Below are positions 1-8,353 of a stretch of DNA of 8,353 nt, one piece after another. How positions within the stretch are numbered: the stretch's first letter is position 1; every line of letters starts with the position of its first letter. The translations under genes were made by a program, and so were the position numbers. The stretch is from a virus. Taxonomy: Duplodnaviria; Heunggongvirae; Uroviricota; Caudoviricetes. The stretch lies in the IMG/VR virus record IMGVR_UViG_2877274432_000004. The stretch is one strand, 5' to 3'. The notes beneath the pieces are model-generated. The model saw nothing but the letters and a program-made list of their open reading frames with translations, had not been told where the DNA came from and searched no databases.

Positions 1-1266
1 GTGACCAAAAAAACTAAGTCCTTATCACCAGCAGCGATAAAAAGCCTCCAGCGAAAAGCCAGCAACGAAAAAAAGGACCTTTTCATCACTGACGGCGAAG
101 GGCTGGAACTGGTGATTAAGCACAAAAGCGCCTCTTGCTTGTGGCGTTACCGCTACTACAAGCCACACACAAAAAAACGGGCCATGTTAAGCATTGGCGC
201 ATATCCAGAAATAAGCATTGCGGGCGCGCGAAAGATAAAAGACGAATACAGGGCGCTTCTTTCTGGTGGCATTGACCCAAAAGAGCACAGAGAGAAACAG
301 CGCCTTAGTGAAGTGATGAAGAGAGAGAACACCTTCAGGCATGTAGCTACGCTTTGGTTTGAACTTAAAAAAGGGCAAGGACTCGCAGAAGGCACACTAC
401 GCGATACATGGCGCTCGCTGGAGCGTAATGTATTCCCGTCAGTCGGCAACAGACCAGTAGCAGACCTGATCGCAAGCAACTTCATCGAAGCATTAAAACC
501 ATTAGCCGCCCAGGGGAAATTAGATACCGTCAGAAGAACGGCGCAGCGAATCAATGAGGTCATGTATTACGCCGTTAATACCGGAATGATTACCGCGAAT
601 GCGGCATCACAGATAAACAAGGCATTTAACGCGCCGAGCGCTAAGAACATGCCAGCAATACGCCCTGAAGAACTCCCCGATTTTATGCAGAAGCTGGCAA
701 CGGCACGAGTGGAACGACAAACGCGACTGGTTATTGAGTGGCAGTTACTGACAATTTGCCGACCAGGTGAAGCAGCTGGCGCGCGCTGGTGTGAGATTGA
801 TTTTGAGGCGAAGGAATGGCGCATACCAGAGCACAGACTTAAACAACGCAGGGAACACGTAATACCACTCTCGAAGCAGGCGTTAGCCATTCTGGATGTC
901 ATGAAGCCAATAAGCGGTCATCGTGAGTTTATATTTCCACACAACAGCGACCCGCAGCGCCCTATGTGCACACAAACAGCAAACGCAGCAATAAAACGCA
1001 TGGGTTTTGGTCGGCGGCTGGTTGCTCATGGCTTGCGCTCAATAGCAAGTACCGCACTTAACGAGCAAGGTTTTGACTCTGACGTAATCGAGGCGGCATT
1101 GTCACACATAGACAAAAACGAGGTTCGCCGCGCGTACAACCGCTCAACCTATCTCGAGCAGCGACGCCCGTTAATGGCGTGGTGGGGGAATTTTGTAGAG
1201 GCAGCCGCAAGCGGGAGCGTAAGCGCCACAGGTGGCTATCGTGGGTTAAAAATGGTTAACGGTTAA
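1..1266 (+). CDS. int: Tyrosine recombinase / site-specific integrase, P4-type; possibly 5'-partial because the ORF starts with GTG at window position 1
   Basis: 421-codon ORF. C-terminal catalytic signatures: H-G-L-R in VAHGLRSIAS (nt ~1021-1050) and the nucleophile Tyr in RRAYNRSTY (nt ~1126-1152). N-terminal region (FITDGEGLELVIK ... WRYRYY) resembles the P4-integrase arm-binding domain. Recognised by eye, not searched. Confidence 0.9.
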   Translation: MTKKTKSLSPAAIKSLQRKASNEKKDLFITDGEGLELVIKHKSASCLWRYRYYKPHTKKRAMLSIGAYPEISIAGARKIKDEYRALLSGGIDPKEHREKQRLSEVMKRENTFRHVATLWFELKKGQGLAEGTLRDTWRSLERNVFPSVGNRPVADLIASNFIEALKPLAAQGKLDTVRRTAQRINEVMYYAVNTGMITANAASQINKAFNAPSAKNMPAIRPEELPDFMQKLATARVERQTRLVIEWQLLTICRPGEAAGARWCEIDFEAKEWRIPEHRLKQRREHVIPLSKQALAILDVMKPISGHREFIFPHNSDPQRPMCTQTANAAIKRMGFGRRLVAHGLRSIASTALNEQGFDSDVIEAALSHIDKNEVRRAYNRSTYLEQRRPLMAWWGNFVEAAASGSVSATGGYRGLKMVNG

Positions 1267-1270
1267 GGGC

Positions 1271-2167
1271 ATGACAAACAAAAAGATAAACCTTCCTGAA
1301 AGGGATTATTACCCGTTAGACAAGGCAGCCAGAAGGCTTGGGTGTGACGTTGATGATTTGATTCACTTCATCGCTACAGGGAAGATGTGTTTTTGGTACC
1401 GTCATCACATAGACGAGGTTTTGACATTACATAATTATAAAAACGCATTTAATAGTGTATCAGCATCAGATTATTATTATGAAAATGATGAAGGCGTATT
1501 CATCAGAGCAACCGACATATTAAAATTACTTGAATTCTCATCTTTTGGTGAAAAAATAATAACCGATGAAGAACAGCTAACGGAAAAGATATTTTTTAAT
1601 TGCTGTGGCGGTTATTCTGAAACAGATATTTTTATATACAACTATCATGGATATAAACAAAGAAAAATCAGAACACAGTTACCACATAAAATCAGGGTTG
1701 TGGCTTCAGGACTTTTACAGGTATTTAATACAAGCATTGATATAGAGAATCTATCAAATGACGTCACAGATTGTTATGTGCGACGCATCGTTATAGCAGA
1801 TAAAGGAAAAGAACCAAAGATAACAATAAATTTATATGGCAAAACAATAAATATTAGTGACATTTTCATCTCAAAAGAAGAGATAAAAATAGTAATGAAC
1901 GGCGGCAGACAACCAGGAGATATGGTAAAGGATTTTTCAGATAAACACGCCTTGTCGCATTCGCAGAGTAAGAAAACAACCAATCTTCAGGCCAGAGTTA
2001 TCAAAAGACTAATCACCGCCATAGCCGGAGAAGAAGAGGCAGCAAACCCAAGAAGAGCGCTTGAGAACGGTCACAGCAAGTTAAGCCGCGCACTAACCAA
2101 AGCAGGGGTTGAAATTGGCGCAACCCCTTCATCTGTTGGTAAGTGGCTTGCAGACGTTGACGACTGA
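1271..2167 (+). CDS. Hypothetical protein, 298 aa, AT-rich cargo gene directly downstream of int; possible N-terminal HTH; function unknown
   Basis: Long ORF starting 4 nt after the int stop (weak SD AAGGG). Central part about 22-28% G+C in hand-counted 60-nt samples (1441-1500, 1801-1860) versus about 48% in int (1021-1080). Followed by a strong intrinsic terminator. No family recognised. Confidence 0.7.
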   Translation: MTNKKINLPERDYYPLDKAARRLGCDVDDLIHFIATGKMCFWYRHHIDEVLTLHNYKNAFNSVSASDYYYENDEGVFIRATDILKLLEFSSFGEKIITDEEQLTEKIFFNCCGGYSETDIFIYNYHGYKQRKIRTQLPHKIRVVASGLLQVFNTSIDIENLSNDVTDCYVRRIVIADKGKEPKITINLYGKTINISDIFISKEEIKIVMNGGRQPGDMVKDFSDKHALSHSQSKKTTNLQARVIKRLITAIAGEEEAANPRRALENGHSKLSRALTKAGVEIGATPSSVGKWLADVDD

Positions 2168-2188
2168 CAGACTTCTGAACACATGACC

Positions 2189-2212
2189 GCCCGTAATATT
2201 ACGGGCTTTTTT
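2189..2212 (+). terminator. Rho-independent terminator closing the int-ORF2 transcription unit
   Basis: Hairpin GCCCGTAA-TAT-TTACGGGC (7-8 bp stem) at 2189-2206 followed by TTTTTT at 2207-2212, 22 nt after the ORF2 stop. Confidence 0.7.
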
Positions 2213-2304
2213 CGTAATATTGCGCAATACCGACATTAACCATGTTTGCATATCCTTAAGCAAGTTTAGGCAAGTTATCGCCTGAAACAAAAGGAAAGCA
2301 AAGC

Positions 2305-2508
2305 ATGAACATCACAGAAAAGAAAATCCTTACAAAACGAGAAGTCGCAAATCTTCTTCGCCTTAGTACAACAAGCATTGACACAATGGTTAAGGCTGGT
2401 GAGTTTATTCCTGGCTTTAAGCGTGGATTGCGTCGCGTTGGCTGGTTTGAGGATGAGGTGAAATCATGGCTTGAGAAGAAAGTAGAGGAGCGTTATCAGC
2501 AGGAATAA
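2305..2508 (+). CDS. alpA: AlpA-family (prophage CP4-57-type) HTH transcriptional regulator / excision activator
   Basis: 67-aa ORF with SD AAAGGAAAG upstream. Sequence pattern (REVANLLRLS ... VGWFEDEVKSWL) is typical of AlpA-type small DNA-binding proteins. Position after int matches CP4-57-like and PICI-like islands. Confidence 0.8.
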   Translation: MNITEKKILTKREVANLLRLSTTSIDTMVKAGEFIPGFKRGLRRVGWFEDEVKSWLEKKVEERYQQE

Positions 2509-2851
2509 TAAATTTCCATGTGTGACATATAAAAGCCACCAGCGCAGAAAATAAAACGCCTCACGTTATGCAAAACGGGTTAACCATCGTGATGCCTTGC
2601 CGCATTCAATTAACGGCAGGTAAAAAAATACCCGCAATGCAATAACACTACGGGCCATTAACGTAATATAAGGAGTTAACCGATGTGTATTGTATACAGT
2701 CGTGTGCATATTGTCACAGGCAACAGGCATCCGCGCCAAATACCCGCCAGAGAAAATCAGTTGATCGCCAGTATCAAAAATGGCTATGATTCCCGCACAC
2801 CTTATAAAACGGGTGTCGGGATTAGGACCCCGCTGACAATCGAGGCGATAC

Positions 2852-2874
2852 AGACGCCGAACGCGTCTTTTTTT
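2852..2874 (+). terminator. Intrinsic terminator-like hairpin plus U-run upstream of the first structured leader
   Basis: AGACGC-CGAAC-GCGTCT hairpin (2852-2868) followed by a 7-T run (2868-2874). It lies inside an open frame that starts at ATG 2683. Confidence 0.5.
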
Positions 2875-2933
2875 GTATCGGCGCACACGCACACCTTATC
2901 AATGGTGGGCTGTATGGGGCTGACTTCGGTCAG

Positions 2934-2955
2934 GCTGGTTCCCTTGATTGCCAGT
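2934..2955 (+). promoter_or_regulatory. Leader hairpin 1 (stem GCTGG/CCAGT, 12-nt loop) whose loop is complementary to the SD region of the downstream small ORF; candidate antisense/anti-SD RNA element
   Basis: Loop 9-mer CCTTGATTG (2942-2950) is the exact reverse complement of CAATCAAGG (3020-3028), which overlaps the SD AAGGAGG of the ORF starting at 3040. The stem and a downstream AACCCTGT block are conserved in the paralogous unit. Confidence 0.4.
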
Positions 2956-3039
2956 AGTCCTAACCCTGTACAGTCCACCGCCAGCGAGTTTAGGACCTCC
3001 GGCGGTGGTTACATTCCATCAATCAAGGAGGCTGCCATC

Positions 3040-3228
3040 ATGGCTACTACCCCTGCCCTCGTACATTCTCAGACAGCCTTTATCTGGCGTTTTATCACCT
3101 TTGGCACGTCAGAACGTCAAATCATCCACGTAACCGCCTGGACGGAACGCGAAGCGCGTAACCGTTGCCCGTCCGGTTTTGTCGCTGTATTCGCTGCCCG
3201 TATCCGTCAGGGGGTGAGTCATGCTTAA
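3040..3228 (+). CDS. Small protein (62 aa), paralog 1; Icd/Kil-like (phage cell-division-inhibitor-like) by recollection
   Basis: ATG at 3040 with strong SD AAGGAGG 7 nt upstream. The C-terminal 45 aa are clearly paralogous to the ORF ending at 3685 (FIWRF ... VTAxTEREAR ... VFAARIRQGVSHA versus FVWRF ... VTAATEHEAR ... VFVARIRQGVRHA). The ORF track's longer version starting at 2683 is judged to be leader, not protein. Confidence 0.55.
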   Translation: MATTPALVHSQTAFIWRFITFGTSERQIIHVTAWTEREARNRCPSGFVAVFAARIRQGVSHA

Positions 3229-3412
3229 AAACATGTTGCTCGCCTCTTCTTTCGGGCTGTATGATGCCGGAGTCGTCCACATGGCGACCGGGTTTGACAG
3301 CCTGAATACTACAGCGGACAGCCGCTTACATTCCGATATGCGGTTTTTTTGTGTCCGTAAGCCTACCCATACCCGCATTATGGCGGGGCGTAACGGGGGA
3401 GCCTTTGCGCTC

Positions 3413-3433
3413 GCTGGTTCCTGTAGTGCCAGT
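3413..3433 (+). promoter_or_regulatory. Leader hairpin 2 (same stem GCTGG/CCAGT, different loop) complementary to the SD region of the second small ORF
   Basis: Loop CCTGTAGTG (3420-3428) is the exact reverse complement of CACTACAGG (3496-3504), overlapping SD ACAGGAG of the ORF starting at 3515. Pairing extends to 13 bp with one G-U (3416-3428 versus 3496-3508). Confidence 0.4.
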
Positions 3434-3514
3434 CTGTCAACCCTGTTACGTCTCGCCACCATGTTTGACAGCGTAGTAGCGAGACTCCTTAATTTCACTA
3501 CAGGAGCCTTTCAC

Positions 3515-3685
3515 ATGGCTGTATCCGCACGCCCTTACTTTGTCTGGCGCTTTATGCAGTGCCACCACAGCAACATCGATGTATTCACCGTTACCGCTGC
3601 CACTGAGCACGAAGCACGCGCCCAGCTGCCGCACGCACATCTTGTTTTTGTCGCCCGTATCCGTCAGGGGGTACGTCATGCGTGA
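3515..3685 (+). CDS. Small protein (56 aa), paralog 2 of the Icd/Kil-like ORF
   Basis: ATG at 3515 with SD ACAGGAG. C-terminal region paralogous to 3040-3228. Stop overlaps the next start (ATGCGTGA). The ORF track's longer version starting at 3221 is judged to be leader. Confidence 0.55.
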   Translation: MAVSARPYFVWRFMQCHHSNIDVFTVTAATEHEARAQLPHAHLVFVARIRQGVRHA

Positions 3686-3992
3686 TGTGTGTAACACCAG
3701 AATACTTGAACAACTGGTTACAACCATAAAAGCAGCTGACGCACGGGAAGCGAGAGCGATGTTTGATGATGCTGACTTCTACGCCCGCAAATTGCTTGAT
3801 GGGCTGGCTATCACAGGGCGCTTACTTTCTGGCATGAGTGACAGCATTGATCCTGACATGGACGAACTACGCAGCCTTGGCGATTCCATCGCTGTTACGG
3901 CTGAGCTGATATCTGCATTCAGTGAGGTTGTGGAGGTGTACAACTGGCGTTGCCGTAACGGAGATATCAGGGCTGATTATCGCCATTCGTGA
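3678..3992 (+). CDS. Hypothetical acidic protein (104 aa), translationally coupled to the preceding small ORF
   Basis: ATG 3678 overlaps the stop of the upstream ORF (ATGCGTGA). Continuous ORF to 3992. No family recognised. Confidence 0.5.
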   Translation: MRDVCNTRILEQLVTTIKAADAREARAMFDDADFYARKLLDGLAITGRLLSGMSDSIDPDMDELRSLGDSIAVTAELISAFSEVVEVYNWRCRNGDIRADYRHS

Positions 3993-4066
3993 TAAGGCAA
4001 CGACAGGCACAGCTAACCGCATTTATGCAGCAACAGCGTAACTGACCAGAACAAAAGGATAAAAAA

Positions 4067-4366
4067 ATGAACATGAAAAAAACTGGCTTAACTGCCAGCG
4101 GCAAACCTCGCCCTGAATTTAAGCGCGGTGATATTTACCGCGACCAGTACGGTGGCACGGTAATGATTAAGGGCGTGGCGGGGCGGTGCGTCAACTACCG
4201 CCGTAAAGGCTACGAATATGATTGCGTGATGCCTGTTTATCAGTTTTCCCGTGATTTTTCTCTGGTGCAGGCGGTACCGCGTAACGTGCCCACCAGCAAC
4301 GTAAAGGCACTGGCAAAAATACAGAAGATGAAAAAGATGATTAACGCATTCAGGGGCAAGAAATGA
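4067..4366 (+). CDS. Hypothetical basic protein (99 aa), coupled to the replication gene
   Basis: SD AAAGGA upstream of ATG 4067. The stop overlaps the start of the downstream replicase (ATGA at 4363-4366). No family recognised. Confidence 0.6.
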   Translation: MNMKKTGLTASGKPRPEFKRGDIYRDQYGGTVMIKGVAGRCVNYRRKGYEYDCVMPVYQFSRDFSLVQAVPRNVPTSNVKALAKIQKMKKMINAFRGKK

Positions 4367-5763
4367 AAAGCGCACCGAACTTAAAAAAACAGCCTTACGA
4401 CAAAATGACCGAGGTCATTATTTTTGCGGGTGGTGATGCCTGGGCACACGCGAAGCAGTGGCAGGAGCAGGAGGGGCGACTTGCTGGCGATAATGTGCCA
4501 CCTGTATGGCTTGGGGAGCAGCAACTTGCAGAACTGACAGACATGAGAATCATCGACGAGGGCCGCTATTGCGTCCGGCTGTACAAAGCAGGCCATATCA
4601 GACCATCAAATATTAATGCCATTGCGCACAAGCTGGCAGCGGCAGGTGTACAGGATGCGAATTATTACCCCGATGGGATGCACAGCCAGAAGCGGGAGAA
4701 CTGGCGCGAATATCTGGAACGGGAGCGCGGTAATAAGCCAGTGGAAGAAAAAAGCCACCAGCGAAACACCACGCTACCGATGAGCGTTGGATCTGCCGGA
4801 TATGACACGCAACTGGATTACGTGGTTAAGGGGATTATTCCGGCGGTATCGCTGTGCAGCATATACGGGGCGAGCGGTTCCTATAAATCGTTCCTTGCGG
4901 GTTCGTGGGCGTGTCACGTTTCCACGGGCCGCCAGTGGGGAGGCCGCAGGGTTGCGCATGGTGCGGTTCTCTATGTGGTTGGTGAAGGCGGTATCGGCGT
5001 TCCGCGTCGTGTAAAAGCCTGGGAGGTTGTGCACGGTGAGCAGGTGAAAAATCTGTATCTGGTAAACCGTCCCATCTTTCCTGCCGCCTCGCTTGATGTT
5101 GATGAAATGGTTATCGCTGCCCGCCAGGTGGAACGGGAAACGGGTAAACCGGTTCGAATGATTATTCTGGATACGCTGGCGCGTTGCTTTGGCGGCAATG
5201 ATGAAAATGATTCCCGTGATATGGGGGCGTTTATCCGTGGGTGTGACGAACTGAAACGGCGCACAGGGGCAACGGTGCTGGTGGTTCATCATTCCGGCAA
5301 GGATGAAACAAAGGGGGCGCGTGGTTCCAGTGCATTCCGTGCATCACTGGACGCCGAATACCGGATACGCAGGGAGGACGCAGGAAGCGAATCGCTGGTT
5401 ATCTCATGTACCAAAATGAAGGACGCGGAGGAACTCAAAGAAGCTGCCTACGATTTGCGGGTAGTTGAGCTTTTTAACGACGCTGACGGGGAGTTAATCA
5501 CGTCTCTGGTGGTGGTGGATGAGCCGCGCCATCCCGTTGAACCGGAGCGCATCGAGGAGGCAGGGAACAAGACGGAAAACCATACCGCGCTATGGGGGTG
5601 CATCCGTTCGCGCACACAGAACGGCGACAGGTGCACGATCCCGCTGTTACGTGATGACATGAAAAAACTGGGGTACGAAATGAAAAACTTCCGGCGCTGG
5701 CTGTACAAGCTGGAAAAAGACAGGGTTATCCGTATCGATGGGGATGATGTAACGCCGCTATAA
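4363..5763 (+). CDS. Replication initiator ATPase / helicase, RecA-fold (RepA / AAA_25-like), with N-terminal domain of unknown function
   Basis: 466-aa ORF. Walker A GASGSYKS (nt ~4868-4891), Walker-B-like MIILDTLARCF (nt ~5155-5187) and VLVVHHSGK typical of RepA/DnaB-like RecA-fold ATPases. An iteron-rich putative ori lies immediately downstream. Confidence 0.8.
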   Translation: MKSAPNLKKQPYDKMTEVIIFAGGDAWAHAKQWQEQEGRLAGDNVPPVWLGEQQLAELTDMRIIDEGRYCVRLYKAGHIRPSNINAIAHKLAAAGVQDANYYPDGMHSQKRENWREYLERERGNKPVEEKSHQRNTTLPMSVGSAGYDTQLDYVVKGIIPAVSLCSIYGASGSYKSFLAGSWACHVSTGRQWGGRRVAHGAVLYVVGEGGIGVPRRVKAWEVVHGEQVKNLYLVNRPIFPAASLDVDEMVIAARQVERETGKPVRMIILDTLARCFGGNDENDSRDMGAFIRGCDELKRRTGATVLVVHHSGKDETKGARGSSAFRASLDAEYRIRREDAGSESLVISCTKMKDAEELKEAAYDLRVVELFNDADGELITSLVVVDEPRHPVEPERIEEAGNKTENHTALWGCIRSRTQNGDRCTIPLLRDDMKKLGYEMKNFRRWLYKLEKDRVIRIDGDDVTPL

Positions 5764-5975
5764 AAGTGAGGTGCAAAAGTGAGGGGTATAGAAGGAGGGC
5801 CAAAATAAGGCCGCCCTCCCTCACTTTCTCACCTGTATATAGGCAAAAAAGTGAGTAGTAAAAAATTACATATAAAACACACACATAAAAATACTAAAAA
5901 TCTCAAGCGAGGAGAGGCAAGGAGAGGCGAGCGATTCTAAAAAGTGAGTAAAAAAAGTGGGTAGTAGTGAGGAAA
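5762..5975. repeat. Putative origin of replication: AAAGTGAG(G/T) iterons in both orientations flanking an AT-rich tract, plus GGAGAGGC direct repeats
   Basis: AAAAGTGAGG at 5762 and 5775. Inverted copy inside CCCTCCCTCACTTTCTCACC (5815-5834). AAAAAGTGAGTAG at 5845. AAAGTGAGTA / AAAGTGGGTAG / TAGTGAGG at 5941-5971. AT-rich tract around 5860-5905. GGAGAGGC at 5911, 5921 and 6012. Inverted repeat GGAGGGC ... GCCCTCC at 5794-5819. Confidence 0.5.
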
Positions 5976-6025
5976 CGACAAAAAAACACAAAGCAGAGCA
6001 GCACAAAAACAGGAGAGGCAGCAGC

Positions 6026-6436
6026 ATGACAGCACAGATAGCAGCTTACGGGCGGCTGGTAGACGACCCGCAGGTAAAACAGACCAGCAAGGGAACACCG
6101 ATGACGCTGGCGCGTATGACGGTATCGCTGCCATGCAGTCAGGCGCAGGACGGGCAGGCGACGTTATGGCTGTCGGTCCTGGCATTTGGCAAACAAGCCG
6201 ACCAACTGGCAGGACATGAGAAAGGCAACGTAATCAGTGTATCCGGTGTGATGCAGGTAAGCCAGTGGACCGGACAGAACGGGGAAACGCGGCAGGGTTA
6301 TCAGGTCATTGCAGACAGCGTAATCAGTGCGAAAACGGCGCGACCAGGTGGCAACAGACGCAGGACCACAGGCACACAGGGTAATCAGCCACCAGCGGGA
6401 GGCGATGACCCTTATGGTGATGATATTCCGTTCTGA
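6026..6436 (+). CDS. ssb: Single-stranded DNA-binding protein (SSB) with acidic C-terminal DDIPF tail
   Basis: 136-aa ORF from ATG 6026 (SD AGGAGAGG, 7-nt spacer). OB-fold-like pattern (GRLVDDPQVK ... W ... AFGK) and a C-terminal ...DDPYGDDIPF matching the conserved SSB protein-interaction tail. The ORF-track start at 5957 is probably too early. Confidence 0.8.
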   Translation: MTAQIAAYGRLVDDPQVKQTSKGTPMTLARMTVSLPCSQAQDGQATLWLSVLAFGKQADQLAGHEKGNVISVSGVMQVSQWTGQNGETRQGYQVIADSVISAKTARPGGNRRRTTGTQGNQPPAGGDDPYGDDIPF

Positions 6437-6446
6437 GGGGAGAACG

Positions 6447-6719
6447 ATGGTACATGACCGCATAGTGGAAGAACTGGAGTCGAAAGGCTTTTACCGGAGA
6501 GCGGCGGCGCGATGGGCCGAAGTTATGATGCTGGTGGAGACAGACAGGGAACGCGAACGGGTGGCAATGCGCAGGGCAGAGTGTTACGGGAAGGCACAGA
6601 GGCCACCGGAGCCGCCAGAGGAGAACTACGCAGACCTGAGGAAAGCAGTAAACCGCACTTACGCAGAAATGGGGATAGGAGGGAGATGTAAAAAAATCTG
6701 GCGTAGCTACCAGAAGTAA
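6447..6719 (+). CDS. PerC-like small transcriptional regulator (tentative)
   Basis: 90-aa ORF from ATG 6447 (SD GAGGGGA), starting 11 nt after the ssb stop. The motif FYRRAAARWAEVM resembles PerC-family proteins as I recall them. The ORF-track start at 6327 overlaps ssb and is unlikely. Confidence 0.55.
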   Translation: MVHDRIVEELESKGFYRRAAARWAEVMMLVETDRERERVAMRRAECYGKAQRPPEPPEENYADLRKAVNRTYAEMGIGGRCKKIWRSYQK

Positions 6720-6832
6720 GCACAGGACAGGAACAGTCAGCCGGATTTTCTGATTGTGTGCGTGTATATCGTTTTATCGCGACGTTAAATTAAACTGGTA
6801 TGACCAGATACACCAACATAAGAGGCTACCGG

Positions 6833-7240
6833 ATGAACGATCAAAACCATCACGCACCAAAAGACATTGAGCGGATTAAATTCATAAATGACATAGACGG
6901 CGGAGACAAACCCGGCGAGGCATGGTGTGATTCGCTTGCTGATATCGTGTCTCATTCAGTGGCTGAGCTTACCCGTAATGGCATGGAGCAGTCTGAAGCC
7001 TTCAGAATCGCCAAGCAGGTTGTTGCTGCAATCGCCTTCTATGCTGGTGGGCGAAGTCTTTACCTTCCAACAGGCAGATCACTTTTTGTAGCATTGCGCG
7101 AATACGAGATTTACCACAGGTGGGATAACGGCGAAAAATTACAGGAATTACGCAAAGAGTACGCAATATCAGAAACCCATATTTACGACATCATCCGGCG
7201 ACTAAGAAAGAAGCACGCCAATAAAATCACGCAAGACTAA
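6833..7240 (+). CDS. Mor-family (Mu middle-operon-regulator-like) transcriptional activator
   Basis: 135-aa ORF from ATG 6833 (SD AGAGG, 7-nt spacer); alternative start at 6800. C-terminal HTH-like region LREYEIYHRWDNGEKLQELRKEYAISETHIYDIIRRL is typical of Mor/C-type activators. Confidence 0.7.
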   Translation: MNDQNHHAPKDIERIKFINDIDGGDKPGEAWCDSLADIVSHSVAELTRNGMEQSEAFRIAKQVVAAIAFYAGGRSLYLPTGRSLFVALREYEIYHRWDNGEKLQELRKEYAISETHIYDIIRRLRKKHANKITQD

Positions 7241-7374
7241 CCACAGACACCAGCAGCAACCGTTATATTTGCGCCGCTATCGCAAAAATCCCCTTTCAGG
7301 GCATCCACTGATGCTACAAAACACCAAAACGCATCAGAGAGCGAATCAGGCGCTTTAATGGTGATTTGTTTTTT

Positions 7375-7440
7375 GTGAAAAAAGGTGAAAGAAGCTGATT
7401 TTTGTGAAATTAAGCGAAATCACGTGAAATCAGGTGAAAT
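7375..7440 (+). repeat. Array of six (G)TGAAA(T) direct repeats with roughly 10-bp phasing; candidate protein-binding array (regulatory or packaging)
   Basis: GTGAAA 7375, GGTGAAAG 7384, TGTGAAAT 7403, GCGAAAT 7414, CGTGAAAT 7423, GGTGAAAT 7433. Non-coding: stops in all frames. Confidence 0.5.
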
Positions 7441-7516
7441 AATGATACCCGTTCATCTGGTGCTACCAGACGAAACAGACTTTACCCACGCATAACGCAT
7501 GATTACTATTTTGCCT

Positions 7517-7616
7517 GGCTGTATGGTGTACTCTTAATCGGTAAAGCGGCACCCGCTTGTATAGCTTCCAGAAAGCGGGATGTTTATGTGGGTTCGACCC
7601 CCACCACCAGCAACCA
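7517..7616 (+). other. tRNA-like element, copy 1 (degenerate 5' half; intact T-arm plus acceptor 3' strand)
   Basis: T-stem GTGGG (7588-7592) / CCCAC (7600-7604) with T-loop TTCGACC, followed by CACCAGCA. Shares a ~33-nt block with copy 2. Not a canonical tRNA. Confidence 0.3.
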
Positions 7617-7635
7617 ACAACCTCATTGCTTTTTT

Positions 7636-7717
7636 GCTGGTGTACGCTCAACGGGTAGAGCCGGTGCCAGCCTGTACAGGCTGATCATGTATGCGGGTTC
7701 GACCCCCGCCACCAGCA
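7636..7717 (+). other. tRNA-like element, copy 2: acceptor, D-arm and T-arm are tRNA-like but the anticodon arm is replaced by a perfect 16-nt palindrome
   Basis: Acceptor GCTGGTG (7636-7642) pairs with CACCAGC (7710-7716). D-arm GCTC-AACGGGTA-GAGC. T-arm GCGGG-TTCGACC-CCCGC (7693-7709). Central CAGCCTGTACAGGCTG is a perfect palindrome rather than a 7-nt anticodon loop. No encoded CCA. Confidence 0.35.
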
Positions 7718-7921
7718 CACCAAAACGAGCGCCACATCAACCAGCATTAAAACCGCCCTAAAACCATTTTCAAACTTTCGACAGCGCATACATGAACGCC
7801 ATCGGTTTGCATGTGCACATTGATACCCGTTATCGACGATCAAACAGCAAGGGTATCTTTTTCAAAAAAGGCATACAAAAAGGCATACAAAACGAAAATC
7901 AAAAACACATAATTAATATAA

Positions 7922-8353
7922 ATCAATGGAATAACCAATCAATTCATAGACATCCCGGGTCTGAAATTGCCGCTGTTTGACGGTGGACGGTTGAATGCCA
8001 ATCTCGAAGGCACGCGCGCCGCCAGCAACATGATGATTGAACGTTACAACCAGTCAGTACTGAACGCGGTGCGTGACGTTGCCGTCAACGGCACGCGTCT
8101 GCAAACGCTCAACGACGAGCGAGAAATGCAGGCTGAACACGTGGAAGCAACGCGCTTCACCCAGCGCGCTGCCGAGGCCGCCTATCAGCGCGGCTTAACC
8201 AGCCGCTTACAGGCCACTGAAGCCCGGTTGCCAGTACTTGCCGAAGAGATGTCATTACTGATGCTGGACAGCCGCCGGGTGATCCAAAGCATTCAGTTGA
8301 TGAAATCGCTGGGCGGCGGGTATCAGGCGGCTCCCGTCGTCGAGAAAAAATAA
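7922..8353 (+). pseudogene. 3' fragment of a TolC-family (OMF/NodT-type) outer-membrane efflux protein gene; 5' part absent from this locus, apparently displaced by the island
   Basis: Frame open from 7922 (after TAA at 7919-7921); the ORF track's first start is TTG at 7967. Translation (IDIPGLKLPLFDGGRLNANLEG ... LMKSLGGGYQAAPVVEKK) matches the C-terminal region of outer-membrane efflux factors. Upstream is AT-rich non-coding DNA, so the gene has no N-terminal two-thirds here. Confidence 0.75.

What the first reader, a model, noticed from the sequence alone, without database searches (positions are those of the whole stretch)
1..7950. Minimal satellite architecture: replication and regulation modules without any virion or capsid-remodelling genes
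Seen in sequence: the ~8 kb element carries int, AlpA, RecA-fold replicase plus ori, SSB, PerC-like and Mor-like regulators, but no recognisable capsid, terminase, Sid/Psu/Delta-like or Ppi/Rpp-like genes. Established knowledge: P4 and Gram-negative PICIs normally encode functions that redirect helper packaging or capsid size. Inference: this may be a reduced or unclassified satellite lineage (a CP4-57-like int/alpA/replicase module) that relies on a different way to exploit a helper, possibly through the Mor-like activator acting on helper late promoters. The small hypothetical ORFs at 3678-3992 and 4067-4366 would then be the candidates for helper-interaction functions.
Basis: partly seen in the sequence, partly recalled or inferred. 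Interest (0 to 1): 0.5.

Follow-up and report, generated by a model that had tools for sequence, protein, structure and literature searches.

The report
Minimal PICI-type island tied to Mu-like phages
This is a small mobile island of E. coli from the phage-satellite (PICI) lineage that has lost all packaging genes and instead carries a small module copied from Mu-like phages, which suggests, without proving, that it parasitises those phages in a stripped-down way.

Summary
The window holds all but about 205 bp of an 8.45-kb integrative island inserted inside mdtP. This is a secondary site; the same island sits at tRNA-Ile ileX in other genomes.

There are no capsid, terminase or Sid/Psu/Delta genes, and no further module lies outside the window.

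- two tandem P1/P4-type RNA immunity units (isrK, C4 RNA, Icd-like ORF), each C4 loop pairing with its own icd ribosome-binding site;
- two tRNA-like RNAs;
- a GTGAAA repeat cluster;
- the att and arm sites.

The immunity-replication block is 85-87% identical to that of capsid-forming PICIs. So this is a PICI-lineage island whose late zone was replaced, not a CP4-57-like element.

The replacement module points to Mu-like prophages:
- Mor is a C-type late activator (49% identity over the aligned core, 41% full length, to an E. coli Mu-like phage C) that lacks both clamp-binding motifs.
- Both tRNA-like RNAs match allelic elements in the gpF-gpG spacer of Mu-like prophages, with compensatory changes.
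- 12 of 14 complete genomes with the module also carry a Mu-like prophage (background 4.8%).

Best reading: a minimalist PICI-type satellite of Mu-like phages. This is untested experimentally.

The parts
1..1266 (+). Tyrosine integrase of the P4 type, with an arm-binding domain. It targets the 3' end of tRNA-Ile ileX, and here a secondary site in mdtP.
   Evidence: Pfam and NCBIfam. att comparison of L001 and L002.
1271..2167 (+). orf298, a gene contiguous with int. GC is 33%. It has an HTH-like N-terminus, a conserved C-terminus and a variable middle. It occupies the same position as the PICMI iolg/icg excision gene. Function unknown.
   Evidence: No family hit. Eleven homologue clusters, with a counterpart at the same place in L005. 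AF2 model poor, pLDDT 60.7. PICMI iolg: PMC10803314.
2189..2206 (+). Terminator-like hairpin followed by a T-run, after orf298.
2305..2508 (+). AlpA-family regulator/excisionase.
   Evidence: Pfam Phage_AlpA and HTH_17; phrog_66.
2761..2790 (+). Sigma-70-like promoter (TTGATC-18-TATGAT) in front of the immunity/early operon. Analogue of P4 PLE.
   Evidence: The position relative to isrK is read from the sequence.
2797..2873 (+). isrK-like RNA element 1 (P4 seqA / P1 a1b1 analogue) with its own terminator at 2852-2868.
   Evidence: Rfam RF01394, 59.2 bits against a gathering score of 50. Terminator.
2898..2985 (+). C4 antisense (immunity) RNA 1. Its loop CCTTGATTG (2942-2950) pairs with 3020-3028.
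   Evidence: Rfam RF01695, 77.8 bits against 45. Complementarity. Loop and target are identical in Stx2 phage F039.
3040..3228 (+). Icd-like ORF 1. Its ribosome-binding site is covered by the C4-1 target.
   Evidence: NF033153, 57.7 bits. phrog_1743 and phrog_29966..
3259..3350 (+). c4-a1b1/isrK-like element 2. It scores below the Rfam gathering scores.
   Evidence: Rfam RF03163 at 29.3 bits and RF01394 at 32.3 bits.
3376..3463 (+). C4 antisense RNA 2. Its loop TCCTGTAGTG (3419-3428) pairs with 3496-3505. Its specificity differs from unit 1.
   Evidence: Rfam RF01695, 72.3 bits..
3515..3685 (+). Icd-like ORF 2. Its ribosome-binding site is covered by the C4-2 target.
   Evidence: phrog_1743 and phrog_1426..
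3678..3992 (+). ORF104, a conserved 104-aa three-helix protein. It always lies between the C4/icd unit and the replicase, in the position of P1 ant or P4 epsilon. Function unknown.
   Evidence: 45 homologue clusters across Enterobacteriaceae. Context in L048. AF2 pLDDT 83, with no fold match. dN/dS 0.28.
4067..4366 (+). DUF4222 protein. Its end overlaps the repA start, and it is conserved with RepA in cfPICIs.
   Evidence: Pfam, 78 bits. Same gene pair in L003 and L004. dN/dS 0.09.
4363..5763 (+). RepA-type (AAA_25, RecA-fold) replicative helicase/initiator.
   Evidence: Pfam, 147 bits. phrog_2850 full length, 845 bits. dN/dS 0.11.
5762..6020 (.). Replication origin: AAAAGTGAG(G/T) iterons in both orientations, an AT-rich core, and AGGAGAGGC three times.
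   Evidence: The placement 3' of rep matches the PICI rule in PMC6092414.
6026..6436 (+). Single-strand DNA-binding protein.
   Evidence: Pfam SSB and phrog_44. dN/dS 0.08.
6447..6719 (+). PerC-family regulator.
   Evidence: Pfam, 127 bits. PerC is known in E. coli PICIs (PMC6092414, PMC11773190).
6833..7240 (+). Mor/C-family activator. It is closest to the C late activator of E. coli Mu-like phages and lacks both beta-clamp-binding motifs.
   Evidence: Pfam Mor, 85.7 bits. tblastn gives 49% identity over the aligned core to Mu_JNE082796 C and 32% to Mu C. Full-length alignment gives 41% and 33%. Clamp-binding motifs: PMC12867686. dN/dS 0.21.
7281..7315 (+). Match to the CGCAAA-N23-KAYGCT architecture found at P_lys and P_I of Mu-like phages. 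Weak: the -10-like part is not conserved in sister islands.
   Evidence: Non-conservation.
7375..7451 (+). Cluster of five GTGAAA repeats plus GCGAAA, followed by AATGATACC. It resembles the left-end-specific block (nt 31-85) of Mu-like phages. Candidate packaging-signal mimic.
   Evidence: Conserved in L001, L002, L005 and L038.
7517..7616 (+). tRNA-like RNA 1 (cloverleaf). It is the allelic 'type 1' of the element found in the gpF-gpG spacer of Mu-like prophages.
   Evidence: PGAP 'tRNA-OTHER' in L001 and L002. Homologues in L010 and L011. Covariation.
7636..7722 (+). tRNA-like RNA 2 (PGAP calls it tRNA-Tyr; the anticodon loop has 6 nt). It is the allelic 'type 2' of the Mu-like prophage element.
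   Evidence: Rfam tRNA, 37.5 bits against 29. ARAGORN finds none. About 84% identical to L006:3997-4076. Covariation.
7867..7888 (.). Arm-type integrase-binding repeats, AAAGGCATAC twice. The same pair lies upstream of int, outside the window.
7952..7959 (.). attR core (ATCCCGGG), duplicated at attL; the island/mdtP junction.
   Evidence: The BLAST match of the ileX copies ends at 7952.
7960..8353 (+). 3' part of the host gene mdtP. This is flank, not island.
   Evidence: Pfam OEP. PGAP annotation of L001.

Best explanation
The element is an 8.45-kb integrative island of the Gram-negative PICI lineage. Its usual late (capsid/packaging) zone has been replaced by a roughly 1.2-kb Mu-type module.

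Shown:
- A P4-type integrase with arm sites inserted the island by site-specific recombination at ileX, and here at a secondary site in mdtP.
- AlpA follows the integrase.
- Two tandem, hetero-specific P1/P4-type immunity units follow. Each C4 RNA loop is complementary to the ribosome-binding site of its own icd-like ORF.
- Next comes a RepA-helicase replicon with DUF4222, an iteron origin and SSB.
- PerC follows the replicon.
- The island ends with a C-type Mor-family activator, a GTGAAA repeat cluster and two cloverleaf tRNA-like RNAs.

Inferred life cycle:
1. In the quiescent state the C4 RNAs block translation and read-through of the early operon.
2. When a helper is active, AlpA-dependent expression drives excision and overrides the block, and RepA replicates the circle into concatemers.
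3. The C-like activator acts on the late promoters of a resident Mu-like prophage. It lacks the clamp-binding motifs that tie MuC activity to replication.
4. The helper's headful terminase recognises the left-end-like GTGAAA block and fills a full-size head with about 4-5 island copies.
5. The two tRNA-like RNAs match two alleles of a helper element. They probably act on, or sense, the helper late transcript, to which they are antisense. This last step is the least certain.
For: Boundaries and mobility:
- att and arm sites are clean at two different sites.
- One genome carries three copies.
- The same mdtP insertion, with identical gene order, is on hundreds of contigs.

PICI lineage:
- Window 2753-6674 is 85-87% identical to the same block of a capsid-forming PICI (L003) and of a PICI with a protease/capsid fusion gene (L004).
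- The layout fits the Integration / immunity-RNA / Replication zones of Tommasini et al..
- The origin sits 3' of rep, as in PICIs.

Immunity:
- Rfam C4 scores 77.8 and 72.3 bits; isrK scores 59.2 bits.
- Loop-to-RBS complementarity is 9 and 10 nt.

Genes under constraint: dN/dS is 0.08-0.39 for repA, ssb, DUF4222, mor, orf104 and perC.

Link to Mu-like phages:
- The Mor protein is 49% identical over the aligned core (tblastn), and 41% full length, to the C activator of Mu-like phage Mu_JNE082796. It is 32-33% identical to Mu C.
- tRNA-like RNA 2 is about 84% identical, and RNA 1 about 81-83% identical, to two allelic elements at the same gpF-gpG spacer of Mu-like prophages.
- The consensus fold is a cloverleaf, and 11 of 25 pairs show compensatory changes.
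- The PerC-Mor-tRNA-like module also occurs on a second island backbone with another integrase and a toprim/DUF927 replicase.
- The Mor region is in 14 of 5426 complete genomes. Twelve of these also have a Mu-like gpT locus, against 260 of 5412 others (Fisher p about 2e-14).
- The GTGAAA block is left-end specific and is the best-conserved part of the phage left end. The best local match of that end anywhere in the window falls on the island cluster.

Precedents:
- A Mu-like phage helps PmCI172 (PMC6092414).
- Minimalist satellites are packaged as concatemers (PMC10803314).
Against: - No experimental evidence of induction, excision, replication or transfer exists for this island.
- Two of the 14 genomes with the module, including the closest complete relative of the window, have no Mu-like prophage.
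- The co-occurrence is not corrected for phylogeny. Both elements are frequent in STEC.
- The left-end alignment is only suggestive: score 29 against shuffles of 22.9 +/- 2.4, maximum 32.
- The late-promoter-like match at 7281-7315 is not conserved in sister islands.
- The Mor protein lacks both clamp-binding motifs. In MuC, mutating either one abolishes activation. So it could be inactive or inhibitory.
- C4 unit 1 has the same specificity as Stx2a phages, which points to cross-talk with a different phage type.
- No island-type relative was found in IMG/VR viral contigs.
- How a transposable phage's packaging machinery would act on a replicating circle is unknown.
Confidence: 0.5

Rival explanations
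1. Stranded PICI remnant. A PICI or cfPICI lost its late zone by deletion or recombination. It persists as an integrase-mobile but non-transducible genomic island. Mor and the tRNA-like sequences are captured debris from a Mu-like phage with no role.
For: - There are no packaging genes.
- SatelliteFinder's authors set aside more than 6000 three-component 'Type C' loci as possibly defective.
- No relatives were found in viral contig collections.
- Some sister islands carry pseudogenes: SSB is partial and PerC is frameshifted in L005.
Against: - All ORFs are intact, and dN/dS is 0.08-0.39 across 7-9% divergence.
- Gene order is identical on hundreds of contigs.
- The island is found at two or three insertion sites, with three copies in one genome.
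- The Mor-tRNA-like module recurs on two unrelated backbones.
- The island carries both helper alleles of the tRNA-like RNA, with compensatory changes.
- It co-occurs strongly with Mu-like prophages.
Confidence: 0.2
2. Satellite or hitch-hiker of lambdoid (Stx-type) phages. The helper is sensed through the shared C4/isrK immunity type. Mor regulates only island genes.
For: - C4 unit 1 (2782-3059) is 91% identical to Stx2a phages, with identical loop and target.
- The carrier strains are mostly STEC.
- Characterised E. coli PICIs use lambdoid or P22-like helpers.
Against: - No cos or terS-like element, and no Rpp/Ppi homologue, was detected.
- The only phage-derived parts of the late end are Mu-type.
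- The same C4-type modules are swapped freely among cfPICIs, islands and phages, so an immunity type says little about the helper.
Confidence: 0.15
3. Primarily an anti-Mu defence/interference island. The clamp-motif-less C homologue occupies helper late promoters as a dominant-negative. The tRNA-like RNAs act as antisense to the gpF-gpG region of the late mRNA. Together they block Mu-like phage development whether or not the island is transferred.
For: - Both clamp-binding motifs are lost, and in MuC losing either abolishes activation.
- The tRNA-like genes are antisense to the helper late operon.
- Satellites commonly interfere with their helpers.
Against: - A full autonomous replicon, the integrase/AlpA pair and a left-end-like repeat block are not needed for defence alone.
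- Positive co-occurrence with intact-looking Mu-like prophages is the opposite of what exclusion predicts.
- This reading is compatible with the main one rather than exclusive of it.
Confidence: 0.15

Closest known systems
Gram-negative PICIs and capsid-forming PICIs of E. coli (Fillol-Salom 2018; Tommasini 2023; the cfPICI locus L003 between roxA and phoQ)
   Same: - int pointing inward, followed by AlpA.
- C4/isrK immunity-RNA zone.
- The identical DUF4222-RepA-ori-SSB-PerC block, 85-87% identical in DNA.
- Origin immediately 3' of rep.
- tRNA integration site.
   Different: - No late zone at all: no capsid, protease, portal, connector, HNH, terS or terL.
- In its place are a Mor/C-type activator, a repeat block and two tRNA-like RNAs.
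- By SatelliteFinder criteria it has only 3 of 5 core components.
PICMI (phage-inducible chromosomal minimalist islands of Vibrionaceae, PMC10803314)
   Same: - Small size.
- int, then a gene contiguous with int, then alpA, one or more small ORFs, then a replicase.
- No capsid-remodelling or packaging genes.
- Expected to rely wholly on the helper and to fill full-size heads as a concatemer.
   Different: - Host is Escherichia, not Vibrionaceae.
- Site is ileX or mdtP, not next to fis.
- Replicase is a RepA helicase, not a primase.
- It carries C4 RNA immunity, SSB, PerC, Mor and tRNA-like RNAs, which PICMIs lack.
- The candidate helper is a temperate Mu-like phage, not a virulent phage.
Satellite P4 (helper P2)
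   Same: - P4-type integrase.
- An AlpA/Vis homologue upstream of an RNA-immunity region (CI = C4, seqA = isrK), followed by small ORFs and the replicase in one operon.
- A satellite-encoded homologue of the helper's late activator (P4 Delta versus P2 Ogr; here Mor versus the Mu-like C).
   Different: - No sid, psu, delta, epsilon or alpha homologues.
- The activator belongs to the Mor/C family, not the Ogr/Delta zinc-finger family.
- The replicase is RepA-type.
PmCI172/PmCI86 of Pasteurella multocida (helper: a Mu-like myovirus; PMC6092414)
   Same: A PICI-type island whose helper is, or is here proposed to be, a Mu-like phage.
   Different: - PmCI172 encodes a capsid protein homologue and makes small capsids; this island has none.
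- Whether PmCI172 carries a Mor homologue or a tRNA-like RNA was not examined here.
immI operon of phages P1/P7 (c4-icd-ant)
   Same: - A C4 RNA whose loop pairs with the ribosome-binding site of a downstream icd-like ORF.
- Different units have different specificities, like P1 versus P7.
   Different: - Two or three units lie in tandem.
- The downstream gene is ORF104 and then a replication operon, not a recognisable antirepressor.

Membership tests
PICI (SatelliteFinder core set, de Sousa 2023) | Integrase | tested here: met
   Pfam and NCBIfam.
PICI (SatelliteFinder core set, de Sousa 2023) | Regulation module (AlpA, MerR or Stl) | tested here: met
   Phage_AlpA at 23 bits against a cut-off of 21; phrog_66.
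PICI (SatelliteFinder core set, de Sousa 2023) | Primase-replicase module | tested here: inconclusive
   The replicase is an AAA_25 RepA-type helicase with no primase domain. The same replicase serves cfPICIs. SatelliteFinder's own profiles were not run.
PICI (SatelliteFinder core set, de Sousa 2023) | Capsid morphogenesis gene | tested here: not met
   No hit in Pfam or PHROGs. The boundaries exclude hidden genes.
PICI (SatelliteFinder core set, de Sousa 2023) | Small terminase subunit | tested here: not met
   No hit.
PICI (functional definition) | Helper-induced excision, replication and packaging | not testable with these tools
   This needs induction experiments.
Gram-negative PICI four-zone organisation (Tommasini 2023) | Integration zone (inward-pointing int plus AlpA), immunity-RNA/Bro zone, Replication zone | tested here: met
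   No Bro-N protein was found, only the RNAs.
Gram-negative PICI four-zone organisation (Tommasini 2023) | Late zone with prophage late genes | tested here: not met
   Only Mor and RNA or repeat elements lie after PerC.
Capsid-forming PICI | Capsid, protease, portal, head-tail connectors, terS and terL | tested here: not met
   Absent here but present in sister locus L003.
P4-like satellites | psu, delta, sid, epsilon and alpha genes | tested here: not met
   No Pfam or PHROG match.
P4-like satellites | CI-type immunity RNA with a seqA-like target upstream of the replication operon | tested here: met
   Rfam C4 and isrK. Their equivalence to CI and seqA is stated in PMC10111431.
PICMI | Integration next to fis; Vibrionaceae host | tested here: not met
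   The sites are ileX and mdtP, in E. coli.
PICMI | Core of int, alpA and primase, with no capsid-remodelling genes | tested here: inconclusive
   int and alpA are present and no remodelling genes are found, but the replicase is a helicase, not a primase.
PICMI | Packaged as a concatemer in full-size helper capsids | not testable with these tools
   This needs sequencing of virion DNA.
P1/P7-type c4-icd immunity | C4 RNA, an Icd-like ORF, and a loop complementary to the icd ribosome-binding site | tested here: met
Mor/C transcription activators | Mor domain | tested here: met
   PF08765, 85.7 bits against a cut-off of 24.9.
Mor/C transcription activators | N- and C-terminal beta-clamp-binding motifs (Qx[DE][LM]F and QPDLF; PMC12867686) | tested here: not met
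   The alignment shows QNHHA at the N-terminus, and the protein ends ...ITQD.
tRNA genes | Cloverleaf with a 7-nt anticodon loop, detected by tRNA finders | tested here: inconclusive
   - Rfam tRNA scores 37.5 bits against 29 for RNA 2 only.
- ARAGORN finds none.
- The cloverleaf is supported by covariation.
- The anticodon loop of RNA 2 has 6 nt, and RNA 1 has a long insert.
CP4-57-like cryptic prophage | Integration at ssrA and CP4-57 gene content beyond int and alpA | tested here: not met
   The sites are ileX and mdtP. The backbone matches cfPICI/PICI loci.

The most novel reading that the evidence does not exclude
E. coli harbours a previously undescribed kind of minimalist PICI-type satellite specialised on transposable Mu-like phages. 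It would take over the helper with three mimics and no structural genes:
- a C-type late activator freed from the sliding-clamp requirement, so that late genes of a non-replicating prophage can be switched on;
- a copy of the helper's left-end packaging block;
- a pair of tRNA-like RNAs, one for each helper allele, antisense to the helper's gpF-gpG late transcript.

These tRNA-like RNAs would define a new class of RNA shared between phages and their satellites.
Probability: 0.3. Interest if true: 0.8.

Novelty: new variant of a known kind. Interest (0 to 1): 0.6.

Why it matters
- Satellite finders require capsid or terminase genes, so they discard thousands of int-AlpA-replicase islands as ambiguous. 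This island shows that at least some are coherent, constrained and mobile, and carry a recognisable helper-specific module. The real diversity of satellites in enterobacteria would then be larger than current counts.
- It offers a tractable E. coli system for two questions. One is how a satellite can exploit a transposable phage. The other is whether a Mor/C activator can work without the sliding clamp.
- It exposes a conserved tRNA-like RNA in Mu-like prophages of STEC whose function is unknown.
- The insertion inactivates the efflux gene mdtP. The island also carries a PerC regulator, a family known to affect LEE virulence gene expression.

Tried and rejected
- **ORF104 (3678-3992).** The homologue search gave only 'hypothetical' proteins. 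The AF2 model was good (pLDDT 83), but Foldseek against PDB and BFVD gave nothing below E = 0.1.
- **orf298.** No family was found in four libraries. There are few homologues. The AF2 model was poor (pLDDT 60.7) and the PDB fold search meaningless.
- **RepA.** No hit against PDB sequences.
- **Mor relatives elsewhere.** Searches of IMG/VR and GTDB genomes found none. The family is tiny and restricted to E. coli.
- **First chimeric co-occurrence query.** It included perC, which matches 1345 genomes, so it was uninformative. It was repeated without perC.
- **Late-promoter pattern.** CGCAAA-N23-KAYGCT is real in Mu-like phages, and the window has its one match at 7281-7315 (expected 0.01). But sister islands have GACGCC there, so I give it little weight.
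- **The tRNA-like genes as att sites of this integrase.** Rejected: their 3' ends do not resemble the attP core AGCAGGGGCCACCA.
- **Pasteurella phage Pmp9.** It looked like a possible Mor-carrying PICI but is a partial Mu-like phage.
- **Minor items.** The Rfam beta-tmRNA and isrL hits are far below their gathering scores. My NCBIfam query for icd2 was out of frame, so the PHROG result stands instead.

Full report
**Observation**

All long ORFs of the window lie on the + strand.
- a P4-type tyrosine integrase with an arm-binding domain (1-1266);
- AlpA (2305-2508);
- an AAA_25 RepA-type helicase (4363-5763);
- SSB (6026-6436);
- PerC (6447-6719);
- a Mor-family protein (6833-7240).

Two further ORFs are of unknown function: DUF4222 (4067-4366) and a 104-aa protein (3678-3992). 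A low-GC 298-aa ORF (1271-2167) follows int directly. Nothing matches capsid, portal, protease, terminase or Sid/Psu/Delta, and nothing matches any PADLOC defence model.

The origin is real. Iterons AAAAGTGAG(G/T) in both orientations, an AT-rich core and three AGGAGAGGC repeats lie directly after the repA stop. This is where PICI origins lie.

**Boundaries**

The closest complete-genome relative, STEC17-183 (95% identity), shows the island inside mdtP. The order there is: the mdtP 5' part, about 205 bp, int ... Mor, two tRNA-like genes, then the mdtP 3' part.

In strain 48 the same island lies next to tRNA-Ile ileX. Comparing the four junctions gives a core related to the tRNA 3' end:
- ileX copy: attL ...CAGCAGGGGCCACCA|aatcga; attR gacAGCAGGGCCAgat.
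- mdtP copy: attL ATCCCGGGCCACCA|aatcga; attR gacATCCCGGGtctg.

Paired AAAGGCATAC arm-type repeats flank both sides of attP. The island is therefore about 8.45 kb and ends at window position 7959. It lacks only attL and the int promoter in the window.

The mdtP insertion, with identical gene order, is on hundreds of contigs. One genome carries three copies of the Mor region.

Rfam finds two tandem units on the + strand:
- isrK at 2797-2873 (59 bits) and C4 at 2898-2985 (78 bits);
- a1b1/isrK-like at 3259-3350 (below the gathering scores) and C4 at 3376-3463 (72 bits).

Each unit is followed by an Icd-like ORF, at 3040-3228 and 3515-3685.

The loop of each C4 is complementary to the ribosome-binding site of its own icd:
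- CCTTGATTG pairs with CAATCAAGG, 12 nt before the ATG at 3040.
- TCCTGTAGTG pairs with CACTACAGGA, 10 nt before the ATG at 3515.

The two specificities differ, as they do in P1 versus P7. A sigma-70-like promoter sits at 2761-2790, and isrK has its own terminator.

Tommasini et al. equate isrK and C4 with P4 seqA and CI, and place them in the second zone of Gram-negative PICIs. The unit number varies; strain 48 has three.

Unit 1 has exactly the loop and target of Stx2a phages, while a cfPICI has another pair.

The ORF that PGAP and Pfam call 'Ash' overlies these RNA genes and is probably not a protein.

**What lineage it belongs to**

Window 2753-6674 (C4/Icd, DUF4222, RepA, ori, SSB, PerC) is 85-87% identical in DNA to the same block in two other loci:
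- L003: downstream of PerC come major capsid, protease, portal, head closure, connector, HNH, terS and terL. This is a capsid-forming PICI.
- L004: downstream is a protease/capsid fusion gene.

The island is thus a PICI/cfPICI-lineage backbone whose late zone has been replaced, not a CP4-57-like element.

By the SatelliteFinder definition it has three of five core components. It would fall among the more than 6000 'Type C' loci that the authors set aside.

Still smaller relatives exist. A Klebsiella grimontii island has only int, AlpA, Ash/C4, the ORF104 homologue, Toprim and DUF927.

**Evidence that it is not a wreck**

Against its mdtP relatives, the window is 99.7-100% identical over int-orf298-alpA but only 91-93% identical over repA-mor. 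So it is a recombinant.

dN/dS values are 0.11 (repA), 0.08 (ssb), 0.09 (DUF4222), 0.21 (mor), 0.28 (orf104) and 0.39 (perC).

**The end module and Mu-like phages**

*1. The Mor protein.* It is a C-type late activator.
- It is 49% identical over the aligned core, residues 42-139 (tblastn), and 41% full length, to the C gene of the E. coli Mu-like phage Mu_JNE082796.
- It is 32-33% identical to Mu C.
- Its own family is tiny and found only in E. coli.
[quoted passage not shown] Mutating either one abolishes activation (PMC12867686).
- The Mu-like C has QMSMF and QPPLF. The island protein has QNHHA and stops at ...ITQD, so both motifs are lost.

*2. The two tRNA-like genes.*
- RNA 2 (7636-7722) is about 84% identical to an element annotated 'tRNA-OTHER' in Mu-like prophages of O157:H7 and other STEC.
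- RNA 1 (7517-7616) is about 81-83% identical to a second allele of that element.
- In the phages, both alleles occupy the same spot: the spacer between the head-morphogenesis gene gpF and gpG, on the strand opposite the late genes.
- The island carries both alleles in tandem.
- RNAalifold gives a cloverleaf, and 11 of 25 pairs show compensatory changes. These include three in the acceptor stem between island RNA 2 and the phage allele, and one in the T stem between the two types.
- ARAGORN rejects them all. Only RNA 2 passes the Rfam tRNA threshold. Its anticodon loop has six bases. I therefore call them tRNA-like.
- Twenty-six IMG/VR contigs carry the conserved core. The two I inspected are Mu-like phages.

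*3. The GTGAAA cluster.*
- Positions 7375-7440 hold five GTGAAA and one GCGAAA in about 65 bp. Only three other copies occur on that strand in the rest of the window.
- The Mu-like phage left end has a block of (G/C)TGAAA repeats at nt 31-85. This block is absent from the right end, which has only TTTGATACC-type sites. It is identical in two phages whose flanks differ.
- From memory, Mu's pac site lies at about nt 32-54 of the left end.
- The best local alignment of the 130-nt left end anywhere in the window falls on the island cluster. Its score (29) is only 2.6 sd above shuffles. The resemblance is suggestive, not proven.

*4. Module exchange.* The same PerC-Mor-repeat-tRNA-like end module sits on a second backbone. 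That island has a different integrase and site (next to dinD) and a toprim/DUF927 replicase. So the module is exchanged as a unit.

*5. Co-occurrence.*
- The Mor region occurs in 14 of 5426 complete genomes.
- A chimeric query of the Mor region plus 600 nt of the Mu-like gpT gene gives extra places in 12 of them. These can only be gpT loci.
- By comparison, 260 of the other 5412 genomes have such a locus. Fisher p is about 2e-14. It is still about 1e-2 to 1e-5 under harsher assumptions.
- This is not corrected for phylogeny. Two carriers, including the closest relative of the window, lack a Mu-like prophage.

**Mechanism I consider most likely**

Shown:
- an integrase/AlpA module with clean att and arm sites;
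- RNA immunity with loop-to-RBS pairing;
- an autonomous RepA/iteron replicon with SSB;
- a C-type activator, a repeat block and two cloverleaf RNAs with homologues in Mu-like phages.

Inferred:
- In the resting state the C4 RNAs shut the early operon, as in P1 and P4.
- An active helper raises AlpA-dependent expression, as in other Gram-negative PICIs and in PICMI. The island then excises and replicates.
- The C-like protein acts on the helper's late promoters. Either it switches on morphogenesis and lysis genes of a non-replicating prophage, because it no longer needs the clamp, or it competes with the helper's C.
- The helper's headful machinery starts at the left-end-like block and fills a full-size head with four to five island copies, as PICMIs do.
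- The tRNA-like RNAs are antisense to the helper's gpF-gpG transcript. They may modulate or sense it.

Precedents exist for each idea:
- P4 Delta is a homologue of P2 Ogr (from memory).
- A Mu-like phage helps PmCI172.
- PICMIs lack capsid genes and are packaged as concatemers.

**Rivals**

- A stranded PICI remnant. This is countered by the selective constraint, the copy number, the module exchange and the co-occurrence.
- A satellite of lambdoid Stx phages, suggested by the shared C4 type. This is countered by the lack of any cos/terS-type element and by the free shuffling of C4 types.
- A defence island against Mu-like phages. This is compatible with satellite biology, but it does not explain the replicon or the positive association.

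**Comparison and novelty**

The island works like a cross between three known systems:
- P4: RNA immunity and a homologue of the helper's late activator.
- PICMI: a minimal gene set.
- E. coli PICIs and cfPICIs: the backbone.

It fails the membership tests of the PICI finder (no capsid or terS gene), cfPICI, P4-like satellites and PICMI. I found no paper that links Mor-family genes or tRNA-like RNAs with PICIs. I therefore rate it a new variant of a known kind.

The finding deserves follow-up mainly for three things:
- the Mu-specific module;
- the clamp-motif-less C homologue;
- the tRNA-like RNA conserved between phage and island.

Noticed in passing
window 7952-8353; L001:4722-5795 and 14227-14640: The island splits the efflux gene mdtP. 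The same insertion is present on hundreds of E. coli contigs, whereas the primary site of the island is tRNA-Ile ileX.
   Followed up: yes
window 2797-3685; L002:7682-9141: The isrK-C4-icd unit is tandemly repeated, and the copy number varies: two here, three in strain 48. Each copy has its own loop/RBS specificity.
   Followed up: partly
window 2782-3059; L050:3016-3277: C4 unit 1 is 91% identical to Stx2a-converting phages and has the identical loop and target. There the unit precedes a 215-aa ORF in the early-left region. Immunity cross-talk between island and Stx phage is possible.
   Followed up: partly
window 2683-3228: The ORF annotated 'Ash family protein' (Pfam Phage_ASH; a pseudogene in RefSeq) lies over the isrK and C4 RNA genes. 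The protein family may be a translation of RNA genes.
   Followed up: no
L006:3997-4076; L010:3498-3585; L011:3499-3586: Mu-like prophages of STEC carry a conserved cloverleaf tRNA-like element. It comes in two alleles and lies antisense to the late operon in the gpF-gpG spacer. I found no description of it in the literature searched.
   Followed up: partly
window 1271-2167; L005:1192-2145: The low-GC gene right after int has conserved HTH-like N- and C-terminal parts and a variable middle, and it recurs at the same place in a different island type. Positionally it matches the PICMI int-overlapping/contiguous gene that is needed for excision.
   Followed up: partly
window 1-2508 versus 4363-7240, compared with L001 and L038: Divergence is mosaic: 99.7-100% identity over int-orf298-alpA but 91-93% over repA-ssb-mor. 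This indicates recombination between island variants.
   Followed up: partly
NZ_AP045179.1 (JNEC-KY203): This genome has three copies of the Mor region (two located: mdtP at 4607826-4616359 and a copy at about 694800). It also has one Mu-like gpT locus.
   Followed up: no
L048:7573-13173 (Klebsiella grimontii): This is an even smaller relative of about 6 kb. It has only int, AlpA, Ash/C4, the ORF104 homologue, Toprim and DUF927.
   Followed up: no
L008:12330-12364 and 20257-20291, and about 19 other Mu-like loci: The putative C-dependent late promoters of these Mu-like phages share the architecture CCGCAAA-N23-TAYGCT, upstream of the lysis genes and of the protease gene.
   Followed up: partly
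L052:2406-2500: In O157:H7 strain N8B7-2 the Mu-like prophage is inserted in hyfF. Its left-end GTGAAA block (nt 31-85) is identical to that of Mu_JNE082796, although the flanking sequence differs.
   Followed up: yes
L005:1103-1168: The Rfam 'int-alpA RNA' motif (64 bits) is present between int and the next gene in the second island type. It is not detected in the window.
   Followed up: no

What the first reader, a model, noticed from the sequence alone, without database searches (positions are those of the whole stretch)
1271..2167. Strongly AT-rich 298-aa gene of unknown function co-transcribed with the integrase: candidate accessory or defence cargo
Seen in sequence: the ORF starts 4 nt after the int stop and ends at a strong intrinsic terminator (2189-2212). 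Its central ~500 nt is about 22-28% G+C in hand-counted samples against about 48% for flanking genes, while its 5' and 3' ends have near-normal composition, suggesting a recently acquired or swapped central domain. The N-terminus (YYPLDKAARRLGCDVDDLIHFIATGK) looks HTH-like; the rest matches nothing I recognise. Established knowledge: P4-like satellites and PICIs concentrate variable anti-phage and accessory genes in hotspots next to the integrase and att site. Inference: this is the island's variable cargo slot and the most likely place for an undescribed function such as phage interference, abortive infection or a helper-exploitation factor.
Basis: partly seen in the sequence, partly recalled or inferred. 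Interest (0 to 1): 0.7.

Follow-up and report, generated by a model that had tools for sequence, protein, structure and literature searches.

The report
Modular regulator gene guarding a satellite's switch
The AT-rich gene after the integrase is probably not defence cargo but an undescribed, domain-shuffling DNA-binding protein that travels with its own pair of palindromic binding sites just upstream of the satellite's master activator gene alpA, making it a candidate for the missing helper-phage-sensing switch of Gram-negative phage satellites.

Summary
There is a 298-aa ORF (1271-2167) starting 4 nt after int. Its core is 31.6% GC against ~50% in the flanks, and a hairpin plus T-run follows it. 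The "defence cargo" reading is not supported: there are no hits in PADLOC, Pfam, NCBIfam or PHROGs, and no enzymatic domain. The protein belongs to an unannotated gammaproteobacterial family (185 representatives). It has a MerR/Xis-type winged-helix N-terminus, a hypervariable AT-rich centre and a conserved helical, HTH-like C-terminus. The family gene always lies directly upstream of, and co-oriented with, the alpA-led early operon of PICI-like satellites. These palindromes are present in every island that carries this C-terminal module and absent from alpA elements that lack it. Across 26 loci, the palindrome type follows the C-terminal module class and not the AlpA type. Between two otherwise ~96% identical E. 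coli islands, only the central ~580 nt is swapped. My best explanation (0.5) is an operator-binding regulator that gates alpA, with an exchangeable sensor domain. All of this is comparative inference; nothing has been tested biochemically.

The parts
1..1266 (+). P4-type tyrosine integrase gene. The ORF under study starts 4 nt after its stop codon.
   Evidence: Pfam Arm-DNA-bind_3, Phage_int_M and Phage_integrase. Annotated as an integrase in the 99.7% identical STEC17-183 locus.
1271..2167 (+). 298-aa gene of an unannotated three-module family (N-terminal wHTH, variable centre, C-terminal helical module).
   Evidence: ORF found. No Pfam, PADLOC, PHROGs or NCBIfam hit. 11 clusters among 5.8 billion proteins. 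185 representatives at E<=1e-3 in the profile search. 0 of 72 members hit Pfam.
1292..1429 (+). N-terminal conserved module (aa 8-53, LPxRxYYPLxxAAxxLxCxVxDLxHF), predicted winged helix-turn-helix.
1380..1960 (+). Hypervariable, AT-rich central cassette (about aa 38-230), predicted to be a beta-rich domain.
1967..2164 (+). C-terminal conserved helical module (aa 233-298, SKKTxNxQAxxIKxL...NPR...G...T/S.xVGKWL), HTH-like. It is the module whose class predicts the downstream palindrome type.
   Evidence: pLDDT 94-97. No Pfam or PDB sequence match; the only resemblance is a non-significant 25-aa match to the P-element transposase HTH at E=0.13.
2189..2212 (.). Operator O1: an 18-bp perfect palindrome, GCCCGTAATATTACGGGC (core CGTAATATTACG, 2192-2203), followed by T6. 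In this island it doubles as a terminator-like hairpin.
   Evidence: The AATATT-core palindrome is conserved at this position in all islands that carry the C1 module.
2213..2224 (.). Operator O2: CGTAATATTGCG, with its centre 21 bp from the centre of O1.
   Evidence: GKAATATTNC occurs only at O1 and O2 in the 8353-nt window (expected 0.12; 0 of 200 shuffles reach the observed count). Spacing is 20-21 bp in every island.
2256..2275 (+). Tandem 10-bp direct repeat TTAAGCAAGT/TTAGGCAAGT between O2 and alpA. These may be AlpA sites (inference only).
   Evidence: repeat family D7.
2305..2508 (+). alpA (HTH_17 / Phage_AlpA). It is the first gene of the early operon and the presumed target of regulation.
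   Evidence: Pfam and PHROGs hits. AlpA is the master activator of Gram-negative PICIs, and its transcription depends on the helper phage (PMC6092414, PMC11773190).

Best explanation
The gene encodes a sequence-specific DNA-binding regulator of a PICI-like phage satellite. It is made together with the integrase while the island is integrated. It binds, probably through its conserved C-terminal HTH-like module and as a dimer on each site, to two palindromic operators. These are O1 (2192-2203) and O2 (2213-2224), two helical turns apart, lying between its own stop codon and the weak, activator-dependent alpA promoter. From that position it gates expression of AlpA, the auto-activating master switch for excision and replication. 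It could do so by repressing or insulating alpA from int-operon read-through until a helper phage is present, or by activating alpA when a helper is sensed. The hypervariable AT-rich central domain is the input (sensor) domain, and it most likely recognises a helper-phage product. Exchanging it as a cassette would re-tune which phage triggers the island. Shown here: the gene, its three-module architecture, the fold of its N-terminus, the synteny with alpA, the operator pair and its conservation, the co-variation of operator type with C-terminal module class, and the cassette swap. Inferred: that the protein binds O1/O2, that this controls alpA, the sign of the regulation, and that the centre senses a helper.
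For: (1) The protein is built from DNA-binding-type modules only. The N-terminus has a MerR/Xis winged-helix fold. The C-terminus is a confident helical module with an HTH-like motif. No enzymatic domain is detected. (2) Synteny is conserved. In 10 of 10 contexts where the downstream side is visible, an AlpA/HTH_17 gene follows directly and in the same orientation. This holds from E. coli to Pasteurella at ~20-35% protein identity, and across different replication modules. In Pasteurella the gene is separated from int but still abuts the HTH_17-Ogr/Delta operon. (3) Paired AATATT-core palindromes spaced 20-21 bp lie 5-35 nt after the stop codon in 13 of 13 family islands, while the rest of the spacer is unalignable. 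In some islands the stop codon lies inside O1. The motif is unique within the window. (4) Controls support the association. The pair is absent upstream of alpA in EcCIMP1, K-12 CP4-57 and the first alpA of the Pasteurella island (0 of 3). It is also absent in 18 of 18 loci with a similar AlpA but no family member. In a reciprocal scan starting from the motif, the 3 hits with the 21-bp register are all arranged member -> motif -> alpA. (5) Operator type co-varies with module class. With one AlpA type held constant, C-terminal class predicts palindrome type in 26 of 26 loci. C1 goes with the AATATT core (16 loci), C2 with ACCGCAAYTGCGGT x2 (5), C3 with GGAGTTATCA..TGATAACTCC (3), and C4 with TTGCRTGCAA x2 (2). 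One N-terminal class occurs with 5 different C classes and operator types. The same AATATT operator also occurs with at least 4 very different AlpA proteins. AlpA, a host factor, or the central domain are therefore poor candidates for the binder; window and L002 differ in the centre yet share their operators. (6) No sigma-70 consensus promoter is found between O2 and alpA. This fits a regulated promoter, and the literature shows that alpA transcription in Gram-negative PICIs depends on the helper through an unknown route, and that no repressor is known (PMC6092414). (7) The centre is exchanged as a ~580-nt cassette between ~96% identical islands and is mosaic among E. coli alleles, as expected for a specificity domain in an arms race.
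Confidence: 0.5

Rival explanations
1. Anti-phage defence or helper-interference effector. The protein is expressed from the integrated island, recognises an invading phage component through its variable centre, and blocks infection, for example by binding phage DNA or promoters or by abortive infection.
For: The gene is next to int in a satellite, a region where defence genes are known to accumulate (background knowledge; cited in PMC10085698). Its hypervariable, cassette-swapped centre suggests an arms race. It is co-transcribed with int, so it is expressed in the resident state. Other PICIs give superinfection immunity (PMC11773190). Across PICIs the slot is occupied by several unrelated unknown families.
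Against: PADLOC gives no hit for this protein or for 10 other slot occupants. No nuclease, NTPase, membrane or toxin domain is seen. The conserved modules are of DNA-binding type. The tight, co-varying association with paired operators in front of the island's own alpA is unexplained by a pure defence role. The two roles are not exclusive, however: a repressor-like protein could also bind phage DNA, as CapR of PLE does (cited in PMC10111431).
Confidence: 0.2
2. Integrase accessory or recombination-directionality factor. The Xis-like N-terminus binds DNA or Int to control integration, excision or att-site choice.
For: The N-terminal fold matches excisionases (Pukovnik Xis, RdfS, AlpA-type Xis). 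In enterobacterial islands the gene is translationally coupled to or overlaps int, with gaps of 4 nt, 6 nt or an 11-nt overlap. Nearly identical islands sit at two different att sites.
Against: In Pasteurella the gene is 2.4 kb from int, with three genes in between, yet it still abuts the HTH_17 gene. The operators are ~2.2 kb from attL and are not repeated at the island ends. AlpA already fills the RDF role in these elements (PMC6092414, PMC10111431). The protein is 3-5 times larger than known RDFs.
Confidence: 0.1
3. Packaging-specificity factor. The protein is a TerS-like or Rpp-like protein whose adjacent palindromes are the satellite's pac/cos recognition site, and whose variable centre docks onto the helper terminase.
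Confidence: 0.07
4. Non-functional or silenced remnant: an AT-rich horizontally acquired ORF with no current role.
For: It has a strong AT bias with promoter-like sequences inside, is annotated everywhere as hypothetical, and is rare in E. coli (8 of 5426 complete genomes).
Against: Intact ORFs of similar length occur in 185 divergent clusters, with strongly conserved N- and C-terminal modules. The AlphaFold2 modules are confident. Synteny and adjacent sites are conserved.
Confidence: 0.03

Closest known systems
Stl / Rpr master repressors of SaPIs and other Gram-positive PICIs
   Same: Both are satellite-encoded, sit next to int, and are expressed in the integrated state. Both have a DNA-binding module plus a highly divergent partner-recognition part that differs between otherwise related islands. 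In both, operator sites lie between the regulator gene and the early (xis/alpA-rep) operon. The proposed logic is also the same: hold the island quiescent until a specific helper protein is sensed.
   Different: There is no sequence similarity and no Cro/CI-type HTH_3 domain. The gene here is co-oriented with the early operon and not divergent from it. It has two conserved end modules (wHTH and helical HTH-like) flanking the variable domain. The sign of regulation is unknown. Binding to DNA and to a helper protein is untested here.
MerR-family one-component regulators
   Different: There is no MerR or HTH_17 sequence signature, and no long coiled-coil dimerisation helix after the wHTH. The operators are upstream of the promoter and not inside a 19-20-bp -35/-10 spacer. 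Operator type follows the C-terminal module and not the wHTH.
AlpA / Vis / Xis-type excisionase-regulators (HTH_17, Phage_AlpA)
   Same: The wHTH fold is the same, the genomic neighbourhood (int-alpA integration zone of PICIs and P4-like satellites) is the same, and both are regulatory DNA binders.
   Different: This protein is 298 aa against 60-90 aa, with two extra domains. BLASTP finds no similarity to the island's own AlpA. It does not hit the Pfam models.
[quoted passage not shown]
   Same: Both show modular shuffling of DNA-binding end modules among satellite genes, rapid diversification, and regulatory roles in satellites.
   Different: There is no Bro-N, KilA, AntA or ASH domain. The gene is located in the integration zone, upstream of alpA, and not in the Bro zone downstream of it.
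Lambdoid immunity (imm) modules: repressor plus cognate operators exchanged as a unit
   Same: Gene and cis-acting operators are inherited and swapped together. Operator sequence co-varies with the DNA-recognition module.
   Different: The fold and family are different, the operators are downstream of the gene and not in a divergent promoter region, and the additional internal cassette (the sensor) is swapped independently of the operators.

Membership tests
Gram-negative PICI-type phage satellite (the island as a whole) | Inward-facing int at the left end, followed by a co-oriented AlpA/HTH_17 regulator | tested here: met
   int at 1-1266 and alpA at 2305-2508, both on the + strand.
Gram-negative PICI-type phage satellite (the island as a whole) | Four-zone order: integration, Bro/immunity-RNA, replication, late (PMC10111431) | tested here: met
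   An ash fragment, isrK, 2 x C4 RNA and Icd-like ORFs, then DUF4222, an AAA_25 RepA helicase and SSB, then PerC and Mor.
Gram-negative PICI-type phage satellite (the island as a whole) | No phage structural or lysis genes; small size; specific att site | tested here: met
   The island is ~8.4 kb between mdtP halves. No structural hits in Pfam or PHROGs. The core CATCCCGGG is repeated at the junctions.
Gram-negative PICI-type phage satellite (the island as a whole) | Induction, replication and packaging dependent on a helper phage | not testable with these tools
   This requires experiments, and no helper is identified. The island also lacks capsid-morphogenesis, terS or rpp markers, so SatelliteFinder would class it as 'Type C' (PMC10085698).
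P4-like satellite | The psu-delta-sid operon plus alpha primase and epsilon | tested here: not met
   None of the ORFs searched matches Psu, Sid, Delta or alpha. Only int, AlpA, an ash fragment and C4/CI-like RNAs are shared.
Stl/Rpr PICI master repressor | Cro/CI-type HTH (HTH_3) repressor homologous to Stl | tested here: not met
   No Pfam hit of any kind for the protein or for 72 relatives. The fold of the N-terminus is MerR/Xis wHTH.
Stl/Rpr PICI master repressor | Transcribed divergently from the early operon, with operators in the divergent region | tested here: not met
   The gene is co-oriented with alpA, and the operators lie downstream of its stop codon.
Stl/Rpr PICI master repressor | Binds operators controlling the early operon and is released by a helper-phage protein | not testable with these tools
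   Only indirect evidence is available: a conserved operator pair that co-varies with the C-terminal module.
MerR family | N-terminal wHTH of MerR type | tested here: inconclusive
MerR family | Operator located inside an over-long -35/-10 spacer of the regulated promoter | tested here: not met
   No promoter-like hexamers flank O1 or O2. The sites are 69-123 nt upstream of the alpA ATG.
Excisionase / AlpA (HTH_17, Phage_AlpA) | Small (about 50-90 aa) single-domain wHTH protein matching the Pfam models | tested here: not met
   The protein is 298 aa with three modules and no Pfam hit. BLASTP finds no similarity to the island's AlpA.
Known anti-phage defence systems (PADLOC-DB v2) | Profile match to a component of a described or candidate defence system | tested here: not met
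   0 families at E<=0.1 for this protein and 0 for 10 other slot occupants. DefenseFinder could not be run.
DUF6387 (another occupant of the same slot) | Pfam PF19924 match | tested here: not met
   No hit for this protein. hhalign of the family against a DUF6387 protein gives probability 0.2%.

The most novel reading that the evidence does not exclude
The int-alpA slot of Gram-negative PICI-like satellites encodes the long-missing master switch. It would be a family of shuffled three-module proteins (wHTH, swappable sensor, operator-binding C-module) together with their cognate paired operators. These proteins would couple alpA expression, and hence island induction, to a specific helper phage. 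Helper range would be re-programmed by exchanging the AT-rich central cassette, and immunity specificity by exchanging the C-module plus operators.
Probability: 0.3. Interest if true: 0.8.

Novelty: new variant of a known kind. Interest (0 to 1): 0.64.

Why it matters
How Gram-negative PICIs sense their helper phage is an acknowledged open question. [quoted passage not shown] Later surveys list only Int and AlpA in the integration zone (PMC10111431). A conserved DNA-binding protein with its own operators directly in front of alpA gives that question a concrete, clonable candidate and a defined cis element to mutate. If the central cassette sets helper specificity, it would also explain how near-identical satellites change helpers. 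It would provide a natural, modular sensor-regulator scaffold (separately swappable input, DNA-recognition and operator parts) of interest for engineering PICI-based delivery or diagnostic tools. If the explanation is wrong, the family (185 or more clusters, no annotation in any library) still needs a function.

Tried and rejected
The following led nowhere or were rejected.

- Pfam, NCBIfam, PHROGs and PADLOC scans of the protein gave nothing. Pfam on 72 relatives and on the C-terminal module alone gave nothing.
- Profile searches of PDB sequences with the full-length and C-terminal alignments returned only a non-significant 25-aa HTH-like match to the P-element transposase.
- Foldseek against BFVD found no match at E<=1e-3. 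The afdb50 library was unavailable.
- The integrase-based scan of genome contigs returned only 6 distant, uninformative loci.
- The scan with the window's own AlpA in viral contigs found nothing.
- My guess at the CFT073 PICI coordinates hit a lambdoid prophage instead, so EcCICFT073 itself was not examined.
- Within-group versus between-group identity of the N- and C-modules did not discriminate which module reads the operator flanks. The module-class table did.
- hhalign of the family against L039-type and L042-type slot proteins was only suggestive (E=0.011 and 0.001; probability 4% and 21%). I do not claim homology for the L039-type, although BLAST single linkage joins the L042-type N-termini to the family.
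- I considered the palindromes as AlpA sites, host-factor sites, cassette-recombination sites or mere terminators. I rejected each of these. The palindromes do not follow AlpA type. They vary with module class. They lie on only one side of the gene, whereas the cassette that is actually swapped is internal. Most copies lack a GC clamp and a T-run.

Full report
**Observation.** The window encodes a P4-type integrase at 1-1266 and, 4 nt after its stop codon, a 298-aa ORF at 1271-2167. Composition drops from ~50% GC to 29-35% across 1400-2000. Positions 1400-1950 are 31.6% GC, and the lowest 100-nt window is 23%. The two ends of the ORF are near normal. A hairpin at 2189-2206 followed by T6 is detected.

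**Where the window comes from.** The window is 99.7-99.8% identical to an ~8.4-kb island that splits mdtP in E. coli STEC17-183. The island has the four-zone layout described for Gram-negative PICIs (PMC10111431):

- integration zone: int, this ORF, alpA
- Bro/immunity zone: an ash fragment, isrK and two C4 antisense RNAs, each preceding an Icd-like ORF
- replication zone: DUF4222, an AAA_25 RepA-type helicase and SSB
- late zone: PerC and Mor

It has no structural or packaging genes.

**What the protein is.** It matches nothing in Pfam, NCBIfam, PHROGs or PADLOC. A word-indexed search of 5.8 billion proteins finds only 11 clusters, all in E. coli or Salmonella. An exhaustive profile search of 1.84 billion representatives finds 185 at E<=1e-3, mostly 240-320 aa, and many match in two separate stretches at the two ends. 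Members occur in Salmonella, Providencia, Enterobacter, Klebsiella/Raoultella and Pasteurella, and all are named 'hypothetical'. None of 72 members hits Pfam.

Alignments show three parts:

- a conserved N-terminal module (LPxRxYYPLxxAAxxLxCxVxDLxHF)
- a centre that cannot be aligned
- a conserved C-terminal module (SKKTxNxQAxFIKxLL...NPR...SEIxxDFxxxGxxxPSGKTVxxWLK)

**Is the slot 'variable cargo'?** At close range it is not. Only 8 of 5426 complete E. coli genomes carry this island backbone, and all 8 have a family member of exactly 897 nt in this position.

At long range the synteny persists:

- Salmonella homologs at 35% identity start 6 nt after an integrase and precede alpA, in islands with a different (Toprim_3 + DUF927) replication module.
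- Klebsiella, a second Salmonella lineage and metagenomic contigs show int -> member -> AlpA/HTH_17.
- In Pasteurella multocida the member is separated from int by alpA, an unknown gene and a P2-type capsid gene, but still lies immediately upstream of an HTH_17-Ogr/Delta-Ash-primase operon.

The invariant neighbour is therefore the AlpA-led early operon.

I fetched 28 viral-contig loci whose AlpA is 62-84% identical to that of one family-bearing island. In 22 of them the int-alpA slot could be analysed. It always holds one, occasionally two, co-oriented AT-rich genes of 240-350 aa, but these belong to several classes: this family and its module-shuffled relatives (11), an 'L039-type' (5), DUF6387 (3) and three singletons. 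None matches PADLOC.

**The central cassette.** Against the second E. coli allele (L002), the island is 92-100% identical through int and from ~1960 onward, but only 33-58% identical between ~1380 and ~1960. That region is exactly the AT-rich core. The E. coli alleles are mosaic within this region. The low GC is not special to this island. In 12 of 12 islands the centre is 24-40% GC (GC3 17-35%), against 37-57% for the adjacent int.

**The operator pair.** Aligning the member-to-alpA spacers of ten islands revealed two copies of a palindrome with an AATATT core in every one. Elsewhere the palindrome is GGAATATTCC or CGAATATTCG. The rest of the spacer is unalignable.

- GKAATATTNC occurs nowhere else in the window (expected 0.12; 0 of 200 shuffles reach the observed count).
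- The two centres are 20-21 bp apart in all islands. They begin 5-35 nt after the stop codon and lie 69-123 nt before the alpA ATG. In some islands the stop codon lies inside the first palindrome.

Controls support a link to the family:

- The pair is absent upstream of alpA in EcCIMP1, whose alpA promoter is experimentally helper-inducible (PMC11773190). It is also absent in K-12 CP4-57 and upstream of the first alpA of the Pasteurella island.
- It is absent in all 18 loci with the same AlpA type but no HMM-detectable family member.
- In a reciprocal scan of IMG/VR for GGAATATTCC-N9-12-GGAATATTCC, the three hits with the 21-bp register were all arranged member -> motif -> alpA. The other seven hits, which belong to about three unrelated repeat families with other spacings, had neither gene.

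**Who reads the operators?** I clustered the first 90 and last 80 residues of all 34 slot proteins separately. One N-terminal class (24 loci) is combined with five C-terminal classes. The downstream palindrome type is predicted by the C-terminal class in 26 of 26 loci of the four multi-member classes:

| C-terminal class | Loci | Downstream palindrome |
|---|---|---|
| C1 (the window's class) | 16 | AATATT core |
| C2 | 5 | ACCGCAAYTGCGGT x2 |
| C3 | 3 | GGAGTTATCA...TGATAACTCC |
| C4 | 2 | TTGCRTGCAA x2 |

Proteins with a divergent, L042-like N-terminus but a C1 C-terminus keep AATATT palindromes. Proteins with the family N-terminus but another C-terminus have other palindromes. All of this happens in front of one AlpA type with a conserved alpA-proximal leader. 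Conversely, the AATATT operators occur with at least four very different AlpA proteins.

The binder is therefore unlikely to be any of the following:

- AlpA, because the palindromes do not follow AlpA type
- a host factor, because the palindromes vary with module class
- anything that tracks the central cassette, because window and L002 differ in the centre yet share operators

The simplest reading is that the slot protein's C-terminal module recognises the palindromes next to its own gene, and that gene plus sites move as one module. The caveat is that the C-terminal coding region and the sites are less than 250 bp apart, so linkage contributes to the association.

**Mechanism proposed.** The protein is a regulator made with Int in the integrated state. 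It occupies O1/O2 just upstream of the alpA promoter, which shows no consensus sigma-70 hexamers. From there it gates the auto-activating AlpA switch, which in Gram-negative PICIs triggers excision and replication and is turned on by the helper through an unknown route (PMC6092414). The hypervariable centre would be the input domain. The site position fits repression, insulation against int-operon read-through, or class-I-type activation, so I do not commit to a sign.

In this E. coli island, O1 is extended by a GC clamp and followed by T6, so it may also terminate int-operon transcription. However, the RNA minimum-energy fold pairs O1 with O2, with the U-run in the loop (z = -2.7). Most other islands lack the clamp and T-run. 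The conserved feature is therefore the palindrome and not the terminator.

**Rivals.**

- Defence or interference cargo (0.2): the location, arms-race-like variation and resident-state expression are consistent with it. However, there is no defence-profile hit and no effector domain, and it does not explain the operators. The two roles could coexist.
- Int accessory factor or RDF (0.1): the Xis-like fold and coupling to int fit, but the Pasteurella arrangement, the distance of the operators from att, and the presence of AlpA argue against it.
- Packaging specificity factor (0.07): TerS-like wHTH resemblance and a gene-plus-site module fit, but the architecture and expression timing are wrong.
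- Silenced remnant (0.03): contradicted by the conservation.

**Comparison with known systems.** In function, the closest analogue is the Stl/Rpr master repressor of Gram-positive PICIs. It too is next to int, has a DNA-binding part plus a highly divergent helper-recognition part, and has operators in front of the early operon. Membership fails on sequence, HTH type and gene orientation. The N-terminus shares its fold with MerR regulators and excisionases, but the protein fails their sequence models and their architecture. The module shuffling resembles the Bro-N network of satellites, but no Bro-type domain is present and the location differs. I found no description of this gene, family or operator in the searchable literature. 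The PICI surveys list only Int and AlpA/HTH_17 in this zone.

**Verdict.** The 'swapped centre' is confirmed and generalised. The 'defence cargo in a free slot' reading is not supported. The evidence points to an undescribed, modular regulator-plus-operator unit controlling alpA. I rate the explanation at 0.5 because every functional step is inferred from comparative genomics. The interest is substantial because it gives a concrete candidate, and a defined cis element, for the unresolved question of how Gram-negative PICI-type satellites are kept silent and how they sense their helper.

Noticed in passing
window 7555-7612 and 7636-7717: The island carries its own tRNA gene with a long variable arm (Rfam tRNA 37.5 bits; PGAP calls it tRNA-Tyr in the identical locus). 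ARAGORN found nothing here. A degenerate tRNA-like copy lies just upstream (20.6 bits, below the gathering score; PGAP calls it 'tRNA-OTHER'). A satellite-borne tRNA could counter tRNA-targeting defences or serve the helper, but this was not examined.
   Followed up: partly
window 7864-7887; L001 10650-10673 (upstream of int); junctions at L001 ~10520 and window ~7944: A tandem AAAAAGGCATAC x2 occurs both upstream of int and near the right end, and these are probably integrase arm-type sites. The junction core CATCCCGGG in mdtP mimics the 3' end of tRNA-Ile (…GGGGCCACCA), which is the site used by the ~96% identical island in six other E. coli genomes. The mdtP insertion therefore looks like a secondary-site integration that inactivates the efflux gene.
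   Followed up: partly
window 2797-3685: A duplicated P4/P1-type immunity unit: isrK (2797-2873), then C4 antisense RNA (2898-2985) and an Icd-like ORF, then a second C4 (3376-3463) and a second Icd-like ORF.
   Followed up: no
window 2256-2275: A tandem 10-bp direct repeat, TTAAGCAAGT/TTAGGCAAGT, lies between operator O2 and the alpA start. Salmonella islands have a different tandem repeat (ACGGCCAG) at the equivalent place. These may be AlpA auto-activation sites.
   Followed up: no
window 2189-2224 (RNA): Because O1 and O2 are near-identical palindromes, the transcript can fold in two ways. It can form the O1 terminator hairpin, or an O1:O2 hairpin that places the U-run in the loop (MFE -15.5 kcal/mol, z -2.7). 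This is a potential terminator/anti-terminator alternative.
   Followed up: partly
L039-L066 (viral contigs), slot between int and alpA: Other uncharacterised gene families occupy the same slot, each followed by its own paired palindromes: L039-type with ACCGCAATTGCGGT x2, L042-type with TTGCATGCAA/TTGCGTGCAA, and one DUF6387 member (L046) with TTCCGGAA x2. All are AT-rich relative to their int. DUF6387 has no known function.
   Followed up: partly
L038 19358-19784 (EcCIMP1 int-alpA gap, reverse strand): EcCIMP1, which lacks the family, has a different repeated element upstream of its helper-inducible alpA (GCGGAATGTTCTTTAACAG / GCGCAATTGTTCTTTAAAAC, direct repeats). This hints at a different regulator there.
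   Followed up: no
P0004 (E. coli allele), aligned to window aa ~129-140: One allele carries an 8-residue tandem duplication (KIRTRLPH-KIRTQLPH) inside the variable centre, in a low-confidence loop of the model.
   Followed up: no
window 6327-6719 and 6800-7240: The island's late zone consists only of a PerC-family and a Mor-family regulator. A PerC homolog in EcCIMP1 was shown to repress LEE expression (PMC11773190), and this island occurs in STEC strains.
   Followed up: no

What the first reader, a model, noticed from the sequence alone, without database searches (positions are those of the whole stretch)
2669..2874. Strong SD plus ATG opens a frame that runs through an intrinsic terminator with no in-frame stop
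Seen in sequence: TAAGGAG at 2669-2675 and ATG at 2683 (7-nt spacer) start a frame that is open to 3228, yet a clean hairpin plus 7-T terminator sits at 2852-2874 inside it. The downstream part of the frame is not conserved at protein level with the paralogous unit. Inference: either a short transcript whose translation is coupled to termination (attenuator-like), or a leader peptide regulating read-through into the leader RNA and Icd-like ORF.
Basis: partly seen in the sequence, partly recalled or inferred. Interest (0 to 1): 0.4.

Follow-up and report, generated by a model that had tools for sequence, protein, structure and literature searches.

The report
P4-type eta/kil frame over immunity RNAs
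The open frame that runs through a terminator is real, but it is the already-described phage-P4 "eta/kil" arrangement, in which a long frame is laid over the satellite's small immunity RNAs so that ribosomes can carry transcription past their terminator; it is a new copy of a known device.

Summary
The interpretation needs correcting. The region is a P4-type RNA immunity module.

- **Terminator:** the hairpin ends an IsrK/"seqA" small RNA (Rfam RF01394, 59 bits). This RNA starts near 2797 from an internal promoter (2761-2790), which lies downstream of the ATG.
- **Downstream elements:** a C4/CI antisense RNA (2898-2985) follows, then an Icd/Kil-like ORF (3040-3228) in the same frame.
- **The long frame:** it is the homologue of P4 eta (Pfam Phage_ASH plus Icd-like). 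P4 eta runs through the same terminator.

In 41 distinct homologous units the frame has no stop in 39, while the other two frames carry 3-7 stops. Indels that are not multiples of three compensate so that the frame is kept. Substitutions show no codon-position bias, and AlphaFold2 predicts no fold for residues 1-124. The frame is conserved, not the protein.

The best explanation is inferred from P4: ribosomes translating an upstream-promoter transcript override the terminator and the immunity. This is a new member of a known kind.

In passing, I found a conserved candidate antisense sRNA opposite the SD/ATG.

The parts
2669..2685 (+). Shine-Dalgarno TAAGGAG (2669-2675), 7-nt spacer, ATG 2683: start of the long eta-like frame
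   Evidence: Sequence. One of only two AAGGAG-N4-9-ATG sites in the window, expected 0.34. AAGGAG and ATG are invariant in 6 related loci, although 25% of columns in the first 118 nt of the ORF vary. Two other start types in related islands also have an SD plus ATG upstream of the internal promoter: GAGGTAGCTATG and GGAGCCGTTATG.
2683..3228 (+). Long open frame (181 codons), homologue of P4 eta. Residues 35-129 match Pfam Phage_ASH and residues 133-176 match Icd-like.
   Evidence: PF10554, 46.2 bits, cutoff 26; NF033153, 54.7 bits. P4 eta hits PF10554 at 82.4 bits. 280 homologous predicted proteins. The frame is stop-free in 39 of 41 distinct units.
2761..2790 (+). Internal sigma-70-like promoter (TTGATC-18-TATGAT), the counterpart of P4 PLE. 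Predicted start ~2797.
   Evidence: Promoter scan. The same site is found in L014 and L016. It aligns with the TTGCCT...TATAGT promoter region of P4. The Rfam isrK model starts at 2797.
2797..2874 (+). IsrK / seqA-type small RNA. Carries target boxes a1 (TTAGGAC, 2822-2828) and b1 (CAATCGAGG, 2837-2845). Its Rho-independent terminator (2852-2874) is the hairpin of the finding.
   Evidence: Rfam RF01394, 59.2 bits, above the gathering score of 50. The P4 counterpart scores 60.8 bits and lies inside eta. A hairpin plus a T run of 6 or more was found by pattern in every unit examined for it, and the stems differ between unit types. Complementarity to C4 is shown.
2898..2985 (+). C4 / P4-CI-type antisense RNA, with boxes b' (CCTTGATTG, 2942-2950) and a' (GTCCTAA, 2957-2963)
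   Evidence: Rfam RF01695, 77.8 bits. Fold -42.4 kcal/mol, z = -4.2. Exact complements occur only in the cognate unit.
2990..3031 (+). Downstream targets a2 (TTAGGAC, 2990-2996) and b2 (CAATCAAGG, 3020-3028). b2 overlaps the Icd ribosome site AAGGAGG (3025-3031). This is the seqC equivalent.
   Evidence: alignment.
3040..3228 (+). Nested Icd/Kil-like ORF (62 aa), in the same frame as the long ORF. Its 5' half is C-rich and G-poor, which makes it a candidate Rho entry region.
   Evidence: NF033153. Aligned with P4 kil. Third-position excess of substitutions, 14:14:31. AF2 pLDDT about 70-77 with a beta-beta-alpha-beta pattern. GC skew -0.23 to -0.28 at 3000-3150. P4 timm lies inside kil.
3221..3685 (+). 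Second tandem unit under a second long frame. Its ATG overlaps the stop of the first frame (ATGCTTAA). It contains an isrK-like RNA (3272-3350), C4-2 (3376-3463) and Icd-2 (3515-3685), with different specificity boxes.
   Evidence: The same ATG/stop overlap is conserved in other loci.
3678..3992 (+). Next ORF (104 aa). Its ATG overlaps the Icd-2 stop (ATGCGTGA), suggesting a chain of translational coupling.
   Evidence: Sequence and ORF list. Called as a gene in related contigs.
2622..2717 (-). Candidate antisense small RNA opposite the SD/ATG. It comprises a promoter-like site at 2717..2689, a predicted start near 2682, the anti-SD CUCCUUA, and a hairpin at 2655..2630 followed by U7. Not proven.
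   Evidence: -19.2 kcal/mol, z = -2.9. The hairpin folds at -17.1 kcal/mol on the - strand against -5.2 on the + strand. In related islands 23 of 24 hairpin variants are more stable on the - strand, and 7 of 8 pairs show compensatory changes. A conserved -10 box was seen by eye in the alignment, but the promoter scan found no - strand promoter at this place in L014 or L016. No Rfam family matches.

Best explanation
The frame opened by ATG 2683 is the counterpart of phage P4's eta gene, laid over a P4/P1-type RNA immunity module.

Shown here by sequence:
- Inside the frame lie, in order: a constitutive-type promoter (2761-2790); a small IsrK/seqA RNA that ends at the hairpin+T7 (2797-2874); a C4/CI antisense RNA (2898-2985); and the C4 target boxes that cover the ribosome site of a nested Icd/Kil-like ORF (3040-3228) in the same frame.
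- Across diverged relatives the frame is kept free of stops and in register. Its amino-acid sequence upstream of Icd is not under protein-type constraint and is predicted to be unfolded.

Inferred from P4 genetics and from IsrK work:
- Transcripts from the internal promoter lack the 2683 ribosome site and are untranslated. Most stop at the hairpin, giving the short sRNA.
- Read-through transcripts are processed to C4. C4 pairs with the a1/b1 and a2/b2 boxes, which enhances termination and blocks Icd translation, so that Rho can terminate inside Icd. This is the immune, quiescent state.
- Transcripts that start upstream, from the alpA side, carry the SD/ATG. A ribosome then follows RNA polymerase through the whole module. 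Because there is no stop codon, it occludes the terminator hairpin, the C4 targets and the Rho entry site, so transcription reads on into the replication genes.
- The product that matters is therefore ribosome transit (plus the C-terminal Icd/Kil domain), not an 'Ash' protein.
For: Homology to P4:
- Rfam finds isrK (59.2 bits) and C4 (77.8 bits) in the window.
- P4 has the same two RNAs inside eta, including an equivalent hairpin+U6. Eta/kil are read from the P4 sequence.
- Both long ORFs hit Pfam Phage_ASH, and their C-termini are Icd-like.
- PGAP labels the same stretch 'ash family protein'.

Internal promoter.

The frame is maintained:
- 39 of 41 distinct units have 0 stops. The other frames average 6.7 and 3.3 stops and are never 0.
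- These units fall into 5-7 clusters at 80-90% identity, and pairwise identity goes down to 45%.
- In the 38 units tested, five length architectures (122-124 / 23-28 / 136-139 nt) all sum to 285 or 288.
- Strong SD+ATG sites exist in three unrelated N-terminal types.
- Successive frames overlap as ATGCTTAA and ATGCGTGA.

Not an automatic by-product of the RNAs: in Stx phages, near-identical isrK+C4 precede a Rha-family gene, and there the frame is closed inside isrK.

No protein-level constraint:
- Variable columns by codon position are 56:49:58 in the Ash part and 14:14:31 in Icd. They are 10:10:10 in codons 1-39.
- AF2 gives pLDDT below 50 and no secondary structure for residues 1-124.

Mechanism, from the literature:
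- PMC10111431 summarises Forti et al. 1999. Eta is translated only from the upstream late promoter, its translation prevents termination, and kil is nested in it.
- IsrK's short form ends at a Rho-independent terminator and read-through gives the mRNA. IsrK is the structural homologue of P4 seqA (PMC4825925; PMC3632133).
- P4 timm lies inside kil (PMC3177188). A matching C>G skew is found in Icd.

Cognate C4/target complementarity.
Against: - No expression data exist for this element. The promoter, the transcript ends and translation from 2683 are all predictions.
- The units are related by descent, so the 39/41 count overstates the number of independent observations. Only about 3-7 deep lineages are represented.
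- Unlike P4, where eta overlaps the end of vis, the frame here starts 175 nt after alpA with its own SD, and no upstream promoter was identified.
- An intrinsic terminator is not classically suppressed by translation unless the ribosome follows the polymerase closely. The hairpin is weak (-8 kcal/mol), so read-through may not need ribosomes at all.
- My statement that the P4 t1 terminator depends on CI RNA rests on memory of Briani et al. 2000. That paper could not be read here.
- The primary P4 papers (Forti 1999, Sabbattini 1995) were not available.
Confidence: 0.7

Rival explanations
1. RNA-only reading. The long frame is never translated. It is an accidental open frame over conserved, G+C-rich RNA genes, and the SD/ATG at 2669-2685 is a chance match. 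Pfam 'Ash' would then be a spurious protein family.
For: Everything conserved in the 'Ash' part can be explained by the promoter boxes, the RNA stems and the target boxes. There is no codon-position signal and no predicted fold. The antisense-strand hairpin and other elements also constrain the region.
Against: The other two frames carry 3-7 stops in the same RNAs. Non-3n indels compensate to keep the frame in register. The same RNAs in Stx phages do carry in-frame stops. Three unrelated start types each supply an SD+ATG upstream of the internal promoter. The SD/ATG pattern is rare in the window. In P4, nonsense mutations in eta are polar (Forti 1999, as summarised in PMC10111431).
Confidence: 0.12
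2. Real Ash/Eta protein. The 181-aa product is a folded, trans-acting regulator (a 'Bro-network' protein). The RNA genes merely overlap it.
For: The Pfam family PF10554 exists, and 280 predicted homologues are annotated as Ash-like/Icd-like. PMC10111431 files eta among Bro-network genes.
Against: Substitutions are evenly spread over codon positions in the Ash part but not in Icd. The two units in this window share no significant protein similarity upstream of Icd, although both keep the frame. Compensating frameshifts change the residues between unit types. AF2 with a 78-sequence alignment gives pLDDT of 33-46 and no secondary structure for residues 1-124. The N-termini are unrelated between island types.
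Confidence: 0.07
3. Leader-peptide attenuator. A short peptide started at 2683 senses translation and sets termination at 2874.
For: An SD/ATG lies upstream of an intrinsic terminator, with about 170 nt between them. A GGCG/CGCC alternative pairing next to the 5' arm of the terminator, seen by eye, could act as an antiterminator. In the predicted fold that stretch pairs locally, away from the terminator arm.
Against: There is no stop codon before or at the terminator, and the frame runs on for 118 more codons. No run of regulatory codons is present. A promoter and the start of the terminated sRNA lie between the ATG and the terminator. The second unit has the same terminator with no SD/ATG of its own; it is coupled to the preceding stop.
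Confidence: 0.04
4. The hairpin is simply the terminator of the upstream alpA transcription unit.
For: It is the first + strand intrinsic-terminator-like site after alpA (2305-2508).
Against: The hairpin recurs in every tandem unit, including units with no alpA upstream. It also occurs in P4 and in Stx phages as the 3' end of the isrK model.
Confidence: 0.03

Closest known systems
Satellite phage P4 immunity region: eta/kil nested genes over PLE, seqA, terminator t1, CI RNA, seqC and timm (Forti et al. 1999 J Bacteriol 181:5225; Briani et al. 2000 Mol Microbiol 36:1124; Sabbattini et al. 1995)
   Same: The order of elements inside one open frame is the same: internal promoter, seqA/IsrK RNA with hairpin+U run, CI/C4 RNA, target box over the ribosome site, and a nested short ORF in frame. 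Both long ORFs hit Pfam Phage_ASH. Both have an AlpA/Vis-type gene upstream, and replication genes follow.
   Different: Identity to P4 Eta is only 33%. P4 has 84 extra nt between the terminator and CI. Here the frame starts with its own strong SD 175 nt after alpA, rather than overlapping the end of vis. The module is duplicated in tandem with two specificities. The replication gene is a RepA-type helicase, not the alpha primase. A candidate antisense sRNA lies opposite the start.
Phage P1/P7 immI: c4 antisense RNA, a1/b1 and a2/b2 targets, icd, ant (Rfam RF01695, RF03163)
   Same: A C4 RNA is processed from the leader of the operon it controls. Its two loops pair with upstream (a1, b1) and downstream (a2, b2) boxes, and b2 covers the icd ribosome site. 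An Icd-like first gene is coupled to the next gene.
   Different: The downstream genes differ: there is no ant. The long overlapping frame is a P4-lineage feature and was not examined in P1 here.
Salmonella Gifsy-1 IsrK locus (isrK-orf45-anrP; Hershko-Shalev et al. 2016, PMC4825925)
   Same: A short sRNA ends at a Rho-independent terminator, and read-through of the same promoter gives the mRNA. A C4-like RNA (STnc1160) lies downstream, and a small ORF is translationally coupled to the next gene.
   Different: In the lambdoid relatives examined here (two Stx phages), the downstream gene is a Rha-family regulator and no long frame spans isrK. In Gifsy-1, by the paper's account, an antirepressor gene (anrP) follows and IsrK acts in trans as an activator of translation. 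That activity is not tested for this element.
Classical leader-peptide transcription attenuators (trp, his, pheA leaders)
   Same: Ribosome position relative to a nascent terminator hairpin is proposed to decide termination.
   Different: There is no short peptide, no stop before the terminator and no regulatory codon run. The decision is made by which promoter is used and by an antisense RNA, not by charged-tRNA supply.

Membership tests
Rfam RF01394 isrK (= P4 seqA RNA) | Covariance-model score at or above the curated gathering score (50 bits), full-length match | tested here: met
   59.2 bits, model positions 1-77 of 77, window 2797-2873. The second copy at 3272-3350 scores only 32.3 bits, below threshold.
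Rfam RF01394 isrK (= P4 seqA RNA) | Own promoter immediately upstream and a Rho-independent terminator as the 3' end | tested here: inconclusive
   A promoter-like site at 2761-2790 and the terminator at 2852-2874 are found by pattern and are conserved in relatives. No transcript data are available.
Rfam RF01394 isrK (= P4 seqA RNA) | Hfq binding | not testable with these tools
   Requires co-immunoprecipitation.
Rfam RF01695 C4 antisense RNA (P1 c4 / P4 CI) | Score above the gathering score (45 bits), and two exposed boxes complementary to sites upstream and downstream in the same transcript | tested here: met
   77.8 and 72.3 bits. Exact 7-10-nt complements are found in the cognate unit only. 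The exception is box b1 of unit 1, which pairs with one G·U (sequence).
Pfam PF10554 Phage_ASH | HMM score at or above the curated cutoff (26 bits) | tested here: met
   46.2 bits, residues 35-129, profile positions 1-105 of 107. The matched residues are the translation of the promoter, isrK and C4.
NCBIfam NF033153 Icd-like | HMM score at or above the cutoff (25 bits) | tested here: met
   54.7 bits for residues 133-176, and 53.6 bits for the second unit.
P4 eta/kil nested-gene system | The long ORF starts upstream of the constitutive internal promoter and contains seqA, terminator, CI and seqC, with a short ORF nested in the same frame that has its own ribosome site | tested here: met
   The same layout is read in P4.
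P4 eta/kil nested-gene system | [quoted passage not shown] | tested here: not met
   alpA ends at 2508 and the frame starts at 2683 with its own SD, after a TAA at 2677-2679.
P4 eta/kil nested-gene system | Rho-dependent terminator inside the nested ORF | tested here: inconclusive
   Only a C>G skew (-0.23 to -0.28) in the 5' half of Icd was found. P4 timm maps inside kil.
P4 eta/kil nested-gene system | Translation of the long ORF from an upstream promoter prevents termination (nonsense mutations are polar) | not testable with these tools
   Needs genetics. Indirect support comes from the frame being kept open and in register in relatives.
Leader-peptide attenuator | A short ORF that ends before or within the terminator region, with regulatory codons | tested here: not met
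   No in-frame stop between 2683 and 3226.

The most novel reading that the evidence does not exclude
P4-like islands may carry a third, undescribed RNA regulator. This would be a ~60-75-nt antisense RNA transcribed from a promoter inside codons 2-6 of the eta-like frame, complementary to its start codon and Shine-Dalgarno. It would end at a conserved - strand terminator (window ~2682 to ~2622). It would gate the translation that overrides immunity. On this reading, the 'Ash protein family' is a frame conserved only for ribosome transit.
Probability: 0.3. Interest if true: 0.55.

Novelty: new member of a known kind. Interest (0 to 1): 0.3.

Why it matters
The finding shows how a satellite or island can use one stretch of DNA in three ways: as promoter plus regulatory RNAs, as a terminator, and as a conduit for ribosomes. 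The choice of promoter then decides whether immunity applies.

For annotation, it warns that 'Ash family protein' calls, and the pseudogene flags PGAP attaches to them, describe the translation of RNA genes rather than a folded protein. It also shows that a terminator inside an ORF can be functional.

The comparative result (frame kept, residues free) gives a testable signature of selection for translation as such. The candidate antisense RNA, if real, would add a control point for induction of P4-like islands.

Tried and rejected
- **Genome-contig scans:** two scans with Icd alignments returned no confirmed locus.
- **Primary P4 papers:** PMC94026 and PMC176756 are not held. I relied on summaries in PMC10111431, PMC4825925, PMC3632133 and PMC3177188, and on memory for Briani 2000.
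- **RNAduplex on full-length RNAs:** it did not discriminate cognate from non-cognate pairs, because intramolecular structure is ignored. It was replaced by exact complement matching.
- **'Two pieces' in tblastn hits to Stx phages:** this was not accepted as proof of a broken frame. The frames were read directly instead.
- **Rfam isrL on the - strand:** 20.3 bits and 9.8 bits, both below threshold, and it is absent from other island types. I kept it only as a lead.
- **The - strand ORF 2566-2892 (108 aa, GTG start):** dismissed, because it lies over the RNA genes, matched no family, and nothing supported it.
- **Literature search for a described antisense RNA at this position:** nothing found.

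Full report
**Observation.** The window reads TAAGGAG at 2669-2675 and ATG at 2683, and a TAA at 2677-2679 closes the frame just before the ATG. The ORF 2683-3228 (181 aa) is listed. The terminator scan reports the stem AGACGC/GCGTCT at 2852-2868, with a 5-nt loop and Ts to 2874. It folds at -8.0 kcal/mol, z = -2.2. The frame passes through it as ...TPNASFFVS.... AAGGAG-N4-9-ATG occurs only twice in the 8.3 kb, here and at the Icd-like start, against 0.34 expected.

**What the region is.**
- Rfam places an isrK small RNA at 2797-2873 (59.2 bits, gathering score 50) and a C4 antisense RNA at 2898-2985 (77.8 bits). A second, weaker pair lies at 3272-3350 and 3376-3463.
- The promoter scan finds TTGATC-18-TATGAT at 2761-2790. 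This puts a start at about 2797, which is the first base of the isrK match.
- The hairpin of the finding is therefore the terminator of a small RNA whose promoter lies downstream of the ATG.
- The last 62 codons of the frame form an Icd-like ORF with its own AAGGAGG ribosome site (NF033153). Residues 35-129 match Pfam Phage_ASH. Those residues are the translation of the promoter, isrK and C4.
- PGAP labels the same stretch in a 97.8% identical E. coli chromosome as an 'ash family protein' pseudogene followed by Icd-like genes.
- The surroundings fit a P4-like or PICI-like island inserted in mdtP: integrase, an AlpA-type gene, DUF4222, a RepA helicase and SSB.

**Comparison with P4.**
- In P4 (NC_001609) the minus-strand ORF 8812-8168 gives the 197-199-aa eta from its MMM start. 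Its last 65 aa form kil, beginning MATT.
- Rfam finds isrK (60.8 bits), c4-a1b1 and C4 (74.9 bits) inside that ORF. This includes a hairpin GACGCG..CGCGUC followed by U6.
- Eta hits Phage_ASH at 82.4 bits.
- The literature equates IsrK and C4 with P4 seqA and CI RNA (PMC3632133; PMC4825925).
- It also summarises the genetics. Transcripts from the constitutive promoter inside eta terminate early and yield CI. Kil is translated on occasional read-through. Full-length eta is translated only from the upstream late promoter, and that translation prevents termination (PMC10111431, citing Forti et al. 1999).
- P4's Rho-dependent timm (X51522 8365-8209) lies within kil.
- From memory of Briani et al. 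2000 (listed as reference 47, not readable here), the hairpin between PLE and cI is terminator t1. Its efficiency depends on CI RNA and seqA, and it autoregulates CI.

**Is the long frame more than a by-product of RNA conservation?**
- A protein search gave 280 long Ash/Icd-like predicted proteins, but that sample is biased towards open frames.
- I therefore fetched 80 loci chosen only by the Icd part and analysed the DNA.
- Among 41 distinct segments running from 60 nt upstream of isrK to the Icd ATG, the Icd frame has no stop in 39. The two exceptions are the stop of the preceding Icd inside the flank. The other two frames average 6.7 and 3.3 stops and are never stop-free.
- The segments form 5-7 clusters at 80-90% identity, with pairwise identity down to 45%.
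- The distance from a conserved AAAAAC upstream of the promoter to the Icd ATG is 285 or 288 nt in the 38 units tested. The three sub-distances vary as 122-124, 23-28 and 136-139, so non-3n indels compensate.
- In two Stx phages the same RNAs, nearly identical in sequence, precede a Rha-family gene. There the frame is closed by stops inside isrK.
- Three unrelated N-terminal types in different islands each provide an SD+ATG upstream of the internal promoter.
- Successive frames overlap by ATGCTTAA or ATGCGTGA.

**Is the 'Ash' part a protein?**
- Variable alignment columns are spread 56:49:58 over codon positions in the Ash part. In Icd the spread is 14:14:31.
- In codons 1-39 the spread is 10:10:10. 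There, 25% of columns vary, against 9% in the upstream intergenic region.
- The upstream parts of the two frames in this window are not significantly similar (E = 0.16), while the Icd parts are (E = 9e-14).
- AlphaFold2 with 78 sequences gives pLDDT of 33-46 and no secondary structure for residues 1-124. For the Icd part it gives about 70-77 with a beta-beta-alpha-beta pattern.
- The frame is conserved; the residues are not.

**RNA logic in the window.**
- C4-1 box GTCCTAA (2957-2963) is exactly complementary to TTAGGAC at 2822-2828, in the isrK loop, and at 2990-2996.
- C4-1 box CCTTGATTG (2942-2950) is complementary to CAATCAAGG at 3020-3028, which overlaps the Icd ribosome site. It also pairs with CAATCGAGG at 2837-2845, with one G·U.
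- The second unit has different boxes with the same geometry, and there are no cross matches.
- Both Icd 5' halves are C-rich and G-poor (GC skew -0.21 to -0.28), as expected for Rho entry sites.

**Mechanism proposed.** The anatomy is shown; the function is inferred.
- Internal-promoter transcripts lack the 2683 ribosome site. They end at the hairpin as the sRNA, or read through and are processed to C4.
- C4 pairing at a1/b1 and a2/b2 strengthens termination and blocks Icd translation, which exposes the Rho site.
- Transcripts from upstream carry the SD/ATG. A ribosome then tracks the polymerase through the hairpin, the C4 gene, the target boxes and the Rho site, so the operon is expressed regardless of immunity.

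This is not a leader-peptide attenuator. There is no short peptide, and the terminated RNA does not carry the ribosome site. The general intuition that translation and termination are coupled is kept.

**Differences from P4.** The frame has its own SD 175 nt after alpA, not an overlap with vis. The module is duplicated with two specificities. The replication gene is different.

**In passing: a candidate antisense RNA.**
- The minus strand opposite the SD/ATG carries a promoter-like site (GTGACA-17-TACAAT, 2717..2689). It also carries an anti-SD and a hairpin followed by U7 (2655..2630).
- The hairpin folds at -17.1 kcal/mol on the minus strand against -5.2 on the plus strand.
- In 24 variant hairpins at the same position in other islands, 23 are more stable on the minus strand. 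Seven of 8 pairs show compensatory changes.
- A -10 box sits in codons 2-6 of the long frame in the alignment of these islands. The promoter scan did not report a minus-strand promoter there in L014 or L016.
- No Rfam family matches.
- This would be an antisense RNA controlling the start of the long frame. It is a candidate, not a demonstrated gene.

**Verdict.** The feature is a diverged member of the P4 eta/kil-over-immunity-RNA arrangement and is already understood in outline.

Noticed in passing
window 2622-2717, - strand: Candidate antisense small RNA opposite the SD/ATG of the long frame: a promoter-like site at 2717..2689, the anti-SD CUCCUUA, and a hairpin at 2655..2630 followed by U7. 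The hairpin is far more stable on the - strand (-17.1 vs -5.2 kcal/mol). The same layout, with covarying hairpins, is found in other P4-like island types. No Rfam family matches, only a sub-threshold isrL hit.
   Followed up: partly
window 2509-2682: The alpA-to-ORF intergenic region is more conserved among 7 close relatives (9% variable columns; 2595-2658 invariant apart from a one-base A-run gap at 2622) than the first 39 codons of the long frame (25%). It also holds a second inverted repeat, CCTTGCCG-N11-CGGCAGG, at 2595-2620. This could be a protein-binding site or an RNA hairpin.
   Followed up: partly
window 2797-3228 and 3272-3685: Two tandem immunity units (isrK-C4-Icd) carry different, non-cross-matching specificity boxes: TTAGGAC/CAATCAAGG versus TTGACAG/CACTACAGGA. 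Tandem arrays are common in related loci. One relative (L089) has a single unit.
   Followed up: partly
L018 9-2189, L011, L005 and others (loci): In many related islands the Icd frame stays open for 1-2 kb upstream of the likely start (726 codons in L018). The only Pfam hit there is Phage_ASH. Three plausible small - strand ORFs (L018 407-751, 989-1216, 1274-1453; weak RHH-like hits) all lie in the same relative frame. This could be a shadow-frame effect or selection for openness; it is unexplained.
   Followed up: partly
window 7636-7717 (and a similar sequence at about 7540-7620): Two tandem tRNA-like elements, both ending ...GGTTCGACCCCC(A/G)CCACCAGCA. Rfam tRNA scores 37.5 bits (above gathering) for the second, but ARAGORN calls no tRNA. 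By eye, the anticodon arm appears to have a 6-nt loop. The elements lie near the right end of the island.
   Followed up: no
window 7967-8353 and upstream of window position 1 (L001 1-296): The island seems to be inserted inside the outer-membrane efflux gene mdtP. PGAP marks a truncated mdtP before the integrase in the near-identical genome. By eye, the window's last ORF reads like the C-terminal part of such an efflux protein; it was not searched against any family.
   Followed up: no
L014 and L016, about 1480-1570; other type A/B loci: About 100 nt upstream of the long-frame start, other island types carry a TTGAC(A/G) -35-like box flanked by island-specific inverted repeats that look like operators. 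They appear to face small - strand RHH-like genes. This would be a repressor-type switch, absent from the window, which has alpA there instead.
   Followed up: no
L084 1537-1800, L085 (Stx phages): The isrK and C4 RNAs of Stx2 phages are nearly identical to unit 1 of this island, including the same TTAGGAC specificity box in L084. This raises the possibility of immunity cross-talk between the island and Stx prophages.
   Followed up: no

Follow-up and report, generated by a model that had tools for sequence, protein, structure and literature searches.

What controls a small open reading frame when a hairpin loop in its leader is the exact reverse complement of its ribosome-binding region, and why does such a unit occur twice in succession on one element? 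The question is raised by a stretch of 8,353 nucleotides from a tailed-phage record (IMGVR_UViG_2877274432_000004), analysed here as a whole and called the window. In a preliminary description, two stacked cassettes of RNA-based control were proposed, akin to c4 of P1/P7 and CI of P4 but of different specificities, each preceding a small Icd/Kil-like ORF. Covariance and protein-family models agree with that proposal, and direct reading bears out every coordinate and sequence given for the loop/Shine-Dalgarno (SD) complementarity in both units. The region from about 2761 to 3685 is very likely to hold two complete tandem IsrK-C4 immunity cassettes, which would work as in P1/P7 immI and P4. Beyond the hairpin first noticed, each unit was found to contain a whole C4 fold, a second contact (a' with a2) and upstream copies of both targets (a1 and b1).

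Parts of the two cassettes

At 2942-2950 the unit-1 loop has the 9-mer CCTTGATTG, whose exact reverse complement, CAATCAAGG, is found at 3020-3028 and overlaps the SD sequence AAGGAG (3025-3030) serving the ATG at 3040. This b pairing comprises 9 bp, and in many relatives it reaches 10-12 bp. The transcription start is predicted at about 2797, which is position 1 of the isrK model match. The parts of unit 1 are the following:

2761..2790, + strand: promoter-like site (TTGATC, 18-nt spacer, TATGAT), from a promoter scan
2797..2873, + strand: IsrK-type leader, counterpart of P4 seqA (Rfam isrK, RF01394, 59.2 bits against a gathering score of 50)
2822-2828, + strand: a1, TTAGGAC, within the IsrK-type leader
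2837-2845, + strand: b1, CAATCGAGG, pairing with b' with one G-U
2852-2868 plus T-run, to 2873, + strand: intrinsic terminator of the leader
2898..2985, + strand: C4 antisense RNA (Rfam C4, RF01695, 77.8 bits against a gathering score of 45), with CCA at 2981-2983 directly 3' of its closing stem
2934-2938 and 2951-2955, + strand: stem of the b' hairpin, GCTGG / CCAGT
2939-2950, + strand: b' loop, pairing part 2942-2950
2957-2963, + strand: a' junction, GTCCTAA, pairing with a2
2990..3030, + strand: target region, with a2 TTAGGAC (2990-2996), b2 CAATCAAGG and the SD sequence
3040..3228, + strand: icd-like ORF 1, 62 aa (NCBIfam NF033153, 57.7 bits against a cutoff of 25)

The unit-2 loop has the sequence CCTGTAGTG at 3420-3428; its exact reverse complement, CACTACAGG, stands at 3496-3504 and shares bases with the AGGAG (3502-3506) serving the ATG at 3515. 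This pairing can be extended to 13 bp with one G-U (3416-3428 with 3496-3508), the two extra G's being bases of the hairpin stem. The unit-2 promoter is putative: its register is that of the unit-1 promoter and of the P1c4 promoter of P1, and its score is under the scan threshold. The unit-2 leader resembles the a1/b1 leader of P1 in side-by-side reading and falls under both Rfam gathering scores (isrK 32.3 bits against 50; c4-a1b1, RF03163, 29.3 bits against 46.7), the latter of which is reached by its sister loci with 46.8 bits. The parts of unit 2 are as follows:

3236..3265, + strand: promoter-like site (TTGCTC, 18-nt spacer, TATGAT), read from the sequence and the alignment of the units
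3259..3350, + strand: P1-type a1b1 leader
3294-3300, + strand: a1, TTGACAG
3307-3314, + strand: b1, TACTACAG
3322-3350, + strand: weak terminator-like hairpin and T-run
3376..3463, + strand: C4 antisense RNA (Rfam C4, 72.3 bits against a gathering score of 45), with CCA at 3459-3461 directly 3' of its closing stem
3413-3417 and 3429-3433, + strand: stem of the b' hairpin
3418-3428, + strand: b' loop
3434-3440, + strand: a' junction, CTGTCAA, pairing with a2
3465..3506, + strand: target region, with a2 TTGACAG (3465-3471) and b2 CACTACAGGAG (3496-3506), which covers the SD sequence AGGAG
3515..3685, + strand: icd-like ORF 2, 56 aa (NF033153, 57.4 bits against a cutoff of 25)
3678..3992, + strand: 104-aa ORF, its ATG overlapping the icd2 stop (CATGCGTGA)

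By these profile scores both small ORFs belong to the Icd-like family of cell-division inhibitors, and the inhibition is predicted from homology. Their products are 50% identical to each other; a tblastn search of phage genomes with icd1, whose protein is too short and divergent, returned one record only. A further ATG at 3221 overlaps the end of icd-like ORF 1 (CATGCTTAA). The 104-aa ORF found only hypothetical proteins in the homology search and matched no Pfam, NCBIfam or PHROGs family; it is followed by DUF4222 and then by a RepA-like helicase. A near-match to the unit-2 target, CACTACGGG at 2646-2654, was considered as an extra site for the second C4 RNA and set aside as probably due to chance, since the expected number of such matches is about 1.3 and the site is part of an unrelated hairpin.

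Fold, family and covariation

Each C4 is an 88-nt three-helix RNA in which a long closing stem surrounds two hairpins, one of tetraloop type and one with a loop of 11-12 nt. Both the minimum-free-energy and the centroid structures of the two units are the Rfam consensus fold, with -42.4 kcal/mol (z -4.2) for unit 1 and -46.0 kcal/mol (z -5.7) for unit 2. Among 29 distinct sequences, 98% of the cells in the stems are paired and double changes occur in 15 of 27 pairs, a result matched by none of 500 shuffles. The copies were aligned by covariance models, as a MAFFT alignment of the two C4 units put unit 2 out of register. At the level of sequence and predicted fold, both RNAs are thus confirmed as homologues of the C4 family of P1 c4 and P4 CI and not mere analogues. 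The C4-type RNAs of P1 and P4 are released from an operon leader by RNase P as a stable trans repressor of about 77-88 nt; the CCA next to the closing stem of both units here is an indirect hint of such processing. ARAGORN found no tRNA at the sites where Rfam and PGAP see tRNA-like elements.

Whether loop and SD flank vary independently was asked of 60 complete related C4 copies from homologous islands, and they were found to covary, as the preliminary description had supposed on the evidence of two units. The copies show 21 a'/b' combinations, built from 15 b' loops and 8 a' junctions, and all 21 have cognate a2, b2, a1 and b1 at fixed offsets. The b pairing amounts to 9-12 bp with the cognate partner against a mean of 5.5 bp with non-self partners, and the a pairing to 7-8 bp against 4.5 bp. 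The two determinants reassort among relatives, so that the modules are mobile and mosaic; in phage TL-2011c, for example, b' is unchanged while a', a1 and a2 changed together. This free reassortment, together with the tandem layout, amounts to a natural library of orthogonal antisense/target pairs, which even in this small sample holds the 15 loops and 8 junctions.

Proposed mechanism and competing explanations

The proposed order in each cassette is a promoter-like site, an a1/b1 leader with a terminator or terminator-like hairpin, the 88-nt C4, a2/b2 and the Icd-like ORF. Read-through transcripts would be processed to free the C4 RNA, whose single-stranded a' junction and 11-12-nt b' loop would pair with a2 and with b2 at the Shine-Dalgarno sequence. 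This pairing would block translation of icd, and the loss of coupling between translation and transcription would then lower expression of the 104-aa ORF, DUF4222 and the RepA-like helicase. The a1/b1 leader, the counterpart of the IsrK sRNA, may pair with the same C4 determinants and act as a competing or decoy partner. By analogy with P1 and P4, the gated output probably includes the downstream operon besides the small ORF, and the 104-aa ORF, which holds the position of ant1 behind icd in P1, is probably part of it. We infer that C4 would repress in trans in this island as well. Since the a' and b' sequences of the two cassettes are unrelated, the two should be orthogonal; since the cassettes stand in series, unit 2 would be an obligatory gate of the downstream operon, while icd1, with any read-through that starts at the first promoter, would be gated by unit 1.

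Among the alternatives, the one that survives best, though it is improbable, is that a single cassette works and the other is a passenger of recombination between a P4/isrK-type and a P1-type module, the tandem layout being functionless. The units are indeed of diverged lineages, unit 1 of P4/isrK type and unit 2 of P1 type, and not a recent local duplication: their Icd products are only half identical, their leader types differ and a module of Stx phages matches unit 1 at 91% identity. The mobility of the modules and the reassortment of a' and b' fit such a passenger, as does the first icd of the related islands L083, L085 and L040, which has no C4, so that not every icd needs one. However, both units keep high-scoring C4 folds, cognate a1, b1, a2 and b2, the SD overlap and intact Icd ORFs. 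The pair was moreover found in 12 loci at a near-constant spacing (478-491 nt), with a' and b' always different between the units, cross-pairing of at most 8 bp and many combinations of specificity, which argues for maintenance and not for decay.

It is rather less probable, and would be surprising, that control is exerted in cis only, the leader acting as an attenuator or riboregulator whose loop sequesters the ribosome-binding site on the same transcript, with no processed trans RNA. Loop and target lie about 70 nt apart on one transcript, and translation in Gifsy-1 is governed by alternative structures formed in cis between IsrK and the orf45 region (PMC4825925). The C4 fold, however, is very stable alone, and P1, P4 and Gifsy-1 yield stable processed RNAs from its homologues, that of P1, c4, being described as trans-acting; IsrK likewise binds its target in trans. 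The presence of each determinant three times, as a1, as a2 and as the complement in a', also fits a scheme of trans action and competition better than one of folding within a single transcript.

Slightly less probable again, and very unlikely, is a coding origin of the conserved blocks, as N-terminal extensions of 181- and 154-aa Icd-like proteins or as an 'Ash family' protein. The long ORFs 2683-3228 (181 aa) and 3221-3685 (154 aa) are open and in frame with icd, on a near-identical island the PGAP annotation has a 154-aa Icd-like protein and a pseudogene of an 'ash family protein', and in 50 of 54 distinct sequences the reading frame that starts from an AUG at the C4 5' end (2902 and 3380 here) is that of icd. 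In Gifsy-1, orf45 is translated, yet it is conserved in nucleotides and not in amino acids (PMC4825925). Translation through the C4 region may accordingly modify the simple model. As to the blocks themselves, the variable sites of unit 2 by codon position have no third-position excess in the leader (17/16/10) or C4 (7/8/2), unlike icd2 (22/19/32), which is in line with the earlier view that the blocks are conserved as RNA and not as protein; the same test in unit 1 was uninformative because its set mixed different downstream genes, and the unit-2 result alone was used. Stem changes come as compensatory pairs, frameshifts in four unit-2 variants leave the RNA features intact, and the extensions match no NCBIfam family. 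The shared nucleotide blocks had been described as falling in different frames of the two long ORFs; this stands for AACCCTGT and GCTGG and fails for CCAGT, which is in the same frame in both. With RNA cassettes as the preferred reading, the result chiefly corrects annotation.

That the loop/SD complementarity arose by chance has a practically negligible probability: a sequence of this length should contain one or two 9-base matches if one mismatch is allowed, but the only exact matches to either loop 9-mer in the whole window are the loop itself and the target at the predicted offset, the second determinant and the upstream copies show the pattern again, and cognate targets are kept at the same offset through 21 combinations, by which covariation a chance origin is already refuted.

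Comparison with known systems

Close relatives of unit 1 were found in the Stx2-converting Oslovirus phages F039 and GER2 and a prophage of E. coli G6/7, whose isrK-C4 module is 91% identical to window positions 2782-3059; none of the elements a1, b1, a', b', a2 and b2 differs, and the first codons are nearly the same. There the module is a single cassette in a full-size lambdoid phage and gates a 215-aa Rha-family regulator, whereas Icd is gated here. Based on the identity of these six elements, and on the a-site that unit 2 has in common with P1, the tandem pair could be imagined as a two-channel RNA sensor or lock tying the island to two phage lineages, a speculative and rather unlikely extension of the model. 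If it were true, an IsrK-like decoy or a C4 RNA from an incoming or resident phage could titrate or reinforce the C4 of the island, so that Icd toxicity (abortive infection) and island replication would be switched on only with a matching active phage; conversely, the island C4 could silence a phage Rha or antirepressor gene. Such RNA cross-talk between phage and satellite has been suggested (PMC3632133) but is not known to have been demonstrated, and the dual-specificity array would then be its first concrete architecture. Should the shared specificity be functional, it would form a link at the RNA level between a small integrative island and medically relevant Stx2 phages.

The P1/P7 immI region (c4-icd-ant) is an operon of a1 b1, c4, a2 b2, icd and ant1/2, and the P1 GenBank record gives a1, b1, c4, a2, b2, icd and ant1 in an order and spacing identical to those of the cassettes here. 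P1 c4 was found with a covariance model built for this analysis (66 bits) and P1 Icd with NF033153 (52.6 bits). The leader and C4 of unit 2 closely resemble those of P1, the two do not differ in a', a1 or a2 (CTGTCAA / TTGACAG), and in both systems b2 lies over the icd SD and the icd stop overlaps the next ATG. They differ in b specificity (P1 loop UUUCACUAACG, unit 2 UUCCUGUAGUG) and in the gene behind icd, which in P1 encodes the antirepressor Ant, whose synthesis is repressed by c4 RNA, described as trans-acting (PMC8546580), and here is the 104-aa ORF followed by replication genes. Moreover, no C1 operator is evident at the P1-type unit here, and another cassette precedes it.

Gifsy-1 of Salmonella carries isrK, the leader type of unit 1, followed 26 nt later by a C4 match of 69 bits. 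A stable processed RNA of about 80 nt (STnc1160) arises there from the isrK read-through transcript, and IsrK binds this orf45/STnc1160 region (PMC4825925). When constitutive, STnc1160 did not act there as a simple repressor, and the published model emphasises activation by IsrK over repression by C4. Gifsy-1 has a single cassette, and the gene downstream of it is the antirepressor-like AnrP instead of Icd.

Satellite P4 is a counterpart in genomic position too: in both P4 and this island the cassette heads the replication operon of an int-alpA island. IsrK/C4 has already been equated with seqA/CI of P4 (PMC3632133). In agreement with this, P4 CI RNA matches Rfam C4 (74.9 bits) like both units here, and the seqA region matches isrK (60.8 bits) like the unit-1 leader. 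The a and b determinants of P4 are matched upstream and downstream of CI as here, and its order of seqA, CI RNA/seqB, seqC and kil is the layout of each cassette. The following 65-aa ORF of P4 is Icd-like and starts MATT... behind the same AGGAGGCTGCCATCATGGCTAC context as in unit 1, and the C-terminal part (residues 85-132) of the 138-aa 'cI' ORF of P4, which scores 73.9 bits with NF033153, is taken to be Kil. The a'/b' sequences of P4 differ from those here. The island has the immunity module of P4 without P4's full gene set: it encodes an integrase and an AlpA-like HTH protein, no match to Psu, Sid, Delta or alpha primase was found among its ORFs scanned against Pfam or NCBIfam, and a RepA-like AAA_25 helicase, SSB, PerC and Mor are encoded instead. 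The C4 family being well known, each cassette is ordinary by itself, and what is unusual is only that two different specificities stand back to back. In conclusion, P4 carries a single cassette while here a second, P1-type cassette stands behind the first, and this tandem heterospecific arrangement appears to be undescribed and the sole new element of the locus.

Two C4 RNAs and their contacts

Two tandem leader hairpins had been proposed to carry loops complementary to the ribosome binding sites of the downstream small ORFs, and direct reading of the window confirmed all coordinates for both units. In unit 1, the loop 9-mer CCTTGATTG (2942-2950) and CAATCAAGG (3020-3028) are exact reverse complements, and the latter overlaps the Shine-Dalgarno (SD) sequence AAGGAG (3025-3030) belonging to the ATG at 3040. 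Unit 2 has the same stem, and its loop CCTGTAGTG (3420-3428) likewise exactly complements CACTACAGG (3496-3504) in reverse orientation, a site overlapping AGGAG (3502-3506) ahead of the ATG at 3515; the extended duplex of 13 bp with one G-U (3416-3428 with 3496-3508) was also borne out. Pattern searches located the exact 9-mers of either unit at loop and target only. A possible 9-bp pairing with one G-U between the unit 2 loop and CACTACGGG (2646-2654), about 30 nt 5' of the ATG at 2683 and within a terminator-like hairpin, is probably due to chance, since about 1.3 such matches are expected.

An Rfam scan placed both hairpins within complete C4 antisense RNAs (RF01695, gathering score 45), of which each forms one arm, and thermodynamic folding gave the consensus three-helix structure for both (unit 1, -42.4 kcal/mol, z -4.2; unit 2, -46.0 kcal/mol, z -5.7). 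Related copies were aligned, 62 in all with 29 distinct sequences; 15 of 27 pairs carried compensatory double changes and 98% of cells were paired, with shuffles and slid controls all far short of this. The preliminary description missed a second contact, in which a 7-8-nt C4 junction (a') pairs with a2, 4-5 nt beyond C4, as well as the upstream copies of both targets (a1 and b1, the latter matching the loop, b') in both units.

Features of the two units (window coordinates)
2761-2790, unit 1 promoter-like site, 5' of the isrK match
2797-2873, unit 1 isrK match, 59.2 bits (gathering score 50), containing a1 and b1
2822-2828, unit 1 a1
2837-2845, unit 1 b1, CAATCGAGG, pairing with one G-U
2852-2873, unit 1 intrinsic terminator, 3' end of the isrK match
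2898-2985, unit 1 C4, RF01695, 77.8 bits
2934-2938 and 2951-2955, unit 1 hairpin stem, GCTGG/CCAGT
2957-2963 and 2990-2996, unit 1 a' (GTCCTAA) and a2 (TTAGGAC)
3236-3265, unit 2 element TTGCTC-18-TATGAT, register as in unit 1
3294-3300, unit 2 a1
3307-3314, unit 2 b1
3376-3463, unit 2 C4, RF01695, 72.3 bits
3413-3417 and 3429-3433, unit 2 hairpin stem
3434-3440 and 3465-3471, unit 2 a' (CTGTCAA) and a2 (TTGACAG)

The start predicted from the unit 1 promoter-like site coincides with the isrK 5' end. The unit 2 leader scored 29.3 bits with c4-a1b1 and 32.3 bits with isrK, each below its own gathering score. Matches to isrK (RF01394, no clan) and c4-a1b1 (RF03163, clan CL00128) overlap in the window (3259-3350), Gifsy-1 (34240-34329) and P4 (8615-8705), and the two families appear to model one and the same a1/b1 leader element. 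Both ORFs 3' of the C4 RNAs match the Icd-like family NF033153 of NCBIfam (cutoff 25) with 57.7 and 57.4 bits, and their stops overlap the next ATGs, at 3221 for icd1 and 3678 for icd2.

Loop-target covariation and the tandem pair

Covariation was assessed in 80 loci encoding Icd relatives from viral contigs, plus E. coli loci, in which C4 copies were located by covariance models and their loops, junctions and flanks extracted. The 60 complete copies carry 15 b' loops and 8 a' junctions, combined in 21 ways. All 21 combinations have a cognate b2 of 9-12 bp that overlaps GGAG (+33 to +45), a cognate a2 of 7-8 bp (+2 to +11) and upstream b1 and a1; loop and SD flank, whose independent variation had been named as evidence against the proposal, thus clearly do not vary independently. 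Self pairing at b reached at least 9 bp, whereas non-self pairs averaged 5.5 bp and only 2% of them reached 9 bp; at a, the corresponding values were 7 bp and 4.5 bp, and 0.3% of the non-self pairs attained 7 bp. The a' and b' elements reassort freely among C4 copies; Stx phage TL-2011c keeps the b' of unit 1 with a different a', and its a1 and a2 have changed to match.

Two C4 copies lie 478-491 nt apart in 12 loci, several with the order isrK-C4-icd then a1b1-C4-icd by Rfam, and a' and b' differ between the copies in all 12, with cross-pairing of at most 8 bp. Judged by sequence, the units are not a recent duplication, because their Icd proteins are 50% identical, their leaders differ in type (P4/isrK-type in unit 1, P1-type in unit 2), and Stx2-converting Oslovirus phages have an isrK-C4 module that is 91% identical to unit 1 (2782-3059). 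These phages share all six specificity elements with unit 1 but carry a Rha-family regulator where unit 1 has icd.

Coding frames and island setting

The conserved leader and C4 blocks might instead be protein-coding and under protein-level selection; the long ORFs 2683-3228 and 3221-3685 do account for the PGAP annotations "ash family protein" and 154-aa "Icd-like". Several results argue against this, namely that variable sites in the unit 2 leader and C4 lack the third-position excess seen in icd2, that C4 stems evolve through compensatory changes, and that the N-terminal extensions match no protein family. In RefSeq/PGAP, the ash pseudogene and the 154-aa protein cover the IsrK and C4 RNAs (window 2683-3009 and 3221-3685; 6001-6327 and 6539-7003 in E. 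coli STEC17-183, whose locus is near-identical), the RNAs themselves being unannotated. Regulatory translation through the C4 region is possible, since an AUG at the C4 5' end (2902 and 3380, opening ORFs 2902-3228 and 3380-3685) shares a continuous frame with icd in 50 of the 54 distinct sequences compared, and orf45 of Gifsy-1, which these frames resemble, is translated (PMC4825925). The frame from ATG 3221, overlapping the icd1 stop, spans the entire unit 2 leader, C4 and icd2, and such frames could couple the two cassettes translationally.

The island is inserted within the efflux gene mdtP, not beside a tRNA gene (window 1-1266 and 7967-8353, the window ending in the mdtP 3' fragment); PGAP annotates both halves flanking the island in STEC17-183 (2040-3113 and 11545-11958). 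Near its right end lie two tRNA-like elements (about 7530-7615, and 7636-7717, the latter with 37.5 bits to Rfam tRNA, an insertion of unusual length and an anticodon loop like that of GUA (Tyr)); neither was called by ARAGORN, and in the sister locus PGAP calls "tRNA-OTHER" and "tRNA-Tyr". Related islands occupy different chromosomal sites with a common order: int, an AlpA-like gene, cassette(s), small ORFs, DUF4222, then a helicase or primase. The int-alpA RNA motif (RF02996) lies between integrase and alpA in L084 (2010-2075) and L069 (1098-1164), and none was detected in the window (E <= 1). In some related islands, L083 (3975-4172), L085 (3839-4042) and L040, the first Icd-like gene has no detectable C4 upstream, an opposite-strand YlcI/YnfO-family gene stands in place of the first C4, and a normal a1b1-C4-icd cassette follows.

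Proposed control and known systems

RNA-based control of the small ORFs, as the preliminary description had interpreted the hairpins, is supported by the Rfam C4 identity of both RNAs, the Icd-like ORFs, the sites over the SD and the loop-target covariation. By analogy with homologues, C4 would be processed out of the leader, pair in trans and block icd translation, downstream expression would be reduced (by polarity on ant in P1, by premature termination in P4), and IsrK/seqA would compete as partner of C4. We infer that the two cassettes are orthogonal, that unit 1 gates icd1 as well as read-through starting at the first promoter, and that the 104-aa ORF, DUF4222 and the RepA-like helicase have unit 2 as their obligatory gate. 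More speculatively, determinants shared with Stx2 or P1-type phages might allow cross-talk at the RNA level, an idea foreshadowed in PMC3632133. A limited literature search found no published description of tandem heterospecific cassettes.

The curated P1 GenBank record lists promoters, a1, b1, c4, a2, b2, icd and the overlapping ant1 in exactly the order and spacing seen here; P1 c4 scored 66 bits with a C4 covariance model built in this analysis, the P1 leader, compared by sequence, closely resembles that of unit 2, and P1 and unit 2 have identical a', a1 and a2 but different b'. P4 CI RNA matches Rfam C4 (74.9 bits) with isrK upstream (60.8 bits) and matched copies of the a and b determinants both up- and downstream; residues 85-132, the C-terminal part of its old 138-aa "cI protein" ORF, are Icd-like (73.9 bits), and a 65-aa ORF (MATTLTPSHPEF...) begins after a AGGAGGCTGCCATCATGGCTAC context, as in unit 1. 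In Gifsy-1, the experimentally studied isrK, overlapping a c4-a1b1 match above the gathering score, is followed 26 nt on by a C4 match (69 bits) within the region named orf45, which shows nucleotide but not amino-acid conservation, is processed to the stable ~80-nt RNA STnc1160 and is bound by IsrK (Hershko-Shalev et al., PMC4825925). That IsrK and C4 correspond to the seqA and CI RNA of P4 was already stated (Barquist et al. 2013, PMC3632133), so both the family and its logic were established before, and the only unusual aspect of the window system is the presence of two heterospecific cassettes in series.

What the first reader, a model, noticed from the sequence alone, without database searches (positions are those of the whole stretch)
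5762..6025. Iteron-type replication origin immediately downstream of the RepA-like ATPase gene
Seen in sequence: at least five direct and one inverted copy of AAAGTGAG(G/T), an AT-rich tract (~5860-5905), three copies of GGAGAGGC and a GC-rich inverted repeat (5794-5819). Established knowledge: satellite and plasmid origins typically lie just 3' of the initiator gene and combine iterons with an AT-rich unwinding element. Inference: this is the island's own ori, fired by the upstream ATPase after excision, with the island-encoded SSB supporting replication.
Basis: partly seen in the sequence, partly recalled or inferred. Interest (0 to 1): 0.4.

Follow-up and report, generated by a model that had tools for sequence, protein, structure and literature searches.

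The report
Satellite island replication origin with iterons
The 260 bases after the island's helicase gene form a phage-satellite (PICI-type) replication origin of an already described kind: short repeats around an AT-rich stretch that appear to be read by the helicase's own C-terminal DNA-binding domain.

Summary
AAGTGAG occurs five times in the window, all within 5763-5949. Seven of the window's 14 GTGAG cores lie in 214 bp (binomial P about 2e-8). They flank a 15-20% GC tract at 5857-5905.

The window is an E. coli PICI-like satellite inserted in mdtP. Its Rep gene is the same allele as the "Pri-Rep" of the published PICIs EcCI042 and EcCIRM12579. For that family the origin was described as iteron sets flanking an AT-rich region immediately 3' of rep (Fillol-Salom 2018). 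Function was tested only for the EcCICFT073 allele, which has different iterons.

New comparative evidence:
- In 80 Enterobacterales loci the repeat core downstream of rep tracks one residue of Rep's C-terminal winged-helix domain: Asn gives GTGAG, His or Lys gives GTGGG, Ser or Gly gives GTGCG.
- Two Rep proteins with 97% identical helicase cores have all roughly ten repeats switched, A to G, on the same scaffold.

- Two GGAGAGGC copies are a 10-bp duplication inside decayed central iterons. The third is the ssb ribosome-binding site.
- The GC hairpin is not conserved; only the inverted iteron arrangement is.
- This is not a plasmid Rep_3-type origin.

Verdict: new member of a known kind. Replication function itself remains untested.

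The parts
4363..5763 (+). rep: 466-aa initiator-helicase made of an N-terminal a/b domain, an RSF1010-RepA-like RecA-fold ATPase and a C-terminal winged helix. It has no primase domain.
   Evidence: Pfam AAA_25, 6e-43. Profile match to PDB 1G8Y, RSF1010 RepA, 2.9e-5. Same allele as EcCI042 WP_000833617.1, annotated 'helicase RepA family'. AF2 model.
5560..5760 (+). Rep C-terminal winged-helix domain (residues ~400-466). The predicted recognition helix is 443-452 (FRRWLYKLEK), with N442 at its N-cap.
   Evidence: AF2 pLDDT 84-96. Foldseek top hits are all winged-helix DNA-binding domains with TM 0.6-0.74, although E-values of about 0.2 are individually not significant. Residue 442 covaries with the iteron base.
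5763..5771 (+). Iteron 1, AAAGTGAGG; it overlaps the rep stop codon.
   Evidence: conserved position in the alignment.
5776..5784 (+). Iteron 2, AAAGTGAGG.
5791..5822 (.). GC-rich inverted repeat that fills the variable spacer between the direct and the inverted iterons.
   Evidence: The sequence is shared with L002/L084 but replaced by AT-rich inverted repeats in L001, L090, L091 and L086. No terminator-like site was found.
5819..5827 (-). Iteron 3 (inverted), AAAGTGAGG on the minus strand.
5828..5834 (-). Iteron 4 (inverted, weaker), AGGTGAG on the minus strand.
5832..5841 (.). Conserved CCTGTATA(T/C)A box next to the inverted iterons.
   Evidence: Nearly invariant in 9 aligned origins, including the GTGGG-type ones. 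Its role is unknown.
5848..5856 (+). Iteron 5, AAAGTGAGT.
5857..5905 (.). AT-rich tract (15-20% GC), the presumed DNA-unwinding element.
   Evidence: It sits between iteron sets in all relatives.
5905..5934 (+). Decayed central iteron pair (AAGCGAGGA ... AGGCGAGCG) carrying a 10-bp tandem duplication, AGGAGAGGCA/AGGAGAGGCG (5910-5929).
   Evidence: Relatives have AGGTGAGACGAAGTGAGCG here; the window has a 10-bp insertion.
5941..5949 (+). Iteron 8, AAAGTGAGT.
5954..5962 (+). Iteron 9, AAAGTGGGT (one mismatch).
5964..5972 (+). Iteron 10, GTAGTGAGG.
6005..6025 (+). Deletion/recombination joint followed by the ssb ribosome-binding site (GGAGAGG at 6012-6018, the third GGAGAGGC copy). It is not part of the origin.
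   Evidence: Relatives have AAAACCGGAGAG(G)... before the ssb ATG, and 190-600 bp of small ORFs between the origin and ssb. Megablast homology to other ssb loci starts at 6005.
6026..6436 (+). ssb, the island-encoded single-strand DNA-binding protein.
   Evidence: Pfam SSB 3.7e-15; TIGR00621.

Best explanation
5763-5972 is the cognate replication origin of a PICI-like phage satellite.

Shown by comparison. The short repeats (consensus AAAGTGAGG) are binding sites for the winged-helix C-terminal domain of the Rep protein encoded immediately upstream.

Inferred, by analogy with SaPI Rep and P4 alpha.
- After the island is induced and excised, Rep made from 4363-5763 binds the two iteron sets on either side of the AT-rich tract (5857-5905).
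- It melts that tract and loads itself there as a hexameric RSF1010-RepA/DnaB-like helicase.
- Because this Rep has no primase domain, priming is presumably by host DnaG. The island's SSB coats the unwound strands.

Origin identity appears to be set largely by Rep residue 442: Asn reads the A of GTGAG. Islands with His, Lys or Ser at that position would therefore use their own, non-cross-reacting origins.
For: 1. Non-random cluster. All 5 AAGTGAG copies and 7 of 14 GTGAG cores lie in 214 bp, around the lowest-GC 40-mers.

2. Conserved architecture. The array begins at the rep stop codon. The order is 2-3 direct iterons, a variable spacer, 1-2 inverted iterons plus CCTGTATAYA, one direct iteron, an AT-rich stretch of about 40 bp, then 2 + 3 direct iterons. 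This order is kept in E. coli and Salmonella relatives while non-repeat bases diverge.

3. Module swap. EcCICFT073 has a different rep (primase family) and different repeats (CTGTCTACC/GGTAGAYA) at the same place, while the downstream small ORF, ssb and perC stay homologous. That rep-ori was shown to drive plasmid replication, and deleting ori significantly reduced it (PMC6092414).

4. Covariation in 80 loci from more than 20 genera. The residue before F in K-x-F-x-R-W predicts the repeat core GTG[x]G: N gives A in 32/32 loci, H gives G in 10/11, K gives G in 27/28, S or G gives C in 9/9. Origins hold 5-8 copies against about 0.5 per equal length of flank.

5. Natural switch. L088 (Salmonella) and L086 (E. 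coli) Reps are 96.9% identical in the helicase core and 91.7% in the C-terminal domain. Yet every copy, including the inverted one, is GTGAGG in L088 and GTGGGG in L086, on an alignable scaffold. Conversely, the window and L088 share only 66% of the core and 54% of the N-terminal domain but have the same iteron.

6. Protein fold. The C-terminal domain is confidently predicted as three helices plus a beta wing (pLDDT about 90-96), and all top fold matches are winged-helix DNA binders. N442 caps the third (recognition) helix.

7. Published relatives. The Rep allele is that of PICIs EcCI042 and EcCIRM12579. The family's origin is described as two iteron sets flanking an AT-rich region 3' of rep. 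SaPI Reps bind such iterons through a C-terminal winged helix (PMC9371898).
Against: - There are no functional data for this rep allele or this island. Only the EcCICFT073 allele was tested.
- In the window the central iteron pair is decayed (GTGAG to GCGAG, plus a 10-bp duplication), and the sequence between origin and ssb is deleted. This copy could therefore be weakened.
- Unlike SaPI origins, all copies right of the AT tract point the same way.
- Covariation between a gene and adjacent DNA is partly expected from linkage. The argument rests on the concerted change of all copies and on the uncoupling from the other Rep domains.
- The fold-search E-values for the small C-terminal domain are not individually significant.
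- The identity of N442 as the contacting residue is confounded by a second change, K452N, in the L086/L088 pair.
Confidence: 0.8

Rival explanations
1. It is a decayed, no-longer-firing remnant of such an origin. The island is a degenerate satellite, and the repeats persist only by descent.
For: - The central iterons are degenerate and interrupted by a 10-bp duplication not seen in any relative.
- The small ORFs between origin and ssb are deleted.
- The island has no capsid or packaging genes.
- ARAGORN finds no tRNA where relatives have two.
Against: - Rep is full length and keeps every column that is invariant in 42 homologues.
- Eight of ten iteron positions are intact, and GCGAG variants also occur at some positions in other islands.
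- Near-identical islands sit at two different chromosomal sites, mdtP and tRNA-Ile, which argues for recent mobility.
Confidence: 0.12
2. The repeats are Rep-binding (or other regulator-binding) operators that control transcription of the downstream ssb-perC-mor genes or of rep itself, rather than an origin.
For: - The array lies between two co-oriented genes.
- Winged-helix proteins are commonly transcription factors.
- An inverted-repeat arrangement exists.
Against: - No sigma-70-like promoter or terminator was found in 5500-6300.
- The array is 3' of rep, not at its promoter.
- About ten sites split around an AT-rich core is origin geometry, not operator geometry.
- The downstream genes stay the same when the repeats and rep are swapped, so the repeats follow rep, not ssb/perC.
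- The equivalent region of EcCICFT073 behaves as an origin.
Confidence: 0.05
3. It is a packaging (pac/cos) or partition site, or simply low-complexity A-rich intergenic sequence.
For: - Strong A-skew of the region.
- Satellites need a packaging signal somewhere.
Against: - The repeats are specific 8-9-mers that change in concert with Rep's C-terminal domain. Low-complexity sequence would not do so.
- There is no terminase or partition gene in the island.
- There is no Rfam match.
Confidence: 0.03

Closest known systems
Gram-negative PICI replication origins (EcCICFT073, EcCI042, EcCIRM12579; Fillol-Salom et al. 2018, PMC6092414)
   Same: - Same gene order: alpA ... DUF4222 - rep - ori - (small ORF) - ssb - perC.
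- The origin lies immediately 3' of rep, as iteron sets flanking an AT-rich region.
- The window's Rep is the EcCI042/EcCIRM12579 allele (about 89% nucleotide and 96% protein identity) with the same GTGAG repeats.
   Different: - The functionally tested origin (EcCICFT073) belongs to another rep allele with unrelated iterons.
- The window's island is smaller (about 7.9 kb) and has no capsid or redirecting genes. It carries mor and tRNA-like genes.
- It sits in mdtP, a site not in that paper's list of attachment sites.
- It has lost the ORFs between origin and ssb, and part of the central iterons.
SaPI origins and Rep initiator-helicases (Ubeda et al.; Qiao et al. 2022, PMC9371898)
   Same: - A self-contained initiator-helicase with a C-terminal winged helix that recognises short repeats.
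- 6-12 repeats placed directly after the rep ORF, with a central AT-rich region.
   Different: - SaPI Reps are AAA+ SF3/SF6 helicases. This Rep has an RSF1010-RepA-like RecA-fold core.
- The repeats here are 8-9 bp rather than 5-6 bp.
- Inverted copies occur only on the left side of the AT tract.
Satellite phage P4 alpha protein with ori/crr (from my own knowledge: Ziegelin, Lanka, Calendar; Yeo et al. 2002 for the winged-helix origin-binding domain)
   Same: - Octamer repeats bound by the C-terminal winged helix of a multifunctional replication protein of an E. coli satellite.
- Longer homologues of this Rep in Pectobacterium and Xenorhabdus carry a P4-alpha-like Zn-ribbon + TOPRIM primase at the N-terminus.
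- The island also has P4-type C4/isrK immunity RNAs.
   Different: - The window's Rep has no primase domain.
- The helicase class differs.
- No second cis site (crr) with the same repeats is present: the other 7 GTGAG cores in the window are scattered.
IncQ (RSF1010) oriV with RepA/RepB'/RepC
   Same: The closest solved structure to the ATPase core is RSF1010 RepA (1G8Y, E 2.9e-5). The origin likewise combines iterons with an AT-rich region.
   Different: - In RSF1010 a separate protein (RepC) binds 20-bp iterons, and RepA is only the helicase.
- Here no RepC-like gene exists. The helicase carries its own DNA-binding domain, and the repeats are 8-9 bp.
Classical plasmid iteron origins (pSC101, F, P1, R6K, RK2; Rep_3-type initiators)
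   Same: Repeated initiator-binding sites lie next to an AT-rich unwinding element and adjacent to the initiator gene.
   Different: - Those iterons are 17-22 bp in helically phased tandem arrays.
- The initiator is a non-helicase Rep_3 protein.
- They contain DnaA boxes.
- None of these features is found here.

Membership tests
PICI-type replication origin (SaPI / Gram-negative PICI) | Lies immediately 3' of the rep (pri-rep) gene. | tested here: met
   The first iteron overlaps the rep stop codon at 5761-5763. The same holds in all relatives.
PICI-type replication origin (SaPI / Gram-negative PICI) | [quoted passage not shown] | tested here: met
   Five copies at 5763-5856 and five (two of them decayed) at 5905-5972, around the 15-20% GC tract 5857-5905.
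PICI-type replication origin (SaPI / Gram-negative PICI) | [quoted passage not shown] | tested here: not met
   Inverted copies (5819, 5828) occur only left of the AT tract. All copies on the right are on the + strand. This criterion was stated for SaPIs; whether it applies to Gram-negative PICIs is not known.
PICI-type replication origin (SaPI / Gram-negative PICI) | The cognate Rep carries a C-terminal winged-helix domain that recognises the iterons. | tested here: met
   The winged-helix fold is predicted with pLDDT 90-96, and the fold matches are all winged-helix DNA binders. Recognition is supported by residue-base covariation in 80 loci. Physical binding was not tested.
PICI-type replication origin (SaPI / Gram-negative PICI) | Rep-dependent autonomous replication of a rep-ori fragment. 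| not testable with these tools
   Published only for EcCICFT073, a different allele.
Gram-negative PICI (the island as a whole) | int, alpA and rep transcribed in one direction, a specific attachment site, and no phage lysis or tail genes. | tested here: met
   int 1-1266, AlpA-like gene 2305-2508 (phrog_66), rep 4363-5763, all on the + strand. The island is inserted in mdtP, as in L091.
Gram-negative PICI (the island as a whole) | Helper-phage-dependent induction and high-frequency packaging (cos/terS, capsid-redirecting genes). | not testable with these tools
   No capsid, terS or redirecting gene was found in the window. A helper is unknown.
Plasmid Rep_3-type iteron origin | 17-22-bp iterons in a phased tandem array, bound by a Rep_3-family initiator. 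| tested here: not met
   The repeats are 8-9 bp at 11-13 bp spacing. The only Pfam domain of the initiator is AAA_25.
Plasmid Rep_3-type iteron origin | DnaA boxes, IHF sites or Dam sites accompanying the iterons. | tested here: not met
   No exact DnaA box was found; the two one-mismatch matches overlap iterons. There is no IHF consensus and no GATC in 5700-6100.
IncQ/RSF1010 oriV system | A separate iteron-binding initiator (RepC) and primase (RepB') besides the RepA helicase, with 20-bp iterons. | tested here: not met
   The RepA-like core is present, but no RepC- or RepB-like ORF is in the window, and the repeats are 8-9 bp.
P4 ori/crr system | An alpha-type primase-helicase and a second cis-acting repeat cluster (crr). 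| tested here: not met
   This Rep has no Zn-ribbon or TOPRIM, whereas homologues L048 and L010 have them. There is no second GTGAG cluster in the window.

The most novel reading that the evidence does not exclude
A single position of the Rep winged helix (residue 442 in this protein: Asn, His, Lys or Ser/Gly) acts as a simple recognition code for the fourth base of the iteron core (GTG-A/G/G/C-G). Enterobacterial satellites use it to create mutually orthogonal rep-ori pairs. Several PICIs, and Rep proteins that are otherwise 97% identical, could then coexist in one cell without cross-firing or incompatibility. The rep-ori unit would be exchanged as a cassette, bounded by the DUF4222 gene on the left and about 6005 on the right.
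Probability: 0.45. Interest if true: 0.5.

Novelty: new member of a known kind. Interest (0 to 1): 0.33.

Why it matters
It places an unannotated intergenic stretch in a known functional class and marks the island as a likely replication-competent satellite rather than a dead prophage remnant. That matters for predicting whether its cargo (perC-family regulator, mor, tRNA-like genes) is mobile in pathogenic E. coli. The by-product, a residue-to-base rule linking Rep's C-terminal domain to its iterons across Enterobacterales, gives a directly testable handle on origin specificity and incompatibility among co-resident satellites. It could also guide the design of orthogonal small replicons.

Tried and rejected
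- **Full-length Rep model against the PDB.** The multi-domain model has mean pLDDT 65.6 and the matches were meaningless. I replaced it with a model of the C-terminal domain alone.
- **Single-sequence search of Rep against the PDB.** No hit. The profile search then found RSF1010 RepA.
- **Rfam on the region.** Only sub-threshold miRNA-hairpin noise, so a structured RNA is rejected.
- **Promoter/terminator scan of 5500-6300.** Nothing was found. The GC hairpin as a rep terminator is rejected: it has no T-run and is not conserved in relatives.
- **My first label for L002.** I called it a cf-PICI; this was wrong. It is the published classical PICI EcCIRM12579.
- **First literature search.** Useless because min_terms was 1.
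- **Search for the iteron sequence in papers.** No hit. Fig. 2a of PMC6092414, which lists iteron sequences, is not readable here, so I cannot say whether GTGAG iterons were explicitly drawn.
- **ED1a record.** Not held in the collection.
- **GGAGAGGC as a second iteron family.** Rejected: it is a 10-bp duplication plus the ssb ribosome-binding site.
- **A crr-like second site.** None exists for GTGAG. The GTGAAA array at 7375-7440 has a different sequence.
Full report
**1. What the window is**

The window carries a small island whose genes all lie on the + strand:
- a tyrosine integrase (1-1266);
- an unknown low-GC ORF (1271-2167);
- an AlpA-like excisionase/regulator (2305-2508);
- Ash and Icd-like "Bro-zone" genes (2683-3685);
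- DUF4222 (4067-4366);
- a 466-aa AAA_25 ATPase (4363-5763);
- the 262-bp spacer in question;
- SSB (6026-6436), PerC (to 6719) and Mor (6800-7240);
- the 3' part of E. coli mdtP from 7951.

A 95%-identical island splits mdtP in E. coli STEC17-183. A 92-94% relative sits at a tRNA-Ile gene in strain 48.

**2.

- AAAGTGAGK has exact copies at 5763, 5776, 5848 and 5941 (+) and 5819 (-), and a one-mismatch copy at 5954. No exact copy occurs elsewhere in the window.
- All five AAGTGAG 7-mers, and 7 of the 14 GTGAG cores in the window, lie in 5762-5975 (binomial P about 2e-8).
- The AT-rich tract (15-20% GC, 5857-5905) ties for the lowest-GC stretch of the window.
- GGAGAGGC occurs three times against 0.18 expected.
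- The GC-rich inverted repeat exists, and the extended hairpin is unusually stable (z = -3.9).

**3. Identity of the module**

The rep-to-ssb segment matches about 2000 E. coli genomes. Among them is O55:H7 RM12579, whose element is the published Gram-negative PICI EcCIRM12579 (PMC6092414 Table S1).

EcCI042, whose "Pri-Rep" is one of the four alleles compared in that paper's Fig. S10, encodes the same 466-aa "helicase RepA family protein". [quoted passage not shown] It shows that the EcCICFT073 rep-ori segment drives plasmid replication, and that deleting ori significantly reduces it. A later survey repeats that the origin lies downstream of pri and colocalises with ssb.

EcCICFT073 itself has a different rep (584-aa primase family) and quite different repeats (CTGTCTACC / GGTAGAYA) in the same spacer. 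Its downstream small ORF, ssb and perC remain homologous to the window's relatives. So rep and the repeats travel together as one cassette.

**4. Anatomy, from alignment of nine origins**

The array begins at the rep stop codon. In order it contains:
- two or three direct iterons;
- a variable spacer of about 30 bp;
- one or two inverted iterons, followed by a nearly invariant CCTGTATA(C/T)A;
- one direct iteron;
- the AT-rich stretch;
- a pair of often imperfect iterons;
- three closely spaced direct iterons.

- **Spacer.** L002 and L084 share it, but L001, L090, L091 and L086 have AT-rich inverted repeats there. The conserved feature is therefore the inverted disposition of iterons, not the hairpin sequence.
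- **Central pair.** It has decayed to GCGAG and carries a 10-bp tandem duplication (AGGAGAGGCA/AGGAGAGGCG, 5910-5929) that no relative has. This explains two of the GGAGAGGC copies.
- **Third GGAGAGGC (6012).** It is the ssb ribosome-binding site, which is conserved as GGAGAG(G) before the ssb ATG in relatives.

Relatives also carry one or two small ORFs (190-600 bp) between origin and ssb. The window has lost them, with a junction near 6005.

**5. Who binds the repeats**

Rep homologues are three-part mosaics of an N-terminal domain, an ATPase core and a C-terminal domain of about 70 aa. I collected 80 loci from Enterobacterales genomes plus several metagenomic and E. coli contexts.

In essentially every locus, the 330 bp after rep hold 5-14 copies of a short repeat that is rare in the flanks. 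The repeat core depends on the residue preceding Phe in the conserved K-x-F-x-R-W motif of the C-terminal domain:

| Residue | Core | Loci |
|---|---|---|
| Asn | GTGAG | 32/32 |
| His | GTGGG | 10/11 |
| Lys | GTGGG | 27/28 |
| Ser or Gly | GTGCG | 9/9 |

The two exceptions have no repeat array at all.

Linkage alone cannot explain this, as the domain comparisons show.
- Salmonella L088 and E. coli L086 share 96.9% of the helicase core and 91.7% of the C-terminal domain, and their origin scaffolds align. Yet every one of about ten copies, inverted and degenerate ones included, is GTGAGG in L088 and GTGGGG in L086. Only two C-terminal-domain differences separate L086 from all GTGAG-type proteins: N442H and K452N.
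- Conversely, the window and L088 share only 66% of the core and 54% of the N-terminal domain but use the same iteron.
- L090 shares its N-terminal domain (85%) with L086 but not its iteron.

A minor unexplained case: four Xenorhabdus loci with Asn have ATGAGG rather than GTGAGG. This coincides with a Gln/His-to-Asn change at the equivalent of position 452.

**6. The protein**

- AlphaFold2 predicts the C-terminal 70 residues with pLDDT 90-96 as helix, helix, helix and a two-stranded wing. All top PDB fold matches are winged-helix DNA-binding domains (DtxR, LexA, MarR/MepR, IclR, DnaD, ORC and MCM winged helices), with TM 0.6-0.74. Their E-values, about 0.2, are not individually significant for so small a domain.
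- N442 sits at the N-cap of the third helix (443-452), the usual recognition helix.
- The ATPase core is closest to the RSF1010 RepA hexameric helicase (1G8Y, E 2.9e-5; Pfam AAA_25).
- Longer homologues in Pectobacterium and Xenorhabdus carry a P4-alpha-like Zn-ribbon + TOPRIM primase at the N-terminus. The window's Rep does not, so priming by host DnaG is inferred.

**7. Mechanism**

Shown by comparison: the repeats are the cognate sites of Rep's C-terminal domain, and they form a conserved bipartite array around an AT-rich core directly after rep.

Inferred by analogy with SaPI Reps and P4 alpha (my own knowledge): Rep binds both sets, melts the AT tract and self-loads as a hexameric helicase, while the island's SSB stabilises the bubble. 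Firing after helper-induced excision is likewise inferred.

No DnaA box, IHF site or GATC accompanies the array. This fits independence from the host initiator.

**8. Rivals**

- **Decayed remnant in this particular island (about 0.12).** The damage to the central iterons, the deletion and the missing packaging genes favour it. The intact Rep, eight good iteron positions and near-identical islands at two chromosomal sites argue against it.
- **Operator array for ssb/perC or rep (about 0.05).** The repeats follow rep, not the downstream genes. No promoter was found, and the geometry is that of an origin.
- **Packaging or partition site, or low complexity (about 0.03).** Not compatible with the concerted, Rep-linked change of the repeats.
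- **Structured RNA.** Excluded by Rfam.

**9. Comparison with known systems, and novelty**

It works like, and by position, layout and rep allele belongs with, Gram-negative PICI origins. It resembles SaPI origins in logic but uses a RecA-fold (SF4-like) helicase instead of AAA+ SF3/SF6, has longer repeats, and lacks inverted copies on the right side.

It is not a plasmid Rep_3 iteron origin, not an IncQ oriV (no RepC, and the helicase carries its own DNA-binding domain) and not a P4 ori/crr pair.

The origin itself is therefore a new member of a known kind. What I did not find in the literature searched is the residue-to-base rule and the natural N/H switch. Note that Fig. 2a of PMC6092414 could not be read.

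**10. Scores**

Interest is 0.33.

Noticed in passing
window 2797-2873, 2898-2985, 3376-3463 (+): Rfam gathering-level hits to isrK (59 bits) and two C4 antisense RNAs (78 and 72 bits) lie inside the ash and icd-like ORFs. These are P4-CI-type immunity RNAs, so the island mixes PICI-like and P4-like regulatory features.
   Followed up: partly
window 7524-7621 and 7636-7717 (+): There are two tRNA-like sequences that are diverged duplicates of each other. Rfam calls the second a tRNA (37.5 bits), but ARAGORN calls neither. Relatives annotate 'tRNA-OTHER' and tRNA-Tyr at this place.
   Followed up: partly
window 7375-7440 (+): Six (G/T)GTGAAA(T/A) repeats at 10-bp (one helical turn) spacing lie just upstream of the tRNA-like genes and downstream of mor. 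The motif is not enriched window-wide and differs from the Rep iterons. Possibly a regulator array (Mor?) or a packaging site.
   Followed up: no
window 7951-8353; L091 1722-2795 and 11227-11640: The island interrupts the coding sequence of mdtP: the 5' part lies left of int and the 3' part right of the island. This integration site is not among those listed for E. coli PICIs in PMC6092414 Table S1.
   Followed up: partly
window ~5990-6025, compared with L001 7620-7840, L002 7600-7850 and L092 2400-3020: The window lacks the one or two small conserved ORFs (for example the 83-aa WP_000192401.1) that relatives carry between origin and ssb. The junction lies between two AAAAC(A/C) motifs near 6005.
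   Followed up: partly
window 4363-5763 and homologues L002, L086, L088, L090: Rep is a three-module mosaic. Identities of the N-terminal domain, ATPase core and C-terminal domain are uncoupled between relatives; for example L090 against L086 gives 85%, 68% and 72%, and L088 against L086 gives 55%, 97% and 92%. This implies frequent recombination at domain borders.
   Followed up: yes
window 1271-2167 (+): A 298-aa ORF right after int has about 30% GC against about 52% for the rest of the island. It has no Pfam, PHROG or NCBIfam hit and is conserved in the sister islands. It is a candidate accessory or defence gene.
   Followed up: no
L014, L016, L027, L082 (Xenorhabdus and relatives), 330 bp after rep: The iterons read AAATGAGGAA instead of AAGTGAGGA although the Asn is kept. 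This coincides with a Gln/His-to-Asn change at the end of the predicted recognition helix (the equivalent of K452), hinting at a second specificity position.
   Followed up: partly
window 7865-7888 (+): An exact 12-bp tandem duplication, AAAAAGGCATAC x2, lies in the AT-rich stretch just before the mdtP junction. It may be part of the attachment site or an integrase arm site.
   Followed up: no

Follow-up and report, generated by a model that had tools for sequence, protein, structure and literature searches.

A helically phased GTGAAA repeat array in a PICI-type satellite island resembles the left end of Sp18-type Mu-like prophages and may be a packaging signal

The DNA analysed here is a stretch of 8,353 nucleotides, called the window, in which position 1 is the first letter. 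It is a PICI-type satellite, an island of about 7.95 kb. The island ends near 7952 and interrupts mdtP, the ORF at 7967–8353 being the C-terminal part of MdtP. Near-identical islands in other strains adjoin nfeF, in the region where K-12 has the tRNA gene ileX. The integrase must use more than one site, since the island is in mdtP here and beside nfeF elsewhere. The order of the island genes fits the integration, Bro-immunity-RNA, replication and late zones of the Gram-negative PICIs (bioRxiv 10.1101/2022.07.18.500453). The genes and larger features of the island are as follows.

1–1266: integrase gene, in which an arm-DNA-binding domain was found
2305–2508: AlpA-like gene
2797–2985 and 3272–3463: isrK and C4 antisense RNA pair, in two tandem copies inside Ash/Icd-like ORFs
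4363–5763: DUF4222 and RepA-family helicase
5762–5966: five AAAGTGAG direct repeats (at 5762, 5775, 5847, 5939 and 5952), with an inverted copy at 5819–5827
6190–7725, plus strand: cassette of the 3' part of the SSB gene, PerC, Mor, the repeat array and the tRNA-like genes, with its end at 7725
6447–6719: PerC gene, which follows the SSB gene and lies upstream of the Mor-family gene
6833–7240, plus strand: Mor-family activator gene (alternative start at 6800; Pfam Mor, E = 2.7e-24)
7481–7509, plus strand: candidate sigma-70-like promoter TTTACC-N17-TACTAT, weak, with 8/12 consensus positions
7519–7613, plus strand: first tRNA-like gene (PGAP tRNA-OTHER in relatives)
7636–7717, plus strand: second tRNA-like gene (Rfam tRNA model, 37.5 bits; PGAP tRNA-Tyr)

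The two copies of the C4 RNA score 77.8 and 72.3 bits with Rfam, and for isrK the first copy has a score of 59.2 bits, the second one of 32.3 bits, below the family gathering score. The doubled isrK and C4 pair is a P1/P4-type RNA immunity unit in duplicate. The stop codon of the RepA-family helicase gene is followed immediately by the AAAGTGAG iterons, and it is likely that the repeats at 5762–5966 are the replication origin of the island. At 7865–7888, about 70 bp from the right end of the island, two exact copies of AAAAAGGCATAC stand in tandem. These repeats may be integrase arm-type sites, and they may also be the 'doubled motif' of attP regions (bioRxiv 10.1101/2022.07.18.500453). No terminase, capsid, portal or Rpp-like gene was found among the island ORFs searched with Pfam and PHROGs. 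The sequence-only reading, an earlier annotation made from the letters of the window, had recognised no lambda cosN or P2/P4 cos sequence in it. This observation holds, as the only matches to cosN in the window are chance matches with 3 mismatches and there are none to P2 cos.

The Mor-family gene product is assigned to 'late transcriptional activator' in PHROGs. It is 32% identical to Mu C and 49% identical to the late activator of the Sp18-type prophages, a group of Mu-like prophages named after prophage Sp18 of O157 Sakai, in which the gene for this Mor-family protein lies beside the lysis genes. A possible Mor/C box was noted at 7288–7301 (CCCCTTTCAGG; ATCCCCTTTCAGGG) that resembles ACCCCCTTCAGG upstream of the prophage protease gene. 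It was rejected, the alignment being insignificant against shuffles.

The first tRNA-like gene has an acceptor stem and a T arm, with an aberrant middle. In both of the tRNA-like genes the acceptor stem and T arm are good and the anticodon arm is aberrant, and no tRNA was reported by ARAGORN at either. The number of tRNA-like copies varies, with three units in strain STEC2018-607. The candidate promoter 5' of these genes is below the threshold of the promoter scan and was found by direct reading. In relatives the only change to it is a G/A difference in the spacer.

Between the Mor-family gene and the candidate promoter lies an array of short direct repeats, which starts 135 bp downstream of the Mor-family gene. 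Its parts are given below.

7361–7366, plus strand: outlying unit GTGATT, followed by a T-run at 7369–7374 before the first pair of units
7375–7400, plus strand: left half of the array, with GTGAAA at 7375, GTGAAA at 7385 and CTGATT at 7395
7399–7443, plus strand: right half of the array, with a T5 run, GTGAAA at 7404, GCGAAA at 7414, GTGAAA at 7424 and GTGAAA at 7434
7443–7449, plus strand: TGATACC, directly abutting the array

By direct reading there are five exact copies of GTGAAA on the plus strand (7375, 7385, 7404, 7424 and 7434) and one further unit, GCGAAA, at 7414. The sequence-only reading had described a phased set of six repeats at a spacing of about 10 bp. This description stands, and a seventh, degenerate unit can be added at 7395, which is CTGATT in the window and GTGATT in 6/6 aligned E. 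coli relatives. Of the six positions given at that time, four are one base low, starting on the preceding base; they are otherwise right. All seven units are on one strand at 7375–7439, with start-to-start steps of 10, 10, 9, 10, 10 and 10 bp. The trailing T of GTGAAAT is found in just three of the units. The outlying GTGATT is specific to the window, as the relatives have GATGATT in its place. The array looks partly duplicated, because T-runs stand before the first and the fourth units; from its repeat families (D6 and D9) the left half appears to have arisen by duplication of part of the right.

GTGAAA occurs 10 times in the window when both strands are counted, and 5 of these are inside 65 bp. 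Taken as G[TC]GAAA, there are six units inside 66 bp. In 3000 first-order Markov simulations of the whole window the maximum was 4 such units, and it was again 4 in 20000 simulations at the local AT-rich composition (37% GC). The clustering is not due to chance. The array was said to lie in a non-coding stretch downstream of a Mor-like gene, and this is borne out on both counts by the Pfam match of that gene and by the finding that no ORF of at least 40 aa overlaps 7241–7462 on either strand. There is no Rfam match at the array, and the promoter and terminator scan of 7100–7960 reported nothing close to it. Relative to the candidate promoter the array occupies about -143 to -78.

The segment 6190–7725 recurs at 92–93% identity in islands inserted at yicC. 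The integrase of the yicC islands is 28% identical and their AlpA 23% identical to those of the present island, and their replicase is of a different type, with toprim plus DUF927. The array therefore travels with PerC and Mor, and not with the integrase, AlpA or the replicase. A sister island in E. coli RM10809-3 (4916–13464 of the locus) has the same backbone of Ash/Icd, DUF4222, RepA-helicase, SSB and PerC. After PerC, a module of capsid, protease, portal, HNH and P27-type TerS genes replaces Mor, the array and the tRNA-like genes. The presence of a late module at this position in RM10809-3 suggests that the slot after PerC holds a module for the exploitation of helpers, and from these comparisons late modules are evidently exchanged between islands.

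Of 5426 complete E. coli genomes only 14 have the array, which occurs at 16 places among them; strain JNEC-KY203 has three copies of the cassette. Every known island copy of the array is at least 91% identical, and for this reason purifying selection on it is not demonstrable from the island copies alone. The relatives of the Mor protein form only four clusters, all from E. coli, and a search of genome contigs for loci related by Mor returned nothing. A scan of viral contigs with the array pattern returned unrelated tandem repeats only, and BLAST of these against the window gave no kinship. The same was true of metagenome contigs, where unrelated tandem repeats only were present among the matches listed and BLAST again gave no kinship. 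A T-arm pattern had no match in the viral contigs. The pattern common to the array and to the phage sequence described below gave four chance hits in 185,579 species-representative genomes. The element seems to be confined to E. coli lineages that are absent from this set, and none of these searches gave a relative from another species.

A connection to the Sp18-type prophages is provided by the second tRNA-like gene, which has an 85% nucleotide match in many E. coli genomes, inside an Sp18-type Mu-like prophage. The element of the prophage (8997–9076 of the examined locus), which is antisense to the late operon, is located between the head morphogenesis and virion morphogenesis genes. These two genes are taken to be the counterparts of those for Mu gpF and gpG. 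The acceptor stem of the prophage homolog differs from that of the island by compensatory changes.

The left end of these prophages, read from outside to inside, begins TGTAACCAGGTGAATCATTTGATACCAACGAGGGTTTTAGTGAAAGGAGGTGAAATCACCTGTAAGATACTGAAATAAAACAGGTGATG. It has the units GTGAAA, GTGAAA, CTGTAA and CTGAAA at positions 40, 50, 60 and 70, and these are like those of the array in unit, 10-bp phasing and orientation. Window positions 7397–7443 match left-end positions 33–79 at 33/47 without gaps, with all four 10-bp units in register, and window positions 7369–7393 match left-end positions 34–58 at 19/25, also without gaps. There is a T-run before the units in both the array and the phage block, and GAAATCAC and GGTGAT are common to the two. 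Random 100-bp segments of E. coli DNA gave a mean of 21.0 matches of 47 (sd 1.95), so that 33/47 is about 6 sd above this null. The gapped local score is 29, against a shuffle mean of 16.9 (sd 2.4), and was reached in 2/2000 shuffles. The left end scores well only in the outside-to-inside direction, with the other orientation and the right end at background level. The similarity is short (47 bp, 70%) and was found after phage ends had been chosen, making these p-values partly post hoc.

Each end of the prophage has three TTTGATAC(C) boxes, in inverted orientation, which are presumed to be transposase sites. Those of the left end are at 18–26, 113–120 and 165–172, and the GTGAAA block sits between the first and second of them, about 35–88 bp from the end. 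The block is present at the left end only; the right end has its three boxes and no GTGAAA block. In the 39-kb prophage as a whole it is the only cluster of GTGAAA-type units at an end, the other three-unit cluster, at about 21.4 kb, being apparently coding. Left-end positions 1–88 are nearly invariant in five heteroimmune prophage variants that have different repressor regions, and positions 89–200 diverge among the five with the exception of the TTTGATAC boxes. This near-invariance next to a variable repressor region suggests that the block is conserved as a functional site would be, independently of immunity type. The TGATACC that abuts the array of the island is the core of the presumed transposase box TTTGATACC of the prophage. 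Boxes of the TTTGATACC type are not enriched across the window (25 found against 23.5 expected), and the abutting sequence may be there by chance or may be a remnant of a captured phage end.

The left end of Mu has a comparable arrangement. Four nGGA(T) units at 33, 43, 53 and 63, exactly 10 bp apart, occupy the spacer between the first two transposase sites (33–67). We know of no earlier mention of this phasing. The pac site of Mu was reportedly mapped to roughly nt 32–58 of the left end, in work by Groenen and van de Putte in 1985 and Harel et al. in 1990. The Mu pac region and the Sp18-type block thus both lie between the first two transposase boxes and both have four units phased at 10 bp, whereas the unit is nGGA(T) in Mu and GTGAAA here, and the block of the island stands alone without transposon ends. 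Packaging of Mu begins with a cut in host DNA just outside the left end and then proceeds by headful (PMC5557969). The Gp27-family protein of the Sp18-type prophages is 57% identical to Mu gp27/D, which is annotated as small terminase. Next to it a gp26-like protein is encoded, whose annotation in Mu is that of a winged HTH. In a comparison on which the pac idea could have failed, Gp27 was identical or 97% identical in two divergent variants that retain the block. Sp18 itself is, according to a published report, an intact prophage that is packaged efficiently (PMC2669165).

Sp18-type left ends are present in 231–233 of the 5426 complete E. coli genomes. They are found in 11 or 12 of the 14 genomes with the array and in about 219 of the 5412 others (about 4%). 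For this co-occurrence Fisher's test gives p = 2e-15, a value that ignores kinship, several of the 14 strains being related STEC isolates. A chimeric query, composed of the island flanks and the phage end so that extra places count as phage ends, located phage ends in 6 of the 8 genomes with helicase-type islands, and the combined set of genomes grew from 231 to just 233. From this rise of only two it follows that two island genomes are without a phage end, those of JNEC-KY179 and STEC17-183. Strains in which both elements are present include JNEC-KY203, strain 48 and OkiPb01685. As an independent line, a second match to the tRNA-like gene is present in 5 of the 6 genomes with yicC-type islands.

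The array could well be a cis-acting packaging signal, in the form of an expanded copy or mimic of the left-end pac region of the Sp18-type Mu-like phages. This is the most favoured of the readings considered and the most economical one, and is taken to be about as likely as not. The possibility of a site for packaging by a helper phage had been raised by the sequence-only reading. It is favoured by the left-end similarity, by the co-occurrence of island and phage and by the two features that they share, the Mor homolog and the tRNA-like element, although the support is indirect. The packaging signal of the island is otherwise unaccounted for, given that neither a terminase, capsid or Rpp-like gene nor a lambda or P2 cos was found in it. 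On these comparisons the helper is likely to be an Sp18-type Mu-like transposable phage. By analogy with Mu, the left-end block of this phage would be its pac site and the small terminase would bind to the units.

A mechanism of the following kind can be proposed. During lytic growth of the phage in a cell that also has the island, the island would excise and replicate from its own origin. [quoted passage not shown] The large terminase would then cut near the array, and island DNA would be packaged by headful, rightward from the array. An 8-kb element in a head with a capacity of 39 kb would need to be in the form of concatemers for headful packaging, and packaging of the island as concatemers is what we infer. 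No capsid-resizing gene is recognisable in the island. The seven units of the array, compared with the four of the phage, would presumably give it an advantage. The array would in this way be part of a portable cassette for the exploitation of helpers, together with the late-activator homolog and the tRNA-like genes. A stronger version of this proposal, put forward only tentatively, is that the three-part cassette of late-activator homolog, seven-unit array and tRNA-like RNAs converts unrelated PICI backbones into satellites of Mu-like phages. The array would here be a 'super-pac' that outcompetes the pac of the helper for terminase, leading to preferential headful packaging of island concatemers.

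The left-end similarity and the co-occurrence also fit with the array being a copy of a left-end element that is not pac, such as a bend or nucleoid-protein site that helps transpososome assembly, or the site of another phage protein. This is a minor possibility, and if the site is that of another phage protein the island may employ it as a decoy or to sense helper activity. A-tracts with a phasing of 10 bp, as in these units, bend DNA, and in Mu the spacer between the first two transposase sites is bent by HU. A transpososome bend would, however, be without purpose in an island that has no transposase and no paired boxes, and in which TTTGATACC-like sites are not enriched. Conservation of the non-A positions of the units (G-T-G), which is as strong as that of the A-tracts, argues against a pure bend, and binding of a repressor is disfavoured because the block is invariant while the repressor region varies. 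There is a small chance that the array is instead an upstream activating region, made of curved DNA, Fis-type sites or both, for the promoter of the tRNA-like genes, as judged by analogy with rrnB P1 and tyrT, which have helically phased A-tracts and Fis sites at a comparable upstream position. The candidate promoter ends about 10 bp before the first tRNA-like gene, and there is no terminator or ORF between it and the array at -143 to -78. Yet the promoter is weak (8/12) and not reported by the scan, and the prophage homolog of the tRNA-like gene has no array upstream. This role also leaves the unit-for-unit match to the phage left end unexplained. The array could have both the activating and the pac role.

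A cooperative binding site for the Mor-family or PerC-family regulator of the island itself had been the other candidate of the sequence-only reading, and it found no support here. The array always accompanies PerC and Mor, and the prophage with the similar block encodes the Mor-family protein that is 49% identical to that of the island. Known Mor/C sites, in Mu, are dyads that overlap the -35 region. The array is composed of seven direct repeats located 78–143 bp upstream of the sole candidate promoter and is not a -35 dyad. Likewise, the late-promoter regions of the prophage (lysis, protease, tail and com/mom, with a possible middle promoter) contain no GTGAAA arrays, and the position of the phage block, downstream of the repressor gene and at the end of the genome, is one at which a late promoter is unexpected. 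It is therefore unlikely that this is what the array does. Phased direct repeats are also typical of replication-origin iterons, integrase arm-type sites and excisionase sites, and the island integrase has the domain for binding arm DNA. These three roles were rejected, the array being retained in islands where the integrase is 28% and AlpA 23% identical and the replicase is unrelated. A site that is unchanged while these proteins are replaced is very unlikely to serve them, to the point of being hardly credible. In addition, a separate AAAGTGAG set already adjoins the helicase gene, against origin iterons, and some 510 bp separate the array from the island end near 7952, against sites of an att region. 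Functionless expansion of a repeat in AT-rich spacer DNA would be in keeping with copies that are all at least 91% identical. This is decidedly unlikely as well, as the units, and their flanks too, match a conserved phage element in register and their clustering is far beyond the composition-matched null.

The carriage of a helper packaging site by a satellite is a known strategy. Like P4 with the P2 cos, the cos-type SaPIs (SaPIbov5) and EcCICFT073 with its cos1 and Rpp, the present island is a satellite without a terminase of its own. In P4, SaPIbov5 and EcCICFT073 the copy or variant of the helper site is in the late region, near the end opposite the integrase gene, as the array is here (PMC6092414, PMC6739421). 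The sites of those satellites are cos sites with a defined cosN, whereas this island has no lambda cosN, P2 cos or Rpp-like gene. Unlike the cos satellites, it has as its presumed helper a transposable, headful Mu-like phage, and it has seven short units where the helper has four. The pac site of P1 has hexamer repeats that are bound cooperatively by the small terminase. The R elements of lambda cosB are short phased repeats to which the small terminase binds cooperatively (PMC6739421). The array differs from both in unit sequence, number and spacing.

The only Mu-dependent island in the literature searched is PmCI172 of Pasteurella multocida, a PICI-type island that is mobilised by a Mu-family myovirus (PMC6092414, PMC6893505). 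Small capsids are made by PmCI172, and a capsid homolog is among its gene products. Structural genes are absent from the present island, which has the Mor homolog, the array and the tRNA-like genes in their place. The packaging signal of PmCI172 does not feature in the discussion in the available text of PMC6092414 and PMC6893505, and the literature searched contains no description of the recognition of islands for packaging by a transposable Mu-type phage. A swappable cassette with a phased-repeat pac mimic directed at a transposable Mu-type phage would be a new form of the known strategy.

If the array is the signal, the packaging specificity of Mu-like phages could be studied on a small DNA element of about 80 bp. 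The array would further indicate what the pac determinant is in the Sp18-type prophages, a group that is common in E. coli strains producing Shiga toxin. Under the 'super-pac' proposal, the array would reveal this determinant for the phage group as phased short repeats between the first two transposase sites, an arrangement that Mu itself has too. If the array is the signal, it would also follow that modules for helper specificity are swapped as cassettes among island backbones. The islands carry PerC-type virulence regulators, and the swapping of cassettes would thus have a bearing on the spread of these regulators.

What the first reader, a model, noticed from the sequence alone, without database searches (positions are those of the whole stretch)
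7517..7717. Two tandem tRNA-like elements near the island end, with a compensatory T-stem change and a palindrome in place of the anticodon arm
Seen in sequence: copy 2 (7636-7717) has a perfect 7-bp acceptor stem (GCTGGTG/CACCAGC), D-arm GCTC-AACGGGTA-GAGC and T-arm GCGGG-TTCGACC-CCCGC, but its central region is a perfect 16-nt palindrome (CAGCCTGTACAGGCTG) and no CCA is encoded. Copy 1 shares the 3' ~33 nt; its T-stem is GTGGG/CCCAC, so the only differences inside the T-arm are a compensatory pair (T-A versus C-G). Its 5' half is degenerate. It matches no standard enterobacterial tRNA I can recall. Inference: these could be stacked att-site remnants from serial integration at a tRNA-like target, a decoy or secondary attachment site, or a structured tRNA-like RNA used by the satellite.
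Basis: partly seen in the sequence, partly recalled or inferred. Interest (0 to 1): 0.55.

Follow-up and report, generated by a model that had tools for sequence, protein, structure and literature searches.

The report
Anticodon-less tRNA mimics tied to phage RNase
The two "tRNA-like" elements are real genes for tRNA-shaped small RNAs that cannot decode, members of an undescribed RNA family that Mu-like phages always encode right behind a predicted tRNase-type domain of their injected head protein F, which suggests (untested) that the RNAs are uncleavable tRNA decoys that neutralise that nuclease.

Summary
Window 7517-7615 and 7635-7717 are two full tRNA-shaped units. The acceptor, D and T arms and the tertiary-contact bases are kept; the anticodon arm is replaced by a capped hairpin; no CCA is encoded.

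They are not att remnants. The island's integrase targets the 3' end of a tRNA-Ile gene, with mdtP as a secondary site, and the units share nothing with that core.

They belong to a structurally constrained RNA family: 94% of cells paired against 41-50% in controls, and 16 of 17 pairs covarying. The family occurs in only two contexts. In Mu-like phages there is a single copy on the opposite strand, directly after gene F. In Mor-encoding islands like this one there are arrays of 2-3 different subtypes.

In phages the RNA gene and the F C-terminal domain (MuF-C, a predicted BECR-fold RNase) are exchanged as one cassette. Of 80 loci with a MuF-C domain of this type, 77 have the RNA. Phages whose MuF-C lacks the catalytic histidines (Mu, SfMu, Pseudomonas phages, L346) lack the RNA.

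Best reading (inferred): RNase-resistant tRNA mimics that bind or neutralise MuF-C, with the island array acting as an "orphan immunity" set. No description was found in the literature searched.

The parts
7481..7509 (+). Predicted promoter of the array: -35 TTTACC (7481-7486), 17-nt spacer, -10 TACTAT (7504-7509). The predicted start is G7517, the first paired base of unit 1.
   Evidence: Read from the sequence. It is too weak for the generic scanner. Across 47 family members a -10-like hexamer peaks 6-7 nt before the first paired base (22 of 47, against about 1-3 per offset elsewhere; 32 of 47 within 5-9 nt). Transcription itself was not tested.
7517..7615 (+). Unit 1 (subtype A2). Closing helix GGCTG-TAT-GGTG (7517-7528) with CACC-AG-CAACC (7605-7615); UAC linker; D-arm 7532-7547; central arm 7549-7583 (10-bp stem with one bulge, 14-nt loop 7559-7572); variable loop TTAT; T-arm 7588-7604.
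   Evidence: Family model R1 scores it 75.6 bits. PGAP annotates the equivalent element in L001 and L085 as 'tRNA-OTHER'. Fold. The same unit has a perfect GCTGGTG 5' strand when it is second in the L252 array.
7616..7634 (+). Conserved U-rich spacer between units (AACAACCTCATTGCTTTTT). It has no -10 box of its own, so unit 2 is probably cotranscribed and released by processing.
   Evidence: The same spacer consensus lies between all units of the 2- and 3-unit arrays (L001, L084, L241, L247, L250, L252). Processing is inferred.
7635..7717 (+). Unit 2 (subtype B). An 8-bp closing helix TGCTGGTG/CACCAGCA; D-arm 7646-7661; central hairpin CAGCCU-GUAC-AGGCUG (7668-7683) on a short proximal stem; variable loop GUAU; T-arm 7693-7709.
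   Evidence: Rfam tRNA 37.5 bits. R1 82.6 bits. PGAP calls it 'tRNA-Tyr' because of GUA in the tetraloop. It is 85% identical to the single-copy element of E. coli Mu-like prophages, with three compensatory acceptor pairs.
6800..7240 (+). mor-family activator gene, the invariable upstream neighbour of the array in all islands (module SSB-PerC-Mor-array).
   Evidence: Pfam Mor, E=2.7e-24. It is 49% identical to the Mor of the Mu-like prophage that carries the RNA. The module is kept in islands with different integrase and replication genes. A functional link to the RNAs was not tested.

Best explanation
The two elements are units of a small operon of non-decoding, tRNA-shaped RNAs. Each unit folds into a genuine tRNA L-shape: closing/acceptor helix, D-arm, T-arm, and the tertiary-contact bases U8, A14, G18, G19 and the T-loop (A15 and U48 are kept in most members). 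Each has a sealed hairpin where the anticodon loop should be, so it cannot read codons. They belong to an RNA family whose home is Mu-like phages. There one copy, with its own promoter, lies on the opposite strand directly after the stop codon of head protein F. The C-terminal MuF-C domain of F is a predicted BECR-fold (colicin D/E5/RelE-like) RNase that is packaged in the virion and injected. The RNA gene and MuF-C are swapped between phages as one cassette and are lost together. I therefore propose that the RNA is the cognate partner of MuF-C. The most likely mode of action is as an uncleavable tRNA mimic that occupies the nuclease and neutralises it, that is, an RNA 'immunity'. The island encodes no F. 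Its array collects one unit of each subtype found in E. coli-type Mu-like phages (here A2 and B; A1, A2 and B in L252), like an orphan-immunity array, and this would blunt the injected RNase of several phage alleles. What is shown: the structure, the family, the two contexts, the cassette linkage and the co-loss. What is inferred: transcription and processing, binding to MuF-C, inhibition, and the benefit to the island. My split of confidence is: real structured non-decoding RNA genes about 0.9; functional coupling to MuF-C about 0.7; inhibitor/immunity mechanism about 0.4.
Confidence: 0.45

Rival explanations
1. The RNA is a partner of MuF-C but not an inhibitor. It could be a cofactor or cargo that F binds and co-packages or co-injects, or a substrate that F processes. 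The island units would then act as competitors that titrate F or hitch a ride with it.
For: The same linkage and co-loss data support it as support the main model. Iyer et al. suggest an RNA-binding role for MuF-C even when it is inactive. Most phage loci have no terminator after the RNA.
Against: The RNA is lost exactly where the catalytic residues are lost, although an RNA-binding role was proposed for the inactive domain. A sealed anticodon arm fits a non-substrate better than a substrate. This reading is not distinguishable from the main model with these tools.
Confidence: 0.2
2. It is a cis-antisense regulator. The RNA, perhaps extended into the 3' end of F, pairs with the late F-G mRNA to tune or silence head genes. 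Island copies would act in trans on a helper phage's late mRNA. The tRNA shape would only give stability or processing sites.
For: The RNA lies on the opposite strand between F and G. The divergent cassette extends about 110-260 nt into the 3' end of F. Island unit 2 and the E. coli phage locus share 30 nt of perfect identity.
Against: The invariant bases are precisely the tRNA tertiary-contact positions, which antisense pairing does not need. L006 terminates right after the element. The central arms of the island units do not match the phage arms. This reading does not explain the correlation with the MuF-C catalytic residues.
Confidence: 0.12
3. It is a general tRNA decoy or sponge unrelated to F. 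For example it could be an anti-defence RNA against host tRNA-targeting nucleases (PrrC, RloC, retron-PtuAB, PARIS-type), or a titrator of tRNA-processing enzymes, carried as a moron by phages and islands.
For: The unit is self-contained with its own promoter, like a moron. It occurs away from F in L216. Phage-encoded tRNAs that counter anticodon nucleases are known (my own knowledge).
Against: The positional linkage to MuF-C is near-absolute (77 of 80 loci) and the two are lost together. Anticodon nucleases recognise anticodon loops, which these RNAs lack.
Confidence: 0.12
4. They are genuine or decaying decoding tRNA genes (PGAP: tRNA-Tyr and tRNA-OTHER).
For: Rfam tRNA scores above gathering for unit 2. 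PGAP annotates them as tRNAs in E. coli genomes.
Against: ARAGORN finds nothing. None of the more than 60 variants has a 5-bp stem with a 7-nt loop. No CCA is encoded. The discriminator base and acceptor pairs 1-3 are not conserved. The 'Tyr' call comes from GUA inside a GUAC tetraloop. Strong purifying covariation argues against decay.
Confidence: 0.03
5. They are att-site remnants or decoy attachment sites.
For: The island's integrase does use a tRNA 3' end (tRNA-Ile) as its primary target.
Against: The att cores were identified and are unrelated to the units. The units lie inside the island and recur in islands with other integrases, and in transposable Mu-like phages that do not integrate at tRNAs.
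Confidence: 0.02
6. It is a Y-RNA-like (YrlA) module formed across the junction of the two units.
For: There is a weak YrlA match of 17.9 bits spanning the unit 1 T-arm to the unit 2 D-arm. The minimum-free-energy fold of the tandem transcript prefers pairing of the unit 1 3' strand with the unit 2 5' strand.
Against: The score is far below the gathering score of 69. Any tandem tRNA pair gives this pattern. The window has no Ro60/Rsr gene. Phage loci carry single units that cannot form the permuted module.
Confidence: 0.03

Closest known systems
Canonical tRNA (Rfam RF00005)
   Same: Acceptor-type helix, D-arm with G18 and G19, T-arm UUCGA, U8-A14 and A15-U48 positions, short variable loop. 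Unit 2 scores above the Rfam gathering score.
   Different: There is no anticodon loop; a sealed hairpin of variable length and sequence takes its place. The closing helix is 8-14 bp and starts at the predicted transcription start. An extra C follows U8-A9. No CCA is encoded and there are no conserved identity elements. ARAGORN does not detect the units.
Type III toxin-antitoxin systems (e.g. ToxI RNA / ToxN endoRNase; own knowledge)
   Same: A structured RNA is encoded next to an endoribonuclease and is proposed to neutralise it by direct binding. The RNA occurs as tandem repeat units (in the islands). The setting is phage conflict.
   Different: The nuclease here is a BECR-fold domain fused to a virion protein, not a ToxN/AbiQ-type toxin. 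The RNA is tRNA-shaped, 80-100 nt and single-copy in phages, and is transcribed convergently with F from the opposite strand. Inhibition is untested.
Polymorphic toxin-immunity cassettes, including MuF-fused BECR toxins with downstream immunity proteins (Zhang et al. 2012 PMC3482391; bioRxiv 10.64898/2026.08.28.747851)
   Same: A variable C-terminal nuclease domain is followed directly by a co-varying small gene. The two are exchanged as a cassette. Arrays of extra 'immunities' occur in elements that lack the toxin.
   Different: The adjacent gene is an RNA, not a protein, and is on the opposite strand. The alleles are variants of one homologous domain and not unrelated toxin folds.
[not shown]
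   Same: The concept is the same: a BECR tRNase is blocked by a mimic of its tRNA substrate.
   Different: Here the mimic would be an actual RNA of tRNA shape.
YrlA / bacterial Y RNAs and the tmRNA tRNA-like domain
   Same: They are non-decoding RNAs that keep the tRNA elbow (T-arm and D-arm) to engage tRNA-binding factors.
   Different: YrlA is circularly permuted and partners with Ro60; tmRNA carries a tag reading frame and partners with SmpB. Neither partner nor architecture is present here.

Membership tests
Canonical tRNA | Cloverleaf with acceptor, D and T arms and conserved tertiary-contact bases | tested here: met
   Rfam alignment. U8, A14, G18, the T-loop UUC and the three T-stem G-C pairs are invariant, and G19 is nearly so. 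Covariation.
Canonical tRNA | 5-bp anticodon stem with a 7-nt anticodon loop | tested here: not met
   Unit 2 has a 6-bp stem with a GUAC tetraloop; unit 1 has a 10-bp stem with a 14-nt loop. No family member has a 7-nt loop. ARAGORN finds nothing.
Canonical tRNA | 3' CCA (encoded in all E. coli tRNA genes) and conserved discriminator and identity pairs | tested here: not met
   The sequence after the acceptor strand is A-CAC (unit 2) and A-ACC (unit 1). Across the family the discriminator is A, C, G or U, and pairs 1-3 vary freely. Post-transcriptional CCA addition is not testable here.
tRNA-derived att-site remnant | Sequence identity with the integrase's target core, duplicated at the island ends | tested here: not met
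   The att cores are CAGCAGGG(G)CCACCA (tRNA-Ile site) and CATCCCGG(G) (mdtP site). The units share only 7-8-nt chance words with them.
YrlA / Y RNA | Rfam RF02553 at gathering score, and a Ro60 (Rsr) partner gene | tested here: not met
   17.9 bits against a gathering score of 69. There is no TROVE/Ro60 gene among the window ORFs.
MuF-C-associated tRNA-like RNA (family defined here, model R1) | High score with the family covariance model, clearly separated from ordinary tRNAs | tested here: met
   Units score 75.6 and 82.6 bits. The members collected first score 64-93 bits and ordinary phage tRNAs 47 or less. Both units were in the seed alignment, so their scores are partly by construction. 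Non-seed members score 52-90 bits.
MuF-C-associated tRNA-like RNA (family defined here, model R1) | Located directly after a MuF-C-encoding F gene, on the opposite strand | tested here: not met
   The window and all related islands have no F or MuF-C homologue. Here the units follow mor. This is the second, 'orphan' context of the family.
Type III toxin-antitoxin / RNA immunity to an RNase | RNA gene adjacent to, and co-inherited with, an endoribonuclease gene | tested here: met
   [not shown]
Type III toxin-antitoxin / RNA immunity to an RNase | The RNA binds the nuclease and neutralises its toxicity | not testable with these tools
   This needs co-expression and toxicity rescue, binding assays and RNase assays.
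Polymorphic toxin-immunity cassette | The immunity determinant is a protein encoded co-directionally downstream of the toxin domain | tested here: not met
   No ORF fills the 121-132-nt F-G gap. The gap is occupied by the RNA gene on the opposite strand.

The most novel reading that the evidence does not exclude
A tRNA-shaped RNA with its anticodon loop sealed off serves as the cognate, allele-specific 'immunity' to the colicin-D-like RNase domain (MuF-C) that Mu-like phages package in their heads and inject. That would be an RNA substrate-mimic antitoxin for a BECR nuclease. Mor-encoding islands would then carry arrays of orphan immunity RNAs (subtypes A1, A2, B) to disarm the injected nuclease of several phage lineages, either as an anti-phage defence or as a satellite's way of taming a helper. 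This would also give the first functional handle on the enigmatic C-terminal domain of the classical phage Mu F protein family.
Probability: 0.35. Interest if true: 0.88.

Novelty: new variant of a known kind. Interest (0 to 1): 0.78.

Why it matters
There are four reasons. (1) It defines a widespread, strongly covarying RNA family that Rfam captures only as a marginal 'tRNA'. Genome pipelines mislabel it as tRNA-Tyr or tRNA-OTHER in at least 168 complete E. coli genomes, and no description turned up in the literature searched. (2) It links that RNA to MuF-C, a predicted BECR RNase in the head protein of Mu-like phages whose target and role are unknown. The linkage, the cassette exchange and the co-loss with the catalytic histidines turn an open question into simple experiments: toxicity and rescue, binding, and cleavage of tRNA. 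(3) If the RNA is an inhibitor, it would be the first tRNA-shaped RNA immunity to a tRNase-fold toxin, mirroring the tRNA-mimicking immunity protein of colicin D and extending RNA-antitoxin logic beyond ToxIN-type systems. (4) The island arrays, with one unit per phage subtype, suggest a new kind of RNA-based interference between small integrative islands and Mu-like phages. No satellite of such phages turned up in my searches.

Tried and rejected
- The genome-contig scan with TATGYGGGTTCRANYCCCRC was too degenerate.
- The search for related loci with the island Mor in viral contigs found nothing.
- Six literature searches found no description of the RNA: tRNA-like with Mu-like, phage satellite, transposable phage, or decoy; tRNA mimic with phage defence; satellite with Mu-like and Mor.
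- The generic promoter/terminator scanner found nothing on the + strand. The promoter call rests on the family-wide spacing analysis instead.
- A PDB sequence search with MuF-C found nothing.
- The YrlA/Y-RNA idea was rejected, as was the att-remnant idea.
- A His identity element (G-1:C73) was considered for the 8-bp acceptor of the phage RNAs. It was rejected because the helix length and discriminator vary.
- Allele-specific antisense pairing between island units and the phage mRNA was considered. It was rejected because the distal arms do not match.
- Co-residence of the island and the Mu-like prophage in the same genome could not be tested properly. The place counts give no sign of it.
- The Helicobacter (L261), Pasteurella AFS-2018a (L265) and L345 gaps contain tRNA-like hairpins, but these score too low to count as members.

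Full report
**1. The observation**

Unit 2 (7635-7717) has:
- a perfect acceptor helix, GCTGGTG/CACCAGC, extendable to 8 bp;
- D-arm GCTC-AACGGGTA-GAGC;
- T-arm GCGGG-TTCGACC-CCCGC;
- the perfect 16-nt palindrome CAGCCTGTACAGGCTG (7668-7683) in place of an anticodon arm;
- no encoded CCA.

The T-arm of unit 1 differs by a U-A versus C-G double change. The Rfam tRNA model scores unit 2 at 37.5 bits (gathering score 29) and unit 1 at 20.6 bits. ARAGORN finds nothing.

One correction is needed. Unit 1 (7517-7615) is not a half-degenerate copy. It is a complete paralogue of a different subtype, with its own D-arm and a 10-bp central stem carrying a 14-nt loop.

**2. What the window is, and why the units are not att remnants**

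The window is an ~8.3-kb integrative island. Its genes, in order, are: integrase, a 298-aa ORF, AlpA, Ash, Icd-like ORFs with isrK and two C4 antisense RNAs, DUF4222, a RepA-type helicase, SSB, PerC, Mor, and then the two units.

In the window and in E. coli JNEC-KY203 (L001) the island interrupts mdtP at a core CATCCCGG(G). In strain JNEC-KY179 (L085) the same island sits at the 3' end of the tRNA-Ile gene next to mug, with CAGCAGGG(G)CCACCA at both ends. That tRNA is therefore the primary target, and mdtP is a secondary site.

The units lie 235-440 bp inside attR and share only 7-8-nt chance words with any att region. A related island with a different integrase and a toprim/DUF927 replication module (L084, next to dinD) keeps the SSB-PerC-Mor-units block. 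The units are cargo, not scars.

**3. A family shared with Mu-like phages**

Unit 2 is 85% identical to an element annotated 'tRNA-OTHER' in Mu-like prophages of about 155 complete E. coli genomes. There it lies between the virion-morphogenesis gene G and the head-morphogenesis gene F, on the opposite strand. The phage copy has acceptor GTCAGTG/CACTGAC, which is three compensatory pairs away from unit 2, and a different central hairpin closed by UCCG.

Motif scans of viral and metagenome contigs and a covariance model built from 18 members (R1) define the family:
- Members collected first score 64-93 bits.
- Ordinary phage tRNAs score 47 bits or less.
- The window contains exactly two hits, at 75.6 and 82.6 bits.

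**4. The structure is under selection, and the RNA cannot decode**

Two covariation tests were run.

| Alignment | Cells paired | Slid controls | Pairs changing on both sides |
|---|---|---|---|
| Core alignment, central arm excised | 90.4% | 40-55% | 11 of 19 |
| 48 distinct, far more divergent members | 94.2% | 41-50% | 16 of 17 |

The search patterns did not constrain the acceptor positions in the first alignment. The second alignment was fitted to the model, which biases it towards the structure, but the margin over the controls is large.

G-U pairs fit only the tRNA-sense strand. The invariant or nearly invariant bases are the ones that build the tRNA elbow and core: U8, A14, G18 and G19, the T-loop UUC with nearly invariant R57 and A58, and the three G-C pairs of the T-stem.

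By contrast, the central arm is hypervariable in sequence and length (19-46 nt). It always folds as one sealed hairpin, often with a UUCG, UCCG or GNRA-type cap, and never has a 7-nt loop. The discriminator base and acceptor pairs 1-3 are not conserved, and no CCA is encoded. A conserved aminoacylation identity is therefore unlikely. PGAP's 'tRNA-Tyr' label comes from GUA inside the GUAC tetraloop.

**5. Own promoter**

A -10-like hexamer sits 6-7 nt before the first paired base in 22 of 47 members, and within 5-9 nt in 32 of 47. Other offsets have about 1-3 members each. This holds even where the closing helix is 12-14 bp long, and several members have extended -10 boxes.

In the window this gives TTTACC-17-TACTAT (7481-7509), with a predicted start at G7517. 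Unit 2 has no -10 box of its own and follows a conserved U-rich spacer, so it is probably cotranscribed with unit 1. L006 has an intrinsic terminator directly after the element. Expression itself was not tested.

**6. Only two contexts, and modular arrays**

Every member found lies in one of two places:
- as a single copy between F (Pfam Phage_Mu_F plus MuF_C) and G in Mu-like phages, including distant ones with F at 43-64% identity;
- as an array of two or three units right after SSB-PerC-Mor in islands.

The island arrays are modular:

| Array | Loci |
|---|---|
| [A2, B] | window, L001, L085, L247, L250 |
| [A1, B] | L084, L241 |
| [A1, A2, B] | L252 |

The promoter-proximal unit always carries the interrupted 5' strand GGCTG-TAT-GGTG, whatever its central arm. 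The A2 unit has a perfect acceptor stem when it is second in the array.

Nearly identical E. coli Mu-like phages (portal and G at 97-98% identity) carry A1, A2 or B as alternative alleles at the same locus. The islands therefore collect one unit of each subtype that the phages carry singly.

**7. The mechanistic lead: coupling to the C-terminal domain of F**

*Cassette exchange.* Between phages with different RNA alleles, the divergent tract is sharply bounded. It runs from about -50 (the promoter) to about +350 (the RNA plus the last ~85 codons of F), with at least 90% identity outside it. The last 20-25 residues of F differ for each RNA subtype.

*What the domain is.* This region is Pfam MuF_C. 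Iyer et al. 2017 (PMC5512222) make four relevant points:
- They note that BECR toxins often cleave tRNA or rRNA.
- They describe phage Mu's own copy as catalytically inactive.
- They predict that orthologues with an intact active site are RNases.

*Catalytic residues track the RNA.* In my alignments every RNA-bearing phage has H-[AT]-[DN]-S-x-[KR]-H at the start of the domain. The invariant residues are K9, H13, S16, H19, W46, D47, N52, Y55, D82, N86 and Y88. Phage Mu, SfMu and a Yersinia Muvirus have a 7-residue deletion there, lack H13, S16, H19, N86 and Y88, have F and G overlapping by 4 nt, and have no RNA. Pseudomonas phages VAC1, JBD5 and CF53b likewise have no motif and no RNA.

*Wider test.* Pasteurella phage Pmp9 has the motif and a 62-bit RNA that abuts the F stop codon. 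Of 80 viral loci fetched with a MuF-C alignment, down to 36% identity, 77 have a model hit. The hit is always on the opposite strand just after F. The three exceptions are:
- L288, where F is disrupted;
- L345, a very divergent locus with a tRNA-like hairpin in its 120-nt gap;
- L346, the sister of the RNA-bearing L317, which has lost both histidines and the N-x-Y residues and has G starting 9 nt after F. This is an independent co-loss.

I saw no phage with the RNA and an inactive MuF-C.

*Precedent.* A 2026 preprint places PBECRs in the colicin-like group, with the active His preceded by a Lys, as here. It also reports that another MuF-fused BECR family has a downstream putative immunity protein.

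**8. Interpretation**

*Shown:*
- a structurally constrained, non-decoding tRNA-shaped RNA family with its own promoter signal;
- a near-absolute positional link to MuF-C domains that keep the catalytic motif;
- exchange of the RNA and the domain as one cassette;
- joint loss of the two;
- islands that carry arrays of the RNAs without any F gene.

*Inferred:* the RNA is the cognate partner of the MuF-C nuclease. The most economical mechanism is substrate mimicry. A tRNA body would dock on a tRNase-fold domain, and the sealed arm would offer nothing to cut. This would protect the producing or lysogenic cell. In the islands it would blunt the injected nuclease of several phage alleles, like an orphan-immunity array.

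*Precedents:* the tRNA-mimicking immunity protein of colicin D (my own knowledge) and type III RNA antitoxins.

*Alternatives that the data do not exclude:*
- the RNA is a cofactor or cargo of F;
- it is a cis-antisense regulator of the F-G mRNA;
- it is a general tRNA decoy unrelated to F.

*Weak points:*
- there are no functional data;
- MuF-C activity is only predicted;
- the structural scores are modest;
- adjacency confounds the co-variation;
- the sampled loci are not phylogenetically independent;
- L216 and L208 carry the RNA away from any F gene.

**9. Novelty and verdict**

I found no description of this RNA in the searchable literature, and Rfam has no dedicated family for it. Each ingredient has precedents: tRNA mimics, RNA antitoxins, and toxin-immunity cassettes. 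I therefore rate it a new variant of known kinds, not categorically new. The combination is unexpected and directly testable: a tRNA-shaped RNA coupled to a virion-borne BECR nuclease, with orphan arrays on islands.

The option of a 'structured tRNA-like RNA used by the satellite' is supported.

Noticed in passing
window 2797-2873, 2898-2985, 3376-3463: There is an isrK-like RNA (59 bits) followed by two C4 antisense RNA copies (78 and 72 bits). They are interleaved with Ash and two Icd-like ORFs. This is a duplicated P1/P4-type RNA immunity region in the island.
   Followed up: no
window 7360-7445: A run of at least seven GTGAAA / GGTGAAA motifs at roughly 10-12-nt spacing lies between mor and the RNA array. 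It is conserved in L001, L084, L085 and L252. It could be iterons of the RepA-helicase replicon or regulator binding sites.
   Followed up: no
window 7456-7470: A perfect dyad TCTGGT-GCT-ACCAGA is centred about 54 nt upstream of the predicted start of the array. It is a candidate activator site (Mor?). It is conserved in all island variants read.
   Followed up: no
window 7869-7892 and about 7951-7960; L001 4350-4372, 4213-4222; L085 2218-2232, 10562-10576: Tandem AGGCATACAAAA repeats lie near both island ends and are probably arm-type integrase sites. The primary attB is the 3' end of the tRNA-Ile gene next to mug. The window shows a secondary insertion that splits mdtP at CATCCCGG(G), a partial mimic of the tRNA core.
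   Followed up: yes
window 7443-7453 and 7821-7831; 7823-7862: The direct repeat TGATACCCGTT flanks the array region on both sides. The second copy is the left arm of an inverted repeat GATACCC...GGGTATC followed by TTTTTC, which could be the terminator of the array transcript (fold).
   Followed up: no
E. coli complete genomes: PGAP annotates these non-decoding RNAs as 'tRNA-Tyr' (unit 2) and 'tRNA-OTHER' (unit 1 and the prophage copy), or leaves them unannotated. About 168 of 5426 complete genomes are affected, so tRNA gene counts and codon-usage inferences there are slightly wrong.
   Followed up: partly
L216 2291-2369 and L208 13255-13333: This is the exception to the F-G context. The RNA lies in an AT-rich stretch next to a DUF2971 gene, in an element where a Mor-like gene directly precedes a gpT-type major head gene. 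No F, G, portal or protease lies within 9-14 kb. It may be a different, capsid-gene-bearing Mu-related element.
   Followed up: partly
L340 and L342 1838-1999; L237 1203-1623: Some phage loci carry two RNA units. L340 and L342 have them in tandem after F. In L237 two units flank a 51-aa F fragment, suggesting duplication or recombination at this locus.
   Followed up: no
L085 10297-10313; L206, L207, L217, L219, L220, L222; L247 unit 2: There are recurrent T-loop variants: A58 to C (GGGTTCGCCCCCC) in several independent contigs, and G57 to A in L209 and L210. They may be tolerated polymorphisms or inactivated copies.
   Followed up: no
L261 2445-2527 (-), L265 1655-1778 (-), L345 1439-1560 (-): The F-G gaps of a Helicobacter apodemus prophage, Pasteurella phage AFS-2018a and one divergent viral contig contain tRNA-like hairpins, with a T-arm-like stem-loop, a long closing helix and a -10 box. 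They score too low with R1 to be counted. If real, the RNA-MuF-C pairing reaches the Epsilonproteobacteria.
   Followed up: partly
window 7516-7722: The minimum-free-energy fold of the whole tandem transcript pairs the 3' acceptor strand of unit 1 with the 5' strand of unit 2, a 'swapped' YrlA-like topology. The acceptor sequences of all island units are homogenised to GCTGGTG/CACCAGC, unlike those of any phage allele. It is unclear whether this is functional or a by-product of unequal recombination.
   Followed up: partly
window 1271-2167: A 298-aa ORF next to the integrase has no Pfam match. It is conserved in the related islands, where it is annotated as hypothetical.
   Followed up: no

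What the first reader, a model, noticed from the sequence alone, without database searches (positions are those of the whole stretch)
7740..8353. Island junction inside an outer-membrane efflux gene: only the 3' third of a TolC-family gene is present
Seen in sequence: an OMF-like reading frame is open only from 7922 and runs to the stop at 8353. Immediately upstream is AT-rich non-coding DNA with a tandem AGGCATACAAAA x2 repeat (7869-7892) and no OMF-like coding in any frame. Established knowledge: P4-type integrases usually target tRNA or tmRNA genes, and their int gene sits next to the att site. Inference: either this island integrated into (or deleted part of) a protein-coding efflux gene, or the tRNA-like block at 7517-7717 marks an older att site and the efflux gene was truncated by a separate event. 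Either way an efflux component is inactivated.
Basis: partly seen in the sequence, partly recalled or inferred. Interest (0 to 1): 0.45.

Follow-up and report, generated by a model that had tools for sequence, protein, structure and literature searches.

The report
Satellite island splitting efflux gene mdtP
The region is the right-hand attachment site of an 8.2-kb phage-satellite-like island that has cleanly split the E. coli/Shigella efflux gene mdtP; this is an ordinary kind of event, but the island's closest relatives insert into a tRNA gene, so it shows a recent change of target.

Summary
Window 7951-8353 is the last 403 nt of mdtP (nt 1065-1467; 100% identical to intact E. coli mdtP). 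The tandem repeat and the AT-rich non-coding stretch are real.

The missing 5' part is not lost. In the record identical to the window (CP012735.1), mdtP nt 1-1073 lies 206 bp upstream of int. A 9-bp core, CATCCCGGG, is duplicated at both junctions.

Window 7740-7950 is the P arm of attR. The doubled AAGGCATAC motif is a likely integrase arm-type site, because an identical co-oriented pair sits in the attL arm.

Integrases 72-98% identical all sit at tRNA-Ile2 (ileX). The mdtP-type attL still begins with CCACCA, a tRNA 3' end. So mdtP is a derived target.

Identical islands sit in mdtP alleles that diverge from about 50-60 bp outside each junction, so integration here has recurred.

attR carries small junction deletions. 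These match the published "attR damage" of PICIs.

The tRNA-like block (7518-7717) is not an old att site. It is a structured tRNA-like RNA family shared with Mu-like prophages.

Verdict: a new member of a known kind, of moderate interest.

The parts
1..1266 (+). int: 421-aa tyrosine integrase of the island; it reads inward from attL, which lies just left of the window
   Evidence: Pfam Arm-DNA-bind_3 + Phage_int_M + Phage_integrase. NCBIfam NF007246, 525 bits. The exact protein occurs on 574 contigs, and all 10 places shown are in mdtP.
2305..2508 (+). AlpA-like HTH protein (candidate excisionase/activator)
   Evidence: Pfam Phage_AlpA 23 bits (cutoff 21) and HTH_17. PHROG 66 'excisionase and transcriptional regulator', E=4.7e-12.
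7518..7612 (+). tRNA-like unit 1 (degenerate 5' acceptor strand, enlarged central arm)
   Evidence: Annotated tRNA-OTHER in relatives. Rfam tRNA 20.6 bits. Own covariance model hits 7522-7612 at 75 bits.
7636..7717 (+). tRNA-like unit 2 (7-bp acceptor, D and T arms; the anticodon arm is replaced by a 5-bp stem with the 6-nt loop TGTACA)
   Evidence: Rfam tRNA 37.5 bits, above the gathering score of 29. ARAGORN finds no tRNA. Covariation shown. Covariance model 83 bits.
7740..7950 (.). P arm of attR: island-derived non-coding DNA between the tRNA-like block and the crossover core
   Evidence: Homology with islands at ileX runs up to about 7913-7952 and stops there. GC is 26-45%. There is no significant promoter or terminator on the + strand.
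7865..7888 (+). Doubled arm-type motif AAAAAGGCATAC x2 (probable binding sites for the integrase arm domain)
   Evidence: Exact 12-nt tandem repeat. An identical co-oriented pair lies in the attL arm, and an inverted third copy lies before int. The motif starts 87 bp upstream and 133 bp downstream of the core centre. It co-varies with integrase lineage: GGTATAC in the Serratia relative.
7922..7950 (+). In-frame island-derived codons (INGITNQFID); not mdtP
   Evidence: TAA at 7919-7921. The mdtP DNA match starts at 7951. NQF.D.PG partly mimics MdtP RQFNFIPG because attP resembles attB.
7940..7950 (.). Core-proximal P-side half-site CAATTCATAGA, similar to mdtP CAGTTCAACTT and to the ileX T-loop region GGTTCAAGTC
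   Evidence: Comparison of attR, attL and attB sequences.
7951..7959 (.). Crossover core CATCCCGGG (mdtP nt 1065-1073), duplicated at attL
   Evidence: mdtP nt 1-1073 lie at L012 8722-9794 and nt 1065-1467 lie at window 7951-8353. The join is identical in all attL copies.
7951..8353 (+). 3' fragment of mdtP (nt 1065-1467; codons 356-488 plus stop)
   Evidence: 100% identical to intact mdtP of CFSAN004176. NCBIfam MdtP equivalog positions 351-488.

Best explanation
Window 7740-8353 is attR of an 8.16-kb integrative element of the Gram-negative PICI (phage satellite) type. The element inserted by its own tyrosine integrase into codon 356-358 of the chromosomal efflux gene mdtP.

Layout of the element: int, AlpA-like gene, Ash/Icd-like genes with C4/isrK immunity RNAs, DUF4222, RepA-like helicase, SSB, PerC, Mor and tandem tRNA-like RNAs.

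How the site is built:
- Recombination took place between attP (...AGA-CATCCCGGG-CCACCAAATCG...) and an attB inside mdtP (...CTT-CATCCCGGG-TCTGAAATTG...).
- The 9-bp core CATCCCGGG is therefore present at both ends.
- 7740-7950 is the island's P arm. It carries a doubled AAGGCATAC arm-type site, mirrored by a second co-oriented pair in the P' arm next to int.
- 7951-8353 is the displaced 3' 27% of mdtP.

This attB is a derived target.
- The integrase clade ancestrally uses the 3' end of tRNA-Ile2 (ileX).
- The mdtP-type attP still carries the tRNA's CCACCA end and a terminator that in ileX relatives follows the tRNA.
- It differs from the ileX-type attP essentially in the core: CAGCAGGG became CATCCCGGG, which is the mdtP sequence.
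- The most likely origin is a secondary-site integration at an ileX-like sequence in mdtP (AGTTCAACTTCATCCCGGG versus GGTTCAAGTCCAGCAGGGG). Excision then fixed the new core in attP and redirected the lineage to mdtP. I infer this by analogy with lambda saf mutants, known to me but not read here.

Consequence: mdtP is split into a 358-codon fragment plus HQIDTK* and a fragment with no start, so the MdtNOP outer-membrane component is presumably non-functional while the island is in place.

Shown: the anatomy, the duplication, recurrent independent integration, and the relatives' targets. Inferred: integrase catalysis, the order of the retargeting events, and loss of function.
For: 1. Clean split with a 9-bp duplication in the record that is 100% identical to the window, and the same architecture in 12 fully compared loci.

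2. attL is invariant...CATCCCGGG|CCACCAAATCGATAC..., in all 16 mdtP loci read.

3. Islands that are 93% identical and carry 96%-identical integrases sit at ileX, with attL = ...CAGCAGGGGCCACCA|AATCGACAC and attR = ...AGACAGCAGGG(G)CCACCA|gatat. Integrases at 72-75% identity in Salmonella, E. coli and Serratia also sit at mug-ileX with the same join.

4. Arm motif: the only four exact AAGGCATAC copies in 21 kb are the two pairs in the two arms. The geometry of 87 bp upstream and 133 bp downstream of the core centre matches the 81/132-bp doubled-motif layout reported for HE-PICI attP sites (PMC10111431). The motif co-varies with integrase lineage.

5. Recurrent integration.
- Islands in L015, L013 and L016 are 100.0% identical, yet the flanks of L015 differ from those of L013/L016 by 30 and 20 differences per 1.5 kb. 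The differences start 59 bp left and 51 bp right of the junctions.
- L002 and L014 have identical flanks, but their islands are only 95.8% identical.
- Two genomes carry both an ileX copy and an mdtP copy.

6. Site against allele: all-'m' integrase alleles (P0121, P0123, P0133 and the L001 allele) are at mdtP. All-'i' and four mosaic alleles are at ileX.

7. Element type: int + AlpA + C4/isrK + replication genes + PerC/Mor, with all ORFs on one strand and no structural genes. This fits the four-zone GN-PICI organisation (PMC10111431; PMC6092414).
Against: - No excised (attP) form was found in IMG/VR or JGI metagenome contigs, so current mobility is inferred only from population data.
- Helper-phage dependence, which defines a PICI, is untested.
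- The similarity of mdtP attB to ileX (13 of 19 positions left of the crossover) was not tested against chance.
- Mosaic integrases that carry most 'mdtP-type' residues still sit at ileX. No protein determinant of the new specificity is identified, and the claim that the attP core alone decides the site is not proven.
- Loci were sampled from the longest contigs and are not a random or phylogenetically corrected sample.
- The order of events (secondary-site capture, then a dedicated lineage) is a reconstruction.
Confidence: 0.82

Rival explanations
1. One accidental off-target integration by an ileX-specific integrase. The mdtP::island allele was then inherited vertically or spread between strains by homologous recombination of the flanks. 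On this reading mdtP is not a real, reused attB.
For: The integrases are 96-98% identical to ileX-located ones, and mosaic alleles exist. Off-target events by PICI integrases are documented (PMC10111431). Only 2 of 5426 complete E. coli genomes carry the mdtP copy.
Against: Identical islands lie in mdtP alleles whose differences begin 51-59 bp from each junction, and identical flanks hold islands only 95.8% identical. Every mdtP-located island has the mdtP core in its inferred attP, plus a linked P' change (GATAC versus GACAC). The exact integrase is on 574 contigs, and 10 of 10 places shown are in mdtP.
Confidence: 0.07
2. The tRNA-like block at 7517-7717 is the remnant of an older tRNA att site, and mdtP was truncated by a separate deletion or rearrangement.
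For: tRNA-like sequence lies about 230 bp inside the island end, and integrases of this type do target tRNAs.
Against: No mdtP sequence is missing, and a 9-bp duplication is present. The units are complete cloverleaf-like molecules with both acceptor strands, not 3' fragments. They do not resemble ileX. They occur as 2-3 tandem copies in islands at three different att sites, including one with a 30%-identical integrase. Homologues sit between head genes of Mu-like prophages.
Confidence: 0.02
3. The insertion is an adaptive, reversible switch ('regulated gene integrity'). The island keeps MdtNOP off and restores it on excision, or uses attR damage to punish loss of the island.
For: attP carries no replacement for the mdtP 3' end. 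In the window's strain both halves are open and the repeats are perfect, so precise excision would rebuild a 488-codon mdtP. The concept is documented for other integrative elements, including HE-PICIs (PMC10111431).
Against: mdtP is independently broken by an A7-to-A6 frameshift in island-free contigs. In the window's source an IS1 abuts mdtN and ytcA is absent. Both point to a dispensable operon. Many attR copies carry 1-4-nt deletions that would leave a frameshift after excision. There is no evidence of regulated excision.
Confidence: 0.08

Closest known systems
Gram-negative phage-inducible chromosomal islands (GN-PICIs, e.g. EcCICFT073; four-zone organisation of Tommasini, Mageeney & Williams 2023, PMC10111431; Fillol-Salom et al. 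2018, PMC6092414)
   Same: About 8 kb. int reads inward at the left end. An AlpA-like gene follows. The Ash/Icd ('Bro') zone carries C4/isrK immunity RNAs. A replication zone holds helicase/primase-like and SSB genes, and a right-hand accessory zone holds PerC. All genes are on one strand, and there are no capsid, tail or lysis genes. A doubled arm motif lies about 80-90 bp upstream and about 132 bp downstream of the attP centre. The attR fragment is 'damaged'.
   Different: The arm motif sequence differs (AAGGCATAC, not TGTATTGC). The late zone holds a Mor homologue plus tandem tRNA-like RNAs rather than lambdoid late genes or a recognisable cos site. The target is mdtP, which is not among the reported PICI sites I could find. 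Helper dependence is untested.
PICIs at tRNA-Ile2 (ileX), mentioned in PMC10111431, and the ileX-located sister islands found here (L004, L005, L061)
   Same: 93% identical DNA, 96-98% identical integrase, the same arm motifs, the same P' arm starting CCACCAAATCG, and the same attR deletion phenomenon.
   Different: The core is CAGCAGGG(G)CCACCA, a 15-16-bp identity block that rebuilds the tRNA. In the mdtP-type the core is CATCCCGGG, 9 bp, with no replacement of the gene's 3' end. The ileX insertion is phenotypically silent, whereas the mdtP insertion splits a gene.
Helper-embedded PICIs and their off-target events (PMC10111431)
   Same: A closely related integrase set has acquired a protein-coding target without a replacement sequence in attP, so integration disrupts the gene.
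   Different: The target here is a chromosomal housekeeping or accessory gene, not a prophage late gene. The ancestral site is a tRNA.
Lambda secondary-site integration and saf (site-affinity) mutants (Weisberg et al. 1983; from my own knowledge, not read here)
   Same: Integration at a site that resembles attB, followed by excision that transfers the secondary site's overlap sequence into attP, which raises affinity for that site.
   Different: Here this is inferred from natural variants only. The overlap length and the cleavage positions are unknown.
MdtNOP (SdsRQP) efflux system; MdtP outer-membrane factor, NCBIfam NF007390
   Same: The two fragments together cover model positions 1-488. 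The 3' part is 100% identical to intact mdtP.
   Different: The gene is interrupted at codon 356-358 by 8.16 kb.

Membership tests
MdtP / TolC-type outer-membrane factor (NF007390, PF02321) | Sequence match to the MdtP equivalog model and the OEP domain | tested here: met
   The fragment matches NF007390 positions 351-488 (268.7 bits) and PF02321 (E=7.5e-8). The upstream fragment in L012 matches positions 1-360 (752.9 bits).
MdtP / TolC-type outer-membrane factor (NF007390, PF02321) | One uninterrupted ORF of about 488 aa with a signal/lipobox and both OEP repeats | tested here: not met
   The gene is split by the island into 358 codons plus a 6-aa tail, and a 3' piece without start codon or RBS. 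It is a disrupted gene, not a functional member.
Tyrosine integrase, three-domain type (Arm-DNA-bind_3/DUF4102 + Phage_int_M + Phage_integrase), loosely 'P4-type' | Domain architecture | tested here: met
   All three Pfam domains are above cutoff. NF007246 scores 525 bits against a cutoff of 434.
Tyrosine integrase, three-domain type (Arm-DNA-bind_3/DUF4102 + Phage_int_M + Phage_integrase), loosely 'P4-type' | Catalytic residues (R, H-x-x-R, H/W, Y) | tested here: met
   R254, H343, R346, H369 and Y379 are invariant in the alignment, which includes a 30%-identical relative. The catalytic Lys was not assigned.
Tyrosine integrase, three-domain type (Arm-DNA-bind_3/DUF4102 + Phage_int_M + Phage_integrase), loosely 'P4-type' | Direct similarity to P4 Int itself | not tested
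   A tblastn search against phages gave Klebsiella and Vibrio phage integrases (46-55%) as the best hits. P4 was not among the listed rows.
Tyrosine integrase, three-domain type (Arm-DNA-bind_3/DUF4102 + Phage_int_M + Phage_integrase), loosely 'P4-type' | Catalyses attP x attB recombination at this site | not testable with these tools
   Only the products (attL, attR) and the empty site (attB) are seen. No attP junction was found in public contigs.
Gram-negative PICI (phage satellite) | Size, inward-reading int, alpA, unidirectional genes, replication module, no virion or lysis genes | tested here: met
   8.16 kb, with all annotated genes on the + strand. Int, AlpA-like (23 bits, just above the cutoff of 21), an AAA_25 helicase with primase/helicase PHROG hits, and SSB are present. 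There are no structural hits.
Gram-negative PICI (phage satellite) | Immunity RNAs (P4 CI/seqA relatives) in the Bro zone | tested here: met
   Two C4 hits (77.8 and 72.3 bits, GA 45). Two isrK hits: 59.2 bits (above GA 50) and 32.3 bits (below GA).
Gram-negative PICI (phage satellite) | Induction, replication and packaging that depend on a helper phage | not testable with these tools
   There is only indirect population evidence of mobility. Mor and the tRNA-like RNA are shared with Mu-like prophages, which is a lead, not a test.
tRNA gene (for 7518-7717) | Acceptor, D and T arms with tRNA-like conserved loops | tested here: met
   Rfam tRNA 37.5 bits for unit 2. 94% of stem cells are paired, and 8 of 16 pairs show compensatory changes, against 61% or less in slid controls.
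tRNA gene (for 7518-7717) | Canonical anticodon arm (5-bp stem, 7-nt loop) that gives a decoding identity | tested here: not met
   ARAGORN finds no tRNA in the window, the islands or the Mu-like prophages. The central arm is hypervariable in sequence and length. Unit 2 has a 6-nt loop. I file these as tRNA-like RNAs, not tRNAs.
Residual att site (tRNA 3' fragment left by an earlier integration) | Only the 3' part of a tRNA, identical to the target tRNA of the integrase | tested here: not met
   The units are full-length and unrelated to ileX, and they are present in elements with other integrases and in Mu-like phages.
Regulated gene integrity element | Precise excision restores an intact target ORF | tested here: met
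   This holds for the window's strain only. The 9-bp repeats are perfect and both halves are open. It does not hold for loci with 1-4-nt attR deletions.
Regulated gene integrity element | Excision is regulated and serves a cellular programme | not testable with these tools
   No data.

The most novel reading that the evidence does not exclude
The island may be a satellite of Mu-like (Sp18-type) transposable phages, not of lambdoid phages. It shares only two things with such prophages: a Mor-family activator (49% aa identity) and a tRNA-mimic RNA that lacks a decoding anticodon arm (81-85% nt identity).

In the phages this RNA sits, antisense, between the F-like and G-like head genes, even where F has diverged to 54% identity. 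The island carries it in 2-3 tandem copies at the position where PICIs normally carry their packaging signal.

If this is right, the tRNA-like units are an undescribed satellite-helper RNA. It could be a decoy for tRNA-directed host or phage factors, a processing or packaging signal, or a regulator. The mdtP/ileX pair of nearly identical elements would also be a natural before-and-after of integrase retargeting in which the attP core, not the protein, sets the site.
Probability: 0.3. Interest if true: 0.7.

Novelty: new member of a known kind. Interest (0 to 1): 0.4.

Why it matters
For the gene itself the result is ordinary: one more mobile element inside one more dispensable gene, and it explains why mdtP is annotated as two pseudogene pieces in these strains.

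It matters more as a model of how site-specific integrases acquire new targets. Two island lineages are 93% identical and their integrases differ by as few as 8 residues. One uses a tRNA gene and the other a protein-coding gene. The inferred attP sites differ essentially by three changes in the core and one in the P' arm. The new attP still carries the now useless CCACCA tRNA end. That makes the question 'core sequence or protein?' directly testable by simple swap experiments.

The mdtP copies also show that the 'attR damage' phenomenon described for PICIs at tRNA genes goes with the integrase and attP, not with the tRNA context.

The practical consequence is that resistome tools which score mdtP presence will miscall these strains.

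Tried and rejected
1. Free attP junction. The pattern AGACA-N(3-6)-GGGCCACCAAATCG in IMG/VR gave one hit (L017). It is a chance match inside an unrelated phage coding region, with no blast similarity to the island. The mdtP-type attP pattern gave no hit in JGI metagenome contigs.

2. Possible excision scars. Seven island-free contigs have mdtP called as 358 + 128 aa, exactly as at the att site. The cause is an A7-to-A6 frameshift 26 nt upstream of an intact core, not a scar.

3. A protein determinant of the site. Eleven residues looked diagnostic in 3 versus 3 sequences, seven of them in the core-binding domain. Mosaic alleles then showed every one except T5/V5 in the 'mdtP state' at ileX. I dropped the claim that the core-binding domain co-evolved with the site.

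4. tRNA, tmRNA or Y-RNA identity of the block. ARAGORN finds nothing. The YrlA, permuted-tmRNA and tymovirus TLS hits are far below threshold and arise from the tandem arrangement.

5. Expression of the 3' fragment. There is no + strand promoter-like site and no RBS. The single - strand site is at chance level.

6. Defence cargo. PADLOC gave no hits for the unknown ORFs.

7. Literature. No paper in the searchable library links mdtP, yjcP or sdsP with an integrase att site or a PICI. None links tRNA-like RNAs with PICIs or Mu-like prophages. Williams 2002 (PMC100330) is not held.

8. The -1 junction allele as evidence of imprecise integration. L013 and L016 have identical flanks and islands yet differ by one G. 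That allele may therefore be slippage or an assembly error.
Full report
**What is in the sequence**

The frame opening at 7922 (after TAA at 7919-7921) runs to the stop at 8351-8353 and encodes an outer-membrane efflux C-terminus. It matches Pfam OEP and positions 351-488 of the 488-position NCBIfam MdtP equivalog. At the DNA level the match to E. coli mdtP starts at 7951. Window 7951-8353 equals mdtP nt 1065-1467, is 100% identical to strain CFSAN004176, and has a match in 5420 of 5426 complete E. coli genomes. So the fragment is 27% of the gene, and codons 7922-7950 are foreign DNA that is merely in frame. GC falls to 26% at 7850-7949.

**Where the rest of the gene is**

The exact integrase protein encoded at 1-1266 was looked up in public assemblies. 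All ten places shown have the order mdtN - mdtO - mdtP' - int - island - 'mdtP - fdhF. One of them, L012 (CP012735.1, GCA_001578125.1), is 100% identical to the whole window. There, mdtP nt 1-1073 lie at L012 8722-9794, ending 206 bp before int, and nt 1065-1467 are the window's 7951-8353. Nothing is deleted, and CATCCCGGG (nt 1065-1073) is present at both junctions. The upstream fragment reads through into the island for six codons (HQIDTK*). Two complete E. coli genomes show the same split.

**Anatomy of the att sites**

- attB (intact mdtP) is cgcCAGTTCAACTT-CATCCCGGG-TCTGAAATTG.
- attL is ...CTT-CATCCCGGG-CCACCAAATCGATAC... in all 16 mdtP loci read.
- attR in the window is ...CAATTCATAGA-CATCCCGGG-TCTGAAATTG.
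- The doubled AAGGCATAC motif starts 87 bp upstream of the core centre in attR. An identical co-oriented pair starts 133 bp downstream of the core centre in attL. An inverted one-mismatch copy lies between that pair and int.
- These are the only exact copies in the 21-kb locus.
- In integrase relatives the doubled motif and its inverted copy change together: GGCATAC/TATGCC in most, GGTATAC/TATACC in Serratia.
- The layout resembles the one reported for helper-embedded PICIs, which have a doubled motif 81 bp upstream and 132 bp downstream of the attP centre and which the authors proposed to bind the integrase arm domains (PMC10111431).
This is an inference.

**The target is derived from a tRNA target**

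- Six complete E. coli genomes carry an island 93% identical to the window at tRNA-Ile2 (ileX), between mug and nfeF. Its integrase is 96% identical.
- There, attL is the intact tRNA end ...GGTTCAAGTC-CAGCAGGGGCCACCA-AATCGACAC, and attR is ...AGTTCAAAGA-CAGCAGGG(G)CCACCA-gatat.
- Integrases at 72-75% identity from Salmonella, E. coli and Serratia also sit next to mug at this tRNA, with the same join. ARAGORN labels the tRNA Met/CAT.
- So ileX is the ancestral site.
- The mdtP-type attL begins with CCACCA, the tRNA's discriminator-CCA end, followed by the same hairpin-plus-T-run that follows the tRNA in ileX relatives. In mdtP these are vestiges.
- The inferred attP sites differ essentially in the core (CAGCA-GGG versus CATCCCGGG, the latter being mdtP sequence) and in one P' position (GACAC versus GATAC).
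- The mdtP site resembles the ileX T-loop and acceptor region (AGTTCAACTTCATCCCGGG versus GGTTCAAGTCCAGCAGGGG). I did not test this similarity against chance.
- The simplest history is a secondary-site integration followed by excision that carried the new core into attP, as in lambda saf mutants (my own knowledge).

**Is mdtP a reused site or a one-off?**

- Islands in L013, L015 and L016 are 100.0% identical over 8.3 kb.
- The flanks of L015 nevertheless differ from those of L013/L016 by 30 differences in the left 1.5 kb and 20 in the right 1.5 kb. The differences begin 59 bp and 51 bp from the junctions.
- The window's island is 99.9% identical to those of L008 and L009, whose flanks differ from 96 bp and 89 bp outward.
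- L002 and L014 have identical flanks, but their islands are only 95.8% identical.
- Two genomes carry both an ileX copy and an mdtP copy (L061 with L001; L063 with L011).
- These patterns fit repeated site-specific integration, not inheritance of one accident.

**What decides the site?**

In a 3 versus 3 comparison, eleven integrase residues separated the mdtP-located from the ileX-located alleles. I call the two states 'm' and 'i'. The 90% cluster also contains mosaic alleles, and four of them were located:

| Allele | Pattern over the 11 positions |
|---|---|
| P0001 | imiiimmmmmm |
| P0127 | iimmmmimiim |
| P0125 | iiiimiimiim |
| P0130 | iiiimmimiim |

All four are at ileX. The all-'m' alleles (P0121, P0123, P0133) are all at mdtP. 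Every position except residue 5 is therefore seen in the 'mdtP state' at ileX. P0001 differs from the window's integrase by only 8 residues. The site correlates perfectly with the attP core but not with any single core-binding or catalytic residue. This favours, without proving, the view that the core sets the target.

**Junction heterogeneity**

attL never varies, but attR does, exactly at the right edge of the core:

| attR junction | Loci |
|---|---|
| GGGTCTG | window/L012, L002, L016, L020, L022 |
| GGTCTG | L011, L013, L014, L015 |
| GGCTG | L007, L008, L009 |
| GGTTG | L001 |
| GGGAAATTG | L010 |

The ileX copies behave in the same way: GGGGCCACCA, GGGCCACCA and GGGACCA. This matches the 'damage' of attR tRNA fragments described as variable deletions starting at a fixed acceptor-stem position. 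It was reported for PICIs, including some at Ile2, and not for prophages (PMC10111431, citing Williams 2002, which I could not read). Here it also occurs when the target is not a tRNA. One caveat applies: the single-G variant also separates L013 from L016, which are otherwise identical, so it may be slippage or assembly error. In the window the junction is intact and both mdtP halves are open, so precise excision would rebuild mdtP. In loci with deletions it would leave a frameshift.

**What kind of element it is**

Left to right, all on the + strand:

- Integrase (Arm-DNA-bind_3, Phage_int_M, Phage_integrase).
- A 298-aa protein with no family.
- An AlpA-like HTH.
- Ash and Icd-like proteins, overlapping two C4 antisense-RNA matches (77.8 and 72.3 bits) and two isrK matches (one above and one below the gathering score).
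- DUF4222.
- An AAA_25 RepA-like helicase with primase/helicase PHROG matches.
- SSB.
- PerC.
- Mor.
- The tRNA-like units.

There are no virion, lysis or known defence genes. This is the Integration - Bro/immunity-RNA - Replication - Late layout described for Gram-negative PICIs (PMC10111431; PMC6092414). Helper dependence, the defining behaviour of a PICI, cannot be tested here.

**The tRNA-like block**

- Unit 2 (7636-7717) scores 37.5 bits with the Rfam tRNA model over its full length. Unit 1 (7518-7612) is weaker. ARAGORN calls neither.
- Relatives have two or three units.
- Homologues at 81-85% identity lie in Mu-like prophages, including those of O157:H7. They sit between the F-like head-morphogenesis gene and the G-like virion-morphogenesis gene, on the opposite strand, behind a plausible TTGCCT-16-TAAAAT promoter.
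- That position is conserved in phages whose F protein is only 54% identical.
- Across 13 distinct sequences the acceptor, D and T stems are 94% paired. Eight of 16 pairs show changes on both sides, against 61% or less paired when partners are slid. The region that replaces the anticodon arm is different in each lineage, with UUCG/UCCG-capped hairpins in the phage copies.
- Caveats: three of the 13 sequences are genuine phage tRNA-Ile(UAU) genes that share the T arm. The T arm was the search pattern. I also chose the 5' acceptor strand by complementarity, although it lies in a fixed register next to the conserved GTGTAC.
- The island and the Mu-like prophage share nothing else except Mor, at 49% identity.
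- This refutes the 'older att site' idea. It leaves an unexplained, apparently undescribed tRNA-like RNA that links this island family to Mu-like phages (searches found no report).

**Consequences for the host**

MdtP is an outer-membrane factor. A protein truncated at residue 358 lacks the last 130 residues, and the 3' piece has no start, RBS or signal peptide and no upstream promoter-like site. Loss of function is therefore likely, though inferred. The operon appears dispensable. Island-free contigs carry an independent A7-to-A6 frameshift in mdtP. In the window's own source an IS1 abuts mdtN and ytcA is missing.

**Verdict**

The feature is a new member of a known kind: a PICI-type island at a previously unreported attB. 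It has a well-documented recent switch from a tRNA target to a protein-coding target. Interest is moderate.

Noticed in passing
window 7518-7612 and 7636-7717; L028 8997-9076; L029 8999-9086; L002 12223-12522: Tandem tRNA-like RNAs with conserved, covarying acceptor, D and T arms but a hypervariable hairpin in place of the anticodon arm. Homologues lie antisense between the F-like and G-like head genes of Mu-like prophages (177 of 5426 E. coli genomes have a match). The position is conserved in phages whose F protein is only 54% identical. I found no description in Rfam or in the searchable literature.
   Followed up: partly
window 6800-7240 (Mor) versus L028 16280-16705: The island's last protein gene is a Mor-family late activator, 49% identical to the Mor of the Mu-like prophage. 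Mor and the tRNA-like RNA are the only things the two elements share, which hints at a Mu-like helper phage.
   Followed up: partly
window 2797-2985 and 3272-3463: Two successive isrK + C4 antisense-RNA modules (C4 at 77.8 and 72.3 bits; isrK at 59.2 and 32.3 bits) lie inside the Ash/Icd-like genes. This is a duplicated P4 CI/seqA-type RNA immunity unit.
   Followed up: no
window 7367-7442: Five GTGAAA repeats in two larger imperfect direct repeats lie between Mor and the tRNA-like units. They may be origin iterons or an activator-dependent promoter region.
   Followed up: no
attR junction, window 7957-7963 and equivalents in L001, L007-L016, L004, L005, L061: There are five different junction alleles (0, -1, -2 in two forms, and -4 nt) at the right edge of the core in mdtP copies. 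The ileX copies show 0, -1 and -3, while attL never varies. This matches the published 'attR damage' of PICIs, here seen outside a tRNA context.
   Followed up: partly
window 7913-7950 versus L002 12728-12765: The roughly 40 bp of the P arm next to the core exist in two very different versions: the window/L008/L009/L020 type, and the type shared by the other mdtP-located and all ileX-located islands. The arm motif and core are identical in both.
   Followed up: no
L018, L021, L023-L027 (island-free mdtP), about 26 nt upstream of the core: An independent A7-to-A6 frameshift splits mdtP into 358 + 128 aa calls in several assemblies or read sets. Either mdtP is recurrently pseudogenised or this homopolymer is error-prone.
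   Followed up: partly
L012 4788-5652 (left of the window's source region): An IS1 lies directly upstream of mdtN, ytcA is absent, and mdtO is 680 rather than 683 aa. The mdtNOP operon of the source strain is probably already degraded.
   Followed up: no
L005 1681-3105 and L061 73-1389: At ileX the island is often preceded by a second element with its own tyrosine recombinase, in tandem or back to back. JNEC-KY203 and GCA_904810485.1 carry an ileX copy and an mdtP copy in the same genome.
   Followed up: partly
window 1271-2167: A 298-aa ORF next to int has no Pfam, PHROG or PADLOC match. It lies in the segment (about 1405-1970) where the mdtP-type and ileX-type islands are too divergent for megablast, so it is a variable accessory slot.
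   Followed up: partly
window 7443-7453 / 7821-7831 and 7321-7331 / 7717-7727: Two exact 11-nt direct repeats (TGATACCCGTT and ACACCAAAACG) bracket the tRNA-like cassette. They may be chance, or traces of how the cassette was acquired.
   Followed up: no
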